Shown one piece after another: positions 1-64,000 of a stretch of DNA of 64,000 bases (its first letter is position 1; every line of letters begins with the position of its first letter). The notes under the pieces were generated by a model. The model worked only from the letters and a program-made list of their open reading frames with translations, did not search any database and was not told the origin of the DNA. The DNA comes from Burkholderiaceae bacterium. GTDB lineage: Bacteria; Pseudomonadota; Gammaproteobacteria; Burkholderiales; Burkholderiaceae_E. The DNA is taken from positions 10,308 to 74,307 of the forward strand of contig JAWKYD010000024.1 of NCBI GenBank assembly GCA_041396685.1, read 5' to 3'. A program made the translations under genes and the position numbers.

Positions 1-297
1 GGCGATGCGCTGGCCAGCGCCGAGCGCATCCGCGCAGCGATCGAGGCCGAGATGCCCGAACTCGACGGTACCCGCGTGCGAATGACCGCCAGCCTCGGCG
101 TGTGCTGCCGCGTACCGGCCGGGTCCGACGCGGGACCGTCGATGCTCGCGGCCGCGGACGCGGCCCTCTACCAGGCCAAACACGGCGGACGCAATCGGGT
201 GTGCGATGCGGCGTCCCCGTCGGCGGCCGCGACCGCAGCGACACCATCGCCCCCCGACCCGAGCGGCGAGCGGCCGCCTCAGCCCATCGACGTGTAG
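1..297 (+). CDS. GGDEF-domain diguanylate cyclase, C-terminal fragment (5' end outside window)
   Basis: Frame 1 is open from base 1. It reads ...TASLGV...AAADAALYQAKHGGRNRV, the typical C-terminal end of GGDEF domains. Stop codon at 295-297. Confidence 0.7.
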   Translation, partial: GDALASAERIRAAIEAEMPELDGTRVRMTASLGVCCRVPAGSDAGPSMLAAADAALYQAKHGGRNRVCDAASPSAAATAATPSPPDPSGERPPQPIDV

Positions 298-1016
298 CCA
301 CCGTCGACCGGCATCATCGTCCCGGTCATGTAGCGCGCCGCATCGGAGCACAGGAACAGGATCGGATCGGCGATCTCGTCGGGCCCGGCCCAACGCTGCA
401 ATGCGATGCGCGAATTGATCTGGGCGGCACGCTCGGGGTTCTCGCGGGCACCGCGCGAGAGCTCGGTCATCACCCAACCGGGCGCCACGCCGTTGACCCG
501 CACGCCATCGGTCGCGTAGGCGCAGGCGAGCGACATGGTCAGATTGCGAATCGCGCCCTTGGCGCTCGAGTAAGCCGGCTGCGCCGGGCCGCCGAAAAAC
601 GACATCACCGAGCCGATCATCACGATCGCGCCACCGTTCCTGGCCAACAACGGGCGCGCGGCGGTGCTCACACGCATGCTGCCGCCGACGTGGACATCGA
701 TGACCTGATCGAACATGACCGGGTCGTGCTCCTGATTCCGGCGGATGATGCCGGCACTGTTGACCAGGAAATCGAGCCGTTCGAGTCCGCCGACCAAGGC
801 ATCGACCGCCACCTTGTCGCAGACGTCGAGCCGCTCGATGCGCGCCCTGCCCAGTTCGGCATCGGCGCGCGCCGCTGCGAGCTCGGACTCGGTCAGGCCG
901 CATGCGATCACCTGCGCGCCGGCCCTCAGGAAGGCGCGGGAAGTGGCCGCGCCGATACCCGATACGCCGCCGGTGACGAGCGCGACGCGCCCACTGAAGT
1001 CGAATGCCGTGTTCAC
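279..1016 (-). CDS. Short-chain dehydrogenase/reductase (SDR) family oxidoreductase
   Basis: Cofactor motif VALVTGGVSGIG, NSAG, and the catalytic Y-x3-K (YSSAKGA). I place the start at a GTG at 1016, preceded by GAGGAG 9 nt upstream. The ORF track extends to 1085. Confidence 0.85.
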   Translation of the reverse strand: MNTAFDFSGRVALVTGGVSGIGAATSRAFLRAGAQVIACGLTESELAAARADAELGRARIERLDVCDKVAVDALVGGLERLDFLVNSAGIIRRNQEHDPVMFDQVIDVHVGGSMRVSTAARPLLARNGGAIVMIGSVMSFFGGPAQPAYSSAKGAIRNLTMSLACAYATDGVRVNGVAPGWVMTELSRGARENPERAAQINSRIALQRWAGPDEIADPILFLCSDAARYMTGTMMPVDGGYTSMG

Positions 1017-1230
1017 CTTCGTTCTCTCCTCGATGTCCCGCTGCGGGACGCGACCCGACGCCGACCGGATCGACATCGTGACCACGAGGCACGCGCTGCG
1101 ACCGACCGGACCGTCGACTATGCGACGCCCGATCGATCTCGCGACCGAGACGGCGGGCTCGCCAGGGAGCTATTCTGCCGCGTCGGCCGCGAGCAGGCCC
1201 CGCGCCGGCCGCGGCGCCGGCCAGGCTGCG

Positions 1231-1722
1231 TCAGCCGCTCGCGCCAAAGCGCGAGCAGCTGCCGTGGTGGCGGATCCAGTAGGCGCGGTTGGCGAGGCGG
1301 TCCGGCACCCGGCGTTGGTCGAGGAAAGCACCGCCGAGTCGATAGGCGTCGCGCTCGGCGGCAGCTCGGCAGGGCAGCGAATCGATCACCGCGGTACGAA
1401 ACTGAACGTGATGGATCAGTTCGTGGAGCAGGCGCTCCTGGAAGTAGGGATTGGCGGCCTTATCGGCATACCGCGCGGCATTCGGCGCGAGATCGGCACG
1501 CAACACGTAGATGGTGCCCACCGGACCGGCATCGGGGTCATAGAAGCCGAGCACCCGACCCTCCAGACGCGATTCGTCGACGGCAATGGCGAGCGCGTCC
1601 CTGACCTGGCGGGCGATTTCACGCGGCGACATTTCGACGACCTTCGGGATCGGCACCTGTGCGACGCTCAGTGACGAGTTCATTCCGATCCAGACGAGCA
1701 ACGAGGCAATGAGTGTGTCCAT
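1231..1722 (-). CDS. Hypothetical secreted protein with an HExxH motif (putative small metallopeptidase-like protein)
   Basis: ATG at 1722 is preceded by GGAGGTG. N-terminal signal-like segment MDTLIASLLVWIGMNSSLSVAQ. Single HELIH motif (LLHELIHHVQ). I do not recognise a named family. Confidence 0.6.
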   Translation of the reverse strand: MDTLIASLLVWIGMNSSLSVAQVPIPKVVEMSPREIARQVRDALAIAVDESRLEGRVLGFYDPDAGPVGTIYVLRADLAPNAARYADKAANPYFQERLLHELIHHVQFRTAVIDSLPCRAAAERDAYRLGGAFLDQRRVPDRLANRAYWIRHHGSCSRFGASG

Positions 1723-1837
1723 GACACACCTCCACGTCCAAGCCTTCGATGCTCGAACGCTACCCCGCTGACCGCCGCTGCGCATCCTCAGGCTTGACGG
1801 CAATTCGCCTGCCAGCGCCGCAAAAGCTCCGCGCACC

Positions 1838-1869
1838 GGATGTTGCGCACAGCAGCGCGCGCAACATCC
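1838..1869 (-). terminator. Hairpin immediately downstream of alaS (weak intrinsic terminator candidate)
   Basis: Perfect 11-bp inverted repeat GGATGTTGCGC / GCGCAACATCC, starting 5 nt after the alaS stop. Only a short, interrupted U-run follows it. Confidence 0.4.
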
Positions 1870-1874
1870 GATGC

Positions 1875-4508
1875 TCAGAGACGCTCGCGAACCCAGTCGT
1901 CCACGGACGACAGCGCCCCCGCGAGCGCGGCGACGTCAGTACCGCCACCCTGCGCCATGTCCGGACGGCCACCACCGCGACCACCGATCTGGCCGGCAAC
2001 GTGGCCGACGAGATCGCCGGCCTTGACCCCGGCAACGGTCTTGGTGGTGACGCCGGCGACCAGGCTGATCTTGTCGTCCTGTACTCCGGCCAGCAGAACG
2101 ACCGCGCTACCGAGCTTGTCACGCAACTGGTCGACCGTTTCGCGCAGCGTCCTGGCATCGGCGCCGTCGAGACGCGCGGCCAGCACGCTGACCTCGCCGA
2201 TCTTGATCGCGCGCGCAGCCAGATCGCCGCCCTGGGCGCTGGCCATTTGAGACTTCAGCCGTGCCAACTCGCGCTCGAGCTGACGCGACTGGTCGAGCAG
2301 GCTTTCGACCCGGGCGGGCAGTTCGGACGGCGGCACGCGCAAGACCGCGGCCGTGCGATCGAGCAAGGCCTGCCGTTCGTTGACCACCGCCAGCGCGCCC
2401 TCGCCGGTCACCGCCTCGATGCGACGGATGCCGGCGGCGACACCGCCCTCCGAGACGATCTTGAACAGACCGATGTCGCCGGTGCGCGAGACGTGGGTGC
2501 CACCGCACAGCTCACACGAAGAGCCGATGTTCAACACTCGGACCTGGTCACCGTATTTCTCGCCGAACAAGGCCATCGCGCCTGCCGCGATCGCATCGTC
2601 GTAGCCCATCAGGCGCGCCTGAGTGGCGAGATTGGCGAGGATCTCGCGATTGACGATGGCCTCGACCTTCGCGATCTGCCCGGCGTCGACCGGCGCATTG
2701 TGGCTGAAGTCGAAGCGGGTGCGCTCGGCATCGACCAGCGAACCCTTCTGCTGCACGTGGGGCCCGAGCACTTCGCGCAAGGCCTTGTGCATCAGGTGCG
2801 TGGCCGAGTGGTTGCGCACGATGCGTTCCCGACGCGCGACGTCGACGCGCGCATCGAGCGTGTCGCCCTCGGCCAGCCCACCCTCCTGCAACACGCCGTG
2901 ATGACCGAACACCGCGGCCTGGATCTTCTGTGTGTCCTCGACACGAAACAGCGAACCACCGGCCACCAGGACACCGGAATCACCCACCTGACCACCGGAT
3001 TCCGCATAGAACGGCGTATGGTCGAGCACCACCACACCGGCCTCGCCCGCGACCAGCCGCGGAACGCGAATGCCGTCACGGTAGAGGGCCGTGACCAGGC
3101 CCGCGTGCGTCATCGCGTCGTAGCCATGGAAGGTCGTACCCGCTCCGTCGTATTCGAGCGCCTGCCCCATGCGGAACTTGGCCGCGGCGCGTGCCTGCTC
3201 GCGTTGCCGGGCCATGGCCGCATCGAAGCCGGCTTCGTCGACCGCGAGACCGTTCTCGCGGCAGACGTCGGCGGTCAGATCGAGCGGAAAGCCATAGGTG
3301 TCGTGCAGCTTGAACGCCGTGGCACCGTCGAGCACCGCGCCTGCCTGACCGCGCAGCGGCGCCAGCGCGGCGTCGAGAATCTCCATGCCGTGAGCGATGG
3401 TCTCGAAAAAGCGCGTCTCTTCCTGGCGCAGCACGTCGGTGATGCGCGCCTCCTGGTGGCGCAGTTCCGGATAGGCATCGCCCATCTGCCCGGCCAGCGC
3501 GGCCACCAGCGTGTGAAAGAACGGCGCGCGGGCGCCGAGCTTGTAGCCATGGCGGATCGCGCGCCGCGTGATGCGGCGCAGGACGTAGCCGCGACCTTCG
3601 TTGCCCGGGATCACGCCGTCGGCGATCGTGAACGAACAGGCGCGGATGTGGTCCGCCAGCACCTTCAGCGACGGGCTGCCGGGATCCGCCTGCCCACCGG
3701 CCGACTCGACCGCCCGCCGGGCGGCGCCCAGCAAGGCCACGAACAGGTCGATCTCGTAGTTCGAGTGCACGCCTTGCAGGACCGCCGCGATGCGCTCCAG
3801 GCCCATGCCGGTATCGACACTGGGCTTGGGCAGCGGATGCATGGTGCCCGCCTCGTCGCGGTTGAACTGCATGAACACGAGATTCCAGATCTCGATGTAG
3901 CGGTCGCCGTCCTCGTCGGGGCTGCCGGGCGGGCCGCCGGCGATGTCCGGGCCGTGATCGAAGAAGATCTCGCTGCACGGACCGCAGGGGCCGGTGTCGC
4001 CCATCATCCAGAAATTGTCCGAGGCGTAACGCGCGCCCTTGTTGTCGCCGATGCGCACGATGCGCGCGGCCGGCACGCCGATCTCGCGCGACCAGATGTC
4101 GTAGGCTTCGTCGTCCTCGGCGTAGACGGTGATCCAGAGCTTGTCCGCGGGCAGGCCGAAACCCTGCGTCAGCAGTTCCCAGGCAAAATGGATCGCATCG
4201 CGCTTGAAGTAGTCGCCGAAGCTGAAATTGCCCAGCATCTCGAAGAACGTGTGGTGCCGGGCCGTGTAGCCGACGTTCTCGAGATCGTTGTGCTTGCCGC
4301 CGGCGCGGATGCATTTCTGCGAGGTGACCGCACGGCTGTAGGGCCGTTTGTCGAATCCGAGGAACACGTCCTTGAACTGGTTCATGCCCGCATTCGTGAA
4401 CAGCAGCGTCGGGTCGTCGCCGGGCACGACCGGGCTCGAGGCCACGATCGTGTGCCCCTTGGACTCGAAATAGTTCAGGAAGGTATTGCGGATGTCGGCA
4501 GATTTCAT
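1875..4508 (-). CDS. alaS: Alanine--tRNA ligase
   Basis: [22 protein letters not shown]...[11 protein letters not shown] is the canonical AlaRS N-terminus. The editing-domain HxxxH/CxxxH region and the C-terminal DHHA1-like tail are present. About 877 aa from the ATG at 4508. Confidence 0.97.
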
Positions 4509-4775
4509 CGCGGGCACGCGGTGTTGGATCGGGATCGACCCGGAGCGCGGCGAGCGGCCGCACCGGCCCGTGCGGGCGCGGGATCGGCACTCGTTCGGGA
4601 CTCCTGGGCGCAACCCTCGAAAATACACCAGAACCTTCGGTCCTCGCAGGACCGACGCCACGAAACGGTACACTTCGCGGGCCATTCAACGGAACGCAGC
4701 GTCGGCGCGCCCAGATGCCGGCGATTGCCGGTCGCCCGCCCGGCCCGGTGTCCGGTCCAAACCGCAGGAGAACCC

Positions 4776-6017
4776 ATGGCCGCCCCACTGGACGGAATCC
4801 GAGTCATCGACATGAGCCGGGTGCTCGCCGGCCCGAGTTGCGGCCAGACACTGGCCGATCTCGGTGCCGAGGTCATCAAGATCGAGCGTCCGGGGCTCGG
4901 TGACGACACCCGCGGCTGGGGCCCGCCCTTTCTCGCCGACCGCGACGGGCACGAAACCACCGACGCCGCCTACTACCTGGCTGCCAATCGGGGCAAACGC
5001 TCGGTCCTGGCCGACATCGCCAGCCCCGCGGGGCAGGCGATGATCAAAACCCTGGCTGCCGACGCCGACGTGCTGATCGAGAACTTCAAGGTCGGCCAGC
5101 TGGCCCGCTACGGCCTCGACTACGACAGCCTGCGTACGATCAATCCGCGTCTCGTCTACTGCTCGATCACGGGCTTCGGCCAGACCGGGCCGCTCGCCCA
5201 CCGCGCCGGCTACGACTTCGTGATCCAGGGCATGTCGGGCTTCATGTCGATCACCGGTGAGGCCGACGACCAGCCGGGCGGCGGCCCGCAGAAGGCCGGT
5301 GTGGCCATCTCCGACCTGATGACCGGCATGGTCTCGGCGCAGGCGATTCTCGCTGCGCTGCTGCATCGTGAGCGTGGCGGCACCGGCCAGTACATCGACA
5401 TGGCCTTGCTCGACGTCATGGTCACGTCGCTGGCCAACATGAACACCAACTTCCTGGTCAGCGGCACGCCACCGCACCGGTGGGGCAATGCCCATCCGAA
5501 CGTGGTGCCCTACCAGACCTTCAAGGCATCCGACGGCTGGATCATCGTCGCGGCTGGCAACGACGGCCAGTTTCGCAAGCTGTGCGTGGCCGGCGGCTGC
5601 CCACAGATCGCCGACGATGCGCGCTATGCCAGCAATGCGCTGCGCATCCGCAACCGGGCGACGCTGATCCCCGCCCTCGCCGACATGATCGAGCGCAAGA
5701 GCCAGGCCGACTGGATCGCGGAACTCGAGCGGGTCGGGGTGCCCTGCGGCCCGATCAACGACCTGGACCAGGTGTTCGCGATGCCGCAGATCCAGGCCCG
5801 CGGCCTGCGCGTGGACATCGAGCGCGACGATGCCGGCCCGGTGCCCCTGGTTGGCAGCCCGATCAAGTTCTCGGCCACGCCGGTACGCTATTCGTTGCCG
5901 CCGCCCCGTCTCGGTCAGCACACCGAGCAGGTCCTGCGCGAAGTGCTGAACTACGACGACCGGCAGGTCGCCGACTACATGAAGACCGTCGATGGCGACG
6001 GCAAGGGGGCCCTTTGA
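4776..6017 (+). CDS. CaiB/BaiF family (class III) CoA-transferase
   Basis: The N-terminus LDGIRVIDMSRVLAGPSCGQTLADLGAEVIKIE is the family III CoA-transferase signature. AGGAG lies 5 nt before the ATG at 4776. Only this terminal part of the 1422-aa track ORF is credible. Confidence 0.9.
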   Translation: MAAPLDGIRVIDMSRVLAGPSCGQTLADLGAEVIKIERPGLGDDTRGWGPPFLADRDGHETTDAAYYLAANRGKRSVLADIASPAGQAMIKTLAADADVLIENFKVGQLARYGLDYDSLRTINPRLVYCSITGFGQTGPLAHRAGYDFVIQGMSGFMSITGEADDQPGGGPQKAGVAISDLMTGMVSAQAILAALLHRERGGTGQYIDMALLDVMVTSLANMNTNFLVSGTPPHRWGNAHPNVVPYQTFKASDGWIIVAAGNDGQFRKLCVAGGCPQIADDARYASNALRIRNRATLIPALADMIERKSQADWIAELERVGVPCGPINDLDQVFAMPQIQARGLRVDIERDDAGPVPLVGSPIKFSATPVRYSLPPPRLGQHTEQVLREVLNYDDRQVADYMKTVDGDGKGAL

Positions 6018-6745
6018 GCATTTTCGATCCCGCGTCCGTCAAGGTGCTGGCCTTCGATGTCTTCGGCACCGTGGTCGACTGGCACGGCAGTATCGCCGCC
6101 GAGGTCGATGCGCTCGATCTCGGTGTCCCGGGCGCCGCCTTCGCGCAGGCCTGGCGCGACCGCTATCAACCGTCGATGCACAAGGTGCGCTCGGGCGAGT
6201 TGCCGTGGACCAGGATCGACGACCTGCACCGCATGAACCTCGACGAGGTCATCGAGGCCACCGGCGTGGTGCTCGACGAAGCCGGCCGGCGCGCATTGAA
6301 CCTGGTCTGGCATCGCCTCGATCCGTGGCCCGACTCTGCCACGGGCCTGCGCCGGCTGCGCCAGCGCTATCGGCTCGCCACCATGTCCAACGGCAACCTC
6401 GGTCTGCTCGCGGACCTGTCGCGCCACGGCGATCTGCGCTGGGACCTGATCCTGTCGGCCGAGGTGTTTCGCCACTACAAGCCCGACCCGGAAACCTACC
6501 TGGGCGTCTGCGAGGTGTTCGACATCGCGCCGTCCGAGATGCTGATGGTCGCGGCGCACAAGGACGATCTCCGTGCCGCCGCCCGCTGCGGCTGCCGCAC
6601 GGCATTCATCGAGCGACCGACCGAATTCGGCGCGGGCGTGCCGGTCGACGTCTCGAAATCAGCCGATCTCGACGTGCACGCGCGCGATCTCGAACACCTG
6701 GCCGAACTCCTCGGCTGCCCGCCTTGCCCCCAACCGGAGTCCTGA
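6014..6745 (+). CDS. Haloacid dehalogenase type II / HAD-superfamily hydrolase
   Basis: HAD motif I (AFDVFGTVVDW), a downstream S/T-N-G motif, and K...D motifs. A TTG start at 6014 overlaps the upstream stop (TTGA), suggesting translational coupling. Confidence 0.8.
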   Translation: MSIFDPASVKVLAFDVFGTVVDWHGSIAAEVDALDLGVPGAAFAQAWRDRYQPSMHKVRSGELPWTRIDDLHRMNLDEVIEATGVVLDEAGRRALNLVWHRLDPWPDSATGLRRLRQRYRLATMSNGNLGLLADLSRHGDLRWDLILSAEVFRHYKPDPETYLGVCEVFDIAPSEMLMVAAHKDDLRAAARCGCRTAFIERPTEFGAGVPVDVSKSADLDVHARDLEHLAELLGCPPCPQPES

Positions 6746-6746
6746 C

Positions 6747-8384
6747 ATGACCCACATTCCGTCACCGGGGTGGCACGCGCCCTTTGGCTGGCAAGCCCCC
6801 TACCTGACGCCGCGCACGCCGGTGTTCGGTCGCAACGTGGTCGCCACCTCCCAGCCGCTGGCGGCACAGGCAGGTCTGCATATCCTGCGCAGCGGCGGCA
6901 ATGCGGTGGATGCCGCCGTCGCCGCGGCCGCCGCGATCACGCTGACCGAGCCGGTCTCCAACGGGCTGGGCAGCGACTGCTTCGCGATCCTCTGGGACGG
7001 CCAGGCACTGCACGGCCTGAACAGCTCCGGCGTGGCGCCAGCCGCCTGGACACCCGGGTATTTCGCCTCCCGGCACGGCGAACGCATCCCGCTGCGCGGC
7101 GTGGATACCATCACGATTCCGGGCGCGATCGCCGGCTGGCATGCGCTGCACGAGCGCTTCGGGCGCTGCAGCTTCGCCGATTGCCTGGCACCGGCGATCG
7201 AGCTCGCCGAACGCGGCTTCGCGGTCGCGCCGATGGTGCGGCAGAAGTGGGCCGCACAGGTTGGCGAGTTGTCGAAGCAACCCGGCTTCGCCGAGGTCTT
7301 CATGCCGCACGGGCGGGCGCCGGAGATCGGCGAGCGCGTGCGCATGCCCGGCGCGGCCGTCACCCTGCGCGGCCTGGCCGAGCGCGGTGCCCGTGACTTC
7401 TACGAGGGTGAGATCGCCGAGCGACTGGTGGCCTGGCTGCGTGCGAACGGCGCGGCCCATACGGTGGCCGACTTCGCCGCCTACCGGCCCGACTGGGTCG
7501 GCACGATCTCGCGCCGCTACCGCGGCTACGAGGTCCACGAAATCCCGCCCAACGGCCAGGGCATTGCGGCCCTGATGGCGCTGGGCATGCTCGAGCACTT
7601 CGATCTCGCCGCGCTGGCGCCGGACGCCGTGGCCTGCCAACACCTGCAGATCGAAGCGATGAAGGCGGCATTCGCCGACGTCTACCGCTACGTCGCCGAT
7701 CCGCGCGCCATGACCGACGTCACGGCCGCCGATCTGCTCGATGACGCCTATCTGGCCTCGCGCGCGCGTCTGATCGATCCCGCCCGTGCGACCGATTTCG
7801 GCCCGGGGCGCCCACCCGCCGGCGGCACCATCTACATGTCCGCCGCCGACGACAGTGGCATGATGATCAGCTTCATCCAGAGCAACTACATGGGTTTCGG
7901 CTCCGGCGTGGTCATGCCCGAGCTCGGCATCTCGCTGCAAAACCGCGGCCAGGGTTTCAGCCTCGACCCCGCCTCGGTCAATCTCGTCGCCCCGGGCAAG
8001 CGCCCCTTCCACACGATCATCCCCGGCTTCCTGATGCGCGACGGCCAGCCCCAGATGAGTTTCGGTGTGATGGGCGGCAACATGCAGCCCCAGGGCCACG
8101 TCCAGACCCTGGTGCGCATGATCGATCACGGCCAGAATCCGCAGGCCGCCTGCGACGCACCGCGCTGGAAGGTCAATCGGGGCCTGTCGGTCGACCTCGA
8201 AGACGCGGTCGCCGGGCCGCTCAAGCAGGCGCTGGTGGGTATGGGCCATCAGATCGAGCCGATCGTCGACAGTTACATGGACTTCGGCTCGGGTCAGTTC
8301 ATCTGGCGCCTGTCCGACGACCGGGACGATGGCTACGTGGCCGCCAGCGACTCGCGCCGTGACGGCCACGCGGCCGTGTTCTGA
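6747..8384 (+). CDS. ggt: Gamma-glutamyltransferase family protein (no obvious signal peptide)
   Basis: The NVVATSQPLAAQAGLHILRSGGNAVDAAVA N-terminal block and a GGT(I)Y nucleophile region are typical of the GGT / Ntn-hydrolase family. GGAG precedes the ATG at 6747, 1 nt after the HAD stop. Confidence 0.88.
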   Translation: MTHIPSPGWHAPFGWQAPYLTPRTPVFGRNVVATSQPLAAQAGLHILRSGGNAVDAAVAAAAAITLTEPVSNGLGSDCFAILWDGQALHGLNSSGVAPAAWTPGYFASRHGERIPLRGVDTITIPGAIAGWHALHERFGRCSFADCLAPAIELAERGFAVAPMVRQKWAAQVGELSKQPGFAEVFMPHGRAPEIGERVRMPGAAVTLRGLAERGARDFYEGEIAERLVAWLRANGAAHTVADFAAYRPDWVGTISRRYRGYEVHEIPPNGQGIAALMALGMLEHFDLAALAPDAVACQHLQIEAMKAAFADVYRYVADPRAMTDVTAADLLDDAYLASRARLIDPARATDFGPGRPPAGGTIYMSAADDSGMMISFIQSNYMGFGSGVVMPELGISLQNRGQGFSLDPASVNLVAPGKRPFHTIIPGFLMRDGQPQMSFGVMGGNMQPQGHVQTLVRMIDHGQNPQAACDAPRWKVNRGLSVDLEDAVAGPLKQALVGMGHQIEPIVDSYMDFGSGQFIWRLSDDRDDGYVAASDSRRDGHAAVF

Positions 8385-8556
8385 CGATGAACCCTGTGTA
8401 GCCCCCGGCCGAACCGCGACACAGGTCGGGCACGACCGGACCCGATGGCGGGCGGCTGTTGCACAATGCCGCACACAGTCCGCGGCCGCGGGCGGTCCTT
8501 CGGCGGCGGCCCAAGGTGTTGCCGCACCGATCACCACAATCTCTCGGATCAGCACC

Positions 8557-9456
8557 ATGACTGACAAGACCTACGACCCCGTGCCGCCACACAAGGTGGC
8601 CTTCCTCGGCCTCGGCGTGATGGGCGGCCCGATGGCCGGCCATCTGCTGGCGGCCGGCCACGATGTCACCGTCTACAACCGCACGGCCGCCAAGGCGCAG
8701 GCCTGGGTGGACAAGAACGGCGGCGGACGCGCCGCCGCCACCCCGCGCGAGGCCGCCCAAGGCGCCGACATCGTGTTCGCCTGCGTCGGCAACGACAACG
8801 ACCTGCGCTCGGTCGTGCTGGGCGATGACGGTGCCTTTGCCGGCATGAAATCCGGCACGGTGTTCGTCGATCACACCACCGCCTCGGCCGCCGTGGCGCG
8901 CGAGCTGTTCGCGCTCGGCGGCGATCAGGGCATCGCATTCATCGACGCGCCGGTATCCGGTGGCGAGGCCGGCGCCGTCAACGGTGTGCTTACCGTCATG
9001 TGTGGCGGCGAGACCGCCGCCTTCGACCGCGTCAAGCCAGTGGCGGCCGCATTCGCGCGCGCATTCACGTTGATCGGCGAGCCGGGCAGCGGCCAGCTCG
9101 CGAAAATGGTCAACCAGATCTGCATCGCCGGTCTGTTGCAAGGCCTGTCCGAGGCGGTCAACTTCGGCCTGAGCGCCGGCCTCGACATGAAGCTCGTACT
9201 CGACGTGATCGGCAAAGGCGCCGCGCAGTCCTGGCAGATGGACAACCGCGGCAAGACCATGGTCGACGACAAGTTCGAGTTCGGTTTCGCGGTCGAATGG
9301 ATGCGCAAAGACCTGGGCCTGTGCCTGGACGAGGCCAATCGCAACGGTGCGCCGTTGCCGGCCACGGCGCTCATCGAGCAGTTCTACAAAGACGTTCAGC
9401 AGATGGGCGGCGCGCGCTGGGACACTTCCAGCCTGATACGCCGTCTGCGCCGCTGA
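8557..9456 (+). CDS. NAD(P)-dependent oxidoreductase, 3-hydroxyisobutyrate dehydrogenase / beta-hydroxyacid dehydrogenase family
   Basis: Rossmann motif VAFLGLGVMGGPMAGHL, a DAPVSGG block, and a conserved K in GSGQLAKMVNQ. Confidence 0.88.
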   Translation: MTDKTYDPVPPHKVAFLGLGVMGGPMAGHLLAAGHDVTVYNRTAAKAQAWVDKNGGGRAAATPREAAQGADIVFACVGNDNDLRSVVLGDDGAFAGMKSGTVFVDHTTASAAVARELFALGGDQGIAFIDAPVSGGEAGAVNGVLTVMCGGETAAFDRVKPVAAAFARAFTLIGEPGSGQLAKMVNQICIAGLLQGLSEAVNFGLSAGLDMKLVLDVIGKGAAQSWQMDNRGKTMVDDKFEFGFAVEWMRKDLGLCLDEANRNGAPLPATALIEQFYKDVQQMGGARWDTSSLIRRLRR

Positions 9457-9472
9457 CCAGGCGGCTCAGGAA

Positions 9473-10354
9473 ATGCGGCGGGCCCTCAGGATCCTGCTCG
9501 GTACCTTCGTTTTCATCGTCGCGGCCACACTGATCGGAAGCCAGATGGGACTACTCTCGGGAACTCGCCCCTCCGAACTGGGCGTCGTCGATGGTCGCTT
9601 GCGCTCCGTCGACGACAAACCGGAGAACTCGGTGTCCAGCCAGACCGAACGCCCGGCCAACCGGATCGAACCCCTGGCGACAGGGCCCGTCCCTGACGCC
9701 GCCTTCGAGACCTTGCTCGAGCTGGTTGCCGACACCCCGGGCGCCACGATCGTCACCCGCCGACCCGGCTACGCGCACGCCGAGTTCGAAACCCGCCTGC
9801 TGAAGTTCGTCGACGATGCCGAGTTCCTGCTCGATGCCGACGCGCACGTCATCCACGTGCGCTCTGCCTCGCGGCTCGGGCGCAAGGACTTCGGCGTCAA
9901 CCGCAAACGCATCGAGGATCTGCGCGGCCGGCTGACCGCCGCGCTTGCCGGTGCAGGCGGGAAATCCGATTCAACATCCGTCCACGGAGCAGACCCCATG
10001 AATTATCAAACGCAGCCCAGCGGCCTGCAGATCGCCGAACTGGAAGCCGGCAGCGGCGAGACGGCGCAGGCCGGCCGGCAGGTGGCCGTGCACTACACAG
10101 GCTGGCTCTACGAGAACCAGCAGGCCGGGGCGGAGTTCGATTCGAGCCTGCGTCGCGGCGAGCCGATCATGTTCCCGCTCGGTGCCGGCCACGTGATCGC
10201 CGGTTGGGACGAAGGCATCGCGGGCATGAAGGTCGGCGGCAAGCGGCGACTGCTGATTCCACCCCAACTCGGCTATGGCGCGCGCGGCGCCGGTGGCGTG
10301 ATCCCGCCCAACGCGACCCTGCTGTTCGAAGTGCAATTGATGGAAGTGCGGTGA
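9473..10354 (+). CDS. DUF1499-like domain fused in frame to an FKBP-type peptidyl-prolyl cis-trans isomerase
   Basis: The N-terminal half has a TM/signal segment plus FVDDAEF...VRSASRLGRKDFGVNRKRIE (DUF1499-like). The C-terminal 118 aa read VAVHYTGWL...FDSS...GHVIAGWDEG...PPNATLLFEVQL (FKBP). No stop lies between the halves. An internal ATG at 9998 has GGAG upstream. Confidence 0.75.
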   Translation: MRRALRILLGTFVFIVAATLIGSQMGLLSGTRPSELGVVDGRLRSVDDKPENSVSSQTERPANRIEPLATGPVPDAAFETLLELVADTPGATIVTRRPGYAHAEFETRLLKFVDDAEFLLDADAHVIHVRSASRLGRKDFGVNRKRIEDLRGRLTAALAGAGGKSDSTSVHGADPMNYQTQPSGLQIAELEAGSGETAQAGRQVAVHYTGWLYENQQAGAEFDSSLRRGEPIMFPLGAGHVIAGWDEGIAGMKVGGKRRLLIPPQLGYGARGAGGVIPPNATLLFEVQLMEVR

Positions 10355-12144
10355 ACAAGCGAGCGCCAGCGCCGGCGCCTGCCGGGGGCGACGAATACGC
10401 GGCAGGCAATTTCATTCGGACGCAGATCGACCAGGATCTGGCAGCCGGCCACTTCACGCAACGACGCTGGCCCGGGCAGCCCGGCGCGGCCGCCGACAAG
10501 CTAGCCGCCGAGCCTGATCCGGCGCCGATCCGCACCCGCTTCCCGCCCGAACCCAACGGCTTCCTGCACATCGGCCACGCGAAATCGATCTGCCTGAACT
10601 TCGGCCTCGCCGAAGACTACGGCGGACGTTGCCACCTGCGCTTCGACGACACCAATCCCGAGAAAGAGGACCAGGTCTTCGTCGATGCCATCTACGATGC
10701 CGTGCGCTGGCTCGGCTACCGCTGGGACGCGGGCGCTGAGAACAACGGCTATTTCGCCAGCGACTATTTCCCGACCCTGTACGCATTCGCCGAGGCACTC
10801 GTCGAGGCCGGCCATGCCTACGTCGATTCGCAATCGGCCGACGAGATGCGTGCCCGTCGCGGCACGCTGACCGAGCCGGGCACCGAGTCCCCGTATCGAA
10901 GCCGCCCGCCCGCCGAGAGCCTCGCGCTGCTGCGCGAGATGCGCGACGGCAAACACCCCGACGGCAGCCACATCCTGCGCGCGCGCATCGACATGGCCGC
11001 GCCGAACATGAACATGCGCGACCCGGCGCTCTACCGGATCCGCCGCGCCGTTCATCACCGCACGGGCGATCGCTGGTGTGTCTACCCGATGTACGACTAT
11101 GCGCACCCGATCGAAGACGCGCTCGAGAACATCACCCATTCGCTCTGCACGCTCGAATTCCAGGATCATCGTCCGCTCTATGACTGGCTGCTCGAGCGCC
11201 TGGCCGAACTGAATCTGCTGAACCGGCCGCTGCCGCGGCAGATCGAGTTCGCCCGCCTCAATCTCGAGTACACGGTCATGAGCAAACGGCGTCTGGCGAC
11301 GCTGGTCGCCGACGGCCACGTGCAGGGCTGGGACGACCCCCGCCTGCCGACCATCGCCGGCCTGCGCCGGCGCGGCTACACGCCCGGCGCGATCCGGCTT
11401 TTCTGCGACCGCATCGGCGTGACCAGGTCGGACACCTGGATCGAACATTCCGCGCTGGAACAGGCGCTGCGCGACGATCTCGATGCCAGCGCGCCACGCG
11501 CGGTGGCGGTCCTGGCACCGCTCAGGCTCGAGCTGAGCAACTGGCCGGCCGACTCCGTGGAGGCTTGCGAGGCGCCGGTTCATCCGCGCGACCCTGCGCG
11601 CGGCACGCGTCGCTTCAACCTGACCCGCGAACTCTGGATCGAGGCCGACGACTTCACCGAGACACCGCCGAAGGGCTATTTCCGCCTGTTTCCAGGCAAC
11701 CGCGTCCGCTTGCGCTACGGCTTCGTCATCGAGTGCACGGGCTGCGAGAAAGATGCCGAGGGCCGGGTCGTCAAGGTGCTCGCCAACGTGCTACCCGACT
11801 CCAAATCCGGCACGCCGGGAGCCGACAACTACAAGGTCAAGGGCAACATTCACTGGGTGTCGGCGACCGAGGGCCGCGCCGCGCAGGTGCGTCTCTACGA
11901 GCGCCTGTTCCTGCAACCGAACCCGGGCGCCGGTGATCGCGACTGGCTCAGCGATCTCAATCCCGACTCCCTGCAGAGCATTCAGGCCTTCGTCGAGCCG
12001 GGCATCCCAGCCGACGCGAGCCAGCCGATGCAGTTCGAACGCCACGGCTACTTCGTGTTCGACGACACCGATGGCAGTGCCGATCAGCTGGTCTTCAACC
12101 GGGCGGTCACGCTGAAGGATTCGTTCAAGGCGGGTGGCCGCTAG
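10351..12144 (+). CDS. glnS: Glutamine--tRNA ligase
   Basis: NFIRTQIDQDL, class I HIGH motif (RFPPEPNGFLHIGHAKS) and MSK motif (VMSKRRL). The GTG start at 10351 overlaps the upstream stop (GTGA). Confidence 0.93.
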   Translation: MNKRAPAPAPAGGDEYAAGNFIRTQIDQDLAAGHFTQRRWPGQPGAAADKLAAEPDPAPIRTRFPPEPNGFLHIGHAKSICLNFGLAEDYGGRCHLRFDDTNPEKEDQVFVDAIYDAVRWLGYRWDAGAENNGYFASDYFPTLYAFAEALVEAGHAYVDSQSADEMRARRGTLTEPGTESPYRSRPPAESLALLREMRDGKHPDGSHILRARIDMAAPNMNMRDPALYRIRRAVHHRTGDRWCVYPMYDYAHPIEDALENITHSLCTLEFQDHRPLYDWLLERLAELNLLNRPLPRQIEFARLNLEYTVMSKRRLATLVADGHVQGWDDPRLPTIAGLRRRGYTPGAIRLFCDRIGVTRSDTWIEHSALEQALRDDLDASAPRAVAVLAPLRLELSNWPADSVEACEAPVHPRDPARGTRRFNLTRELWIEADDFTETPPKGYFRLFPGNRVRLRYGFVIECTGCEKDAEGRVVKVLANVLPDSKSGTPGADNYKVKGNIHWVSATEGRAAQVRLYERLFLQPNPGAGDRDWLSDLNPDSLQSIQAFVEPGIPADASQPMQFERHGYFVFDDTDGSADQLVFNRAVTLKDSFKAGGR

Positions 12145-12186
12145 CCGCGGCGAGACGACCGCTTCCCTCCCCCGTGCGGCAGGCTG

Positions 12187-12918
12187 TCAGCGCACCAGAT
12201 CACGGAAGGCCGAGAACTCCCAATCGCGCATGGCCACCAGCAGCGTGCGCGATTGGCGGTAGCGCAGATCGAGCCGGTGATCGGCGCGGTGCTGACGGGC
12301 GAAGTCCTCGATCAGTCGCTGCAGTCGCTCGACGAACGCGGCCGTCGCCGGCACGGACACCGAACCGTGCGTGAGTGCGAGGATCTCGGCATCGCCGTCG
12401 AAGCCGCCGGAGAAGAAGTCGGTCATCGCCTGGGCGCGGAAATACGCCATGACCGGGCCGTGCGGCCGCCAGCGGAAGCCCTTGGCCAACCGCAACGAAT
12501 AACGGTTGTTTGCGCGCAGGTGGATCACGCCGATGGCATCGAGCCGCACCAGACGAGCGATGAGTTCGGCCGGCGTCAGGCGATAGAACTCCAGGATCTG
12601 CTCGTAACGCCACTCGCTCTGGCAACAGATCGCCACCAGGAGCAATTCACGCTCGGCGACCAGCGCGCGCTCCTGCGCTTCGGTCAGCTCGTTCGGCAAG
12701 GGCGCGGTGTCCGCGATGCCGCGCGCCAGATCCGTGAAATCGATCGACAGCAACGCCAGGATGCGATCGATCCGGGCGAGCGTGATCTCGCCGCGTGAAA
12801 ACATACGCTTGACCGACGACTCGCTGACCTCGAGCCGCGCGCTCAGATCGCGATAGGTGAGCCCCGCGGCGCGCAGTTCACGCTTTAGCGCGTTGACGAG
12901 TTGCTGAGTCGTGGCCAT
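12187..12918 (-). CDS. XRE-family helix-turn-helix transcriptional regulator with a long uncharacterised C-terminal domain
   Basis: The N-terminus LKRELRAAGLTYRDLSARLEVSESSVKRMFSRGEITLARIDRIL is an HTH_XRE-type motif. It is transcribed divergently from the 13042-16541 cluster across an AT-rich gap. Confidence 0.8.
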   Translation of the reverse strand: MATTQQLVNALKRELRAAGLTYRDLSARLEVSESSVKRMFSRGEITLARIDRILALLSIDFTDLARGIADTAPLPNELTEAQERALVAERELLLVAICCQSEWRYEQILEFYRLTPAELIARLVRLDAIGVIHLRANNRYSLRLAKGFRWRPHGPVMAYFRAQAMTDFFSGGFDGDAEILALTHGSVSVPATAAFVERLQRLIEDFARQHRADHRLDLRYRQSRTLLVAMRDWEFSAFRDLVR

Positions 12919-13041
12919 GAGTAAGTACTAATATTTGATACCTATAGTCGATCAGATTACAACTTCGTACCCAATTATTGCACTTGCTGTGTGAATTCCA
13001 GAACATCGGGCCCTGTCCAAACAGACCCGAGGAGGTCACAC

Positions 13042-13563
13042 ATGAAGATGGATCCACAAGCCCGCCAGGGCCGGCAGGCGTCGACGCAAGGCGAGTCGAC
13101 GCCACACGCCACGACCGCCCGCCCGCCACGTCTGGCCGCGCTTGCCCTGGCCGGCTTCTTCGGCGCTGCGTCGCTAGCCGCCCTACCCGCGCCGGTGCTC
13201 GCCCAGTCCGATACCGTTTCGATGGCCAGCGAGATGTCGGCGCTGTCGGCCACCGTCCCGATCGCGGTTTCGGCGTCGATGTCCGCGCTGGCCCTCAGCG
13301 GGCCGGCTCTGCTGACGATCGTCGCCGTGCAGGCGAGCGCGGACGGCGCGGTCTGGATCGTCGAGCAGGCATCGACGGGCGCACGCGCGGTGCTGCGTCT
13401 GACCGGACGCGCCGCCGGCCTGAGCATGGTGGGTGTCGGCACGACCGTTCAGACGGTGACTCTCAGCGCCGGGTCGCTGCTGATTGCATCTGGCGAGGTG
13501 ATCGCATTTATTCCCAATGCGCTCGGGCATCGCCTCATGCACCACGAACGCATCACCGACTGA
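13042..13563 (+). CDS. Hypothetical Ala/Ser-rich secreted protein
   Basis: GAGGAGG precedes the ATG at 13042. The signal-like segment LAALALAGFFGAASLAALPAPVLAQ follows a charged N-region. I do not recognise a family. Confidence 0.55.
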   Translation: MKMDPQARQGRQASTQGESTPHATTARPPRLAALALAGFFGAASLAALPAPVLAQSDTVSMASEMSALSATVPIAVSASMSALALSGPALLTIVAVQASADGAVWIVEQASTGARAVLRLTGRAAGLSMVGVGTTVQTVTLSAGSLLIASGEVIAFIPNALGHRLMHHERITD

Positions 13564-13577
13564 CACGGTGGCCGACC

Positions 13578-14459
13578 ATGAACAACCAATCGATCACCAC
13601 TCGCCCCAGGGCGATACCGGCCGCGCCGTCCCTAGCCAGGGTGCGCGCACTTGTCGCACGCGGTCTGTTCCGTCTCGGCATCCTGTTCGCCGGCTGCACC
13701 GGGCTGGCCGCGTCGCCGGGCTGGGCCGGTCAATCCTGCGAAGTCCATCGACCGGGCGCGACCGAATTGCGGCAGACCTTCGAACTCGCCGCCCATACGG
13801 CGACGGCGCTCGACCGCAGCGGTGCCGATGTCGCCATCCTGGCCCGCGCCGGCCAGGATCTGCGCAGCTACGGGCTGCGTTTCTCGCACGTCGCATTTGC
13901 CTACCGTGAGAACCCCGGCGTCGGCGGGTCGGGTCTTTGGCGCGTCGCCCATCTGTTGAACGAATGCGGCACCGCACGCAGTGCGCTCTACCGTCAGGGC
14001 CTGGCCGAGTTCTTCAACGATCAGCCGTTTCGATGGCAGGCCGCACTCGTCGTCCCCGAGCGCCCGGTTCAAGCCGCGCTGCTGCCGCTGATGCGCGACG
14101 ACACCCGGCTGGCCAGCCTGCTCGAGCGTCGTTACAGCATGGTCGCCTATCCGTGGGCGCAGCGATACCAGCAATCCAACGCCTGGCTGCTCGAAACCTT
14201 TGCGATGGCACTCGAGCCTGCACTGCACGAGCGGCGCCTTGCCCAGGCCTGGCTGATGGTGCACGGCTACCAGCCCACGACGCTGCGCATTTCGGCGGCC
14301 AGGCGTCTGGGAGCGGGGCTGACGCGGGCCAATGTGAGCTTCGACGACCATCCGGCACGACAACTGGCACGCAATCGCATCGAGACCGTGACCGCCGACT
14401 CGCTGCTCGGCTGGTTGCACTCTGCCGGCTACGGCGGGCCGATGCAGCTGATCGACTGA
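13578..14459 (+). CDS. Conserved secreted protein, DUF2145-like
   Basis: Signal/lipobox-like N-terminus (LGILFAGCTGLAA). The DUF2145 assignment comes from recollection of the conserved GLRFSHVAFAYRE / LLNEC blocks and has not been searched. Confidence 0.6.
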   Translation: MNNQSITTRPRAIPAAPSLARVRALVARGLFRLGILFAGCTGLAASPGWAGQSCEVHRPGATELRQTFELAAHTATALDRSGADVAILARAGQDLRSYGLRFSHVAFAYRENPGVGGSGLWRVAHLLNECGTARSALYRQGLAEFFNDQPFRWQAALVVPERPVQAALLPLMRDDTRLASLLERRYSMVAYPWAQRYQQSNAWLLETFAMALEPALHERRLAQAWLMVHGYQPTTLRISAARRLGAGLTRANVSFDDHPARQLARNRIETVTADSLLGWLHSAGYGGPMQLID

Positions 14460-14561
14460 TCCAGTGCATGCCGACGTTCGCGCGACCTGGCGCAGCGCCA
14501 CGGTCTGCGCCACACCGAGTTGCCTCCGACCATCGCCCGCAGACCCGAAAGAACGATCGAA

Positions 14562-16541
14562 ATGAAAGACACCCAAGCCCTCGACCCCGTCCGCCGGCCC
14601 GAACAAGCGCAGGCGCACGGCCAGTTCTCGTTGCTCAGGCAACGGCGGTTCGCACCGTTCTTCTGGACCCAGTTCCTCGGCGCCGCGAACGACAACCTGT
14701 TCAAGTTCGCGCTGACCGTGTTGATCACCTATCAACTCCAGCTCGACTGGCTGCCACCGGCCAAGGCCGGCCTGGTCATCGGTGCATTGTTCATCGCGCC
14801 CTTCGTGCTGCTCTCGGCCACCAGTGGCCAGCTGGCCGACAAATTCGACAAGGCGAGCCTGATCCGTGCCCTCAAGACCGCCGAGATCCTGATCATGGGC
14901 CTCGCCGCGATCGGTCTGTGGCGTGCGCAGATCCCGCTGCTGCTGGCCTGCATCTTCCTGATGGGTGCCCAGTCGGCGGTGTTCGGCCCGGTCAAGTACG
15001 CCTACCTGCCGCAGCACCTGGATTCGCACGAGCTGACCGGTGGCAACGGCATGGTCGAGATGGGCACCTTCGTCGCGATCCTGCTCGGCAACGTCGCGGG
15101 CGGTTTGCTGATCGCCCAGCCGGCGATCGGCCCGACCACGGTCGCGCTCGCCTGCCTGGCGCTGGCAGTGCTGGGCAGATTCACGGCGGCCGGCGTGCCG
15201 GCTTCGCCACCCCTGGCCGGCGAGTTACGCATCAATCCGAACCCGGTGACCGAGACCTGGCGCAACCTGCGCCTGGCGCATGCCGACAAGACCGTGTTTC
15301 GCTCCCTGCTGGGGATCTCCTGGATGTGGTGCTTCGGCGCCATCTTCCTGGCCCAATTCCCGGTCTTCGCGCGCGATGTACTCGGCGGCGACGAGCAGGT
15401 GGCCTCGCTGCTGCTGGTGGTGTTCTCGGTCGGTATCGGTGCGGGCTCGCTCGCCTGCGAGTCCTTGTCGCGCCGCCAGGTCGAGATCGGCCTGGTGCCG
15501 CTGGGGGCGATCGGCATGACGGTGTTCGCGATCGATCTCTGGCTGGCCACCCGCAATCTGCATCCGTTCGCCGGCACGATGTCGATCGCCACGTTCGCCG
15601 GTTCGGCCGGCAACTGGCGGGTGATGGCCGACCTCGCGCTGCTGTCGTTCTTCACCGGCATCTACAGCGTGCCGATGTACGCGCTGATCCAGACCCGCTC
15701 CAAACCGACCCATCGGGCGCGGATCATCGCGGCAAACAACATCCTCAATGCCGCGCTGATGGTTATCAGCTCGCTGGGTGCCGGCATGTTGTTGTCGGCC
15801 GGGCTGTCCGTGCCCGAACTCTTTTTGGTGGCCGGCCTGCTCAATGCGGTGGTCGCCGCCTTCATTTTCTGGCTGGTGCCCGCCTACGCGCTGCGATTCG
15901 TCTGCTGGGTGATGGCGCGCATCGTCTATCGCTGCCGGATAAGCGGTGCCGACGCGATCCCGGACACTGGCGCCGCGCTGTTGATCGCCAACCATGTCTC
16001 GTTCGCCGACGCGATCCTGCTGATGGCGGCAAGCCCGCGCCCGGTGCGATTCCTGATGGACCACCGGATCTTCGCCAATCCCGTCCTCGGGCCGCTGTTC
16101 CGCCTGGCCGGTGCGATCCCGGTCGCACCGCGCGACGAGGATCCGCAGTGCTATCGGGCCGCGATGACGCGTGCCCAGCAGGTGCTGCGCGACGGAGAGT
16201 TGCTCGGCATCTTCCCGGAAGGTGGCATCACACGCAACGGCGAGCTGGCCGAGTTCCGCGCCGGTGCACGGCGCATCCTCGAGACCGCGCAGTCCGAGAA
16301 TCTGACCGTCCCGGTGGTGCCGATCGGCCTGAACGGGCTCTGGGGTTCGTTCTTCTCGCGTATCGAGAACGGCCGGGCGATGGTCGCCCCGCTGCGCCGC
16401 GGACTGCGCAGCCGAATCGAGATCCGCGTCGGTGCGGCGCTGAATGCGGCGGAGGCGAGCACCGACGCGATGCGTGCGGCGATCGTCGCGCTGCTCGATC
16501 CGGTCTCGGGGCCACGGCTCGCGACGCCACCGTCGGCCTGA
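14562..16541 (+). CDS. Fused MFS lysophospholipid transporter (LplT-like) / PlsC-type acyltransferase
   Basis: The N-terminal ~400 aa are multi-TM MFS-like (FAPFFWTQFLGAANDNLFKFAL). The C-terminal domain has the acyltransferase H-x4-D motif (ANHVSFADAILL) and a FPEGG motif. Confidence 0.85.
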   Translation: MKDTQALDPVRRPEQAQAHGQFSLLRQRRFAPFFWTQFLGAANDNLFKFALTVLITYQLQLDWLPPAKAGLVIGALFIAPFVLLSATSGQLADKFDKASLIRALKTAEILIMGLAAIGLWRAQIPLLLACIFLMGAQSAVFGPVKYAYLPQHLDSHELTGGNGMVEMGTFVAILLGNVAGGLLIAQPAIGPTTVALACLALAVLGRFTAAGVPASPPLAGELRINPNPVTETWRNLRLAHADKTVFRSLLGISWMWCFGAIFLAQFPVFARDVLGGDEQVASLLLVVFSVGIGAGSLACESLSRRQVEIGLVPLGAIGMTVFAIDLWLATRNLHPFAGTMSIATFAGSAGNWRVMADLALLSFFTGIYSVPMYALIQTRSKPTHRARIIAANNILNAALMVISSLGAGMLLSAGLSVPELFLVAGLLNAVVAAFIFWLVPAYALRFVCWVMARIVYRCRISGADAIPDTGAALLIANHVSFADAILLMAASPRPVRFLMDHRIFANPVLGPLFRLAGAIPVAPRDEDPQCYRAAMTRAQQVLRDGELLGIFPEGGITRNGELAEFRAGARRILETAQSENLTVPVVPIGLNGLWGSFFSRIENGRAMVAPLRRGLRSRIEIRVGAALNAAEASTDAMRAAIVALLDPVSGPRLATPPSA

Positions 16542-16669
16542 GACCGGCTCGCGACCCGCGAGTCGGCCCATCCGCCGGCGCGGGCGCGCTGCCCGACCGG
16601 CCGATCGGATCCCTCACGAAGCCACGGCTTTCACGCGCCGTGATACCGCAACCCGCGACGGTTTCGGCG

Positions 16670-17329
16670 TCAGCCCAGGTCGAGCACCGAATCGGCGACG
16701 AACGGGTTGGAACGACGTTCGTCGCCGAAGGTCGACATCGGACCGTGACCCGGCACGAACGCCGTATCATCGCCCAGGGGCCAGAGCTTGTCGCGGATCG
16801 ACGCGATCAAGGTCGCGTGATCACCGCGCGGAAAATCGGTGCGTCCGATCGACCCCTGGAACAAGACGTCGCCCACGATCGCCAGGCCCGCGCCGGCATG
16901 ATGGAAGACCACGTGGCCCGGCGTGTGCCCCGGACAATGCAGGACGTCGAGCGTCTGCTCGCCGAAGCACACCGTGTCACCGTCGATCAGCCAGCGATCG
17001 GGGACGAAGGCGTCCAGCTTCGACAGGCCGAAGCGCTGCCCCTGACCGGGCAGTTGATCGATCCAGAACTTGTCGTCGACGTGCGGTCCTTCGAGCGGCA
17101 CGCCGTGCCGGTCGGCGTATTCGCGTGACTGGCCGCAATGATCGATGTGACCATGAGTCAGGAAGACCTTCTCGAGACGCGCACCGGACTGAGCGAGGGC
17201 CGCGTCGACGCGGTCGAGATCGCCACCGGGGTCGAACACCGCGGCGCGCCCGCTCGCAGTGCAGACCAGCAACGAACAATTCTGTTGAAACGGGGTGACG
17301 GGCACCACGGTGAGTCTGATCATGGTCAT
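16670..17329 (-). CDS. MBL-fold metallo-hydrolase (glyoxalase II-like)
   Basis: THGHIDHCG metal-binding motif, plus later HCPGHTPGH and GDVLF...GRTDFP blocks. The start is either of two close ATGs (17329 or 17323). Confidence 0.88.
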   Translation of the reverse strand: MTMIRLTVVPVTPFQQNCSLLVCTASGRAAVFDPGGDLDRVDAALAQSGARLEKVFLTHGHIDHCGQSREYADRHGVPLEGPHVDDKFWIDQLPGQGQRFGLSKLDAFVPDRWLIDGDTVCFGEQTLDVLHCPGHTPGHVVFHHAGAGLAIVGDVLFQGSIGRTDFPRGDHATLIASIRDKLWPLGDDTAFVPGHGPMSTFGDERRSNPFVADSVLDLG

Positions 17330-17408
17330 CCTTTGAAGAGCGGTTTGCGGCTGCGTGCCGTTGGACAGACATCTTGCGAAACAGCACGCACGGCCTACAG
17401 ATCGCGGG

Positions 17409-17780
17409 CTATCGGCGGGTCGGTCGCCATGCATTGAGCATCAAGGCTTCGAGCGGCACGATATCCAGCGCATCGGCATGGGTTGCTTCCAGGACCACCG
17501 GCGGCGCGACACCCGCTTCATAGGCCTGCAACCAACGACTGGCGCACAAGCACCAGCGGTCGCCGGCGCGCAGACCGGCGAAACGAAACTCGGGACGCGG
17601 TGTACTCAGGTCGTTGCCCACGGAGGACGAGAACGCCAGGAACGCCTCGGTCACGCGCGCGCAGACCGTGTGATTGGCGGGGTCTTGGGGATGCGCGTCG
17701 CAGCATCCGCTACGGTCGAAACCGGTAAGCGGGTCGTAGGAACAGGCCAGCAGCGGACCACCCAACACATTGACCGTCAT
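17409..17780 (-). CDS. DUF2237 family protein
   Basis: NVLGGPLLACSYDPLTGFDRSGCC...HTVCARVTEAFLAFS...GNDLSTPRPEF...GDRWCLCASRW...GVAPPVVLEATH matches the DUF2237 pattern as I recall it. Confidence 0.8.
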   Translation of the reverse strand: MTVNVLGGPLLACSYDPLTGFDRSGCCDAHPQDPANHTVCARVTEAFLAFSSSVGNDLSTPRPEFRFAGLRAGDRWCLCASRWLQAYEAGVAPPVVLEATHADALDIVPLEALMLNAWRPTRR

Positions 17781-17904
17781 TGCGGTTCCACGACCCCGGG
17801 CGGCCCAAGCTTGTGTCGCCCGAGCTTACAGTGAGCCTTGTCGGATCTTGAAACACTTGAAACAAGTTCCAAATAATCAGGCACTTGCGAAAGCCTCTCG
17901 AACA

Positions 17905-17920
17905 TGGCACGGCGATTGCA
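17905..17920 (+). promoter_or_regulatory. Consensus sigma-54 (-24/-12) promoter in an intergenic region
   Basis: TGGCAC-GGCGA-TTGCA is a perfect match to TGGCAC-N5-TTGCW. It lies in the low-GC gap between two minus-strand genes. The tandem CTTGAAACA CTTGAAACA at 17847-17864 lies about 70-85 nt upstream of the predicted start. Confidence 0.7.
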
Positions 17921-17930
17921 TATAGTAACG

Positions 17931-18043
17931 TGCATCCTCTTGGGATGCTGACGGACCGGGGTTGGCCTGTGTCGCAGCAGGTTCCCGGTAGCGATCACTC
18001 CTAGCATCAGTCCTTGAAGCCGCCGCCTGGCGGCTTTTTTTTT
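17931..18043 (+). ncRNA. Candidate sigma-54-dependent small RNA (~113 nt), family unknown
   Basis: The predicted +1 lies 12 nt after the -12 GC. Hairpins: GCATCC/GGATGC at 17932-17948 and ACCGGG...CCCGGT at 17955-17989. A single-stranded CACUCCU stretch follows, then a strong terminator. No plausible CDS on this strand. Confidence 0.55.
18017..18043 (+). terminator. Rho-independent terminator
   Basis: AAGCCGCC-GCCT-GGCGGCTT is an 8-bp stem with a 4-nt loop, running into a 9-T tract. Confidence 0.85.
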
Positions 18044-18079
18044 GCCCGCGCGAGCCGCCATCCGCGCGCCGGGGCCGCA

Positions 18080-18712
18080 TCAGAGCAACACCGGCGAGGA
18101 TCCCTCGAGTTTGAGCAGCCGGATCTTGTCCTCGACGCCGCCGGCGGCCGAGAACCCGCCCAGGCCGCGGGTGCCCAACACCCGATGGCAGGGAATGATC
18201 ACGGGAATGGGATTGGCGCCACAAGCCGAGCCGACCGCGCGCGGCACGGAGTCTATCCGAGACGCAAGTTCGAGATAGGTTCGCGTCTGTCCGAACGGGA
18301 TCTCGAGCATGGCGTCGAACACCTGCCTCTGAAAGGGGCTGCCGCTCGGTTGCAGCGGCAGATCGAATTGCTGCAATCGCCCGTCGAAGTAGGCGAGCAA
18401 CTGCTCACGCGCGAGCTGCAACAGGGAATCGGCGTGGCCGTCGAGGGCGTGGCCGTCGAGGGCGTGGCCGTCGAGGGCGTGGCCGTCGAGGGCGTGGCCG
18501 TCGAGGGCGTGGCCGTCGAGGGCGTGGCCGTCGAGGGCGTGGCCGTCGAGGGCGTGGCCGTCGAGGGCTTGCTCGCCCTCGCCCGATCGGCGCACGCCAT
18601 CGGACGATGCCGCGGTCGGGCGCCCGGCGCCCCAGCGCAGCGACACGAGAGCGCGTCCGTTCGAGGTGATCCGGGTCGGACCGAAAGGTGTGTCGAACGT
18701 GATCGAGGGCAT
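18080..18712 (-). CDS. ogt: Methylated-DNA--protein-cysteine methyltransferase with an internal (HALDG)n repeat insertion
   Basis: Active-site IPCHRV, FQRQVFDAMLEIPFGQTRTY, and RAVGSACGANP. The pentapeptide repeat lies between the N-terminal domain and the helix LLQLAREQLLAYFDG. Confidence 0.9.
   Translation of the reverse strand: MPSITFDTPFGPTRITSNGRALVSLRWGAGRPTAASSDGVRRSGEGEQALDGHALDGHALDGHALDGHALDGHALDGHALDGHALDGHALDGHADSLLQLAREQLLAYFDGRLQQFDLPLQPSGSPFQRQVFDAMLEIPFGQTRTYLELASRIDSVPRAVGSACGANPIPVIIPCHRVLGTRGLGGFSAAGGVEDKIRLLKLEGSSPVLL
18431..18565. repeat. Perfect 15-bp tandem repeat x 9 (GGCGTGGCCGTCGAG), in frame within ogt
   Basis: Nine identical head-to-tail copies can be counted directly, plus a partial tenth copy (GGC) at 18566-18568. 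Confidence 0.95.
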
Positions 18713-18849
18713 GATGCGATTATCGCCGACGGCCCCGTTGTCGTGACCGTCGCGGGCCTTCCGCTTTCGTTGCCGCCGCCAAGCGTCTTCGATCCCGCCG
18801 GGTCCGGTCAGTTTCCCGGCTCCGGAGCCCGACCGCCTCAGGTCCCTCC

Positions 18850-19380
18850 ATGTCCGCCATGCTCGAGATCACCACACTTCCGCTGCAGCCGCTGACGCGC
18901 GCCGGCTTCGCCGCCTACGGCGAATTGATCGATACCGAGGGCGGAACCGCGGTGGAAATCAACGACGGCAGCGCGCGGCGCTTCGATGCGCTGGCGCAAG
19001 TTGCGTTCGAGGCACCGGCAACGGGGGTCGGCATCAGCATCTTCGTGGCGGCGCGACGCCCGTTGCCCATGGAGGTCACCACCCTCGAACGTCACCCGCT
19101 GGGCGCGCAGGCATTCATGCCGCTCGACGGCCGCCCTTATCTGGTCGTGGTCGCCGATGATCAGCACGATGGGCCGGTGGCACCGCGCGCGTTCTTCGCG
19201 CGCGGCGACCAAGGTATCTGCTTCGGTCCCGGTGTCTGGCATCATCCGTTGATCGCACTGCATGACGACAGCCGCTTTCTGGTCGTGGACGCCATTGCGG
19301 ACGACGGCAACCTGGCCATCGGCAGGTTGACCGCCGCGCGCTATCGCTTGCCGGCGGTGGGCCCGTCAGGCACCCTTTGA
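18850..19380 (+). CDS. allA: Ureidoglycolate lyase
   Basis: LTRAGFAAYGELI...NDGSARRF...LERHPLGAQAFMPL...FLVVD is the AllA cupin-fold pattern. Length is about 176 aa. Confidence 0.82.
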   Translation: MSAMLEITTLPLQPLTRAGFAAYGELIDTEGGTAVEINDGSARRFDALAQVAFEAPATGVGISIFVAARRPLPMEVTTLERHPLGAQAFMPLDGRPYLVVVADDQHDGPVAPRAFFARGDQGICFGPGVWHHPLIALHDDSRFLVVDAIADDGNLAIGRLTAARYRLPAVGPSGTL

Positions 19381-19452
19381 CCGGTCCGTCGATGGTGTCC
19401 GCGCGGCCGCGGACGCGATCCCGACACTCGCCACTTGCCCTTCGGAATCAGC

Positions 19453-20448
19453 ATGAAACTTCCCGACACCATCACCGCCGTCGAACTGAACGGATTCGGT
19501 GGGCCCGAGGTCCTCGCGCCGGCACGCCTGCCCATGCCCGTGCCCGCGCCCGGCGAGTTGCTGATCCGGGTACACGCTGCCGGGGTCAATCGCCCGGACG
19601 TCCAGCAACGGCGCGGACAGTACAACCCTCCGCCCGGCGCCAGCCCGATCCCCGGCCTCGAGATCGCCGGAGAGGTGGTGGCCCTGGGTGACGGCTGCAA
19701 GCGATTCCGGCTCGGCGACAAGGTCTGCGCGCTGGTCGCCGGCGGCGGTTACGCCGAATATTGTGTCGCGCCCGAGGCGCAGACGCTGCCGGTTCCCGAG
19801 CCGTTGACCATGATCGAGGCGGCCGGTGTGCCCGAGACCTTCTTCACGGTCTGGACCAATGTCTTCGACCGCGGTCGGCTGCTGCGCGGCGAATCGCTTC
19901 TCGTGCATGGCGGCTCCAGCGGCATCGGCACCACCGCCATCCAGCTCGCCAAGGCCTTCGGATCGACGGTCTATGTCACGGTCGGCAATGCCGACAAGGC
20001 CGACGCGTGTCTGAAACTGGGCGCCGATCACGCCATCGTCTACCGCGACACCGATTTCGTCGACGAAATCAGGCGTCTGACGGGCAAGCGCGGCGTGGAC
20101 GTGATCCTCGACATGGTCGGCGGCGACTACCTGAGCCGCAATCTGGATTCGCTGGCCGTAGAGGGACGCCTCGTGCAGATCGCCTGGCTGGGCGGGTCGC
20201 GCATCGAGGCCGATTTCATGAAGATCCTGACCCGGCGGCTGACCTGGACCGGCTCGACGCTGCGTCCGCGCACGGTCGAGCAGAAGGCCGAGATCGCGCG
20301 CGCGCTCGAGCAGCGGGTCTGGCCGCTGCTGGCTGCCGGCACCATCAAGCCGGTGATTCACAAGACCTTCCCGTTGGCACAGGCACGCCAGGCGCACGAA
20401 CTGATGGAAAGCAGCGATCACATCGGCAAGATCATCCTCGAGGCCTGA
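19453..20448 (+). CDS. NAD(P)H:quinone oxidoreductase (zeta-crystallin / PIG3 type MDR)
   Basis: GELLIRVHAAGVNRPD, GGYAEY, and the nucleotide motif LVHGGSSGIGTTAIQLAK. The ATG at 19453 is preferred over the TTG at 19435. Confidence 0.88.
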   Translation: MKLPDTITAVELNGFGGPEVLAPARLPMPVPAPGELLIRVHAAGVNRPDVQQRRGQYNPPPGASPIPGLEIAGEVVALGDGCKRFRLGDKVCALVAGGGYAEYCVAPEAQTLPVPEPLTMIEAAGVPETFFTVWTNVFDRGRLLRGESLLVHGGSSGIGTTAIQLAKAFGSTVYVTVGNADKADACLKLGADHAIVYRDTDFVDEIRRLTGKRGVDVILDMVGGDYLSRNLDSLAVEGRLVQIAWLGGSRIEADFMKILTRRLTWTGSTLRPRTVEQKAEIARALEQRVWPLLAAGTIKPVIHKTFPLAQARQAHELMESSDHIGKIILEA

Positions 20449-20503
20449 TTAGGCTCGGGCGAGGCCCACCCGGCCGCTGGACGAGGCCAGGCGGTCCGAC
20501 GAC

Positions 20504-21622
20504 ATGAGATCCAAGCCACCCGTCGACATCCGCGCGTTGGTGGGCCGACTGATCGCCCGCCTTCGCGACAGCCGGCCGCTCCGATGGCTGCTGGACCGCT
20601 TTCGGGGCCGGCCCCGGGTCGATGCAAGGGACGTGCCGTCGGCGGATGCGCACAGCCGAGGCACCGGTGACGCCGTCCGCGAAGACGGTTTGGCGGGTGC
20701 ACTCGCCGAGGGCCGTCTGAGCCTGGCCTGGAGCGAGGCCTTCGCCAGATCCGGTCGCCTGCGTCTGGCACCCTGGTTGCCGCCCCACCGGCCGGTGCTG
20801 ACGCTGCGCGCGAGCGCTGATCCGGCGCCGCGTCGGCTGCTGGTCTGGTTGCACGGCTGCGACCAGCAACCCGAACCGTTCGCGAGTGCCACGCGGGTGC
20901 ACCGGCTGGTGACCGGCGACGACTGGCTGGTCGTCATGCCGGCCCAGGAGCGGCTGGCCAATCCGCATCGCTGCTGGAACTGGTTCGATGCGGCGACCGT
21001 CGAGGGCGACGGTGAGGTGGCCATCGTCCTGGCGGCCATCGACGCCGCCATCGCCACGCTGCCGGCTCCGCCGGCGGGTGTCTGCATCGCCGGCATGTCC
21101 TCGGGCGCGGCATTGGCGGCCGCCTGCGTGACCGCGGCCCCCGAACGATTCACGGCTGCCGCCTTTCACTCCGGGGTGGCCGCCGGCGCCGCGCGCGGGC
21201 CCCTCTCCGCTCGCCGGGTATTGGGCGCCGGTCCCGACGGCGACGTCACCCGCCTGGGCGCCCGTCATGCGCCGCGGCCCGTCGCCAGCCTGACGCTGCA
21301 CGGGCGCGACGACCCGGTGGTGGCGCCGGCACATGCGCGCGAACTGGTGCGCCAGATGCTCGCGCTGGACGGCTCGCTCGAGACGGGCGCACCGCTTCCG
21401 GCCGCGGAGCGCACCGAAACCAGCTCGATCGGCGGGCGCGAAATGGTGCTGGAGCACTACGGTGCGCACCAGCTGGCGTTGATCGCCGGCCTTGGTCACG
21501 CCTGGAGTGGCGGCGACGAACGCTGGCCTTACAACGATGCCATGGGCCCTGACGCCACGACGATGATCGGCCGCTTCTTCGACGCACGCATACGCGCGGC
21601 CGCCACCGAACACACGTTCTGA
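20504..21622 (+). CDS. PHB-depolymerase-family esterase (alpha/beta hydrolase) with a long N-terminal extension
   Basis: LVWLHGCDQ, NPHRCWNWF and the nucleophile elbow GMSSG are hallmarks of the esterase_phb family. The start codon is uncertain. Confidence 0.75.
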   Translation: MRSKPPVDIRALVGRLIARLRDSRPLRWLLDRFRGRPRVDARDVPSADAHSRGTGDAVREDGLAGALAEGRLSLAWSEAFARSGRLRLAPWLPPHRPVLTLRASADPAPRRLLVWLHGCDQQPEPFASATRVHRLVTGDDWLVVMPAQERLANPHRCWNWFDAATVEGDGEVAIVLAAIDAAIATLPAPPAGVCIAGMSSGAALAAACVTAAPERFTAAAFHSGVAAGAARGPLSARRVLGAGPDGDVTRLGARHAPRPVASLTLHGRDDPVVAPAHARELVRQMLALDGSLETGAPLPAAERTETSSIGGREMVLEHYGAHQLALIAGLGHAWSGGDERWPYNDAMGPDATTMIGRFFDARIRAAATEHTF

Positions 21623-21664
21623 ACGCCCGCTGAAAGCCCGGTACGTGCGATCCGAGCTCGGCGC

Positions 21665-22174
21665 TCAACGCACCAGAGGCCGGTCGCGCAGTTCGTTGGG
21701 ATCGCTGCCATCGCCCGGAAACGCACCCGCGAGCGCGTCGTTCAGGATCTGCAGCCCATCCAGCATTCCGGCGGTCAGCTTCCCGCTGGCTGCACCCTTG
21801 CCGATCGCATCGCAGGCGGTACTCCAAACCTGTGCCGAAACCGCCGCCAGCGCGCCCCGATCGGCCAGGATCTCCACCTGCCGGTCGGCCATCGACACGT
21901 AAAGGAGCACGCCGTTGTTGGCCGCGGTGTCCCAGACGTGGAGTTCGGCGAACACCTCGAGCGCCCGTTCGCGCGGGCTGAGTTCACGCCGCCATATCGC
22001 CAGAGGCGGCAATGCGCGCTCGATCACCACGCGGATCTCGGCCTTGTGCCGCTGTTCGCCGGCCGCGATCGACGCCTCGATCTCGGCGAGCTCGTGCTCG
22101 GCGAGCACCGGACGCCAGCCGGCGATGCCGGCCCACCCGTGACGCAGCGCGCGCGTGAGTCGATTTGGTTCCAT
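21665..22174 (-). CDS. TPM-domain protein (DUF477-like)
   Basis: IEASIAAGEQRHKAEIRVVIE...NNGVLLYVSMADRQVEILADRG is a TPM-phosphatase-fold pattern, usually partnered with LemA/YgcG. Confidence 0.75.
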   Translation of the reverse strand: MEPNRLTRALRHGWAGIAGWRPVLAEHELAEIEASIAAGEQRHKAEIRVVIERALPPLAIWRRELSPRERALEVFAELHVWDTAANNGVLLYVSMADRQVEILADRGALAAVSAQVWSTACDAIGKGAASGKLTAGMLDGLQILNDALAGAFPGDGSDPNELRDRPLVR

Positions 22175-22406
22175 GAGCGCCGATCATAAGCCGTGAATCG
22201 CTTCGTGCGCCGCTCGACCCCGGCAATGCGGGCATCACACCGAGCCGCTCGGAGGCCGTTACCATCGATATCGACGGCGCCGGAAGCCGTCGGGCCCCGA
22301 TATCGATCACGCCGGTGCATGCCGGCTCACACGGGCGGCGGCCGCCCCACCAGCGGTCATTGGCTGCCGCCCGCTGCCCGACACCGACCGAAGGAGACGA
22401 AAGACA

Positions 22407-23558
22407 ATGGATACGAAAGCGCTCCTGTCGCGCCTGATCGCATTCGATACCGTCAGCCGCAATTCGAACCTCGAACTGATCGATTTCGTCGCCGACTATC
22501 TCGATGGCCTGGGTATCGCCACTCAGCGGGTCTTCGACGAAACCGGCGCGAAGGCCAATCTGGTGGCGACGATCGGCCCGGCGGACGTCGGTGGCATCAT
22601 CCTTTCCGGTCATACCGACGTGGTGCCGGTCGATGGACAGGAATGGACCAGCGATCCGTTCCAGGCCGTCATCCGCGACGACCGGCTGTGCGGACGCGGC
22701 TCGGCCGACATGAAGGGCTTCATCGCATCGGTCTGCGCACGTGTTCCCGCGATGCTCGCGGCGCCGTTGGCGCGGCCGTTCGTCATCGCGCTCTCCTATG
22801 ACGAGGAAGTCGGCTGTCTCGGCGTGCGGCGGCTGCTCGCGCAGATGGCGCAATGGCCGGTAAAGCCGATCGGCTGCGTGGTCGGAGAACCAACCGAGAT
22901 GCAGGTCGTCATCGGCCACAAGGCCAAGCGCTCGCTACGGGTCACCATCGACGGCACGGCCGCACATTCGTCGCTGGCGCCGCAGGCGGTCAACGCCGTC
23001 GAGTACGGCGCCCGCCTGACCGTATACATCCAGGACATGGGTCGGCGCCTGGCGCGCGAGGGACGGCGCGATCCGCTCTATGACGTCGAACACACCACCG
23101 CCCATGTCGGCGTGCTGCGCGGCGGCCAGGCGCTGAACATCGTTCCCGAGCGCTGCGTGCTCGACTTCGAATTGCGCGCCCTGCCGGAGGACGATGTCGA
23201 CACGTTCGTCGACTCAATCAAGGCGCATGCCGCCCAGGTGCTCGAGCCCGAGATGCAGGCGATCGCGCCGCAGACCGGCATCACTTTCGAGTTGCTCTCG
23301 GGTTTTCCGGGCCTGTCGACCGCGCCTACCGACGGCTTCGTCGGGCGACTCAAACGACTGGTGGGCCGCGCCGATCACGGCAAGGTGGCATTCGGCACCG
23401 AGGCAGGCCTGTTCACCCAGACGATCGGTGTGCCCGCCGTCGTTTGCGGACCCGGCAGCATCGCCCAGGCCCACCGCGCGGACGAGTACGTCGAACTGGC
23501 GCAGCTCGAGCGCTGCGATGCGTTCATCGACGATCTGATCGACAGCTGTCGGGCATGA
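22407..23558 (+). CDS. argE: Acetylornithine deacetylase
   Basis: LIAFDTVSRNSNLELIDFV...LSGHTDVVPVDGQEWTSDPF...GRGSADMKGF is the M20 ArgE signature. AAGGAGA precedes the ATG. Confidence 0.9.
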   Translation: MDTKALLSRLIAFDTVSRNSNLELIDFVADYLDGLGIATQRVFDETGAKANLVATIGPADVGGIILSGHTDVVPVDGQEWTSDPFQAVIRDDRLCGRGSADMKGFIASVCARVPAMLAAPLARPFVIALSYDEEVGCLGVRRLLAQMAQWPVKPIGCVVGEPTEMQVVIGHKAKRSLRVTIDGTAAHSSLAPQAVNAVEYGARLTVYIQDMGRRLAREGRRDPLYDVEHTTAHVGVLRGGQALNIVPERCVLDFELRALPEDDVDTFVDSIKAHAAQVLEPEMQAIAPQTGITFELLSGFPGLSTAPTDGFVGRLKRLVGRADHGKVAFGTEAGLFTQTIGVPAVVCGPGSIAQAHRADEYVELAQLERCDAFIDDLIDSCRA

Positions 23559-23624
23559 CGCACGATGGGCGCGCGCGGCCGGGCGCGTGCGCATGGCCGC
23601 GACGTTGCAGGCCGACCACCGTGC

Positions 23625-24620
23625 TCACCAGCCTCCCGAGGCGCCCCCGCCCCCGAAACCGCCGCCTCCGCCGCTGAAGCCTCCCCCACCGCCGCCGAAG
23701 CCGCCACCGCCGCCCCAGCCACCGGAGGTCCAGGTGTGCCGGCCCGACCGCCGCAGGCCGCCGCCCGAGCCGCCGGCGCCGGTTCCGGACGTCAGCAACA
23801 GCATCAGCGATGCGCCGATAGCGCTGCCCACGATGCCGATCAGGCCCGCGGTCATCAGCCATGCGGCGATGCCCGAGAACCCCGAGCCGATCACGTAGCT
23901 CGGCCACTTGCCCACCAATGCACCCGAGAGCACGCCGATCGTGAAGCCGAAGAACGCGAGCATGATCGCCGTCTCGGCCGTGAACGCGCCGCCCGGGTCG
24001 CGTGCCTTGGTCGGTGCCGGCAGGGGTTCACCGTCGATCAAGCCGACCAGCGCACGCACGCCGGCCTCGATGCCGCGGGCGTAGTCACCGTCGCGAAACG
24101 CGGGGGTGACCTGCTCGGCGATGACGCGCTTGGCCAGCGCATCCGGGATCGCGCCTTCGAGTCCGTAGCCCACCTCGATGCGCATGCGCCGATCGTCGAT
24201 CGCGATCAGGAACAGCGCACCGTCGTCGACCTGGCGACCATCGACCTGCGCACGGCCGAGCTTCCAGGCCTCGGCGACACGAATCGAATAAGACTCGATG
24301 GGCTCGGGCTCGGTCGTGCCGACGATCAAGACCGCCAGTTGCGCGCCCTTGCGCGCCTCGAGATCGGCCAGCGTGCGCGCAAGGCTGGCGCGCTGATCGG
24401 GCTGCAGGATGCCGACCGTGTCCACCACCCGGCCGGTCAGGGCGGGCACGCTCTGCTGCCCCCAGGCCGGAACGGCGGTCAGCACCGTGAGCGTGGCCAG
24501 CAGCCAGAACAGCACGCCCGCGACGCTGGCAACGAATGAAGCGGTGAAACCGCCAGGCGGTTCGGAACCCGAAAACGGAGTCAGGCAAGCCCCCGTGCCG
24601 CACGCTTGCCAGGCGCGCAT
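23625..24620 (-). CDS. TPM-domain membrane protein, YgcG family, with a glycine-rich C-terminal tail
   Basis: Signal/TM segment, then VPALTGRVVDTVGIL...LAVLIV...FLIAIDDRRMRIEVGYGLEG (TPM), TM helices and a GGGGGF tail. The start is the ATG at 24620; an alternative GTG lies at 24698. Confidence 0.8.
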   Translation of the reverse strand: MRAWQACGTGACLTPFSGSEPPGGFTASFVASVAGVLFWLLATLTVLTAVPAWGQQSVPALTGRVVDTVGILQPDQRASLARTLADLEARKGAQLAVLIVGTTEPEPIESYSIRVAEAWKLGRAQVDGRQVDDGALFLIAIDDRRMRIEVGYGLEGAIPDALAKRVIAEQVTPAFRDGDYARGIEAGVRALVGLIDGEPLPAPTKARDPGGAFTAETAIMLAFFGFTIGVLSGALVGKWPSYVIGSGFSGIAAWLMTAGLIGIVGSAIGASLMLLLTSGTGAGGSGGGLRRSGRHTWTSGGWGGGGGFGGGGGGFSGGGGGFGGGGASGGW

Positions 24621-24708
24621 CAAGGCCGGTTCGCCCGCGGCCGAGGCGAGCGCATCCGGCGTCTTGCGCGCCGATGGCAGGCAGCGGTCCCGCCTCACCC
24701 CTGCCCCC

Positions 24709-25308
24709 TCAATTGGCCGGCGCCTTGCGGTTGAAGTCGACGCTCGGCGGACGCTGGATCTCGCGCTCGTTCTCGACCGTGAAATTGGGCTTGGTCTCAT
24801 AGCCGAACACCATTGCCGTGAGGTTCGACGGCATCTGGCGGATCAGGACGTTGTAGGACTCGACCGCATCGATGTAGCGTTTGCGTGCGACCGTGATGCG
24901 ATTCTCGGTACCCTCGAGCTGCGCCTGAAGATCACGGAAGTTCGCGTCCGATTTCAGCTGCGGATAGTTCTCCACGGTCACCAGCAAACGCGACAGTGCT
25001 CCGGTCATGTTCGCCTGCGATTGCTCGAATGCCTGCAGCGAGGCCGGATCACCCGGATCGACCTGGATCTGGCTCGCCCTGGCGCGCGCCTCCGTCACCG
25101 CCGTCAGCACGTCGCGCTCCTGGTCGGCGTAGCCCTTGACCGTGTTGACGAGATTCGGAATCAGGTCGGCCCGGCGCTGATACTGATTGACGACCTCGGA
25201 CCATGTCGCGCGCGTACGCTCGTCGGCCGCCTGGATCGCGTTGTAGCCACAACCAGAGATCACCAGCGCCGCACCGAGCAACGCCAACCACTTCAATGAA
25301 CGAAACAC
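24709..25308 (-). CDS. lemA: LemA family lipoprotein
   Basis: Lipobox LVISGC, then the LemA blocks [19 protein letters not shown]...YADQERDVL...ENYPQLKSD...RITVARKRY. The GTG start at 25308 is preceded by GGAGGG. The product is 199 aa, typical of the family. Confidence 0.88.
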
Positions 25309-25458
25309 GATGAACCCTCCGAACTTGATCGACCGCAAGACCACGATTGCCGCCCGGCGTCCGACACGTTGAACCGCGCTATATTGCCATCGAGAGAAAG
25401 CCATTGTCCCTTGGCCGCAGGTTCGTCCGGCAATGGCGCGTGCCAACGCAAAGCATGG

Positions 25459-26124
25459 ATGTCCACGGTCATGAGCACTGCAGCGACCAACAACGAGCTG
25501 GCCAGACTTCGGCAGGAATACCGCCTGGCCGCACTCGACGAAACTCATCTCGACCCCGATCCGCTGCGTCAGTTCCAGCGCTGGTTCGACGAGGCGCGCA
25601 AAGCAGAGCTCCTCGAAGCGAACGCGATGTCGGTGGCCAGCGTCGGGCCCGACGGCAAGCCCTCGGTACGCATCCTGCTGCTCAAAGGTCTCGAATCCGG
25701 CGGCTTCACCTTCTTCACCAACTACGAGAGCCGCAAGGGCCGAGAGTTCGCGTCGAACGATTCGACAGCCTTGCTATTTTTCTGGGCACCTCTCGAACGA
25801 CAGGTCCGCGTCGAGGGCACGATCCAGAAAGTGCCGCCCACCGAGTCCGACGACTACTTCAAGCAGCGCCCGGCCGGTGCGCGCCTGGGTGCGTGGGCAT
25901 CACAGCAAAGCGCGGTGATTGCCTCACGCGCGGTGATCGAAACCCGCCTGCGAGAACTGACAGCGCGCTACGGAGACGACCCGCCCCGTCCACCACACTG
26001 GGGCGGCTACCGACTCCTGCCGGACACGCTCGAGTTCTGGCAGGGTCGGGAGAACCGTCTGCACGACCGTCTTCGCTATCGCCGCAGCGACGCCGGCTGG
26101 GTCATCGAGAGGCTCTCTCCCTGA
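25459..26124 (+). CDS. pdxH: Pyridoxamine 5'-phosphate oxidase
   Basis: LRQEY...[13 protein letters not shown]...[10 protein letters not shown]...[12 protein letters not shown]...VRVEG...YFKQRP...LEFWQGR...RLHDRLRY. The start is the ATG at 25459 or 25471. Confidence 0.93.
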
Positions 26125-26139
26125 CGCGCGGCTCGGCGC

Positions 26140-28182
26140 TCATCTCGCCGTCGAGGCGCCCGCGTCGGCGCCCAGCGCCGGGCCGCCGGCTCGCGAGCGC
26201 TCGGTCACGCGCCGATAACGTCGGTCGGCAATGGCGACGAAACCGCCCAGCGCCATCATCAGACACCCCAACCAGATCCAGTTCACCAGCGGCTTGTAAT
26301 GCAGCCGCACGACCCAACGCTGTCCGTCCAACGGCTCGCCCATCGACAGATACACGTCGCGCAGCAGGCTGCGATCGATTGCGGCCTCGGTCATGGGCAT
26401 GCCACTGCTCGTGTAGGTGCGCTTCTCGGCCAGCAGCACGCGCCGCGGCGGTTCACTGTCGGCGACGTCGGCGGCACGCAGCGAGAAGCGGCCGCGCAGG
26501 CCGTCGAAGTTGGGTCCGTGCACCTGCGACAGCGCGTCGAAACGCAGGCGATAGCCGGCAAGCTCGGTGCTCTCACCCGGCGACAGTGCCAACTCGTTCT
26601 CGATCTCGAAGCTGCTGACGGTCGTGACGCCGATCACGAAGGCGGCGATGCCCAGGTGCGCCAGATGCATGCCCCAGACACTGATCGGCTGCATCGCCAT
26701 TCGCCGGCCAATCGCACCCGCGACCAGCCGGCCGTCGGCGCCACGCATCGTGTCGACGACACCGACGCCCACCGTCAATACGATCCAGATGGCCAACGAA
26801 TAACCTAGCGATGCAAGAGGCCGCCAGCCCGCACCCGGCGCGCCGAGCGCCACCGCCACGGCGGGCGCCGCCAGCCCGGCCAGCACCGAAACCACCAGCG
26901 CCCAACGTAGCCGCACCGCCAGCGGCGGCAACGGCGAAGATTTCCATCGCGCCAATGGGCCGATGCCCATCAGAAACAGCGCCGGCGCCATGACCGGCAC
27001 GAACACCGCATCGAAGTACGGCGGCCCGACCGAGATCTTGCCCATGCCGAGTGTGTCGAGCAGCAGCGGATAGAGCGTGCCCAGCAGCACGACGCCCATC
27101 GCCACCACCAGCAGGATATTGTTGGCGAGCAGCATCGACTCGCGAGAGATTCCCTCGAAGCGCGCCTGACTGCTCACCGCGGACGCACGCGCCGCGAACA
27201 GCGTCAGCGATCCGCCGATCACCACCGCGAGAAAGGCCAGGATGAAGACACCCCGGGCCGGATCGGTCGCGAACGCATGCACCGAGGTCAGCACACCACT
27301 GCGCACGAGAAAGGTGCCGAGCAGACTCAGGCTGAAACCGGTGATCGCCAGCAATACCGTCCAGCTTCGGAAAGCGCCGCGCTTCTCGGTGACCGCCAGC
27401 GAGTGGATCAGCGCGGTTGCCACCAGCCATGGCATGAACGAGGCGTTCTCGACCGGATCCCAGAACCACCAGCCGCCCCAGCCGAGCTCGTAGTACGCCC
27501 AGAACGAGCCCAACGCGATGCCCAGCGTCAGGAACGCCCAGGCCACCGTCGTCCAGGGCCGTGCCCAGCGCGCCCAGGCCGCATCGAAGTGCCCGCCGAT
27601 CAGGCCCGCCACCGCGAACGCGAACGCCACCGACAAACCGACGTAGCCCATGTAGAGCAGCGGCGGATGAAAAATCATGCCCGGGTCTTGCAGCAAGGGA
27701 TTCAGATCGCGACCGTCGATCGCCGCCGGCACCACCCGCTCGAACGGATTGCTGGTCAGGAGCAGGAACAGCAGGAAGCCCACGCCGACCATGCCCATCA
27801 CGGCCAGGATGCGCGCGCGCAGCACATCGGCGAGCCCGCGCGAGAAGAGTGCCACCGCCGCCGTCCAGCCCGACAACATCAACGACCACAGCAACAGCGA
27901 GCCCTCGTGCGAGCCCCAGGTGGCGGCCACACGCATGGCCAGCGGCAGCGACAGGTTCGAATGCTGGGCGACCAGCGCGACCGAGAAATCGTGCCGTACG
28001 AACGCGCTCAGCAGCAGACCAAAGGCCAGCACGTTGAGCGCGAACAGCGCGATCGCCGCCGGCCGTGCAACCCCCATCAGGCGGACGTCGGAACGCCAAG
28101 CGCCGACCATCGGCACGATGGCCAGAATCAGTGACACGGCCAAAGCCATGGCCAACGCAAAATGACCGATCTCAATCCACAT
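26140..28182 (-). CDS. ccmF: Heme lyase CcmF/NrfE family subunit (no other ccm genes in the window)
   Basis: MWIEIGHFAL..., HDFSV..VAQHSN, the WGSHEGSLLLW Trp-rich motif, WAYYELGWGGWWFWDPVENAS, and about 15 TM segments. Confidence 0.92.
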   Translation of the reverse strand: MWIEIGHFALAMALAVSLILAIVPMVGAWRSDVRLMGVARPAAIALFALNVLAFGLLLSAFVRHDFSVALVAQHSNLSLPLAMRVAATWGSHEGSLLLWSLMLSGWTAAVALFSRGLADVLRARILAVMGMVGVGFLLFLLLTSNPFERVVPAAIDGRDLNPLLQDPGMIFHPPLLYMGYVGLSVAFAFAVAGLIGGHFDAAWARWARPWTTVAWAFLTLGIALGSFWAYYELGWGGWWFWDPVENASFMPWLVATALIHSLAVTEKRGAFRSWTVLLAITGFSLSLLGTFLVRSGVLTSVHAFATDPARGVFILAFLAVVIGGSLTLFAARASAVSSQARFEGISRESMLLANNILLVVAMGVVLLGTLYPLLLDTLGMGKISVGPPYFDAVFVPVMAPALFLMGIGPLARWKSSPLPPLAVRLRWALVVSVLAGLAAPAVAVALGAPGAGWRPLASLGYSLAIWIVLTVGVGVVDTMRGADGRLVAGAIGRRMAMQPISVWGMHLAHLGIAAFVIGVTTVSSFEIENELALSPGESTELAGYRLRFDALSQVHGPNFDGLRGRFSLRAADVADSEPPRRVLLAEKRTYTSSGMPMTEAAIDRSLLRDVYLSMGEPLDGQRWVVRLHYKPLVNWIWLGCLMMALGGFVAIADRRYRRVTERSRAGGPALGADAGASTAR

Positions 28183-28380
28183 CGCGCCGTTTTCCAGGGT
28201 AGTCGAACAAGCCCGCGCCAGGCCATGAAATCGGCGCGACCGCGGGCCGCTATTGTGGCGCAGACCGCGAGAGCGACCCGAAGCAAGGGGTTTCGCGCGC
28301 CGCCCCGACTTACCGTGCAGGTCGCCCTCGCTGGCGCCTCAACCTCCGGATTGCCCACCGCGGCGGCGGGCACCGACGCG

Positions 28381-28412
28381 AAAAAGCCGCCCGGGCGAGA
28401 CGCCGCGGGCGG
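28381..28412 (-). terminator. Rho-independent terminator after the BI-1/YccA gene
   Basis: The minus-strand RNA reads CCGCCCG-(12 nt)-CGGGCGG followed by CUUUUU, about 35 nt after the stop at 28446. Confidence 0.7.
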
Positions 28413-28445
28413 TAGAGGGGAAGAGAGACGAAATCGATTAGAGCG

Positions 28446-29144
28446 TCAGTCGGAGTTGGCGAAGCCGAGCAGTTGCAGCAGACTGAGGAACAGGTTGAAG
28501 ATCGTCACGAACAGCGTGATCGTGGCCATCACGTAGTTGGTTTCGCCACCGTTGACGATCGCCTGGGTCTGGAAGATGATCAGGCCGGCCATCAGCAACA
28601 TGAACATCGCCGACACCGCCAGCGACAAGGCCGGCATGCTGAAGAAAATCGCCACCAGTCCGAGCACGAACGCGGTCAGGATGCCGGCGGTCAGATAACC
28701 ACCCATGCCGCTGAAATCACGCTTGGTCGTCAACGCATAGGCGCTCAGCCCGCCGAAGATCACCGCGGTGCCGCCCAGGGCGGTGGCCACGATCTGGCCG
28801 CCGCCAGGCAGGCCCAGGTAGGCATTGATGATCGGCCCCAGCGTGTAGCCGAGAAAACCCGTGAACGCGAACGTCAACAGGACGCCGGCACTCGACTCAC
28901 GAAACTTCGAGACCAGAAACAGCAGGCCGAAGTAGCCGACCAGGGTCAGGATGATGCCCGGGTGCGGCAGACCCATCATCGCCGAACCACCCGCCACCAG
29001 CGCCGCGAAGGCCAGATTGAGCGAGAGCAACGCATAGGTGTTGCGCAAGACCTTGTTGCGACTGATCTCGCCGCCGATGCCGATGCCATCCGCGCGATAG
29101 CGACCGGCGGATGCCACATCGATGGTTTGTCTGTTGCGATCCAT
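28446..29144 (-). CDS. Bax inhibitor-1 / YccA family membrane protein
   Basis: VLRNTYALLSLNLAFAAL... followed by seven TM segments, ending ...FLSLLQLLGFANSD. AAGGAG precedes the ATG at 29144. Product is 232 aa. Confidence 0.9.
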   Translation of the reverse strand: MDRNRQTIDVASAGRYRADGIGIGGEISRNKVLRNTYALLSLNLAFAALVAGGSAMMGLPHPGIILTLVGYFGLLFLVSKFRESSAGVLLTFAFTGFLGYTLGPIINAYLGLPGGGQIVATALGGTAVIFGGLSAYALTTKRDFSGMGGYLTAGILTAFVLGLVAIFFSMPALSLAVSAMFMLLMAGLIIFQTQAIVNGGETNYVMATITLFVTIFNLFLSLLQLLGFANSD

Positions 29145-29262
29145 GTCCGACTCCTTGTTTGACGTTGATCGTACGCCGCCACTATAACCCCGCGGTGAAT
29201 AACATAAACCGTATAATTTCTTATTATTCATACGTTTTATTCGTATTGAATTCGGGCGATCG

Positions 29263-30240
29263 ATGAGTAAATCATTGAATTTCAACCACTTGTTCTACTT
29301 CTGGGTTGTTGCCAAGGAAGGCAGCATCGCCAAGGCGTCCGAGCGCCTGGGCATCGCCAGCCAGACCATCAGCGGGCAGATCAAGCTGCTGGAGAAATCG
29401 CTCGGGAGTTCGTTGTTCGCGCCCAAGGGCCGCGGACTGACCCTGACCGAACCAGGCCGCGTGGCACTAGGCTATGCCGATCAGATCTTCCTGCTTGGCG
29501 AGCAACTGGTGGAGGCTGTGGCCGATCCAGCGCTCGGCGGCGTGATGCGGCTTCACGTCGGCACCACCGATGCTCTGCCGAAATGGGTCTCCTACGAACT
29601 GATCCACCCCGTATTCGCCGCGCGCACGGCGGTGCGCTTGCAATGCCACGAGGGCGAGTTCGACGAATTGCTGGCCGAGCTTGCGTTGCACAAACTCGAC
29701 GTCGTGCTCGCCGACAGGCCCGTCGGCGACAGCAGCGGCCTGCGCGTATTCAGCCACCCGATCGGCGACAGCGAGATGGCGTTCTTCGGGTCGACCGCGC
29801 TGGCTGACCGGCATCGGGCCGGATTTCCTGCCAGCCTGAACGACGCACCGATCCTGCTGCCATCGCGACACACGGCGGTACGAGCGCGGCTGGACGGCTG
29901 GCTGCAGCATCACGACCTGCGCCCGCACGTGATCGGTGAGTTCGAGGACAGCGCACTGCTGGCGACCTTCGGCGCGACCGGCCTGGGGCTGTTTCCGGCG
30001 GTCGCGGTCAGCGAGGCCGACCTGAATCAACAATACGGTGTCGAGATCGTCGGTTCGATCGACGGTGTCCGCGAGCAGGTGTTCGCGATCACCAACGAGC
30101 GACGCATCAAGCACCCGCTGATCGAGACCTTGCTCAGCCGCGGCCGCCGCCTGTGGCAGCGGAACGATGATGAGGCCGGCTCAGCCGCGGAAGCGCTCGC
30201 GGATCATGCCGGCATAGCCGATCAGACCCGGCGAGGATAG
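29263..30240 (+). CDS. LysR-family transcriptional regulator, NhaR-like
   Basis: LNFNHLFYFWVVAKEGSIAKASERLGIASQTISGQIKLLE closely resembles the NhaR-subfamily HTH. It is divergent from the BI-1 gene. Its 3' end overlaps the convergent DUF1992 gene by 60 bp. Confidence 0.85.
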   Translation: MSKSLNFNHLFYFWVVAKEGSIAKASERLGIASQTISGQIKLLEKSLGSSLFAPKGRGLTLTEPGRVALGYADQIFLLGEQLVEAVADPALGGVMRLHVGTTDALPKWVSYELIHPVFAARTAVRLQCHEGEFDELLAELALHKLDVVLADRPVGDSSGLRVFSHPIGDSEMAFFGSTALADRHRAGFPASLNDAPILLPSRHTAVRARLDGWLQHHDLRPHVIGEFEDSALLATFGATGLGLFPAVAVSEADLNQQYGVEIVGSIDGVREQVFAITNERRIKHPLIETLLSRGRRLWQRNDDEAGSAAEALADHAGIADQTRRG

Positions 30241-30558
30241 CTCGACGCCACGCGCTTCGAGCGCGATGGTCAGGGCCAGCAGGCGGCGCCGAGCCTTGCG
30301 CTCGGCGGCGGTGTCACCCTCTTCCAGAGCCCGCAAGGCGGTGGCGCGCAGCTCGGCTATCTGGCGACGCTGGGTGACCTCGGGCGGAACCATGCCGGCA
30401 TTGCGCAGCACTCGATACGCGACCCGGAGTTCTTCGGGGATCAGCCGGTCGTCGTCGAGCGCCAGCGGCCGGCCCTGACCAGGAAGATCATCGAACTGGC
30501 CTTCGGCCTGGGCCTTTGCGATACGCCGCTCGATGAGATCGTCGAATGAGCCGAACAT
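30181..30558 (-). CDS. DUF1992 (DnaJC28-like) domain protein
   Basis: IERRIAKAQAEGQFDDLPGQGRPL...PEELRVAYRVLRNAG is the DUF1992 signature. 125 aa from the ATG at 30558. Confidence 0.8.
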   Translation of the reverse strand: MFGSFDDLIERRIAKAQAEGQFDDLPGQGRPLALDDDRLIPEELRVAYRVLRNAGMVPPEVTQRRQIAELRATALRALEEGDTAAERKARRRLLALTIALEARGVELSSPGLIGYAGMIRERFRG

Positions 30559-30650
30559 GGGCAACCGGAAGAACGCGCGAGAGATGATTATCCCAGGCTC
30601 CGAGCGCCCGCGCGACCCGTGCCGGCGCGCGTGTCGGCCGGCCCTGCGTA

Positions 30651-33371
30651 TCACTGTGTGGTAACGGCAGCCATCGAACCGGCCACCCGTCGGTGGCCGA
30701 TCAAGACCCCGCCGACCAGTCCGATGACGGCCGCGCTCGCGTGCAGCGCGACCGAGGCAACGGCGCCGGCCTGTGGCCACTGAACCTGCAGCAGCGCATC
30801 GAGCAGCAGCTTGATCACCAAACCCACGGCAAGCACGGGGCCGAAGCCACGACCGCGGATGCGATCGTCGACCCAGTAGATGCCGATTGCCCACGCCGCC
30901 AGTGCGTGCAATGCGGTCGACAGACCCGCGACCCATGTGTGCAAGCCCAGCCCGACTGCGAGGAAATGAGCGGCAGGTGCGGCCACCAACAGAGCCGCGG
31001 CCCACGCCCTGGCATCGATCGCCCGCGCGAACACGATCTGCAGCATCGCCAGACCGAGCAGATTCGAGACCAGATGCGCGGCGTCGATGTGCGAGAACGA
31101 GGCCAGCCAGGCGAAGATGGGCAGGGAACGAGCGTCGAAGGCCAACGTCGGCGCCTGGATGCCGATTGCCATCGCGGCGATCGCGAGTACGCCGACCGTG
31201 GTCGCGAGTTCCGTGGACGAGCGCAGTGCCCGCTCGTGTGCGACCGTGCGCGGCGCGCTCGGCAACATCACTCCCAGCCCGCCACGGTTCGGAATGAGCA
31301 AGGCGCCGGCCAGCAGCAACAGGATGGCGCCGTGCCAGCCTACCAGCCCACCGCCCCCGCCCATCGGATTCTGGGTGGCGTCCGCCGTGGTGCTCGCCGT
31401 GTCTTGCCGGTCGACCATGACCTGCACGCTGATCGGCACACCCGAGCCGACGCTGTCGTAGGGTGTGACCTCGACTTGATGATCGCCTTCGGGCGGCTGG
31501 TTCCAGACCACCTCGACGCCTTCGATCTTGACGCCCTGGGCGACAGACGAGGAATCGACCGCGATCGCTTGGGGCGTCCCGCCGTCGGCCAGCTTCATCG
31601 CCTTGCGCACCGATGAGCCGATCTCGACGTGGATCGGATCGACGGGCGCCAGCACCGGCGCGATGGTCACCGTGACATTCGTGTCGACGCTGCGCGAGGC
31701 CAACGTGTTGTCCGTGGCGGTCAGCCGGAAGGACAGGATGCCGTTCACATCGGGTGCGATGAAACGCGCGGTGCGGCCATCGTTTTCCAGCGTCAGCGAG
31801 ACGCTCGGCCCGGTCAACTGCTGCCAGACGAAGGTCGGCGAGATCGCGCTGCTGCTGGCATCGCCTTCGAGCACGACTGCGTCGCCGGCGCGAACGTTGG
31901 CGGTCTGTGCGGACGCGGACACCGTGAATGGCGGCGGCACGAGAGCGGCCTCGACATCGAGCATGCCGGCGCCACACAGACCTCCGTCACAGGTGCCGGC
32001 CGCAATCGGCCGTGCGCTGGCGGTCAGCAGACCCTGGATCGTCGATGGCGAACGCGTTCCGTCCTGCGCCAACAGCAGCGCCACGGCGCCGGCGACATGC
32101 GGGGCCGCATAGCTGGTACCAGACCCCATCCGGTAGCCGGTCGACGTTCCGTCGTGATGGGCGATCGCCACGAAGTTGTATGGATCGGTATTGCAGTTGG
32201 CGGGCGCGCCCACCGGGCAGCCACCACCGGCCGCGGCCAGGGTCGTGCCGGTGCCGGCATTCGAATAGTCGGCGCGCTTGCCGTCCTTGGTGGTCGCCGC
32301 GACCGCGATCACACCATTGCAAGCTGCCGGTACCGTGATGGCGTCCTGCCCGTTGTTGCCGGTGCTGACCACGATCGTCGCGCCGGTCGCGAGCACCTGG
32401 TCGATGACGCCCTGGGTGACCGTATCGCAGGTCGCACCCGGGCTGGTGGTGCCGAGGCTGAGGTTCAGGATCTTGACCGGGTTCGGGTTGGTGGGCACGC
32501 CGCTGACCGGCAGGCCCACGGCCCAGCGCATCGCGTCGAGAACGTCACTGAGTACGCCGCCGCAGCCGCTGATCACGCGCACCGGCATGATGCTGGCCTC
32601 TGGCGCAACACCGACCAGTCCTTCGTTGTTGTTCAAACGGGCGGCAATGATGCTCGCCACGTGCAGCCCGTGCGGAGTCCCGACCTGTGGCGTGCCGTCC
32701 TTGATGCAATTCATCGTGTCGGTGGGATCGGCATCGCGCCCGTCGCCGTCGCCGGACAGATCGGTATTGCCGAGGAAATCGTAGCCACCGGTCCACACGC
32801 CCTGCATGTCCGGATGATCGACCTTGCCGGTGTCCAGTACGGCCACCGTGATGCCGTTGCCACGATGGTTCGGCCAGACCGGCTCGCTCTGGGTGGTTCC
32901 CGTGCTGCCGGCAGCCAGATTCCAGAGTGTGTAGGCCAGGGAGTCATTGCTCGAGACGACTCCCTGCGGTTTGACCACACGGTCGACAAGCACGCCTTCG
33001 ATCTCGGCGGGGCTCATCTGCTGGGCGGCCCATGCCTGCGCCTGCGCCTCGGTCATCGGGAATGGCAGTGCAAGTCGCAGCGGCGTGCTGTAACGCGTGA
33101 TCGCGCTGGGCGCGGGATCGGCGGGCACGGGATTGTCGTCGCTGTCTTCGGCATGGGGTCGCGGCACGCCGAAGCTCGGCTTGACGTCCTGTACCGTCAG
33201 CGCACGACGATATATGACGATCTGCTCGATCAACTCCGGCTCGGCTACAACCGCCTCCGTCGGTGCCGACAAGATCTGCGGCGTGGCGGCAGCGAGCGCG
33301 GCGACACCGAGCAAACCAGCGGCGCTGAAACCCTTGATGAGCCCGACGGCCCACTCCTTCCTTTGACCCAT
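30651..33371 (-). CDS. Secreted S8 (subtilisin-like) serine protease with Ig-like domains and a GlyGly-CTERM-like signal, fused in frame to a rhombosortase-like rhomboid protease
   Basis: Signal peptide is present. S8 triad in context: D180 (AVLDTGK), H234 (TPHGLHVAS), S420 (SGTSYAAPHVAG). Two Ig/PKD-like modules cover residues 480-655. GGGGGLVGWHGAILLLLAGALLIPNRG covers residues 671-697. Residues 702-906 form six predicted TMs carrying rhomboid motifs: H-x3-N (AHLVSN), GLS(T) and ALHASAAVIG. The ORF is 906 uninterrupted codons. Confidence 0.8.
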   Translation of the reverse strand: MGQRKEWAVGLIKGFSAAGLLGVAALAAATPQILSAPTEAVVAEPELIEQIVIYRRALTVQDVKPSFGVPRPHAEDSDDNPVPADPAPSAITRYSTPLRLALPFPMTEAQAQAWAAQQMSPAEIEGVLVDRVVKPQGVVSSNDSLAYTLWNLAAGSTGTTQSEPVWPNHRGNGITVAVLDTGKVDHPDMQGVWTGGYDFLGNTDLSGDGDGRDADPTDTMNCIKDGTPQVGTPHGLHVASIIAARLNNNEGLVGVAPEASIMPVRVISGCGGVLSDVLDAMRWAVGLPVSGVPTNPNPVKILNLSLGTTSPGATCDTVTQGVIDQVLATGATIVVSTGNNGQDAITVPAACNGVIAVAATTKDGKRADYSNAGTGTTLAAAGGGCPVGAPANCNTDPYNFVAIAHHDGTSTGYRMGSGTSYAAPHVAGAVALLLAQDGTRSPSTIQGLLTASARPIAAGTCDGGLCGAGMLDVEAALVPPPFTVSASAQTANVRAGDAVVLEGDASSSAISPTFVWQQLTGPSVSLTLENDGRTARFIAPDVNGILSFRLTATDNTLASRSVDTNVTVTIAPVLAPVDPIHVEIGSSVRKAMKLADGGTPQAIAVDSSSVAQGVKIEGVEVVWNQPPEGDHQVEVTPYDSVGSGVPISVQVMVDRQDTASTTADATQNPMGGGGGLVGWHGAILLLLAGALLIPNRGGLGVMLPSAPRTVAHERALRSSTELATTVGVLAIAAMAIGIQAPTLAFDARSLPIFAWLASFSHIDAAHLVSNLLGLAMLQIVFARAIDARAWAAALLVAAPAAHFLAVGLGLHTWVAGLSTALHALAAWAIGIYWVDDRIRGRGFGPVLAVGLVIKLLLDALLQVQWPQAGAVASVALHASAAVIGLVGGVLIGHRRVAGSMAAVTTQ
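30654..31268 (-). other. Rhombosortase-like rhomboid intramembrane serine protease domain
   Basis: FDARSLPIFAWLASFSHIDAAHLVSNLLGL parallels the rhombosortase GEWWRL..H..H....HL..N block. WVAGLSTALHAL holds the GxS catalytic Ser, and VALHASAAVIGLVGG holds the catalytic His. An in-frame ATG at 31268 has only a closely spaced GGAG. Confidence 0.6.
31281..31361 (-). other. GlyGly-CTERM-like tripartite sorting signal (internal to the 906-aa ORF)
   Basis: A Gly run (GGGGG), then a hydrophobic helix (LVGWHGAILLLLAGALLI), then a weakly basic segment (PNRG, with a single Arg). Normally this motif forms the extreme C-terminus of a protein. Confidence 0.6.
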
Positions 33372-33573
33372 GGCGAATTCCGTCCGTTTCCCGTGAGCGC
33401 GCGCCAGTTCGCGATAACGAATCGCGGCTCAGACGAAGACATTCTTCAGCGCACCGACGGCGCGTGGAACGGCCTACCGGGTTTGGCGGACGGAAAGCAG
33501 AAGGTGACCGACGAACGGTCGCGACGCTGTTGCGGCCAGGCCGGCCGAAGGCAGCGCCCGGGGACGCGAGCGC

Positions 33574-35061
33574 TCAGCGGCTCAGGGTGCGAGCCACGGC
33601 ATCCCGCCAGGCGTCGAGTGCGGCTCGTCGCGCGGGCGCGGACAGTGCGGGCTCGAAACGCCGGTCCAGACGCCAGCCGGCCGCGAAGCCCTGTTCCTGC
33701 GGCCACACGCCCGCCTGCATACCGGCCAGCCAGGCCGCGCCCAGGGCGGTGGTTTCGAGCACCTGAGGGCGATCGACCGGCGCGGCCAGCAGATCGGCAA
33801 GCCGCTGCATGGTCCAGTCCGAGGCGACCATCCCCCCGTCGACGCGCAAGACCGTATCGGCACTGCCGGACCAGTCGCCCTTCATCGCGTCGAACAGATC
33901 GCAGGATTGGAAACATACCGATTCGAGAGCCGCCCGCGCGAGCTCGCGCGGGCCGGTCGCGCGGGTGATGCCGAACAGAGCCCCGCGCGCGTCGGCGTCC
34001 CAGTATGGCGCCCCCATGCCCGTGAACGCCGGCACCAGGATCACGCCTTGATGCGGATCGGAAGCCGCCGCGAGATCGCCCGAGCGGGCGGCATCGTCGA
34101 GCACGCCGAGGCCATCGCGAAGCCACTGTACCGCCGCGCCCGCCACGAAGATCGAACCCTCGAGCGCGAAGCTGGTCCGCCCGCGCAGACGGTAGCCGAT
34201 GGTGCTCAGCAGACGGTTCTTCGAGCGCACGAGCTCACTACCGGTATTGAGAACTGCGAAACAGCCGGTGCCATAGGTGGACTTGACCATGCCGGGCTCG
34301 AAACAGGCCTGCCCGACCAACGCTGCCTGCTGGTCGCCGGCGATGCCGCGGATGGCGATCGGCGCGCCGAACAGCGACGCCTCGCAGACGCCGAACTCGG
34401 CCGCACAGTCGTGAACCTCGGGAAGCATGGCCCGTGGGACGTCGAGGGCGCGCAACAGGTCGTCGTCCCAGTCATTGCGCGTGATGTCGAACAGGAGCGT
34501 ACGGGAGGCGTTGGTGGCGTCGGTGGCGTGCACCTTGCCACCGGTCAGTCGCCAAAGCAGAAAGCTGTCGACGGTACCGAATGCCAGCTCGCCCGCCTCG
34601 GCGCGCGCCCGCGCACCGGGCACGTTGGCGAGGATCCAGGCAAGCTTGGAGCCGGAGAAATACGGATCGAGCAGCAGGCCCGTACGCTCGGTGAACATCG
34701 GCTCGAGGCCGTCGTTCTTCAGCGCCGCGCAGTGCTCGCTCGTGCGCCGATCCTGCCAGACGATGGCACGATGGATGGCGCGTCCGGTCTTGCGATCCCA
34801 GACGAGCGTGGTCTCGCGCTGGTTGGTGATGCCGATCGCGGCGACCGCTTCCGCCGCAACGCCAGCACGCTCGAGCGCCTCGCGCACCGTCTCGACCGTC
34901 GTCTGCCAGAGATCCTCGGCCTCGTGCTCGACCCAGCCCGACTGCGGAAAGTGCTGGGTGAATTCCCGCTGACCGACGGCGACGGCCCGAAAGCCGCCAT
35001 CGAAGACGATCGCACGCGAACTGGTCGTTCCCTGGTCGATCGCAACCACATATCCGCTCAT
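33574..35061 (-). CDS. glpK: Glycerol kinase
   Basis: [18 protein letters not shown]...GWVEH...[13 protein letters not shown]...IVWQDRRT...DPYFSG.K..W is the canonical FGGY GlpK pattern. Confidence 0.96.
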
Positions 35062-35151
35062 GGTCTGCCCACCCTGTCAAGCTGCAGAAATCGACGAGAC
35101 CGGTGGCGGGGACGGCAGTGCGACCCCGGCTCCGCCCTCGTCGGGCACGAC

Positions 35152-35433
35152 TCAGACCCAGCGAAAGATCGCGATCGCGAGCACGATCGACACCAGCATC
35201 GCGCCCGCCAGCGGTGTCCCGGCCAGAAACAGCCACGCAAGGTGCACGTAGGCAGCGATCAACAACGAGATGAAAAGGCGATCACCGCGGGTCGTGGTCA
35301 GGCCGAGGATACCGCGACGCGGGCCGCCGCCGGGAGAGAGGCGCTCCCAGAGCGACATCAGCAACAAGAGCAGGAGAATGACGACGAAGAACGTCGCCGT
35401 CTGCCAGGTCCAGGCCATCCACGACAGACCCAT
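35152..35433 (-). CDS. DUF2160 small integral membrane protein (accessory component of the glycerol ABC importer cluster)
   Basis: 93 aa with three hydrophobic segments. The ATG lies 2 nt after the stop of the upstream permease. This position is typical of DUF2160 in such clusters. Confidence 0.75.
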   Translation of the reverse strand: MGLSWMAWTWQTATFFVVILLLLLLMSLWERLSPGGGPRRGILGLTTTRGDRLFISLLIAAYVHLAWLFLAGTPLAGAMLVSIVLAIAIFRWV

Positions 35434-35435
35434 GT

Positions 35436-36233
35436 TCAAACCCGTCCCAGGGCAAAGCCCTTGGCGATGTAGTTGCGCACGAAATAGATGACGAAGGCGC
35501 CCGGGACGATGGTCAGCGTCCCCGCCGCGGCCAACAGGCCGAGTTCGTAGCCCGAGGTGCTGGCGGTGCGTGTCATCGTGGCCGAAATCGGCTTGGCATC
35601 GACCGAGGTCAGGGTCTTGGCGAGCAGCAGTTCCACCCACGAGAACATGAAACAAAAGAATGCGGCAACACCGATGCCGGCGGCGATCGTCGGCAGGAAT
35701 ATGCGCGTGAAGAATCGCCAGAAAGGGTAGCCATCGATGAACGCGGTCTCGTCGAGTTCCTTCGGAACGCCGGACATGAATCCTTCGAGAATCCAGACTG
35801 CCAGCGGTATGTTGAACAGACAGTGCGCGAGCGCCACGGCCAGATGCGTATCGAACAGCCCGATGGCGGAATAGAGTTGGAAGAACGGCAGGGCGAAGAC
35901 GGCCGCCGGCGCCATGCGGTTGGTGAGCAACCAGAAGAACAGGTGCTTGTCGCCGAGGAAACGGTAGCGCGAGAACGCATAAGCGGCCGGCAACGCGACG
36001 GAAACCGAGATCACCGTGTTGATGAGCACGTAGATCAACGAGTTGACGTAGCCGCTGTACCAGGTCGGATCGGTGAATATCTTTACGTAGTTCTCGGTCG
36101 TGAACTCACGCGGCCACAGCGTGAACGAACCGAGGATCTCGTTCGTGGTCTTGAACGACATGTTGATCAGCCAGTAGATCGGCAGCATCAGGAACACGAT
36201 GTAGAGCGTGGGCACCAGCCAGCGAAACCGCAT
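35436..36233 (-). CDS. Carbohydrate ABC transporter permease
   Basis: MalG-like. The EAA-type loop VPKELDETAFIDGYPFWRFFTRIFLP is present, with six TM segments. Confidence 0.9.
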   Translation of the reverse strand: MRFRWLVPTLYIVFLMLPIYWLINMSFKTTNEILGSFTLWPREFTTENYVKIFTDPTWYSGYVNSLIYVLINTVISVSVALPAAYAFSRYRFLGDKHLFFWLLTNRMAPAAVFALPFFQLYSAIGLFDTHLAVALAHCLFNIPLAVWILEGFMSGVPKELDETAFIDGYPFWRFFTRIFLPTIAAGIGVAAFFCFMFSWVELLLAKTLTSVDAKPISATMTRTASTSGYELGLLAAAGTLTIVPGAFVIYFVRNYIAKGFALGRV

Positions 36234-36236
36234 CGG

Positions 36237-37103
36237 TCAGGCCTCCTCGTCGCGAGTCATCGCCGCGTAGAACACCCAGGACAGCAGCAGGATGATCAGG
36301 AAGTAGACCAGCGACATGGCCGCCGCCGGCCCGAGGTCGAACTGGCCCAGCGCGATCTTGACCAGATCGATGGACAACAAGGTGGTGCTGTTGCCCGGCC
36401 CGCCACCGGTGAGCACGAAGGGCTCAGTGTAGATATTGAAGCTATCCATGAAGCGCAGCAGTACCGCGATCGTCAGCACGCGCTTCATCTTCGGTAGTTG
36501 GATGTACCGAAACACCGCCCACGCACTGGCGCCGTCGATGCGGGCAGCCTGATAGTAGGCATCGGGAATCGCGCTGAGCCCGGCGTAGGCCAGCAATACG
36601 ACCAGGGAGGTCCAATGCCAGACGTCCATGGCGATCAACGTGACCCAGGCGGACACAGGCTGGCGGGTGAAGTTGTAGTCGAACCCGAGCGAGTTCAGAA
36701 GCTTGCCGAGCAGGCCGATGTCGGGCAACGCGAAGATGTTCCACATCGCGCCAACCACGTTCCAGGGGATCAGCAGCGGCATGGCCATCAGCACCAGGCA
36801 GACGGATACCCAAACCCCCTTGCGGGGCATGGCGAGCGCGATCGCGACGCCGAGCGGCACCTCGATCACGAGGATCAGGAAAGTGAACAGCAGTTGGCGG
36901 AGGAGCGCATCGTGAAATCGATCCGAATGCAGAATCTGCTCGAACCACTTCACACCCTCGAAGAAGAACAGGTTGTCGCCGAAGGTCTCCTGGACCGAGT
37001 AATTGACGACCGTCATCAGCGGGATCGCGGCATTGAAGGCGACCAGTATCACCACTGGCAGCACCAGCAACCATGCCCGCTGGTCGTGGACCTTCCTGCT
37101 CAT
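36237..37103 (-). CDS. Carbohydrate ABC transporter permease
   Basis: MalF-like. The EAA loop IPDAYYQAARIDGASAWAVFRYIQLP is present. The start overlaps the upstream ATPase stop (ATGA). Confidence 0.9.
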   Translation of the reverse strand: MSRKVHDQRAWLLVLPVVILVAFNAAIPLMTVVNYSVQETFGDNLFFFEGVKWFEQILHSDRFHDALLRQLLFTFLILVIEVPLGVAIALAMPRKGVWVSVCLVLMAMPLLIPWNVVGAMWNIFALPDIGLLGKLLNSLGFDYNFTRQPVSAWVTLIAMDVWHWTSLVVLLAYAGLSAIPDAYYQAARIDGASAWAVFRYIQLPKMKRVLTIAVLLRFMDSFNIYTEPFVLTGGGPGNSTTLLSIDLVKIALGQFDLGPAAAMSLVYFLIILLLSWVFYAAMTRDEEA

Positions 37104-38167
37104 TCGACGATCCAGCCGTTGCGGTAGAGATGCGTGAAGCGACTATCGAACCGAACCTGGGTGGCCCCGTTCGGAATCCGTTCTCCCTCGGCGAGCAACA
37201 TCCGGATGCGATGCCCGGCCAGATCGGCCTCGACGATGTTGAACCGGCCCGCGTCGGCGACCCGCACGACCGTCGCCGGCCAGCCGTCATCGGCCGGTGA
37301 GACGAACTCCGGGCGCACGCCCAGTTGCATCAGATCGCCGGGCGCGGCTTGCTCGCCGGAGATCGCCAGGGGTACCCGCCGTCCCGCGAGCCAGACACCG
37401 TCGGCATCGACTTCGCAAGGCAGCAGGTTCATGCCCGGAGAGCCGATGAAATGCCCGACGAAGGTATGCCGGGGACGCTCGAACAACTCGACGGGCGTGC
37501 CTTGCTGAACCACCCGTCCCTCGTGCATGACCACCACCCGGTCGGCAAAGGTCAGCGCCTCGGTCTGGTCATGCGTGACATAGATCATCGTGCTTCGAAC
37601 CCGTTGATGCAGTTCCTTCAGCTTGGAGCGGAGCCGCCACTTCAGATGCGGATCGATCACCGTCAACGGCTCGTCGAACATGATGACGTTGACGTCGTCG
37701 CGAACGAGGCCCCGGCCCAACGAAATCTTCTGCTTGCCATCGGCCGTCAGGCCCGCTGCACGGCTCGTCAGCATCCCGGTGAGATCGGTCATCTCGGCGA
37801 TTTCGCGCACCCGACGATCCACGACCGATCGTTCGAGGCCCCGATTGCGCAGCGGAAAGGCCAGATTGTCGTAGACGGTCATCGTGTCGTAGACGACCGG
37901 AAACTGGAACACCTGGGCGATGTTGCGTTGCACGGGTGATGCGTTCGTCACATCGCGACCGTCGAACAGAACCCGCCCACGCGACGGATGCAGAAGGCCC
38001 GAGATGATGTTCAGCAATGTGGTCTTTCCACAGCCCGAGGGCCCAAGCAAGGCATAGGCGCCGCCGTCTTCCCAGCTGAGATCGAGCGCCTTGAGCGCGA
38101 AATCGTCATCACCGCCGGGCTCGTCCAGATAGCTGTGCGCAAGCGCCTGCAACTGAATCTGCGCCAT
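37100..38167 (-). CDS. ABC transporter ATP-binding protein (MalK-type)
   Basis: Walker A (GPSGCGKTT) and Walker B (IMFDEPL). The signature-motif position reads KISLGRG, a degenerate LSGGQ. GGGAG precedes the ATG at 38167. Confidence 0.9.
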   Translation of the reverse strand: MAQIQLQALAHSYLDEPGGDDDFALKALDLSWEDGGAYALLGPSGCGKTTLLNIISGLLHPSRGRVLFDGRDVTNASPVQRNIAQVFQFPVVYDTMTVYDNLAFPLRNRGLERSVVDRRVREIAEMTDLTGMLTSRAAGLTADGKQKISLGRGLVRDDVNVIMFDEPLTVIDPHLKWRLRSKLKELHQRVRSTMIYVTHDQTEALTFADRVVVMHEGRVVQQGTPVELFERPRHTFVGHFIGSPGMNLLPCEVDADGVWLAGRRVPLAISGEQAAPGDLMQLGVRPEFVSPADDGWPATVVRVADAGRFNIVEADLAGHRIRMLLAEGERIPNGATQVRFDSRFTHLYRNGWIVE

Positions 38168-38201
38168 CTTCAGCTCCCGGGCGCGAGGCAGCGCGAGATC
38201 G

Positions 38202-39293
38202 TCATGATGCCGGGCCCGCCTGCACCACCACGAGGCGGCGGCCGTCGCCGTCGAACAGCATGCCGTTCTCGAGCTGCACTTCGAACGGTAGTTCCTGGCC
38301 GGGCTCGAACGCATGCACACCCGGCGCCAACGCCACCCACGGGCGCGACATCGCTTCGAAGTGGATCATGCTTTCCGAACCGCTGATCTCTGCCACCATC
38401 ACCTTTCCCTGAACCGTGGCGGCGGGATCCGAACCAGCCGCGGCCGGGCGCACGTGGTGAGCACGCACACCAAACCGGAAGTCGCCATCCGCGATCGATG
38501 TCAAGGCCTGCGGCAGCGGCCAACGCAGACCGCCGGGAAGTTCGAACGAATCGCCGCGCTTGCGCACATCGACCATGTTCATCGGCGGATCGGAGAAGAC
38601 CGTCGCCGTGTGGGCATCGACCGGTTCCCGATAGACGGCGCCGGTCGGCCCGAACTGGGCCACCCTGCCTTCGACCAGGGCGGCGGTATGCCCCCCCAAC
38701 AGCAGCGCCTCGGTCGGCTCGGTCGTGGCGTAGACGACGGTGCAATCGCGATCGGCGAACAATCGCGGCAGTTCCTCGCGAAGCTCTTCGCGCAGTTTGT
38801 AGTCCAGATTTGCGAGCGGCTCGTCCAGCAGGACCAGGTCCGCATCCTTGACGAGCGCGCGTGCCATCGCGCAACGTTGCTGCTGACCGCCGGACAACTC
38901 GGCCGGTCGCCGGCCCAGCAACGGCGTGAGGCGCAACAAGTCGGCGACCGGATCGACACGCGCCGCGATGGCTGCGCGTGACAACCCCGCCACCCTCAAC
39001 GGCGAAGCGATGTTCTCGAATACGGTCAGATTCGGATAGTTGATGAACTGCTGGTAGACCATCGAAACATTGCGCCGCTGAACCGGCTGACCCGTGACGT
39101 CGCGCCCGCGAAACAGCACCCGCCCGCCGGAAGGCTTGACCAGGCCGGCCATCAGGCGCATCAGCGACGTCTTGCCGGCGAGTGTCGTTCCCAGCAACAC
39201 GTTGAAGCCCCGTTCGGCGAGCGCAAGATCGGTCGGATGGATATGGGTCTGCCCGTCGACGCGCAACGAGACTTGTTCGAGGATCAGGGACAC
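38202..39293 (-). CDS. ABC transporter ATP-binding protein (second ATPase of the importer)
   Basis: Degenerate Walker A (GTTLAGKTS), signature LSGGQQQR and Walker B (LLDEPL). I propose a GTG start at 39293; the RBS is weak, so the start is uncertain. Confidence 0.85.
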   Translation of the reverse strand: MSLILEQVSLRVDGQTHIHPTDLALAERGFNVLLGTTLAGKTSLMRLMAGLVKPSGGRVLFRGRDVTGQPVQRRNVSMVYQQFINYPNLTVFENIASPLRVAGLSRAAIAARVDPVADLLRLTPLLGRRPAELSGGQQQRCAMARALVKDADLVLLDEPLANLDYKLREELREELPRLFADRDCTVVYATTEPTEALLLGGHTAALVEGRVAQFGPTGAVYREPVDAHTATVFSDPPMNMVDVRKRGDSFELPGGLRWPLPQALTSIADGDFRFGVRAHHVRPAAAGSDPAATVQGKVMVAEISGSESMIHFEAMSRPWVALAPGVHAFEPGQELPFEVQLENGMLFDGDGRRLVVVQAGPAS

Positions 39294-39363
39294 GGTCGAT
39301 TGCTGTCGTTGTCGGCCGGTGGCGCCAGGGAGCGGGCGTACGCCGATCCCTGGCGCCGGCCCG

Positions 39364-41106
39364 CTACTTGGCCGCCCAGCGCTTGACCAGTTCGTCGTAC
39401 TTGACGGTCTGGCCCTTCGGCTTCTCGTTGTCGAGCTTGGCCTTGGCCCCGCCCTTGCCCAGCCATTCGGACGGATTCTTCTCCGGATTGAGCCGCGGCC
39501 CGCAACCACCGTAGACCTTGGCCTTCTCGTCGGCGACCTGCATCCGCGCCATCACCTGGTCCATCTCGCTTGCCAACCGGTCCATGGCCTGTTGGGGCGT
39601 GAAGGTGCCCGAATTGACGTCACCGATCTGCTGCCACCAGAGCTGCGCCAGCTTTGGATAGTCGGGCACGTTTACCCCGGTGGGCGTCCAGTTCACGCGA
39701 TCCGGCGAGCGATAGAACTCGACCAAACCGCCGAGCTTCGGTGCGCGCTCGGTGAAGCTCGCATGCCGCACGGTCGAATCGCGAATGAAGGTCAGACCGA
39801 CATGGCTCTTCTTGGTGTCGACCGTCTTCGAGGTGACGAACTGCGCATAGAGCCAGGCGGCCTTGCGACGATCGGTCGGTGTCGACTTGAACAACGTCCA
39901 GGAGCCGGCATCCTGATAGCCGAGCTTCTGCCCTTCTTCCCAGTACGGGCCATGCGGCGAAGGCGCCATCCGCCACTGGGGATTGCCAGCATTGTCGACC
40001 GTGTTGTTGCCCTCGCTCTTGGGGGCCACCATCGACGCGGTGAACGCCGTGTACCAGAAGATCTGCTGCGCGACATTGCCCTGCGCCAGCGCCGGCAGCG
40101 ACTGATAGAAGTCGTAGTCGGCCGCGCCCGGCGGCGCGTATTTGCGCAGCCATTCGTCCCACTTGCGTATCGCGTAGACGGCCGCGGGACCGTTGGTACC
40201 GCCTCCCCGGCTCACCGACGCGCCGGCCGGGTTACACGAGCCTTCCTCCATGCGGATGCCCCACTCGTCGATCGGGCGGCCGTTGGGCAGCCCCTTGGAC
40301 CCTCCCCCGGCCATCGACAGCCACGCATCGGTCATCCGCCAACCGAGATCGGGGGCACGCTTGCCATAGTCCATGTGACCATAGATGCGCACGCCGTCGA
40401 CCTCCTTCACGTCGTTGGTGAAGAACTCGGCGATATCTTCGTAGGCCGACCAGTTGACCGGCACCCCGAGCTCGTAGCCGTACTTGGCCTTGAACTTCGC
40501 CTGCAGATCCGGCCGATCGAACCAGTCCTTCCTGAACCAATACAGATTCGCGAACTGCTGATCGGGCAGTTGATAGAGCTTGCCATCGGGGCCGGTCGTG
40601 AACGACTTGCCCATGAAGTCGTCGATGTCCAGGCCGGGATTGGTGACATCCTTGCCTTCGCCGGCCATCCAGTCCGAAAGGTTGACGGCCAGCTGCAGAC
40701 GCGCATGCGTGCCGATCAGATCGGAATCGTTGATGTAGCCGTCGTAGAGATTGCGCTTGGTCTGCATCTGGGTCTGCACGGCCTGCACGACCTCGCCTTC
40801 GCCGAGCAGCTGGTGGTTGACCTTGATGCCGGTGATCTCTGCGAACGCCTTGGTCAGAACCTTGGATTCGTACTCGTGCGTGGGAATCGTTTCCGACAGG
40901 ACGTTGATCTCCATGCCGGCAAAGGTCTTGGCAGCGTCGACGAACCACTGCATCTCCTTCATCTGCTCGTCTTTGCTGAGCACCGAGGGCTGGAATTCCT
41001 TGTCGATCCAGCTCTTGGCCTCTTCCATGCCGGCGAGCGCCGGCGCAGCCATGGCCGCAGTCGCCAGGGCGACGCACAGAGCCAGCCTGCTACGCGTGCT
41101 GTTCAT
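39364..41106 (-). CDS. Large extracellular solute-binding protein of the glycerol-type ABC importer
   Basis: Signal peptide MNSTRSRLALCVALATAAMAAPALA. About 580 aa and SBP family 1-like. A strong GGAGGAG precedes the ATG at 41106. It is the first gene of the SBP-ATPase-ATPase-permease-permease-DUF2160-glpK string. Confidence 0.88.
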   Translation of the reverse strand: MNSTRSRLALCVALATAAMAAPALAGMEEAKSWIDKEFQPSVLSKDEQMKEMQWFVDAAKTFAGMEINVLSETIPTHEYESKVLTKAFAEITGIKVNHQLLGEGEVVQAVQTQMQTKRNLYDGYINDSDLIGTHARLQLAVNLSDWMAGEGKDVTNPGLDIDDFMGKSFTTGPDGKLYQLPDQQFANLYWFRKDWFDRPDLQAKFKAKYGYELGVPVNWSAYEDIAEFFTNDVKEVDGVRIYGHMDYGKRAPDLGWRMTDAWLSMAGGGSKGLPNGRPIDEWGIRMEEGSCNPAGASVSRGGGTNGPAAVYAIRKWDEWLRKYAPPGAADYDFYQSLPALAQGNVAQQIFWYTAFTASMVAPKSEGNNTVDNAGNPQWRMAPSPHGPYWEEGQKLGYQDAGSWTLFKSTPTDRRKAAWLYAQFVTSKTVDTKKSHVGLTFIRDSTVRHASFTERAPKLGGLVEFYRSPDRVNWTPTGVNVPDYPKLAQLWWQQIGDVNSGTFTPQQAMDRLASEMDQVMARMQVADEKAKVYGGCGPRLNPEKNPSEWLGKGGAKAKLDNEKPKGQTVKYDELVKRWAAK

Positions 41107-41345
41107 ATCTCCTCCGTTGTCTTTTCGGGGTGAAGCGCGCCGATCGTACAACCGAAAAAAAACGAATGTCAATCGAAAGAGAACGCTCGTTCGATCGACA
41201 CTGTCCGTGAACAATGTCACGCGAACTCGGCTTCGTCTTGCAATTTCGCGCCAATTCGAAATAATTCGAATCTCTGAGACACGCGAATCTCTTTGCCATC
41301 GATACCGCAAATGGGTCAGCGTGCTCCTTGAACAGGTGATTTGGC
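41107..41345. promoter_or_regulatory. AT-rich divergent glp control region with candidate GlpR (DeoR-type) operators
   Basis: GAACG-CT-CGTTC palindrome at 41181-41192, adjacent TTCGATCGA, GTGA-N6-TCAC at 41207-41220, and tandem AATTCGAA-AT-AATTCGAA at 41253-41270. TTCGA/CGAAC-type half-sites resemble the E. coli GlpR operator core. Confidence 0.45.
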
Positions 41346-42164
41346 ATGGCAGTGCTTTCCCCCCGTCAGCACGAAATCGTGGACTTGGCGCGCGATGCCG
41401 CGCGCGTCGACGTCGATTCGCTGGCTGCCCACTTCGACGTCACGCCGCAAACGATCCGCAAGGACCTGAACGAGTTGGCCACGCAGGGCCTGCTCCAGCG
41501 CTTTCATGGCGGCGCGATGCTGTCCTCGGGCGTGGCCAACCTCGCCTACGACCGCCGGCGCCGGCTGGCCACCGGCGCGAAGCACGCCATCGGCGATCGC
41601 GCGGCAGCCCTGATCCCCGACGACTGCTCGTTGTTCATCAACATCGGCACCACGACCGAGCAGGTCGCGCGTGCGTTGCGCGGTCGTCGCGGCCTGATGG
41701 TCATCACGAACAACCTGAACGTCGCCCACATCCTGCAGGGTCAGTCGCACATCGAGGTGGTGGTCGCCGGCGGCGTGCTGCGCCACTCGGACGGTGGCAT
41801 CGTGGGCGAGGCAGCGGTCGAATTCATCCGCCAGTTCAAGGTCGACTATGCGGTGATCGGCGCATCCGCCATCGACCCCGACGGTGCGCTGCTCGATTTC
41901 GACTATCGCGAGGTCAGCGTTGCGAAGGCGATCATGGCCGGCAGCCGGCATGCGATGCTGGTGGCCGATCACATGAAGCTCTCACGATCGGCGCCGGTGC
42001 GCATTGGCCACCTGGCCGACCTGGACACCTTCGTCACCGATCAGCCGTTGCCACCGGAACTGGCGCGCCTTTGCGAAGAGGCCAACGTAGCCATCGCCCT
42101 GGCGGGTCGGCAGGCGCTCGAGACCCCTGAACGCAGTGACGCCGGCGACGAGGCATGGTCGTGA
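41346..42164 (+). CDS. glpR: DeoR/GlpR-family transcriptional repressor
   Basis: RQHEIVDLAR....VDSLAAHFDVTPQTIRKDLNELATQGLLQRFHGGA is a DeoR HTH, followed by a sugar-phosphate-binding C-terminal domain. It lies immediately upstream of glpD. Confidence 0.88.
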   Translation: MAVLSPRQHEIVDLARDAARVDVDSLAAHFDVTPQTIRKDLNELATQGLLQRFHGGAMLSSGVANLAYDRRRRLATGAKHAIGDRAAALIPDDCSLFINIGTTTEQVARALRGRRGLMVITNNLNVAHILQGQSHIEVVVAGGVLRHSDGGIVGEAAVEFIRQFKVDYAVIGASAIDPDGALLDFDYREVSVAKAIMAGSRHAMLVADHMKLSRSAPVRIGHLADLDTFVTDQPLPPELARLCEEANVAIALAGRQALETPERSDAGDEAWS

Positions 42165-43777
42165 ACGCTATCGCCAGCGTACCCGCGCACGTCATGTCCG
42201 GCAGTCTCGATCGCGCCGCCGCACTGCGCTCCATCTCCGAGAACGAGCACTTCGATATTCTCGTCATCGGTGGCGGCGCCACCGGCCTGGGCATCGCCCT
42301 GGACGCTGCCGCACGCGGATTTCGCGTTGCGCTGCTCGAGCGCAATGATTTCGCCAAGGGCACCTCGTCGCGCGCCACCAAACTGCTGCACGGCGGCGTA
42401 CGGTACCTGGCCCAAGGCAATGTCTCGCTGGTGCGCGAGGCATTGCACGAGCGCACCCAGGTGCTGCACAACGCGCCGCACCTGGCCCAGCCGCTGCCCT
42501 TTCTGACGCCGGTTTATGGCCTTCGGGGACGCTGGTTCGACCGCCCGTTCTTCGGGGGCGGCTTGCGCTTGTACGACCTGCTGGCCGGTGCCGCCGGCAT
42601 CGGCCATACCGAGTTCATGAACACGGCCGAGACACGTCGATTGATGCCCGGGGTGCGCGAGCACGACCTACGCGGCGCGATCCGCTACTGGGATGGTCAG
42701 TTCGACGATGCGCGACTCGCGGTCGCGCTGGCGCGCACGGCCAGGACGCGGGGTGCGACGTTGCTGAATCACTGCACGGTCGATGGCCTGGTGCACGACG
42801 GCAAGCGCGTCCGTGGCGCGACGGCGCACGACAACGAGAACGGCCGATCGCTCCAAGTACGCGCCGATTGCGTGATCAATGCCACGGGCGTCTGGGTGGA
42901 CGCCGTCCGCCGCATGGACAGCAAGGGCCGCCGCGAGACCGTCTCGCCGAGTCAGGGGGTGCACCTCGTGGTCGACGCCGACTTCCTGCGCAGCAACCAT
43001 GCGCTGCTGGTGCCCAGGACCCGCGACGGCCGGGTCTTGTTCGCGGTGCCCTGGCTGGGCAAGGTCATTCTGGGCACGACGGACACACCTCGCGACGACC
43101 TGGCCGAAGAGCCGCAGCCCTTTGCCGACGAGATCGCGTTCATCCTGGAGGAATCCGCGCGCTACCTCGAGCGCCCGCCGACAGGTGCCGATGTTCGATC
43201 GGTCTGGGTCGGACTGCGGCCGCTGGTACGCCCGCCCGACGACGCGGATGGTGGCACCAAGACCCTGTCGCGCGAGCACACCGTGATCGTCGATGATTCC
43301 GGTCTGACCACCGTCACGGGCGGCAAGTGGACGACCTATCGGGCGATGGCCGAGGATGTGCTGGAGGCTTGCGCCGATCACGGTCTCATCGAACGTCGCC
43401 AAGCGGGTGTCACGCGTGATCTACGCCTGGCCGGAGCCCCCGAAGAAGCGACGATTCCGATCAGTGCCCCGCCGGGCCTGCATCTCTACGGAACCGATGC
43501 CGATGCGGTGCGGTCACTGGCCGGTGCGGATAGCTGGCTGGCCCCCGGCCTGAGCGAGGCGATGGTGCGATTCGCCGCGCGCGTCGAGGGCGCGCGCACG
43601 ATCGAGGATGTGCTCGCCCGCCGTTCGCGCCTGTTGTTCCTGGATGCCCGGGCCGCGCTGGATGCCGCTGCCCCGGTAGCCCGGCTGCTGGCGGACGAGC
43701 GTGGCCAGGATTACGACCCAGAGCGGGATCGGGCGCATTTCGCCGCACTGGCGGCCGGCTACCGTTGGCAGGCCTGA
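42155..43777 (+). CDS. glpD: Aerobic glycerol-3-phosphate dehydrogenase (FAD-dependent)
   Basis: FDILVIGGGATGLGIALDAAARG, GTSSRATKLLHGGVRYL, and the C-terminal alpha-GPDH domain. The start is the ATG at 42155 (overlapping glpR) or 42194. Confidence 0.92.
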   Translation: MVVNAIASVPAHVMSGSLDRAAALRSISENEHFDILVIGGGATGLGIALDAAARGFRVALLERNDFAKGTSSRATKLLHGGVRYLAQGNVSLVREALHERTQVLHNAPHLAQPLPFLTPVYGLRGRWFDRPFFGGGLRLYDLLAGAAGIGHTEFMNTAETRRLMPGVREHDLRGAIRYWDGQFDDARLAVALARTARTRGATLLNHCTVDGLVHDGKRVRGATAHDNENGRSLQVRADCVINATGVWVDAVRRMDSKGRRETVSPSQGVHLVVDADFLRSNHALLVPRTRDGRVLFAVPWLGKVILGTTDTPRDDLAEEPQPFADEIAFILEESARYLERPPTGADVRSVWVGLRPLVRPPDDADGGTKTLSREHTVIVDDSGLTTVTGGKWTTYRAMAEDVLEACADHGLIERRQAGVTRDLRLAGAPEEATIPISAPPGLHLYGTDADAVRSLAGADSWLAPGLSEAMVRFAARVEGARTIEDVLARRSRLLFLDARAALDAAAPVARLLADERGQDYDPERDRAHFAALAAGYRWQA

Positions 43778-43801
43778 ACCCCGGCGTCGCGGGCTCGCCG
43801 G

Positions 43802-44224
43802 TCAGCTGGGCCGGTTGCCTTCGAGTTGGTCGGCGTCCGGGTCGACCGGCATCCAGGGCCTGCGGCTCTTCATCCAGATGCTCAGGGCGATCGCCATGTG
43901 ATCGCTGTCGTCGAGCGAACCGACCTTGAGCACCGTCATCTCGGGGGTGTGATCGCGCCGCGTGTGAATCGGTGACCCGCAATCGCCGCAGAACGAGCGA
44001 TGCAGGATGTTGCCACTGTCGACCGTTTTCGAGAACACCTTGGGCTCGCCCTGCGTCAAGCGCAGCTTGGCACTCGGCAAGACGGCGTTGGCACTCGCCC
44101 CGGCCCCGCTCGCCCTCTGGCAGTCGGTACAGTGACAATGAACCAGTTTCGCGAGCGGCGTGAGGACTTCGTAGCGGATGGCGCCGCACAGGCAACCGCC
44201 GGTGTGATGAACGACTTCGGTCAT
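43802..44224 (-). CDS. GFA family (CENP-V / glutathione-dependent formaldehyde-activating-like) zinc protein
   Basis: GGCLCGAIRY...CHCTDCQRASG...FCGDCGSPI is the GFA cysteine pattern. Product is 140 aa. Confidence 0.85.
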   Translation of the reverse strand: MTEVVHHTGGCLCGAIRYEVLTPLAKLVHCHCTDCQRASGAGASANAVLPSAKLRLTQGEPKVFSKTVDSGNILHRSFCGDCGSPIHTRRDHTPEMTVLKVGSLDDSDHMAIALSIWMKSRRPWMPVDPDADQLEGNRPS

Positions 44225-44261
44225 AAGGGCTCCGATGGGGATGCGATCGGCGTTGGCCGGT

Positions 44262-46652
44262 TCAAGCACCGGCTCCGCGACCCTGAGCGGCCGCTTCGAG
44301 CTTCCTGGCCAGGTCTTCCTTGGCCCGCTGAGCGAGCGTGTACATCTGCGCCGCGCCGGTTTCGTACTGAACCGGCCAGGACTGACCGCGATAGTCGTAG
44401 TCGGCCGCCGCATGCAGGGTGAAGTAAGGATTGGCCAGATGCGGGCGCGCGAGCGCGACGAGGTCCGCCCTGCCCGATACGAGCAGCGTGTTCGCCTGGT
44501 CGGCCGAGGTGATCGCGCCGACGGCCATGGTCGGCAGCCCGGTTTCGAGACGGATCTGCTCGGCGAATGCCGCCTGATACATGCGCCCATAGAGCGGCCG
44601 GCTGGCCGGATCCGTCTGGCCGGTGGAGACGTCGATGAGATCGCAGCCGAGCGCACGCAGCGCGCGAGCAACCTCGACCGAGTCGGCGCCGGACTGGCCG
44701 CCGGTGATCCAGTCGGTGGCCGACAGACGTACGCTCAGCGGCTTGGCCTGCGGCCAGGTCGCACGGACCGCCTCGAACAGCTCGAGCGGAAAACGCATGC
44801 GCTTGACGACGTCGCCGCCGTAGTCGTCCTTGCGATGATTGGTGATCGGTGACAGGAAACTGGCCAGCAGGTAGCCGTGCGCCATGTGCAGCTCGAGCAT
44901 GTCGAAGCCGGCCTCGTCGGCCAGGCGGGCCGAATGAACGAACTCCGCAATCACACGATCCATGTCGTCGCGCGCCATCTCGCGCGGAACCTGATTGACG
45001 CCTTTGCGGTATGGGATTGCGGAGGCCGACACCAGTGGCCAGTTGGCGGCCTTCTTCTCCAACGGATGGTCCATGCGCTCCCAACCGAGCTGGGTCGAGC
45101 CCTTGCGACCGGCGTGCCCGAGCTGCATGCAAAGCTTCGTTTCTGTCTGCCCATGGACGAAGTCGACGATACGCTTGAACGCCAGCATCTGCTCGCGGTT
45201 CCAGAGGCCGGTGCAGCCCGGCGTGATGCGCGCGTCTTCGGACGGACAAGTCATCTCCATGAACACCAGTCCGGCACCACCGAGCGCTCGCGAACCGTAG
45301 TGCACGAGATGCCAGTCGGTGGGGACGCCCTCGACGGCCGAATACTGGGCCATGGGCGAAACCACGATCCGATTCTGCAGCCACGCCTCACGCAGGCGGA
45401 ACGGCGCGAAGATCGGTGGTGCATCGAGCCAGGGCGCGGGGCCACCGTGACCATCGTCGGCGCGCAGGCCCAGCGCCTGGGCCTGTTGCCGGTTCCACCA
45501 GCGCGTGACCTCGCCGACGAGCACGGGATCACGCATGCGCAGATTCTCGTAGGTGATCTGTTTGCTGCGCGTGAGCAGGCTGATGTTGAACTGAACCGGG
45601 TCCATCTGCCAGAAGCGGCGAACGTTTTCGAACCAGACCAGGGACACGTTGGCCGAATGGCGGATCCGCCCGGCCTCTTCGTGACGCTCGGCCTCGTAAC
45701 GCGCCATCGCCCCGGCGAGATCGGCCAACGGGTCGCCACCGTGCTCCTGGGCCTGGGCGACGATGGCCTCGTGCAATGCGATGGCGTCTTCGAGTGCCAG
45801 CTTGGTGCCAGACCCGATGGACCAGTGTGCGGTGTGAGCGGCATCACCAAGCAGCACGATCTGACTGCCATCGACCTCGTGGCACCAGGTCGCGCAATCG
45901 ATGCTCGGAAACTGCCGCCAGTGCGAGCGGTTGGTCAGGACCTTGGCACCTTGCAGATCGTCGGCAAAGATGCGTTCGACGAGTTCGGCGGTGCCCTGTT
46001 CGTCGTCGATGGCCAGGCCACTGTCGAGGAACGCATCGTCAGTGGTTTCGATGACGATCGTGGAATGACCCGCCTTGTACTGATAGGCGTGCATGTTCCA
46101 GATATGGCCGCGATGCTCGCGGAAACTGTAGTAGAAGCCCGGCAGGTTCATGCGCGCGCCGAGCCAGACGAAGCGATTCGTACGCAGATCGACATCGGGT
46201 TTGAAATGCGACTCGTAAGCGTTGCGAATGGCGCTGTTGATGCCATCGGCGGCGATGATCAGGTCGGCTCCCTGGTGCGCGCCCACCCCCTTGTCCTCGG
46301 TTTCGTAGGCGATCTCGATGCCGAGCGACTGGGCGCGCTTTTGCAGGATGCGCAGCAGCGCAAGCCGCTCCAGGCCGGAAAAGCCATGGCCCGAAGACTT
46401 CAGCACCTGCCCCTTGTACTGAACGTAGATATCGTCCCAGTAAGCGAAGTTCGCGGCGATGCGCTGATGCGACTTTTCGTCGGTCCGTGCCAGGCGGCCG
46501 AGGGTTTCGTCGGAGAGCACGATCCCGAAGCCGAAAGTGTCGTCGGGCCGATTGCGCTCGACCACCGAGATCCTGGCATCCGGGTAGCTCTTCTTGAGCA
46601 AAATCGCGCTGTAGAGCCCCGCCGGACCACCTCCCACCACGTCGACCCGCAT
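44262..46652 (-). CDS. Bifunctional FAD monooxygenase / Old-Yellow-Enzyme reductase (salicylyl-CoA 5-hydroxylase / 2-aminobenzoyl-CoA monooxygenase-reductase type)
   Basis: N-terminal VVGGGPAGLYSA and GDAAHTAHWSIGSGTKLALEDA (flavin aromatic hydroxylase). C-terminal half has NRIVVSPM..., HAGRKGS and HMAHGYLLASFLSP (OYE/NADH:flavin oxidoreductase). AGGAGGC precedes the ATG at 46652. Confidence 0.85.
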   Translation of the reverse strand: MRVDVVGGGPAGLYSAILLKKSYPDARISVVERNRPDDTFGFGIVLSDETLGRLARTDEKSHQRIAANFAYWDDIYVQYKGQVLKSSGHGFSGLERLALLRILQKRAQSLGIEIAYETEDKGVGAHQGADLIIAADGINSAIRNAYESHFKPDVDLRTNRFVWLGARMNLPGFYYSFREHRGHIWNMHAYQYKAGHSTIVIETTDDAFLDSGLAIDDEQGTAELVERIFADDLQGAKVLTNRSHWRQFPSIDCATWCHEVDGSQIVLLGDAAHTAHWSIGSGTKLALEDAIALHEAIVAQAQEHGGDPLADLAGAMARYEAERHEEAGRIRHSANVSLVWFENVRRFWQMDPVQFNISLLTRSKQITYENLRMRDPVLVGEVTRWWNRQQAQALGLRADDGHGGPAPWLDAPPIFAPFRLREAWLQNRIVVSPMAQYSAVEGVPTDWHLVHYGSRALGGAGLVFMEMTCPSEDARITPGCTGLWNREQMLAFKRIVDFVHGQTETKLCMQLGHAGRKGSTQLGWERMDHPLEKKAANWPLVSASAIPYRKGVNQVPREMARDDMDRVIAEFVHSARLADEAGFDMLELHMAHGYLLASFLSPITNHRKDDYGGDVVKRMRFPLELFEAVRATWPQAKPLSVRLSATDWITGGQSGADSVEVARALRALGCDLIDVSTGQTDPASRPLYGRMYQAAFAEQIRLETGLPTMAVGAITSADQANTLLVSGRADLVALARPHLANPYFTLHAAADYDYRGQSWPVQYETGAAQMYTLAQRAKEDLARKLEAAAQGRGAGA

Positions 46653-46736
46653 GTCGCCTCCTTGTGCGCTCGATGTCCCTACTCGACAAGAACCGGTCTT
46701 GCCGTTCAATTATTTTAAGTTTAAAGTATTTCCACC

Positions 46737-48023
46737 ATGAGCTCAGATGTCAATGACTTGCCGCCGGCAGCCACGCGCGACGCCTGCCTCGCGATGGACG
46801 AACGCGACACCCTCGCCGCGCATCGAGAGGCATTCTCGATACCACCGGGCCTGATCTATCTCGACGGCAACTCGCTGGGACCGCTGCCGGTGGCGACGCG
46901 CCGGCGCCTGCGCGAAGTCGTCGACGACGAATGGGGCCGTGGCCTGATCGCGAGCTGGAACAGCGCCGGCTGGATCGACGCCCCGGCGCGTGTCGGTGAC
47001 AAGATCGCCCGCCTGATCGGTGCGGCGCCCGGCCAGGTGGTGGCTGCCGACAGCACCTCGATCAATCTGTACAAGGTGTTGTCGGCTGCCCTGAAATTGC
47101 GGCCCGACCGACGCGTGATCGTTTCCGAGCGCGGCAATTTCCCCACCGATCTCTACATCGCGCAAGGTCTGATCGCGCAGCTCGATGCCGGCCACACGCT
47201 GCGCCTGGTCGAGCGCGACGCGCTCGATGGCGCGATCGACGATTCGGTCGCCGCCGTGATGCTGACCCAGGTCGACTATCGCACCGGGCACCGCCTGCCG
47301 ATGGCATCCGTCACGGCGCGCGCGCACGCTGCCGGGGCGCTCATGATCTGGGATCTCGCCCATTCGGCCGGAGCGTTTCCGGTCGCGCTCGATGACGCAC
47401 ATGCCGATTTCGCGATCGGCTGCAGTTACAAGTATCTGAACGGTGGCCCGGGCGCAACGGCGTTCTTGTACGTTGCCGCACGCCATCAGCAGAGTTTCCT
47501 GCAACCGCTGACCGGCTGGCTCGGCCATGCGGCACCGTTCGCGTTCGAAACCGGTTACCGACCGGCAGACGGCATCGGCCGCGCATTGTGCGGTACGCCC
47601 CCGATTCTTTCGTTGAGCGCCGCCGAGTGCGGGGTGGACACCTTGCTGGCCACCCTGCCGGATGGCGGCCTTGCCGCACTGCACGCCAAGGCCTGCTCGC
47701 TGATCGACGTTTTCGTGTCCGTCGCGCTGGCGGGCGGCGCGCGTCACGGCCTGCGTTGCGTGACACCGGCCGCGCCGGCCGATCGCGGCAGTCAGGCCAG
47801 CTTCGTGCTACCCGATGGCGACCAGGCTCATGCGGTCGTGCAAGCACTGATCGCCGAAGGGGTCGTCGGCGACTTTCGCGCACCCGACATCCTGCGCTTC
47901 GGGTTCGCGCCGCTCTATCTTCGTCATGTCGACGCTTACGATGCCGCCACCCGCCTGGTGGACATTCTCGAAACAGGCCGATGGCGCGAACCCCGATTCC
48001 TCGCACGCAAGGCGGTGACCTGA
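46737..48023 (+). CDS. kynU: Kynureninase
   Basis: [20 protein letters not shown], and [12 protein letters not shown] (the PLP lysine region). Confidence 0.93.
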
Positions 48024-48120
48024 TGCGGTACACGACGATGATCCGGCATGCGCGCCGCGCGATGTCGGTGGCACGCCCCGCCCCCGGCGTGCCGGCAGGT
48101 CGGCTCGACGGAGGCAGGCG

Positions 48121-48945
48121 ATGAGCGAGCGATTCGAAGACGCGCGGCTCGATTATTCGGCCACGATGACCTACGGCGACTACCTGCAGCTGGACCGCGT
48201 ACTCGATGCGCAGTCGCTGCGCAGCGGCGATCCCAACGAGTTGCTTTTCATCATCCAGCACCAGACCAGTGAACTGTGGATGAAGCTGGCGATCCATGAA
48301 TTGCGTCTCGCGCGTGACGCGATCCGGGCATCGAGCATGTCCAGCGCATTCAAGACCCTGGCCAGGGTGTCGCGCATCATGGAGCAACTCGTGCAGGCGT
48401 GGAACGTCCTGTCCACGCTCACGCCGTCCGAATATTCGCGGCTGCGCGCCTCGCTGGGTGAATCCTCGGGCTTCCAGTCCTATCAATACAGGATCATCGA
48501 GTTCCTGCTCGGCAACAAGAACCCGGTCATGCTCAAGGCCCACGAGCACCGACCGGATCTGCTCGCGCAGGTGCGCCAGGCGCTCGACGAACCATCGATC
48601 TACGACGAGGCCATCCGCCTGCTGGCTCGTGAGGGCTTCGCCATCGCCGATCACCAGCTACAGCGCGATTTCTCGCGCGCGCGCCAGCCCGACCCCTCGG
48701 TGGCCGCCGCTTGGCTCGCCGTGTATGGCGATCCCGAGGCCCACTGGGCCCTCTACGAGCTCGCGGAGGAGTTGGTCGACCTCGAAGACGCGTTCCGTCA
48801 GTGGCGCTTCCGCCATGCGACCACGGTCGAGCGTGTCATCGGTTTCAAGCGCGGCACTGGCGGAACCGCCGGCGTCTCCTATCTGCGCAAGATGCTCGAC
48901 GTGGTGCTGTTCCCGGAGCTCTGGCAGATCCGCACCGATCTCTGA
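48121..48945 (+). CDS. kynA: Tryptophan 2,3-dioxygenase
   Basis: [14 protein letters not shown]......[17 protein letters not shown]...[13 protein letters not shown] and WRFRH...VERVIG.K.GTGG..G..YL. Confidence 0.94.
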
Positions 48946-48961
48946 AACGTCGCGCCTCGAC

Positions 48962-49378
48962 ATGGAATTCGTCCGCAGCTACCTGATTCGATTTGCTCAT
49001 TGCGATCCGGCCGGGATCGTCTTCTATCCGCGCTACTTCGGCCTGTTCAACGACCACGTCGAAGATTGGTTCAACGAGGCCCTCGGTGCCGACTTCGCGG
49101 CGCTGCATCGCGACCGCCACCTCGGCGTGCCGACCGTGCACATCGAGTGCGACTTCGCGAATCCGACCTATCAAGGCGAGACGCTCGATCTGGCGCTGCA
49201 GGTCGAACGCATCGGACGGGCATCGGTGACGCTCGTGCGCCAGGCCCGCTGCGGTGACGACGTGCGCGTACGGATGCGTCAGGTGCTGGCCTGTGTGAGC
49301 ATGGAGGGCAACCGTGCGCTGCCCTGGCCCGACGACCTGCGCAGCGCAATGGCCGGCTTTCTGGTCGGCCCCGAATGA
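48962..49378 (+). CDS. Acyl-CoA thioesterase (4HBT / YbgC-like hotdog fold)
   Basis: IRFAHCDPAGIVFYPRYFGLFNDHVEDWF is the 4HBT catalytic Asp region. Product is 138 aa. Confidence 0.8.
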   Translation: MEFVRSYLIRFAHCDPAGIVFYPRYFGLFNDHVEDWFNEALGADFAALHRDRHLGVPTVHIECDFANPTYQGETLDLALQVERIGRASVTLVRQARCGDDVRVRMRQVLACVSMEGNRALPWPDDLRSAMAGFLVGPE

Positions 49379-49478
49379 TCGATCCGCCGGTCCGCCGCAA
49401 TGTCGCTCCACCTGCACCGGAGCGCGTCATCGACGGACACGGCGGGCGCAACCCAGGTAACGAATCGGAGACTCATCA

Positions 49479-49889
49479 GTGAACATCCTGCAACCCCCGG
49501 GCTGGGCCAAGCCCAAGGGCTACAGCAACGGCATCGCCGCGCGCGGCACCTTGATATCGGTTGCCGGCCAGATCGGCTGGACCGCCGAGTGCAAATTCGA
49601 ACGACACGATTTCGCGGGTCAGGCCGAGCAGGCCCTGCGCAATATCGTGGCGGTGTTGGCGGAGGCCGGCGCGCGGCCCGAGCACATCGTACGCATGACC
49701 TGGTACGTCACCGACAAGCAGCAGTATCTCGGCGCGGGACGCGAGCTCGGTCAGGCCTATCGCTCACTGATGCAGGGCGCCGACGGCAAGACCCACTATC
49801 CGGCCATGACGGCGGTCGAGGTCAATGCGTTGATCGAGGACGAGGCACTGGTGGAGATCGAGGTCACCGCCGTGCTGCCGGACGCCTGA
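49479..49889 (+). CDS. RidA family protein (enamine/imine deaminase-like)
   Basis: YSNGIAA...[25 protein letters not shown]-type block, and [10 protein letters not shown] at the C-terminus. The GTG start is preceded by CGGAG. Confidence 0.85.
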
Positions 49890-50011
49890 CGACGGCGACG
49901 GCCGGCCCGGCGAACGCCGTGCCCGTGGACTGTGTGCGGGGCGTGAGAGCAGGCCCCGCCCAATTGATCGATAATCGACGACCGACCGAATTCAGACAAG
50001 GAGCCGACACC

Positions 50012-51217
50012 ATGGCAAGCCCCGCAGGCGGCAAACCGGTTTTCAAGTGGGAAGACCCGTTGCTGCTGGACGATCAGCTCACCGAAGACGAGCGAATGGT
50101 GCGCGATGCCGCGCACGACTATTGCCAGGGCAGGCTGTCGCCGCGTGTACTGGAAGCGTTTCGCCATGAAAAGTGCGATCCGGAGATCTTTCCCGAGATG
50201 GGCGCACTCGGCCTGCTCGGGCCGACCATTCCCGAGCAATACGGCGGCCCGGGCCTGAATTACGTCAGCTACGGCCTGATCGCACGTGAAGTGGAGCGGG
50301 TCGACTCGGGCTACCGATCGATGATGAGCGTGCAAAGCTCGCTGGTCATGGTTCCGATCTACGAGTTCGGATCCGAGGAGCAGCGCCGCAAGTATCTGCC
50401 CCGGCTCGCGAGCGGGGAATGGATCGGCTGTTTCGGCCTGACCGAGCCCAATCACGGTTCGGACCCCGGCTCGATGGACACCCGCGCGCGTGCGGTCGAC
50501 GGCGGCTACGTGCTGACCGGCTCGAAGATGTGGATCTCGAACTCACCGATCGCCGACGTGTTCGTGGTCTGGGCAAAGTGCCAGGGCGGCGATCACGACG
50601 GCCGAATCAAGGGCTTCATCCTCGAGAAGGACATGAAGGGCCTTTCGGCGCCGGCCATTCACGGCAAGTTCGGCCTGCGCGCCTCCATCACGGGCGAAAT
50701 CGTCATGGACGGTGTCGAGGTGTCCGAAGCCCAGCTGATGCCCGGCGTCGCCGGTCTGAAAGGACCGTTCACCTGCCTGAACTCGGCCCGTTACGGCATC
50801 GCCTGGGGAGCGCTCGGCGCGGCCGAAACCTGTTGGCACACGGCGCGCCAGTATGTGCTGGACCGCAAGCAGTTCGGCCGCCCGCTGGCGGCAAATCAGC
50901 TGATTCAGAAGAAGCTCGCCGACATGCAGACCGAGATCACACTCGGCCTGCAGGGCTGCCTGCGCCTGGGGCGCCTGAAGGACGAGGGCAAGGCGGCGGT
51001 CGAGATCACCTCGATCATGAAGCGCAACTCCTGCGGCAAGGCCCTCGAGGTGGCCCGGCTCGCGCGTGACATGCTGGGCGGCAACGGCATCAGCGACGAA
51101 TTCGGCGTGATTCGGCACATGGTGAACCTCGAGGTGGTCAACACCTACGAGGGTACGCACGATGTGCACGCGCTGATCCTGGGTCGCGCGCAAACCGGCA
51201 TCCAGGCCTTTTCCTGA
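50012..51217 (+). CDS. gcdH: Glutaryl-CoA dehydrogenase
   Basis: [35 protein letters not shown], and [14 protein letters not shown] is the GCDH-specific C-terminal block. AAGGAG precedes the ATG. Confidence 0.92.
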
Positions 51218-51276
51218 ACCCCTCGTCGTCACTGCGCGCCGGCGGCCAGGGGCGCTATTTCTCGCACGACCAGATC

Positions 51277-52719
51277 ATGGCGGTGCTGCCGGGCCTCGTG
51301 CTCGGCATGTTCCTGGCCGCCCTCGACCAAACGATCGTCTCGATCGCTCTGTACACGATCGCGCGCGATCTGCACGGCGAGGCGCTCATGCCGTGGGTCG
51401 TCTCCGGCTACCTGATCGTCGCCACGGTTGCCACGCCGGTCTACGGGAAATTGTCGGATCTGTACGGCCGCTGGCCGGTTTTGTCGACCGCGATCGGCAT
51501 CTATCTGGCGGCGTCGTTGGCCAGCACCCTGGCGCAGTCGATGCCCCAGTTGCTGGCCTTCCGTCTGATCCAGGGTCTCGGCGGCGGCGGTTTGATCGTG
51601 CTGGTGCAGACGATCGTCGCGGACATCGTCGAGCGCCGTCATCGCGGTCGCTACCAGGCATGGCTGTCCGGTGCGTTCGCGGTGGCGGCGGTGACCGGAC
51701 CGATCGTCGGCGGCGTGCTGGCGCAGTACGTCAGTTGGCGGGCGGTGTTCGTCCTCAACCTGCCGCTGGGCCTTCTCGCGTGGTGGAATCTGCGCCGCGG
51801 CCTGCGATCGTTGCCACGCGGGCGGCCTGGCAAGCCCGTCGATTTCCTGGGCGCGGCCTTGCTTGCCGTGGTGTTGACGTCCTTCATGCTCGCGCTGCTT
51901 TCCATCGGCCGCGGCCAGGGGCCGTTCGAGTCCGGACCAATGACCGGACTCGTCGTCTCCCTGCTGGCAGCGCTCGCCCTGGCCCAGCGTGAGCGCCTTG
52001 CGCCCGACCCCCTGTTGCCACCGCAGTTGTTTCGCAATCGCACGGTGATGCTTTGCTGCGCGATTCTCGGTGCGAATTTCTTCGTGCTCTACGGTGGCCA
52101 GATCCTCGCCCCCTTGGCCCTGCAGACCGTCGGCGGCCTGCCGGCGGGCCGGGTTGCCGTGACGATGCTGCCACTGACGCTGGGTGTGCCGGTGGGCTCC
52201 TACATCAGCGGCAAGGTCATGCTCGGCGCGATGCGGCAACGTCTGCTGCTCGGCATCGGCTCGACGATGTCGACCGCGGGCGCGGCCATGCTGGCCACCA
52301 TCACGCTCGCCCCCGGCTGGCCCGTGGCGCTCGCGCTGGTCCTGACCGGCCTGGGCATCGGCATGTGCATCCCCGCCACCATGGTCGCCGTCCAGTGGGC
52401 CGTACCCGCCGAACAAATCGGCATCGCCACGGCCGTATCCGGCGTGTTTCGAACGCTTGGCGGAGCGCTCGGCATTGCCGCATTGAGCGCCGTGCTGTTC
52501 GCGGTGCTGGCCAGCGGCGGTGTCGATGGCGCCCTGCGTGATCAGGACGCCGCACTGCGCCTGGCCGAGATCTCACCGGACGTGCTGCACGGTGGTTTTC
52601 AGCGCGCGTTCGCGCTGGCCGCGGCACTGGCCGTGATCGCCGCGATTTTGTCGCGCTGGCTCGACCCCACGACCGCCCACGAGCCGGCCCAGGGCGACCA
52701 GGGCCGCTCGCCGGGCTGA
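51277..52719 (+). CDS. MFS transporter, DHA2 (14-TMS, EmrB/QacA-like) family
   Basis: LDQTIVSIAL, motif A-like GKLSDLYGRWPV, and about 14 hydrophobic segments. The start could lie slightly upstream at a non-ATG codon. Confidence 0.85.
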   Translation: MAVLPGLVLGMFLAALDQTIVSIALYTIARDLHGEALMPWVVSGYLIVATVATPVYGKLSDLYGRWPVLSTAIGIYLAASLASTLAQSMPQLLAFRLIQGLGGGGLIVLVQTIVADIVERRHRGRYQAWLSGAFAVAAVTGPIVGGVLAQYVSWRAVFVLNLPLGLLAWWNLRRGLRSLPRGRPGKPVDFLGAALLAVVLTSFMLALLSIGRGQGPFESGPMTGLVVSLLAALALAQRERLAPDPLLPPQLFRNRTVMLCCAILGANFFVLYGGQILAPLALQTVGGLPAGRVAVTMLPLTLGVPVGSYISGKVMLGAMRQRLLLGIGSTMSTAGAAMLATITLAPGWPVALALVLTGLGIGMCIPATMVAVQWAVPAEQIGIATAVSGVFRTLGGALGIAALSAVLFAVLASGGVDGALRDQDAALRLAEISPDVLHGGFQRAFALAAALAVIAAILSRWLDPTTAHEPAQGDQGRSPG

Positions 52720-52740
52720 TGGTCAACGGTTGGCCCGCAT

Positions 52741-52884
52741 GTCTCACCGATTCGCGTACTGATCGCGACGTGAATCGATTTCAAAGCGGATGTCGAGAAG
52801 GCGCCCAGACTGGCTGTCTGGGCAGCTGAGCGGAATTCGCTTCGGGATCAAGGCACCAGACGAGCAAGCGTGAATCGGTGAGAC
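52741..52884. repeat. Long-range inverted repeat enclosing a ~118-bp segment with an internal hairpin (structured intergenic element)
   Basis: GTCTCACCGATTC at 52741-52753 is the perfect reverse complement of GAATCGGTGAGAC at 52872-52884. It extends to 17 of 19 matching positions. The internal hairpin is GCCCAGAC-TGGCT-GTCTGGGC at 52803-52823. CGTGAATCG occurs twice. Confidence 0.6.
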
Positions 52885-52927
52885 AGGCGGGTTAGGATTG
52901 ACGAATCCGATCCCGACGGAGAAGCGC

Positions 52928-54205
52928 ATGCTGCTGGGCTGCATCGCCGACGATTTCACCGGCGCCACCGATCTCGCCAACAACCTGGTGCGCGCCGGCA
53001 TGCGCACGGTCCAGACCATCGGTGTGCCCCTTGACGCGCGGGTGCCCGATGCCGACGCCGTCGTGGTCGCACTGAAATCGCGCACGACGCCGGCCAACGA
53101 GGCCGTCACCGATTCTCTGGCAGCGCTCGATTGGCTGCGAGCGAACGGTTGCCGGCAGTTCTACTTCAAGTATTGCTCGACCTTCGACTCCACCGATGCC
53201 GGCAACATCGGTCCGGTGACCGAGGCATTGATGCGCGCGCTCGGGTCCGACTTCACCATCGCCTGCCCGGCGTTTCCTGCGGCCGGCCGCACCATCTACC
53301 GCGGCCACCTTTTCGTGGGTGACGTGCCGTTGTCCGAGTCGGGCATGCAGAATCATCCGCTCACGCCGATGACGGATGCCAATCTCGTGCGCGTACTGGG
53401 GCGCCAGATGCGCGAGAAGGTCGGCCTGATCGCGTACGACCGACTGGCGGCCGGCGTGGCGGCGACGCGCGCGCGCATCGCCGAGTTGCGCGCGCACGGC
53501 GTGCGCGCGGCGATCGCCGACGCATTGCACGACGGCGATCTCATGGTGCTCGGCGAGGCCTGTGCCGACCTCACACTGGTCACGGCCGGCTCGGGGCTGG
53601 CCATCGGCCTGCCGCAGAACTTCCGTGCCCGGGGTTTGTTGTCGGACTCGGTTCGCGCCGACGCGATGCCGGCCGTCGCCGGTCCCGCGCTGGTGCTGGC
53701 CGGTAGCTGTTCGCAGACCACCTTGAGCCAGGTCGCCGACTTCGAGCGCGCTCATCCGGCGATTCGCCTCGACCCGCTTACCCTTGTCGAACGTCCCGCC
53801 GAAACGGTGCAGGCGGCGATCGCGTTCGCCCGCGATGCCCAGAATCGCGGCGCGGTGCCGATGATCTACGCCAGCGCCGCGCCCGAGGCGGTCCGTGATG
53901 CACAGACCCGGCTGGGCCAGGCACGCGCCGGCGCGGCGGTGGAAGAGGCGATGGCACACTGCGCGCTGGCGATGCGCGACGCCGGGACGCGTCGCTTCGT
54001 GGTGGCCGGCGGCGAGACCTCCGGCGCGGTGGTCAAGGCGCTTCAGGTGCAGGCATTGCGCATCGGCCCGCAGATCGACCCAGGTGTTCCCTGGACGGAG
54101 TCGCTGGGCGAACCGTCGCTGGCAATCGCCCTCAAATCGGGCAACTTCGGCGCGGTGGACTTCTTCGCCAAGGCGCTGGCGATGCTGGACGAGCCCCGCG
54201 CATGA
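52928..54205 (+). CDS. otnK: Four-carbon acid-sugar kinase (3-oxo-tetronate kinase, DUF1537 family)
   Basis: LGCIADDFTGATDLANNLV, FKYCSTFDST, and GGETSGAVVKAL. GGAG lies 7 nt before the ATG at 52928. Confidence 0.85.
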   Translation: MLLGCIADDFTGATDLANNLVRAGMRTVQTIGVPLDARVPDADAVVVALKSRTTPANEAVTDSLAALDWLRANGCRQFYFKYCSTFDSTDAGNIGPVTEALMRALGSDFTIACPAFPAAGRTIYRGHLFVGDVPLSESGMQNHPLTPMTDANLVRVLGRQMREKVGLIAYDRLAAGVAATRARIAELRAHGVRAAIADALHDGDLMVLGEACADLTLVTAGSGLAIGLPQNFRARGLLSDSVRADAMPAVAGPALVLAGSCSQTTLSQVADFERAHPAIRLDPLTLVERPAETVQAAIAFARDAQNRGAVPMIYASAAPEAVRDAQTRLGQARAGAAVEEAMAHCALAMRDAGTRRFVVAGGETSGAVVKALQVQALRIGPQIDPGVPWTESLGEPSLAIALKSGNFGAVDFFAKALAMLDEPRA

Positions 54206-54855
54206 GTCATGTCAACACGCACGCCGATGTCAATCGGGCCCGCGAGGCCATCTGTGAGATCGGTCGCTCGCTGTTCGAGAGGGGTTACACCCATGGTTCG
54301 ACTGGCAATATCAGCGTGCGCCACGGTGACGGCTACCTGATGACCCCCACCGGTGCGAGCCTCGGTCGCCTCGATCCGGCCCGCCTGTCGTGGCTGGACG
54401 AGCGCGGGCGTCACATCGAGGGCGACAAACCCACCAAAGAGTCGTTCCTGCACACCGCCGTCTACGAACGGCGCGCCGCCGACGGCGCGGTCATTCACCT
54501 GCATGCCACGCACTCGACGGCGGTTTCCATCTTGGCCGATGTCGATCCGGACGACGTCCTGCCGCCCCTGACGGCGTACTACGTGATGCGGGTGGGCAAG
54601 CTGCCGTTGATCCCGTATTTCGCCCCCGGAGACATCGCCCTGGCCGAGGCCGTGCGCGAGCGCGCGGGCAGCCATCGTGCGGTGCTGCTCGCCAATCACG
54701 GGCCGGTCGTGGCCGGCACCGATCTGGCGGCCGCCTGCGACGCCATCGAGGAGTTGGAGGCGACCTCCCGTCTCTACCTGTTGCTGCGCGGCGCGCCCCT
54801 TCGACTTCTCGATGATTCGCAGGTTCGCGTGTTGCGACAACGGTTTGGCGCCTGA
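54202..54855 (+). CDS. otnC: Class II aldolase/adducin-family decarboxylase (3-oxo-tetronate 4-phosphate decarboxylase-like)
   Basis: GSTGNISVR...LMTPTGASLG...H.H and ANHGPVVAG. The start overlaps the otnK stop (ATGA). Confidence 0.82.
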   Translation: MSHVNTHADVNRAREAICEIGRSLFERGYTHGSTGNISVRHGDGYLMTPTGASLGRLDPARLSWLDERGRHIEGDKPTKESFLHTAVYERRAADGAVIHLHATHSTAVSILADVDPDDVLPPLTAYYVMRVGKLPLIPYFAPGDIALAEAVRERAGSHRAVLLANHGPVVAGTDLAAACDAIEELEATSRLYLLLRGAPLRLLDDSQVRVLRQRFGA

Positions 54856-55031
54856 ATTCGTTGTGTGGTCTCGTCCGGGGCCGAGCGTGCCGGTGCTCGT
54901 TGCCGCGGCCTCGTCCCCCGGTTGCCGAAACTTTGCGCAGTGCCGAGTTTGCGGTAACCTGCGACGCACTCGTGCGCGCAGGGACGCGTCGATTTGACTC
55001 GCGGTGTCGCGCCGCCTCAGGAGGAGAAACC

Positions 55032-56060
55032 ATGAAAACCACCATGCGCCGTCTGGCCGTTTCCGCCGTCGTTGCCGCCGGCCTGACCGGCGCGGCTCAC
55101 GCCGAGACAGTGCTCACCTATTCGACCTGGGTGCCGCTGACCCATCCGATCAACGTTCATCTGTATTTCCCGTGGATGGACGCCGTCGAAAAAGAAAGCA
55201 ACGGTCGCATCAAGTTCCGCAAGCTGCCCAAGCCCGTCGCATCGCCGCCCGCCCACCTCGACGCGATCCGCACGGGCCAGGCCGACCTCGCCTTCAGTGT
55301 GCACGGGTATACGCCGCAGCGCTTCGCGGCCTACCTGTTCGCCGAACTGCCGATGCTCGGCGATACCGGTGAGGGCACGTCCGTCGCGCTGCAGCGCGTG
55401 CACGACCGTTATCTTGCCGACAAGGGTTTCTACAAGGGCGTTCATCTGATCGGCATGAATACCCACGGCCCGGGCCTGATCCACCATCGCACCAAGCACA
55501 TCATGTCGCCGGCCGATATGGCAGGCCAGAAGATGCGTACCGGCGGCCCGATCCCGCAGAAGATCGTCGAGGCCTGGGGCGGCGTATCGGTGCGCCAGCC
55601 GGCGCCCAAGTCGTACGAGATCCTCTCGACCGGCATTGCCGACGGCGTGACCTTCCCCTACGAGTCGCTCGACAGCTTCAAGATCACCAAGCTGGTGCCG
55701 TTTTCCACCTACGTTCCCGGTGGTCTGTACTCGTCGAGTCACTACCTGATCATGAACGAGGCCAAGTACAAGAGCCTGCCGGCCGAGGACAAGGCCATCA
55801 TCGACAAACACTCCGGCGAAGCCTATGCGCGCCAGGCCGGCGCCGCCTGGGACAAGATCAACGACATGGGCAAGGAGCAGGTCATCGCTGCCGGCAACAG
55901 CATCAAGACCGCGCCCCAGGCCATGGTCGACGCGGTACTCGAGCTGAACAAGAAGTTCGAGGCCGAGTATGTCGAGAGTGCCAAGTCGGTCGGCGTCGAT
56001 GGCGCCAAGGTGCTGACGGCTTTCCGCGCCGAGGTCGCGCGCCAGGCCATGGGCAAATAA
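55032..56060 (+). CDS. TRAP transporter substrate-binding protein (DctP family)
   Basis: Signal peptide MKTTMRRLAVSAVVAAGLTGAAHA. AGGAGGA is the RBS. The gene is followed by the DctQ and DctM genes. Confidence 0.85.
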   Translation: MKTTMRRLAVSAVVAAGLTGAAHAETVLTYSTWVPLTHPINVHLYFPWMDAVEKESNGRIKFRKLPKPVASPPAHLDAIRTGQADLAFSVHGYTPQRFAAYLFAELPMLGDTGEGTSVALQRVHDRYLADKGFYKGVHLIGMNTHGPGLIHHRTKHIMSPADMAGQKMRTGGPIPQKIVEAWGGVSVRQPAPKSYEILSTGIADGVTFPYESLDSFKITKLVPFSTYVPGGLYSSSHYLIMNEAKYKSLPAEDKAIIDKHSGEAYARQAGAAWDKINDMGKEQVIAAGNSIKTAPQAMVDAVLELNKKFEAEYVESAKSVGVDGAKVLTAFRAEVARQAMGK

Positions 56061-56067
56061 AGGCCGT

Positions 56068-56589
56068 ATGCCCGTGACCGCCGCCAATCAGGGCCTGCTG
56101 GCCCGGCTCGCGCAATGGCCGAGCCGGGTGCTCGCGGTGATCGCCTGCATCGTGCTGTTCGCGCTGATGCTGCTGACCTTCGTCGACGTGCTCGGCCGCA
56201 ACGCGTTCGCACAGCCGGTGCCGGCAGGCTATGAGCTGGTGTCGTTCCTGATGCCGTTCATCATTTTCTGCGCCCTGCCCTACGTCAATTTCACCGGCGG
56301 GCATGTCACGATCGACCTCCTCGACAGCCTGGTACCGGGTTTCGCGCGCAGGGCCCAGCATCTCATCGTGCATGCAATCTCCGCGGCGGCACTCGGCTTC
56401 ATGGCCTGGCGCCTCTACGAACGATCGATGGATCATCTCGAGTTCGGCGAAGTCACGGTCGAGCTTTATCTGCCGATGTGGCCGTTCAGTACCGCAATGG
56501 CACTACTGGCCGCGATCTCGGCCCTGGTGATGCTCGTTGCTGGTTTGTTGCCGCCCAACACCGATCATCCGATTCCCCTCGACGCCTGA
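56068..56589 (+). CDS. TRAP transporter small permease (DctQ family)
   Basis: About 173 aa with four TM segments, positioned between the DctP-like and DctM-like genes. Confidence 0.85.
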   Translation: MPVTAANQGLLARLAQWPSRVLAVIACIVLFALMLLTFVDVLGRNAFAQPVPAGYELVSFLMPFIIFCALPYVNFTGGHVTIDLLDSLVPGFARRAQHLIVHAISAAALGFMAWRLYERSMDHLEFGEVTVELYLPMWPFSTAMALLAAISALVMLVAGLLPPNTDHPIPLDA

Positions 56590-56628
56590 CCTCGACGGCC
56601 CGGTGCTCTCAGACACTTCCCGGCGCTC

Positions 56629-57921
56629 ATGACTGAAGCCCTGATCGGCCTGGCGGCCGTCCTCGTCCTGTCGTTCCTGCGCATTCCGGTCGCCATCGCC
56701 ATGGGCATCGCCGGCTACATCGGCATGGCCCACGTCATCGGCGCCGGCGGGGCCATGGCCAATGTCGGCCAGACCGCGTTCGATGCGGCCGTCAACTACG
56801 AGTTGTCGGTGGTGCCGCTGTTCGTGCTGATGGGCAACTTCGTCGCGCGGGCACGACTGTCCGAAGAACTCTACAACGCGTCCTATTCGTTTCTCGGCCA
56901 TCGCAAGGGCGGGCTCGCGATGGCCACCGTGGTGGCCTGCGGCGGTTTCTCGGCCATATGCGGCTCGTCGCTCGCGACCGCCGCGACGATGTCCAAGGTG
57001 GCCATTCCGTCGATGCGCCGCTTCGGCTATGCCGACGATCTGGCCGCCGGCTCCATCGCCGCCGGTGGCACCTTGGGCATCCTCATTCCCCCGAGCGTGC
57101 TTTTGGTCATCTACGGCATCCTGACCCAGACCAACATCGGGAAGCTGTTCGCCGCCGGTGTCGTGCCAGGCATCGTCGCGATTCTGTTCTACCTTCTGGC
57201 GGTTCGCGCAGTGGTTGCCCTGCGCCCGCAGGCAGGACCGGCCGGCGAACGGGCGACGAACCGGGAGCGCGTGCAGGCATTGTCGCGCGTGTGGGGCGTG
57301 CTGATGCTGTTCCTGCTGGTCATGGGCGGTATCTACGGCGGCTTCTTCAGCCCCACCGAAGCCGCCGGCATCGGCGCCTTCGGCGCGTTTCTGTTCGCGT
57401 GGGCGCGCAAGGCGCTGACCTGGCGCGTTCTCTACGAGATTTTGCTCGAGAGCGCCGGTACGACGGCCATGTTGTTCACCGTACTGATCGGCGCGCTGCT
57501 GTTTGCCAACTTCGTGAACCTGACCGAGTTCCCGAGTGCCCTGCTCGGCCTGGCCGCGCAATACAGCGACACACCGTGGCTGGTGATCGTCGCGATTCTC
57601 GTCATCTACGTGGCTCTCGGCTGCGTCTTCGAGAGCCTGTCGATGATCCTGTTGACCGTGCCGATCTTTTTCCCGCTCGTGACGGCGCTCGGCTACGACG
57701 CGATCTGGTTTGGCATCGTGGTCGTGGTGATCACGGAGATCAGCCTGATCACGCCGCCCGTGGGGCTCAACGTCTTCGTGCTGCGTGGCGTGCTGCCCGA
57801 CGTGTCCACCGGCACGATTTTCAAGGGCGTGACCCCGTTCTGGATTGCCGATCTGTTCCGGCTGGCGGTGATCGTCGGCATCCCGGCGCTTTCGTTGTGG
57901 CTGCCGCAGTTCGTCAAGTAG
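56629..57921 (+). CDS. TRAP transporter large permease (DctM family)
   Basis: 430 aa and 12 or more TM segments. The family-typical blocks GGFSAICGSSLATAATM and ITPPVGLNVF are present. Confidence 0.9.
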   Translation: MTEALIGLAAVLVLSFLRIPVAIAMGIAGYIGMAHVIGAGGAMANVGQTAFDAAVNYELSVVPLFVLMGNFVARARLSEELYNASYSFLGHRKGGLAMATVVACGGFSAICGSSLATAATMSKVAIPSMRRFGYADDLAAGSIAAGGTLGILIPPSVLLVIYGILTQTNIGKLFAAGVVPGIVAILFYLLAVRAVVALRPQAGPAGERATNRERVQALSRVWGVLMLFLLVMGGIYGGFFSPTEAAGIGAFGAFLFAWARKALTWRVLYEILLESAGTTAMLFTVLIGALLFANFVNLTEFPSALLGLAAQYSDTPWLVIVAILVIYVALGCVFESLSMILLTVPIFFPLVTALGYDAIWFGIVVVVITEISLITPPVGLNVFVLRGVLPDVSTGTIFKGVTPFWIADLFRLAVIVGIPALSLWLPQFVK

Positions 57922-58705
57922 CGCCAGCGCCAGCTGCGAAACCGGCAACGGCCGCCAGCGCCGACCGATCGAGTTCGAGTTGACGCCCGCGCGCGTCCAG
58001 AAAGCGAACCAATCCGGCGCGGCGCATCGACGACATCTGGCGGCTTACCGTCTCGAGCGCGACATCTCCCATCATCGCGCCGAGCTCGCGCCGCGAGCAG
58101 ACATGGGTGACACCGGCGGCGTCCTCGGGAAAGCGCAACAGCAGCCGCGCCAGCCGCTCGCGCACGCTGCCCAGACCGATGTCGACCAACCAGGCATTCG
58201 ACGCCTGCAGTGCACCGTGCCACTTCTCGTGCATGCCCTGCATGAAGCGTGGTGAGCGCCGCTCCAGCTCGCGCAAGGTGGCGATCGGGAGGCGGCAGAC
58301 ACGCGCCGGCGTCAAGGCCACGACACGCGCGTCATAAGCGCCCAGCAAGTAGGCCGGCAAGCCGATCAGGTCACCGGCGAGCATCATGGCCGTGACCCGC
58401 GTGCTACCGCATCGCCCCCAATGCTCGACCTTGAACGCTCCGTCGCGCACGGTGAACAGGTAGTCGGCACGTTCGCCGGCGTGGCAGAGGACGCTGCCGG
58501 CAGCCACCCGGATCTCGTCGATCGGGAAATGTATTGCTTCGAAATCGTGGTCGGACAGATGCGCGAACAGAGCGCTCGCGCGCACCGGGCAATGCTGGCA
58601 GTCCGAGAACCCGGCCCATGCCGTGGGACGGCGTGCACGACGCGCTGCCGGGCGCGAGCCGACCGATGCGGGTTCGATCGCGATTCGTGTCACGGGATTC
58701 AACAT
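57914..58705 (-). CDS. Crp/Fnr-family transcriptional regulator with a partial FNR-like N-terminal Cys motif
   Basis: cNMP-binding-like barrel (GERADYLFTVRDGAFKV). C-terminal HTH (SRRELGAMMGDVALETVSRQMSSMRRAGLV). The N-terminal CQHC aligns with the FNR CxxC, but the third cluster Cys is missing. Confidence 0.82.
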   Translation of the reverse strand: MLNPVTRIAIEPASVGSRPAARRARRPTAWAGFSDCQHCPVRASALFAHLSDHDFEAIHFPIDEIRVAAGSVLCHAGERADYLFTVRDGAFKVEHWGRCGSTRVTAMMLAGDLIGLPAYLLGAYDARVVALTPARVCRLPIATLRELERRSPRFMQGMHEKWHGALQASNAWLVDIGLGSVRERLARLLLRFPEDAAGVTHVCSRRELGAMMGDVALETVSRQMSSMRRAGLVRFLDARGRQLELDRSALAAVAGFAAGAGAT

Positions 58706-58855
58706 CTATCGACTCCTCTGCCGCCCGGATCCGGCTACTGTGACCGGCGGCCCCTGCTTCGCCCACCGATGTCGGAGCGTGGCGCCGGACGATCGATGCG
58801 GCATGATCCGAGACGACCGGGGGCGCCGTCGTGCGCTCCCCGGTCGGAAGCGTCA

Positions 58856-60181
58856 CTACACCAGCATGTCGGCCCAGATGTTCTTGGCCCAGGCGATGCC
58901 GGTGACCCCTTCGAGCTTGTTGCGGGCCGCCGACAGACCACCGGACCCCGGAACCGTCAGGAAGGTGTGCTTGTCGTGATCGAACTGATGCACGGAGGCG
59001 ACGTGCACGACCTCGTCGGGGCTGACGAAGCTGTAGCAGGTGTTGGTGACCACCGGGCTCTGGTTGAGCGGCTTGTCCATCAGTTGCGCGACGATTGCCG
59101 CGGCTGCGACCTTGGCCTGTTGATTGGCCATGTGACCCGACTTCGGCATCTTCGGTGCGACCTGGATCGAGTCACCCAACACGTGGATGTTCTTGGCCGC
59201 CTTGGACTCGAAGGTGAGGAAGTCGACCTCGCACCAGCGATCATTGGCCGTGGCAAGCCCGCTGTCGACCGCGATCTTGCCCGCCCGCATCGGCGGAATG
59301 ACGTTGAGGACATCGGCCTTGAGCGGTTCGCTGATCTCGAACTGCAGTTCACGGGCCGCCGCATCGACGTCGACCACCGTGTGATTGGGACGGTACTCGA
59401 TCATGCCGGTGTACAGATTGTCCCAGGCCTCCTGGAACAGCTTGCCCTTCGAGGTGATGTGCTCGTTGGCATCGAGCACGACGACCTTTGATTTCGGCTT
59501 CTCGCGTTTGAAGTAGGCAGCGACCTGGCAGACGCGCTCATAAGGTCCCGGCGGACACCGGTAAGGCGCGCGCGGAATCGACAGCGCATAGACGCCACCG
59601 TCTGGCATGGCCTCGAGCTGCTTGCGCAAGGCGACGGTCTGCGGGCCGGCCTTCCAGGCATGAAGCACCTGCGCTTGCACGTCGGCATTGGCCAGCGAAC
59701 CCATGCTGCCGTACATGAAGTCGATGCCCGGCGACATCACGAGCCGGTCATAGGCGAGCGTGCTGCCGTCGGCGAGGGTGACGATCCGTTTGTCGGCATC
59801 GATCTTCGTCACCGTCGATTTGACGCGCTTGACACCATGATTTTTTTCGAGGCCGGCATATGAAGTGGTGATGTACTCGATGCTGCGAACGCCGCCGATC
59901 ACGAGATTCGAGATCGGACAGGAGACGAAGCTCTCGTTGGGCTCGACCAGCGTCACGTCGATCGCACCGTCACTCCACATACGGATGTACTTCGCCGCCG
60001 TGGCGCCGCCGAAGCCGCCACCGACGACGACGACCTTACCCTTGCTGCCACCCATTCCACCGACCATCGCCTTGGCCCTGGCGACCCCGGGAACGTCGTC
60101 GAGCGTGGAGCAAGCCGTGACCGCACCGGCCGCGAGAATTGTTCCGGCCGAACCCAGAAATTTGCGTCGATTCGTATTCAT
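58856..60181 (-). CDS. fccB: Flavocytochrome c sulfide dehydrogenase, flavin-binding subunit (FCSD/SoxF-like)
   Basis: Tat motif NRRKFL, FAD fold VVVVGGGFGGATAAKY, the APYRCPPGPYER redox-Cys block, and the C-terminal FCSD domain. The ATG at 60181 is preceded by AAGGAAA. Confidence 0.88.
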   Translation of the reverse strand: MNTNRRKFLGSAGTILAAGAVTACSTLDDVPGVARAKAMVGGMGGSKGKVVVVGGGFGGATAAKYIRMWSDGAIDVTLVEPNESFVSCPISNLVIGGVRSIEYITTSYAGLEKNHGVKRVKSTVTKIDADKRIVTLADGSTLAYDRLVMSPGIDFMYGSMGSLANADVQAQVLHAWKAGPQTVALRKQLEAMPDGGVYALSIPRAPYRCPPGPYERVCQVAAYFKREKPKSKVVVLDANEHITSKGKLFQEAWDNLYTGMIEYRPNHTVVDVDAAARELQFEISEPLKADVLNVIPPMRAGKIAVDSGLATANDRWCEVDFLTFESKAAKNIHVLGDSIQVAPKMPKSGHMANQQAKVAAAAIVAQLMDKPLNQSPVVTNTCYSFVSPDEVVHVASVHQFDHDKHTFLTVPGSGGLSAARNKLEGVTGIAWAKNIWADMLV

Positions 60182-60204
60182 GTCGTTTTCCTTGACCGGG
60201 CCGC

Positions 60205-60522
60205 TCACTTTTGCGCAGCGAAGTAGTCGGCGATGAGCCGGATCTGTTCAGGCGTGAAGCCCTTGGCGATCTGATCCATGATCGTCGCGGACTTCTTTCC
60301 CTCGCTGAACTGAGTCATCGATTTCACGATGCTGTCCGCGGGCAGACCCGCCAAACGCGCACCGTCGCCGATGGCCTTGCCATTGGTGCCATGACAGTTG
60401 GCACAGGTCGCAGCCAGGTAGCGGCCGAGATCGGGGCTGTCGGCAGCATGGGCAGCCCCCAGGCCCATCATCAGTCCGCCGCCAAGCGCGGACGCCAGAA
60501 CGGCTCGTTTCACGAAGCGCAT
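60205..60522 (-). CDS. fccA: Monoheme c-type cytochrome subunit (FccA/SoxE-like)
   Basis: Signal peptide, a single CANCHG heme-binding site, and a distal Met (TIMDQI). AAGGAGGA is the RBS. Confidence 0.85.
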   Translation of the reverse strand: MRFVKRAVLASALGGGLMMGLGAAHAADSPDLGRYLAATCANCHGTNGKAIGDGARLAGLPADSIVKSMTQFSEGKKSATIMDQIAKGFTPEQIRLIADYFAAQK

Positions 60523-60613
60523 CGTTTCCTCCTTGTGGGCCGCGATCTTCGGCGCCCCTGTCGTTTACCCGCCAGGCGGGACCACGGCGCTTGCCGTCGT
60601 GCTCGTTTCAGAA

Positions 60614-60628
60614 GCGAATGCCGTGCCA
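60614..60628 (-). promoter_or_regulatory. Sigma-54 promoter candidate upstream of fccAB
   Basis: The minus strand reads TGGCAC-GGCAT-TCGC, with GG and GC correctly spaced and one mismatch to TTGC. It lies about 80 nt upstream of the fccA ATG. Confidence 0.6.
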
Positions 60629-60712
60629 GCTGTGCGGCACCGTGGCGGCCAAGCTTGTTCCAAGTCAATTCCCGCCGCACTTCGGTGCGACACCCGAGAA
60701 AGCCTGCCAGGA

Positions 60713-60757
60713 TGTCAGGAGTGATACCCTGACATGACCGCCACTATGTCATGTCAG
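60713..60757. promoter_or_regulatory. Nested palindromes: candidate enhancer (UAS) sites for the adjacent sigma-54 activator
   Basis: TGTCAGG-N8-CCTGACA at 60713-60734 overlaps the perfect CTGACATGAC-N9-GTCATGTCAG at 60729-60757. These lie about 85-130 bp upstream of the -24 element and abut the activator's own ATG at 60762. Confidence 0.55.
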
Positions 60758-60761
60758 CGTC

Positions 60762-62234
60762 ATGAGCGAATCTCCGCCGGATGACCGGGCGTCGCGGGCC
60801 CGGGCCGACACACTGACTCAGCTGCTCGAGACCCACGACGAGCCCGCCGTCCTGATCGATGCCGACTATTCCATCGTGGCCATGAACGGCGCCTATGCGG
60901 CGGCCTATGGCCGAGCCGGCGACGATCTGCGTGGCATGAAGTGCCACCGGATTTCGCACCATTCCGAGGTGCCATGCCACGAACGCGGCGAAGACTGCCC
61001 GGTGAAGCGCGTGATGCGCGACGGCCGTCCGGTGGAAACCCTGCATATTCATTTCCACGACGACGAAACGCCCGAACGCGTTCAGGTCAAGGGCTTTCCG
61101 GTCGATGTCGGTGGGCGTCGCCTGTTGCTCGAGCGGGTGCGGCGTCTCGAACCGGACGAGCCGCTGCAGTCGGACGACGGCGAGGAGCTGCTCGGCAGTT
61201 CGCCGGCGATGCTGGCGGCTCTGCAGCGACTGATCCAGGCGGCAGGACTGAGCGGCAGCGTATTGATCCAGGGTGAGAGCGGCGTGGGCAAGGAACTGGC
61301 CGCGCGTTTCGTTCACCGACGATCGTCGCGCTCCGGCGGGCCCTTCGTGACCGCCGACTGCACGGCGATTCCCGAGACGCTGTTCGAGAGCGAACTGTTT
61401 GGTCATGAACGCGGCGCCTTCACCGGCTCGGCACAGCGTCGCATCGGTCTGTTCGAGTCGGCCAGCGACGGCACGCTGTTCCTCGACGAGATCGGCGAAC
61501 TGCCGATGACCATGCAGGCGAAATTGCTGCGGGCCATCGAGAGCGGCGAAATCCGCCGCCTGGGATCGACCCAGACACTGCGTACGCGGGTCCGGATCGT
61601 CGCCGCGACCAACCGCGACCTGCGCGCCATGGTGGCCGCCGGCCAGTTCCGGCTCGATCTCTACTATCGGCTCGCGACCCACGAAGTGACCTTGCCCCCG
61701 CTGCGCGACCGGACCCAGGACATCGCACCGATCTGTCGTCACCTGCTCACCCGCTTCGGTCTGAATCCACCGCCCGTGGTGACCGCGGGCGCGCTCGCGC
61801 GCTTGGCCCGCTACACCTGGCCGGGCAATGTTCGCGAACTGCGCAACGTGCTCGAGCGCACCTTGGCCCATGGTCCGCTGATCGACGAGGCTGCAGTCGA
61901 TCGCCAGTTGTCCGAGCCCCATGCGCAGGTCATCGGCTCACCCTTGCTGCCGACGATGACACCACCACCGGCGACCGGCATGACGATCGTCGATTCCGCC
62001 TGGCCGATGGCCGACGCACGGCAGGGCCGTCCGCCCGACCCCGACGGCCTGCCCGGCGCGGCCCACGCCGAAAGCGCCGCGCTGGACGACGTTCGCCACC
62101 GGCTGCTGATCGAGCAACTCGAGCGCCACCGCGGCAACCGCGCGAGGGTTGCCGAGTCCCTGGGTGTCAGCGAGCGAACCGTGTATCGATGGATTCGTCG
62201 TTACAAGGTCGTCGACGGCGGCGGGAATCCGTAG
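60762..62234 (+). CDS. Sigma-54-dependent transcriptional activator, FisR-like (N-terminal Cys-triad sensor, AAA+, Fis-type HTH)
   Basis: Walker A (GESGVGKE), sigma-54 contact loop GAFTGS, Walker B (LFLDEIGE), and C-terminal HTH (RVAESLGVSERTVYRWIRRY). The sensory domain carries C61-x10-C72-x6-C79. Confidence 0.85.
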   Translation: MSESPPDDRASRARADTLTQLLETHDEPAVLIDADYSIVAMNGAYAAAYGRAGDDLRGMKCHRISHHSEVPCHERGEDCPVKRVMRDGRPVETLHIHFHDDETPERVQVKGFPVDVGGRRLLLERVRRLEPDEPLQSDDGEELLGSSPAMLAALQRLIQAAGLSGSVLIQGESGVGKELAARFVHRRSSRSGGPFVTADCTAIPETLFESELFGHERGAFTGSAQRRIGLFESASDGTLFLDEIGELPMTMQAKLLRAIESGEIRRLGSTQTLRTRVRIVAATNRDLRAMVAAGQFRLDLYYRLATHEVTLPPLRDRTQDIAPICRHLLTRFGLNPPPVVTAGALARLARYTWPGNVRELRNVLERTLAHGPLIDEAAVDRQLSEPHAQVIGSPLLPTMTPPPATGMTIVDSAWPMADARQGRPPDPDGLPGAAHAESAALDDVRHRLLIEQLERHRGNRARVAESLGVSERTVYRWIRRYKVVDGGGNP

Positions 62235-62294
62235 TCGCCGACCCGTCTGCCGGGTTTGCGTCCCCGACACCGCGATCGCGGCCGAGGAACCGCT

Positions 62295-63293
62295 TCAGGT
62301 GGAGACCGGCCTGCCGATCGGCACCGACTGCAGCAGATCGCGCAATGCGAACGCGGCGATCAGCAAACTGACGACCAAGCCGGACAAATCGCGCATCAGC
62401 GCCGAACCGATGTGCAGTCCGCTCGCCACGAGCATGCCGATCAGCAGGTAGCCCGTGCTCCACAGCGCACGCCCGAGCAATGCGCTGGGAATGAAAACCC
62501 TCAGGGGCTGGCGCAGGGATCCCGCCAGCAGATTGACCGCCGAGCTCAAGAACGAGACCAGCGACCGACTGAGCACGATGGCTGCCGGCCCCCAGCGCGC
62601 AAGCGCCCGCCGTGCGCGCTGCAGACGCTCGGCCGACAACCCGATCCAGTGACCGTGGCGCCGCACCACGGGCTCGCCGACCATGGATCCGATCAGGTAT
62701 CCGAACAGATCGCCCAGCACAGATGCGAGCGTCGCGACCATGGCGGCGATCCACGGGTCGAAGCGCCCTTGCCCCGCCAGCACCCCGACCACCATGACCG
62801 ACAAGCCCGACGGCAGAGGCGCGCCCATCGCGCCGAGCATCAGCGACAACGCCAGTACGGGATAGCCGTAGGCGAGGATCCAGCCCACCAGCCAGTCGTC
62901 GACCTCGGCCTGCGCCTGCGCGTCGGTTACCGGCGGCGGTGCCTCGGCCATCTGCCGTGCGAGGATTCCCTGCAGCTCGCGCAACAGGGTGAGCCGGTCC
63001 TGTCCGCGCTCGCCCGCGATCTCGCGCAATGGCAGATCGAGCTGATCGCGGCGGATGCCCAACGGACCGGCAAGAGAGTTGGGCGCCACTTTCGCCAACT
63101 CGGCGACATAGCGGGTGGACATCCAGGCACGCAACTCGCCGACAGCGGGCTCATCCAGCGCGACGGCCGAGCGCAACAACCCGACCCCTCCAAGGACGCG
63201 GGCGCCGAACATCAGCGACGAGACCAGCGCCAGGACCAGCCCGACCCAGGCGATGAATCGGCGCGCGCGACGAGCGGACGATCGGGTCATCAT
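62295..63293 (-). CDS. DedA-family membrane protein with a ~150-aa N-terminal extension
   Basis: GYPVLALSLMLGAMGAPLPSG... and GDLFGYLIG / HGHWIG are DedA (SNARE-associated) blocks. ATGATG at 63293 is preceded by GGGAGGGGG. Confidence 0.8.
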   Translation of the reverse strand: MMTRSSARRARRFIAWVGLVLALVSSLMFGARVLGGVGLLRSAVALDEPAVGELRAWMSTRYVAELAKVAPNSLAGPLGIRRDQLDLPLREIAGERGQDRLTLLRELQGILARQMAEAPPPVTDAQAQAEVDDWLVGWILAYGYPVLALSLMLGAMGAPLPSGLSVMVVGVLAGQGRFDPWIAAMVATLASVLGDLFGYLIGSMVGEPVVRRHGHWIGLSAERLQRARRALARWGPAAIVLSRSLVSFLSSAVNLLAGSLRQPLRVFIPSALLGRALWSTGYLLIGMLVASGLHIGSALMRDLSGLVVSLLIAAFALRDLLQSVPIGRPVST

Positions 63294-63339
63294 GACGCCG
63301 CCCCCTCCCGCAATCGCGGCCTCGGCGCGAGACCGCCGG

Positions 63340-63666
63340 TCAACGGACGGCTGAATACGCGGTGGGCGCGAGAATGGTGTTGACCACCGAGGCGACGATC
63401 GGGCCGTCGGCCTCGCTGGCCGCCCTGGCCTCCAGCCAGGCCGGATCACTCGCAAAAGCGTCCCAGCGCTGTTCGCGCTCGGCCAGGCTCGCCCATTCGA
63501 GGATGTAATAGAGCTCGTGCGTGTTTTCGCCGATGGCGACGGTCCAGAATCCGCGCTGGCGGATGCCGTGTTTCTCGAACAGCTTCAGCGTCACGGTTTC
63601 GAAACGTTTGTGCAGTGCCGGCAGCCGGCCCGGCACGCAACGGTAGACTCTCAATTCGTGCAGCAT
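63340..63666 (-). CDS. NIPSNAP family protein
   Basis: MLHELRVYRCVPGRLPALHKRFE..T..LFEKHGI...GFW is the NIPSNAP dimeric alpha-beta barrel pattern. Product is 108 aa. Confidence 0.8.
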   Translation of the reverse strand: MLHELRVYRCVPGRLPALHKRFETVTLKLFEKHGIRQRGFWTVAIGENTHELYYILEWASLAEREQRWDAFASDPAWLEARAASEADGPIVASVVNTILAPTAYSAVR

Positions 63667-63680
63667 GGGGAACCCCTCTT

Positions 63681-64000
63681 TCAGCGGGCGGCGCTCAGAC
63701 CGGCGTCGACCGCCGCCACGATGGCATCGACATGCTCGTCCGTGATCACGAGCGGCGGGGACAAGATGATGGTCGGCCCGGATACACGGATCATCACACC
63801 GGCCTCGTAAGCGGCCGACTGTACCTTCAAGCCGATGTCGCGATCGACCGGTGCCTTGCTGGCGCGCTCGGCAACCAGTTCGACCGCGGCCATCAGTCCT
63901 TTGCCACGTACATCGCCGACCAGTTCATGACGGGTGGCGAGTTCCTGCAGTCCGGCCAGCAGACGCTCGCCGCGCGCGCCGGCGTTCTGGTGCACGTTCA
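63681..64000 (-). CDS. Class III (omega) aminotransferase, C-terminal fragment (5' end outside window)
   Basis: VGDVRGKGLMAAVELV...GVMIRVSGPTIILSPPLVITDEHVD is a typical C-terminal region of aspartate aminotransferase-family class III enzymes. The ORF is open to the window edge. Confidence 0.8.
   Translation of the reverse strand, partial: NVHQNAGARGERLLAGLQELATRHELVGDVRGKGLMAAVELVAERASKAPVDRDIGLKVQSAAYEAGVMIRVSGPTIILSPPLVITDEHVDAIVAAVDAGLSAAR

Follow-up and report, generated by a model that had tools for sequence, protein, structure and literature searches.

One reading frame spans a subtilase, a sorting helix and a rhomboid-type domain

The pairing of rhombosortase with GlyGly-CTERM targets comes, to our knowledge, from phylogenetic profiling and has been confirmed in one organism only. 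An ORF in the window, by which we mean the whole 64-kb stretch of DNA that was analysed, raises the question of whether such a protease can be made joined to its own target. With enzyme and target in one polypeptide, the 'C-terminal' sorting signal becomes internal, and we asked whether this architecture is genuine and what the protein would do with its sorting helix.

30651..33371, minus strand: whole ORF, pre-pro-subtilase, sorting helix and rhombosortase-like domain (ORF list, GC3, MEZ5653790.1)

The ORF starts with ATG, encodes 906 amino acids and is real. As the original prediction said, it places a subtilase, a GlyGly-type helix and a rhomboid-type protease in one uninterrupted frame, and GC3 (0.75-0.93) stays in that frame, unbroken, across the fusion junction and the whole ORF. 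Hydropathy and AF2 give 1+6 membrane helices plus a signal peptide, in keeping with the coherent topology that had been proposed, and 209 codons were counted after residue 697, close to the predicted ~205. The identical protein in NCBI (MEZ5653790.1) is labelled only 'S8 family serine peptidase'.

33285..33371, minus strand: signal peptide, residues 1-29, with a K/R n-region, a hydrophobic core and an AAA-TP junction (hydropathy, AF2, P31)
32967..33239, minus strand: propeptide-like region, ~residues 45-135, beta-alpha-beta, I9-like (AF2 and conserved residues)
32010..32861, minus strand: Peptidase_S8 catalytic domain, residues 171-454 (PF00082, 160.3 bits)
32832-32834, minus strand: S8 D180 (codon checked)
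32670-32672, minus strand: S8 H234 (codon checked)
32355-32357, minus strand: S8 oxyanion Asn, N339 (codon checked)
32112-32114, minus strand: S8 S420 (codon checked)
31665..31922, minus strand: PKD-like beta-sandwich module 1, residues 484-569 (PF22352 and AF2)
31416..31655, minus strand: Ig-like beta module 2, residues 573-652 (AF2; Pfam matches of relatives)
31362..31415, minus strand: disordered Thr/Ala/Asp-rich stalk, residues 653-670 (AF2 and low identity)

Residues 1-670 are a Sec-exported pre-pro-subtilase with two Ig-like modules. The signal peptide has a hydropathy peak at residues 8-34 and an AF2 helix at residues 2-27; it is probably cleaved between AAA and TP, and P31, which follows the A-x-A site, is almost invariant in aligned relatives. 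Because no Pfam match was found for the region that follows, we infer its propeptide-like character from AF2 elements (strands 48-56, 94-106 and 124-129, helix 108-118) and from conserved residues (Y54, A111/A113/A115 and D130). The Peptidase_S8 profile (PF00082) matched at 160.3 bits against a gathering score of 21.8 (E = 8e-47), and the intact triad that had been predicted is present as D180, H234 and S420; these residues and N339 are invariant or nearly so across 16 relatives. The two proposed Ig-like modules appear in the AF2 model as all-beta modules at residues 484-569 and 588-652 (pLDDT ~80-92). The first (pLDDT 86-92) carries a K319L-like PKD match (PF22352, residues 492-568, E = 6.7e-7), and the strands of the second have a pLDDT of ~78-88, its region carrying PF05345/PF17963 matches in relatives. 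Residues 654-678 fall below a pLDDT of 50, and mean pairwise identity in the stalk is 0.21 among fused proteins.

Profile alignments relate the membrane domain to rhombosortase

30651..31211, minus strand: six-helix rhombosortase-like intramembrane serine protease domain, residues 721-906 (TIGR03902, hhalign, AF2, Foldseek)
31089-31091, minus strand: H761, aligned with canonical rhombosortases
31074-31076, minus strand: H766, first residue of H-x3-N in AHLVSN
31062-31064, minus strand: N770, last residue of H-x3-N in AHLVSN
30918-30920, minus strand: Ser818, in GLS818T
30798-30812, minus strand: K854/D858, the rhombosortase K...E/D motif
30741-30743, minus strand: His877, in LH877A

The motifs of the predicted six-TM rhomboid-type protease (AHLVSN, GLS818T and LH877A) were all found, and the AF2 model of the domain (pLDDT 81.9, pTM 0.81) has a six-helix rhomboid fold, in which the hhalign-derived positions place Ser on TM4 and His on TM6. 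Foldseek top matches were all GlpG or iRhom (probability up to 0.98, target-normalised TM up to 0.67, E = 0.25 or worse). Pfam Rhomboid (PF01694) gave no match at E up to 1 with either the whole protein or the C-terminal 239 aa, and a PDB sequence-profile search found nothing. The sole NCBIfam match to the membrane domain was the rhombosortase model TIGR03902, over profile positions 22-151 of 154. Here the original prediction held in part: the match is significant, but its scores of 36.7 bits for the whole protein (E = 3.9e-9) and 40.2 bits for the domain alone (E = 3.2e-10) lie below the curated equivalog cutoff of 84 bits. Fused and stand-alone relatives scored 42-47 bits (down to E = 2.8e-12), so that, unlike canonical pairs, this protease clade falls at 37-47 bits; it also has GLST in place of the canonical GLSG, with Thr replacing the Gly after the catalytic Ser.

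The proposed kinship with rhombosortases was borne out by hhalign against 10 canonical members, each passing TIGR03902 at 91-136 bits (probability 99.5%, E = 2.2e-23), which aligned H761/H766/N770, S818, K854..D858 and H877 with their counterparts. Among 1.84 billion representative proteins, the next-nearest to the clade were bona fide rhombosortases scoring 91-136 bits. As judged from these alignments, the membrane domain is a divergent offshoot or sister clade of rhombosortase and no formal member of TIGR03902 or TIGR03501. It forms the C-terminal 186 residues of a 906-aa protein and is no small stand-alone protein of about 180-250 aa; the best 120 canonical rhombosortases are all stand-alone, at 176-246 aa. 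Given GLST and the sub-cutoff TIGR03902 score, activity or specificity could therefore differ from that of rhombosortase.

Sub-cutoff family scores, the failure to match Pfam Rhomboid and the iRhom structures among the fold matches would also fit a pseudoprotease or chaperone-like module (cf. iRhom, Derlin) that leaves the subtilase helix uncut and escorts it in export or quality control. We consider this very improbable: Ser818 and His877, the catalytic pair that pseudoproteases lack, are invariant in all fused proteins, as are H766 and N770 of the oxyanion-hole H-x3-N, and the nearest relatives are active-type rhombosortases.

The internal helix aligns with the C-terminal tails of unfused relatives

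31293..31361, minus strand: GlyGly-CTERM-derived sorting helix (TM0), residues 671-693, the proposed cleavage region (alignment to unfused tails)

The Gly motif, hydrophobic helix and lone Arg of the original prediction are present exactly as quoted and are homologous to unfused GlyGly-type tails: GGGGG at residues 671-675 is followed by LVGWHGAILLLLAGALLI and then PNRG, in which R696 is the single basic residue after TM0. The Gly motif consists of the run at 671-675 and G678-x-H680-G681-A682. TM0 aligns column-for-column with the true C-terminal tails of unfused orthologues, and G675, G678, H680, G681, A682 and L684 are invariant in 16 sequences, fused and split (G..G.HGA.L). The G..G.HGA motif, with its His inside the helix, sets this tail apart from canonical GlyGly-CTERM pairs. 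Mean pairwise identity among fused proteins is 0.57 in TM0, 0.23 in TM1, 0.21 in the linker and 0.66 in the S8 core; AF2 confidence for TM0 is only ~64-72. TM0 is still under constraint in the fused proteins, its conservation matching that of the catalytic domains. Against the GlyGly-CTERM model (TIGR03501, cutoff 15.5 bits), the prediction failed for the window helix, which gave no match, the profile search returning just MprA_tail at 10 bits (E ~1). Other fused tails scored 10.8-11.6 bits, also below the cutoff, and a split orthologue tail 15.1 bits (E = 0.029). By curated cutoffs alone, both family labels, rhombosortase and GlyGly-CTERM, would fail. Of the three parts of such a signal, the Gly run and the helix persist and are conserved; the basic cluster is down to R696 in the window group and is kept as RRR or RRAAR in P0004, P0006, P0007, P0013, P0014 and P0016. 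TM0 is not C-terminal in the window protein, having 209 residues with six further helices downstream; the tails of split orthologues are terminal, on a protein that has a signal peptide and lacks any further membrane helix. Residues 671-693 descend from the subtilase's GlyGly-CTERM-type sorting helix.

The lost basic cluster and failed TIGR03501 match in the window lineage, the GLST motif and the seeming waste of making enzyme 1:1 with substrate raise the alternative that TM0 is no longer cut. The rhomboid-type domain would then anchor the subtilase permanently, through seven helices, at the inner membrane's periplasmic face, and its proteolytic activity would act on other substrates or go unused. 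We think this unlikely: no fused protein departs from the four catalytic-site residues, the Gly motif of TM0 is retained, TM0 is far more conserved than the plain membrane helix TM1 (0.57 versus 0.23), and the split orthologues show a classical target with an adjacent protease.

The fusion recurs across lineages and has two-gene counterparts

33574..35061, minus strand: glycerol kinase gene, upstream neighbour, a synteny marker for fused/split orthology (ORF list)
30181..30558, minus strand: DJC28_CD small gene, downstream neighbour (PF09350, E = 1e-23)

A homologue search found 10 distinct fused proteins, 903-985 aa long, and a further one that is N-truncated. Fused relatives are 42-69% identical to the window protein over 85-97% of its length and come from Burkholderiaceae, in different MAGs, SPAdes contigs, a 3.39-Mb contig and independent Logan assemblies; one cluster, P0007, has six members (845-985 aa, one partial) from different assemblies. 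Their common locus order is glpK - S8 - DJC28 - LysR - Bax1-I. DJC28_CD follows the S8/rhombosortase unit in every related locus, and FGGY_N/C genes occupy the position of the glycerol kinase in L001, L003 and L005.

Comparison of orthologous loci, as the original prediction had suggested, revealed a split sister group in which the same locus encodes two genes, a 706-709-aa S8 protein and a 205-215-aa rhombosortase-like protein. The split S8 genes of L001, L002, L003, L011 and L012 end in GGGGGALGLHGALLLMLAWIARRRLYAG directly before the stop codon, and in all five the two genes lie in different frames with a conserved 11-nt overlap. The window's neighbour genes recur in L001-L003; for L011 and L012, the shared features are the S8 tail and the overlap. 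The split subtilase stops 7 residues past the helix, with the tail RRRLYAG. Its S8 part is 50-51% identical to that of the window, and the stand-alone 205-215-aa orthologues (P0008-P0012 and P0121-P0129, for example MGH1360425.1) are 35-41% identical to the window C-terminal domain, the small gene being annotated only 'hypothetical protein'. At E = 1e-10 or better, the fused/stand-alone clade amounts to five 50%-identity clusters among the 1.84 billion representative proteins (three fused, one stand-alone, one fragment). The clade is small and known only from uncultured Burkholderiaceae.

In Ralstonia and Cupriavidus, single-target rhombosortase and GlyGly-CTERM genes lie side by side (Haft & Varghese 2011, PMC3237569). 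The split orthologues have exactly this layout, and the window locus likewise has one rhomboid-type protease and one secreted target with a Gly motif, a helix and a basic tail that is down to R696 here; unlike the dedicated pairs, it joins both in one polypeptide. Because the corresponding parts are two overlapping genes in relatives, we read the window protein as a natural enzyme-substrate fusion. Residues 721-906 trace back to the small rhombosortase-like gene that, in sister genomes, overlaps the gene for the subtilase. We found no published description of such a target-sortase fusion, in agreement with the original prediction, and the words 'fusion' and 'fused' are absent from Haft & Varghese 2011 (PMC3237569). 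An intramembrane protease made covalently joined to its own TM substrate is, as far as we found, undescribed.

The split genes differ in frame and overlap by 11 nt, so one indel could be enough to join them, and only one MAG is known to encode the exact window protein. A one-base error or recent mutation might thus have merged two overlapping genes, the real organism having an ordinary target/sortase pair or a pseudogene. We rejected assembly error and recent stop-codon loss, the latter raised by the original prediction, and give them almost no weight: the ten distinct fused sequences span several deep lineages and independent Illumina/SPAdes, long-contig and Logan assemblies, with six members from different assemblies in the P0007 cluster alone. 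The coding signal is unbroken across the junction, catalytic residues are intact on both sides of it, and the longer linker of the window group is conserved as protein. The fusion is old, and we are highly confident that it is a real, conserved joining of target and sortase.

A conserved methionine in the linker

31212..31292, minus strand: cytoplasmic linker, residues 694-720, variable between fused lineages
31266-31268, minus strand: conserved in-frame Met702, in the linker
31271-31274, minus strand: GGAG ahead of Met702, an SD-like element

The linker differs in length and sequence between fused lineages, and that of the window group is ~25 aa longer than the others. An in-frame linker Met is conserved in all four window-group members, and the three whose DNA was read have a G-rich SD-like element upstream of it (GGAG-N2-ATG in the window, GGGG-N2-ATG in L004 and GGAG-N6-ATG in L010). 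By eye, 'MPGAAAC...' in P0014 resembles the N-terminus of a stand-alone enzyme. Ribosomes might therefore also start at a relic Met702 and make a free rhombosortase-like enzyme that acts in trans on the full-length protein, the fusion being a tolerated read-through of a former stop codon and no cis device. This is improbable in our view: the linkers of the fused proteins P0006, P0007, P0013 and P0016 are without Met, the SD spacing is poor in the window and L004, and G-rich strings are frequent in a 67% GC genome. A full-length fused product would still be made and would still need explaining.

A model for self-processing of the fused protein

The window protein unites a dedicated rhombosortase-type system in one naturally occurring polypeptide that evolution has kept; we propose that it acts as a substrate-sortase polyprotein and cleaves the sorting helix it carries. 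We put the probability of this whole explanation at about 0.6, lower than for the fusion itself because it includes the self-cleavage step. The signal peptide would carry the subtilase to the periplasm, and TM0 would halt transfer with its N-terminus out and C-terminus in, the orientation of rhomboid substrates. The six-helix domain would insert behind it, N-in, giving the 1+6 topology. Ser818 would then cleave TM0 at its periplasmic end, within the Gly run or immediately behind it. The cut might occur in cis, by way of the TM2/TM5 gate, or in trans, between adjacent molecules, and would release the subtilase from the membrane domain. Self-cleavage in one or other of these ways is the most likely fate of the sorting helix. 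Fusion would set enzyme and substrate at 1:1 and ensure their encounter, which an overlapping, presumably translationally coupled, gene pair would merely approximate.

The nearest experimental parallel is RssP, which cuts VesB inside the GlyGly-CTERM helix at the second Gly; the VesB helix docks on TM2/TM5 of RssP, and VesB gains a glycerophosphoethanolamine adduct and is exported in a T2SS-dependent manner (PMC6219818, PMC11389362). Both the window substrate and VesB are zymogens of secreted serine proteases in which an Ig-like module is accompanied by a disordered linker and a helix rich in Gly. The window enzyme resembles RssP as a small six-helix rhomboid without a cytoplasmic domain, and the expected cut is likewise within the helix at the Gly motif. 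Unlike the window fusion, RssP is a separate protein with six substrates, and VesB is trypsin-like (S1), not a subtilase. By analogy with VesB/RssP of V. cholerae, the new C-terminal Gly might acquire a phosphoethanolamine lipid, and a type II secretion system might take over the enzyme and display it at the cell surface. Both the lipid attachment and the need for a T2SS were shown for VesB/RssP and are assumed here; within the 64-kb window, we found no T2SS, no other GlyGly-type target and no second rhombosortase.

More tentatively, the protein could be the first case in nature of a rhomboid-type protease with a cis-substrate, with single turnover on itself, the fused form being ancestral in the clade and followed by one later fission; this is possible, though we favour it less than self-cleavage in general. 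If so, each molecule would be made tethered by a 12-27-residue cytoplasmic loop to its one TM target. It would then be a single-chain complex of enzyme and substrate, ready for structural studies of intramembrane proteolysis and of the lipid-transfer (transamidation) step of rhombosortase. More generally, a conserved natural fusion provides independent 'Rosetta-stone' evidence for the rhombosortase/GlyGly-CTERM pairing and extends the rhombosortase system to a divergent clade that current models miss. An S818A version of the fused protein might trap a rhomboid bound to its substrate, and the protein offers a handle on whether rhomboids cut in cis and on the fate of the new C-terminal Gly.

Mitochondrial rhomboids of the PARL '1+6' type have an additional helix at the N-terminus, where they are cleaved in a self-regulated manner. 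Unlike TM0, the extra helix of PARL is no sorting signal of a cargo protein and carries no large exported enzyme, and the two proteins have no sequence relationship beyond the rhomboid core. What they share is a 1+6 topology of seven helices, in which the added helix precedes that core, and the idea of a rhomboid that cuts its own chain.

A subtilase and a rhombosortase-like protease share one open reading frame

The 906-codon open reading frame (ORF) uses one frame from end to end, junction included, as judged by GC content at third codon positions (0.75-0.93). Its parts are as follows.

30651..33371, minus strand: fused ORF, 906 codons, uninterrupted
Residues 171-454: Peptidase_S8 (Pfam, 160 bits)
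Residues 492-568: K319L-like PKD module (Pfam)
Residues 484-569 and 588-652: two all-beta modules (whole-protein AlphaFold2 model)
Residues 654-678: disordered stalk (same model)
Residues 679-692: helix, followed by a helical bundle (same model)

The original prediction described a subtilase with an intact triad, two Ig-like modules, a Gly-rich helix and a six-helix rhomboid-type domain within this ORF, and each part was recovered. The S8 profile matched, and D180, H234, N339 and S420 fall on the codons predicted for them and are kept in every full-length relative. The Ig-like modules correspond to the two all-beta modules, with the PKD match in Pfam. The whole-protein model had a mean pLDDT of 67.6; residues 658-906 modelled alone gave a pLDDT of 81.9 and a pTM of 0.81 and, together with hydropathy, the predicted topology of one helix plus six. 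We also confirmed the Gly run (671-675), the hydrophobic helix, the lone arginine behind it (R696) and the protease motifs AH766LVSN770, GLS818T and LH877A. Scanning 30100-33700 for promoters and terminators returned none.

The fusion recurs in independent assemblies

We searched 5.8 billion proteins for relatives. An identical protein is present in one NCBI metagenome-assembled genome (MAG) of Burkholderiaceae (MEZ5653790.1, annotated 'S8 family serine peptidase'), and the search gave nine more fused proteins. P0002-P0007, P0013 and P0014 are 903-985 aa long and share 42-69% identity with the window protein over 85-97% of its length; P0016 is a further fused protein, truncated at its N-terminus. 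These sequences come from different projects and assemblers. They sit, among others, on a 419-kb contig at NCBI, on SPAdes NODE contigs and on a contig of 3.39 Mb that also has an independent Logan copy; one fused cluster has six members (845-985 aa) from separate MAGs. A sequencing error or a recent loss of a stop codon, which had been put forward as the alternative, is thus effectively excluded, as is a pseudogene. This is a real, conserved fusion, limited to a small, uncultured clade of Burkholderiaceae.

Annotated directly by Pfam, the neighbours in the window prove to be housekeeping genes, with a glycerol ABC transporter and glpK on the upstream side and DJC28_CD, LysR, Bax1-I/YccA and CcmF on the downstream side. 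The order S8 - DJC28_CD - LysR - Bax1-I is common to the window and the fused loci L004-L006; upstream, a glpK call is present in the window and in L005, and downstream, related loci have PNPOx. Every related locus, fused or split, has the small DnaJ-C28-like gene directly after the subtilase/rhombosortase unit.

30181-30558, minus strand: DJC28_CD small gene

Within the 64-kb window we found no secretion genes, no second rhombosortase by HMM scan and, in a crude scan for C-terminal tails of the Gly-motif/helix/basic type, no match other than the fused ORF. At L004, from the MAG of the closest fused relative, Bax1-I was called in two pieces (10279-10976; 82 and 125 aa) and a 1.8-kb gap without a called glpK lies upstream of the subtilase; that assembly could have frameshifts or pseudogenes at this point.

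Sister lineages encode the two parts as overlapping genes

Aligning orthologous loci revealed that in a sister group (P0008-P0012) the two parts are separate, overlapping genes. The sister subtilases (706-709 aa) stop seven residues past the hydrophobic helix, ending ...GGGGGALGLHGALLLMLAWIARRRLYAG, and this tail of Gly motif, helix and basic cluster has the build of a GlyGly-CTERM signal. The gene that follows at all five split loci (L001, L002, L003, L011 and L012) codes for a membrane protein of 205-215 aa that is 35-41% identical to the window C-terminal domain and has all its motifs. Since the split loci hold homologues of both parts, the window ORF amounts to the overlapping pair read as a single gene. 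The small gene begins in the +1 frame, 11 nt ahead of the subtilase stop codon, in each of the split orthologues (TAT GCA GGC TAA / ATG CAG GCT AA).

L001 8114-8124: 11-nt overlap; likewise in L002, L003, L011 and L012

No Shine-Dalgarno sequence is obvious, and the arrangement suggests that target and protease may be translationally coupled even as separate genes. Programmed frameshifting in the split loci was set aside because the overlap lacks a conserved slippery sequence.

In a neighbour-joining tree built on the subtilase part, the split forms make up one clade amid several fused lineages, with the fused P0014 branching deep; linkers are unlike one another across the fused lineages. Both an old fusion with one later fission and a history of several fusions would fit these data. 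As the rooting is uncertain, we claim no direction and leave the number of events undecided.

A more distant subtilase relative, P0015 (L007 2254-4257; 667 aa), has the tail GGAGSIGGHGALLLLLAFLMRRRT... and lies in a locus that differs from that of the window and is without an adjoining rhombosortase-like gene. We therefore dropped it as evidence on the fusion; its processing enzyme, if any, would be encoded elsewhere.

The membrane domain is a divergent relative of rhombosortases

The sole NCBIfam match of the C-terminal domain was the rhombosortase model TIGR03902, with an E-value of 3.9e-9 but a score (36.7 bits) far short of the cutoff (84); scores were 42-47 bits for stand-alone orthologues and for other fused proteins. 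Neither Pfam Rhomboid nor a sequence-profile search of the PDB gave a match to the domain, so we relied on the TIGR03902 E-values, profile-profile alignment and fold to show homology. Alignment by hhalign with ten canonical rhombosortases gave a probability of 99.5% (E 2.2e-23) and paired H761/H766/N770, Ser818, K854...D858 (K...E in the canonical enzymes) and His877. In Foldseek, the best matches to the AlphaFold2 model were GlpG and iRhom chains, with probabilities up to 0.98 and target-normalised TM-scores up to 0.67 at weak E-values (0.25 or worse).

A word-indexed search with the protease-domain alignment recovered only nine stand-alone proteins and, through a limitation of the index, missed the fused ones; searching 1.84 billion representative proteins exhaustively by HMMER, with the domain profile as query, recovered both. 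Only 33 proteins had E-values of 1e-3 or better, and five of them (three fused, one stand-alone and one fragment) reached 1e-10 or better. Among the weaker matches sampled, six pass TIGR03902 (91-136 bits) and one more scored 78 bits, and two longer ones scored 54-56 bits and also match GlpG models. From the profiles and the predicted fold, we conclude that the domain is an offshoot that has diverged from the rhombosortases and kept its catalytic apparatus intact, and that it does not belong formally to the curated equivalog. The rhombosortase-like assignment thus stood as homology; it did not extend to the TIGR03902 cutoff or to Pfam Rhomboid. With the serine, the histidine and H-x3-N intact, it is unlikely that the domain is a pseudoprotease.

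Across the clade, in fused and stand-alone proteins, the catalytic serine lies in GLST (Ser818-Thr819, window 30915-30920), as opposed to the GLSG of canonical rhombosortases and GlpG, and the substrate helix has an invariant histidine (H680, in G-x-H-G-A). Both features could determine specificity and have adapted to each other. The clade (stand-alone P0121-P0130, 205-215 aa, and all fused relatives) also falls into an annotation gap, unseen by Pfam Rhomboid and under the TIGR03902 cutoff: in public records a fused protein is no more than an 'S8 family serine peptidase', and a stand-alone enzyme is a 'hypothetical protein'.

The sorting helix is conserved within the fused proteins

The window helix can be aligned, column by column, to the genuine C-terminal tails that the split orthologues carry; across all 16 sequences G675, G678, H680, G681, A682 and L684 do not vary. 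We ran the GlyGly-CTERM model on isolated tails.

TIGR03501 scores of isolated tails (cutoff 15.5 bits)
Split orthologue: 15.1 bits
Fused P0007 and P0014: 10.8-11.6 bits
P0004: no match
Window protein: no match

All tails being under the cutoff, we do not claim formal GlyGly-CTERM membership; what survives of that assignment is the alignment with genuine C-terminal tails. The basic patch is as weak as had been noted (one Arg), the basic cluster having been lost in the window group, that is, the window protein and its closest fused relatives with a longer linker. Among the nine full-length fused proteins, mean pairwise identity was 0.57 for the Gly motif and helix, compared with 0.66 for the S8 core, 0.23 for protease TM1 and 0.21 each for linker and stalk. 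Such retention, beyond that expected of a mere membrane span, argues on sequence grounds that the sorting helix is still recognised. It is possible that the subtilase stays uncleaved and permanently membrane-anchored, but this leaves the joint conservation of catalytic residues and sorting motif unexplained.

In Vibrio cholerae, the rhombosortase RssP cuts VesB within the helix at the second glycine, with the helix docked on TM2/TM5; a glycerophosphoethanolamine adduct was found, and a type II secretion system is needed (PMC6219818, PMC11389362). By analogy, the most likely mechanism for the fused protein would be self-processing, which is an appealing prospect. The sequence indicates that the signal peptide exports the pro-subtilase with both Ig-like modules, that the sorting helix halts transfer, running N-out to C-in, and that the six-helix domain follows N-in, giving the 1+6 topology. 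We infer that Ser818 and His877 would then cut the sorting helix at its periplasmic end, in or beside the Gly run, either in cis or with one molecule cutting its neighbour. The freed subtilase may be lipid-linked through its new C-terminal glycine and passed to a type II secretion system. Between sorting helix and TM1, the cytoplasmic loop measures about 12-14 residues for P0006 and P0013 and 27 for the window protein. Going by the dimensions of GlpG, a loop of such length should be enough to reach the TM2/TM5 gate.

Separate translation of the protease domain, from an internal start, is for some lineages a real possibility. The window group has an in-frame methionine in the linker, preceded by a G-rich Shine-Dalgarno-like element in all three members whose DNA was read, and P0014 retains the apparent N-terminus of the stand-alone enzyme; against this, the linker methionine is absent from other fused lineages.

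Window 31266-31274: linker ATG (Met702, 31266-31268) and SD-like element (GGAG)
L004, about 8105-8116: linker ATG and SD-like element
L010, about 3625-3638: linker ATG and SD-like element, with the best spacing (GGAG-N6-ATG)

The linker ATG is probably a relic start of a formerly separate protease gene, and it may still be used.

The fused protein is a new architecture within a known system

The founding paper on rhombosortases described target and protease genes as adjacent in single-target genomes and does not mention a fusion of the two (PMC3237569). Neither the Haft sorting-signal preprint nor a 2025 rhomboid review mentions one, and the statement in the original prediction that no such fusion had been described held in these three sources. 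Papers containing both 'GlyGly-CTERM' and 'fused', judged by title and abstract, appear to be experimental studies whose fusions, if any, are engineered constructs. The 120 best-scoring canonical rhombosortases among 5.8 billion proteins are all 176-246 aa long. We class the fused protein as a new architecture within the known rhombosortase/GlyGly-CTERM system.

A minor observation concerns the Bax1-I/YccA homologue (window 28446-29285, minus strand), whose mechanical ORF begins at a TTG, 76 residues ahead of the Pfam domain. Since its homologues are 227-230 aa long, the true start is probably an internal methionine (MDRNRQ...).
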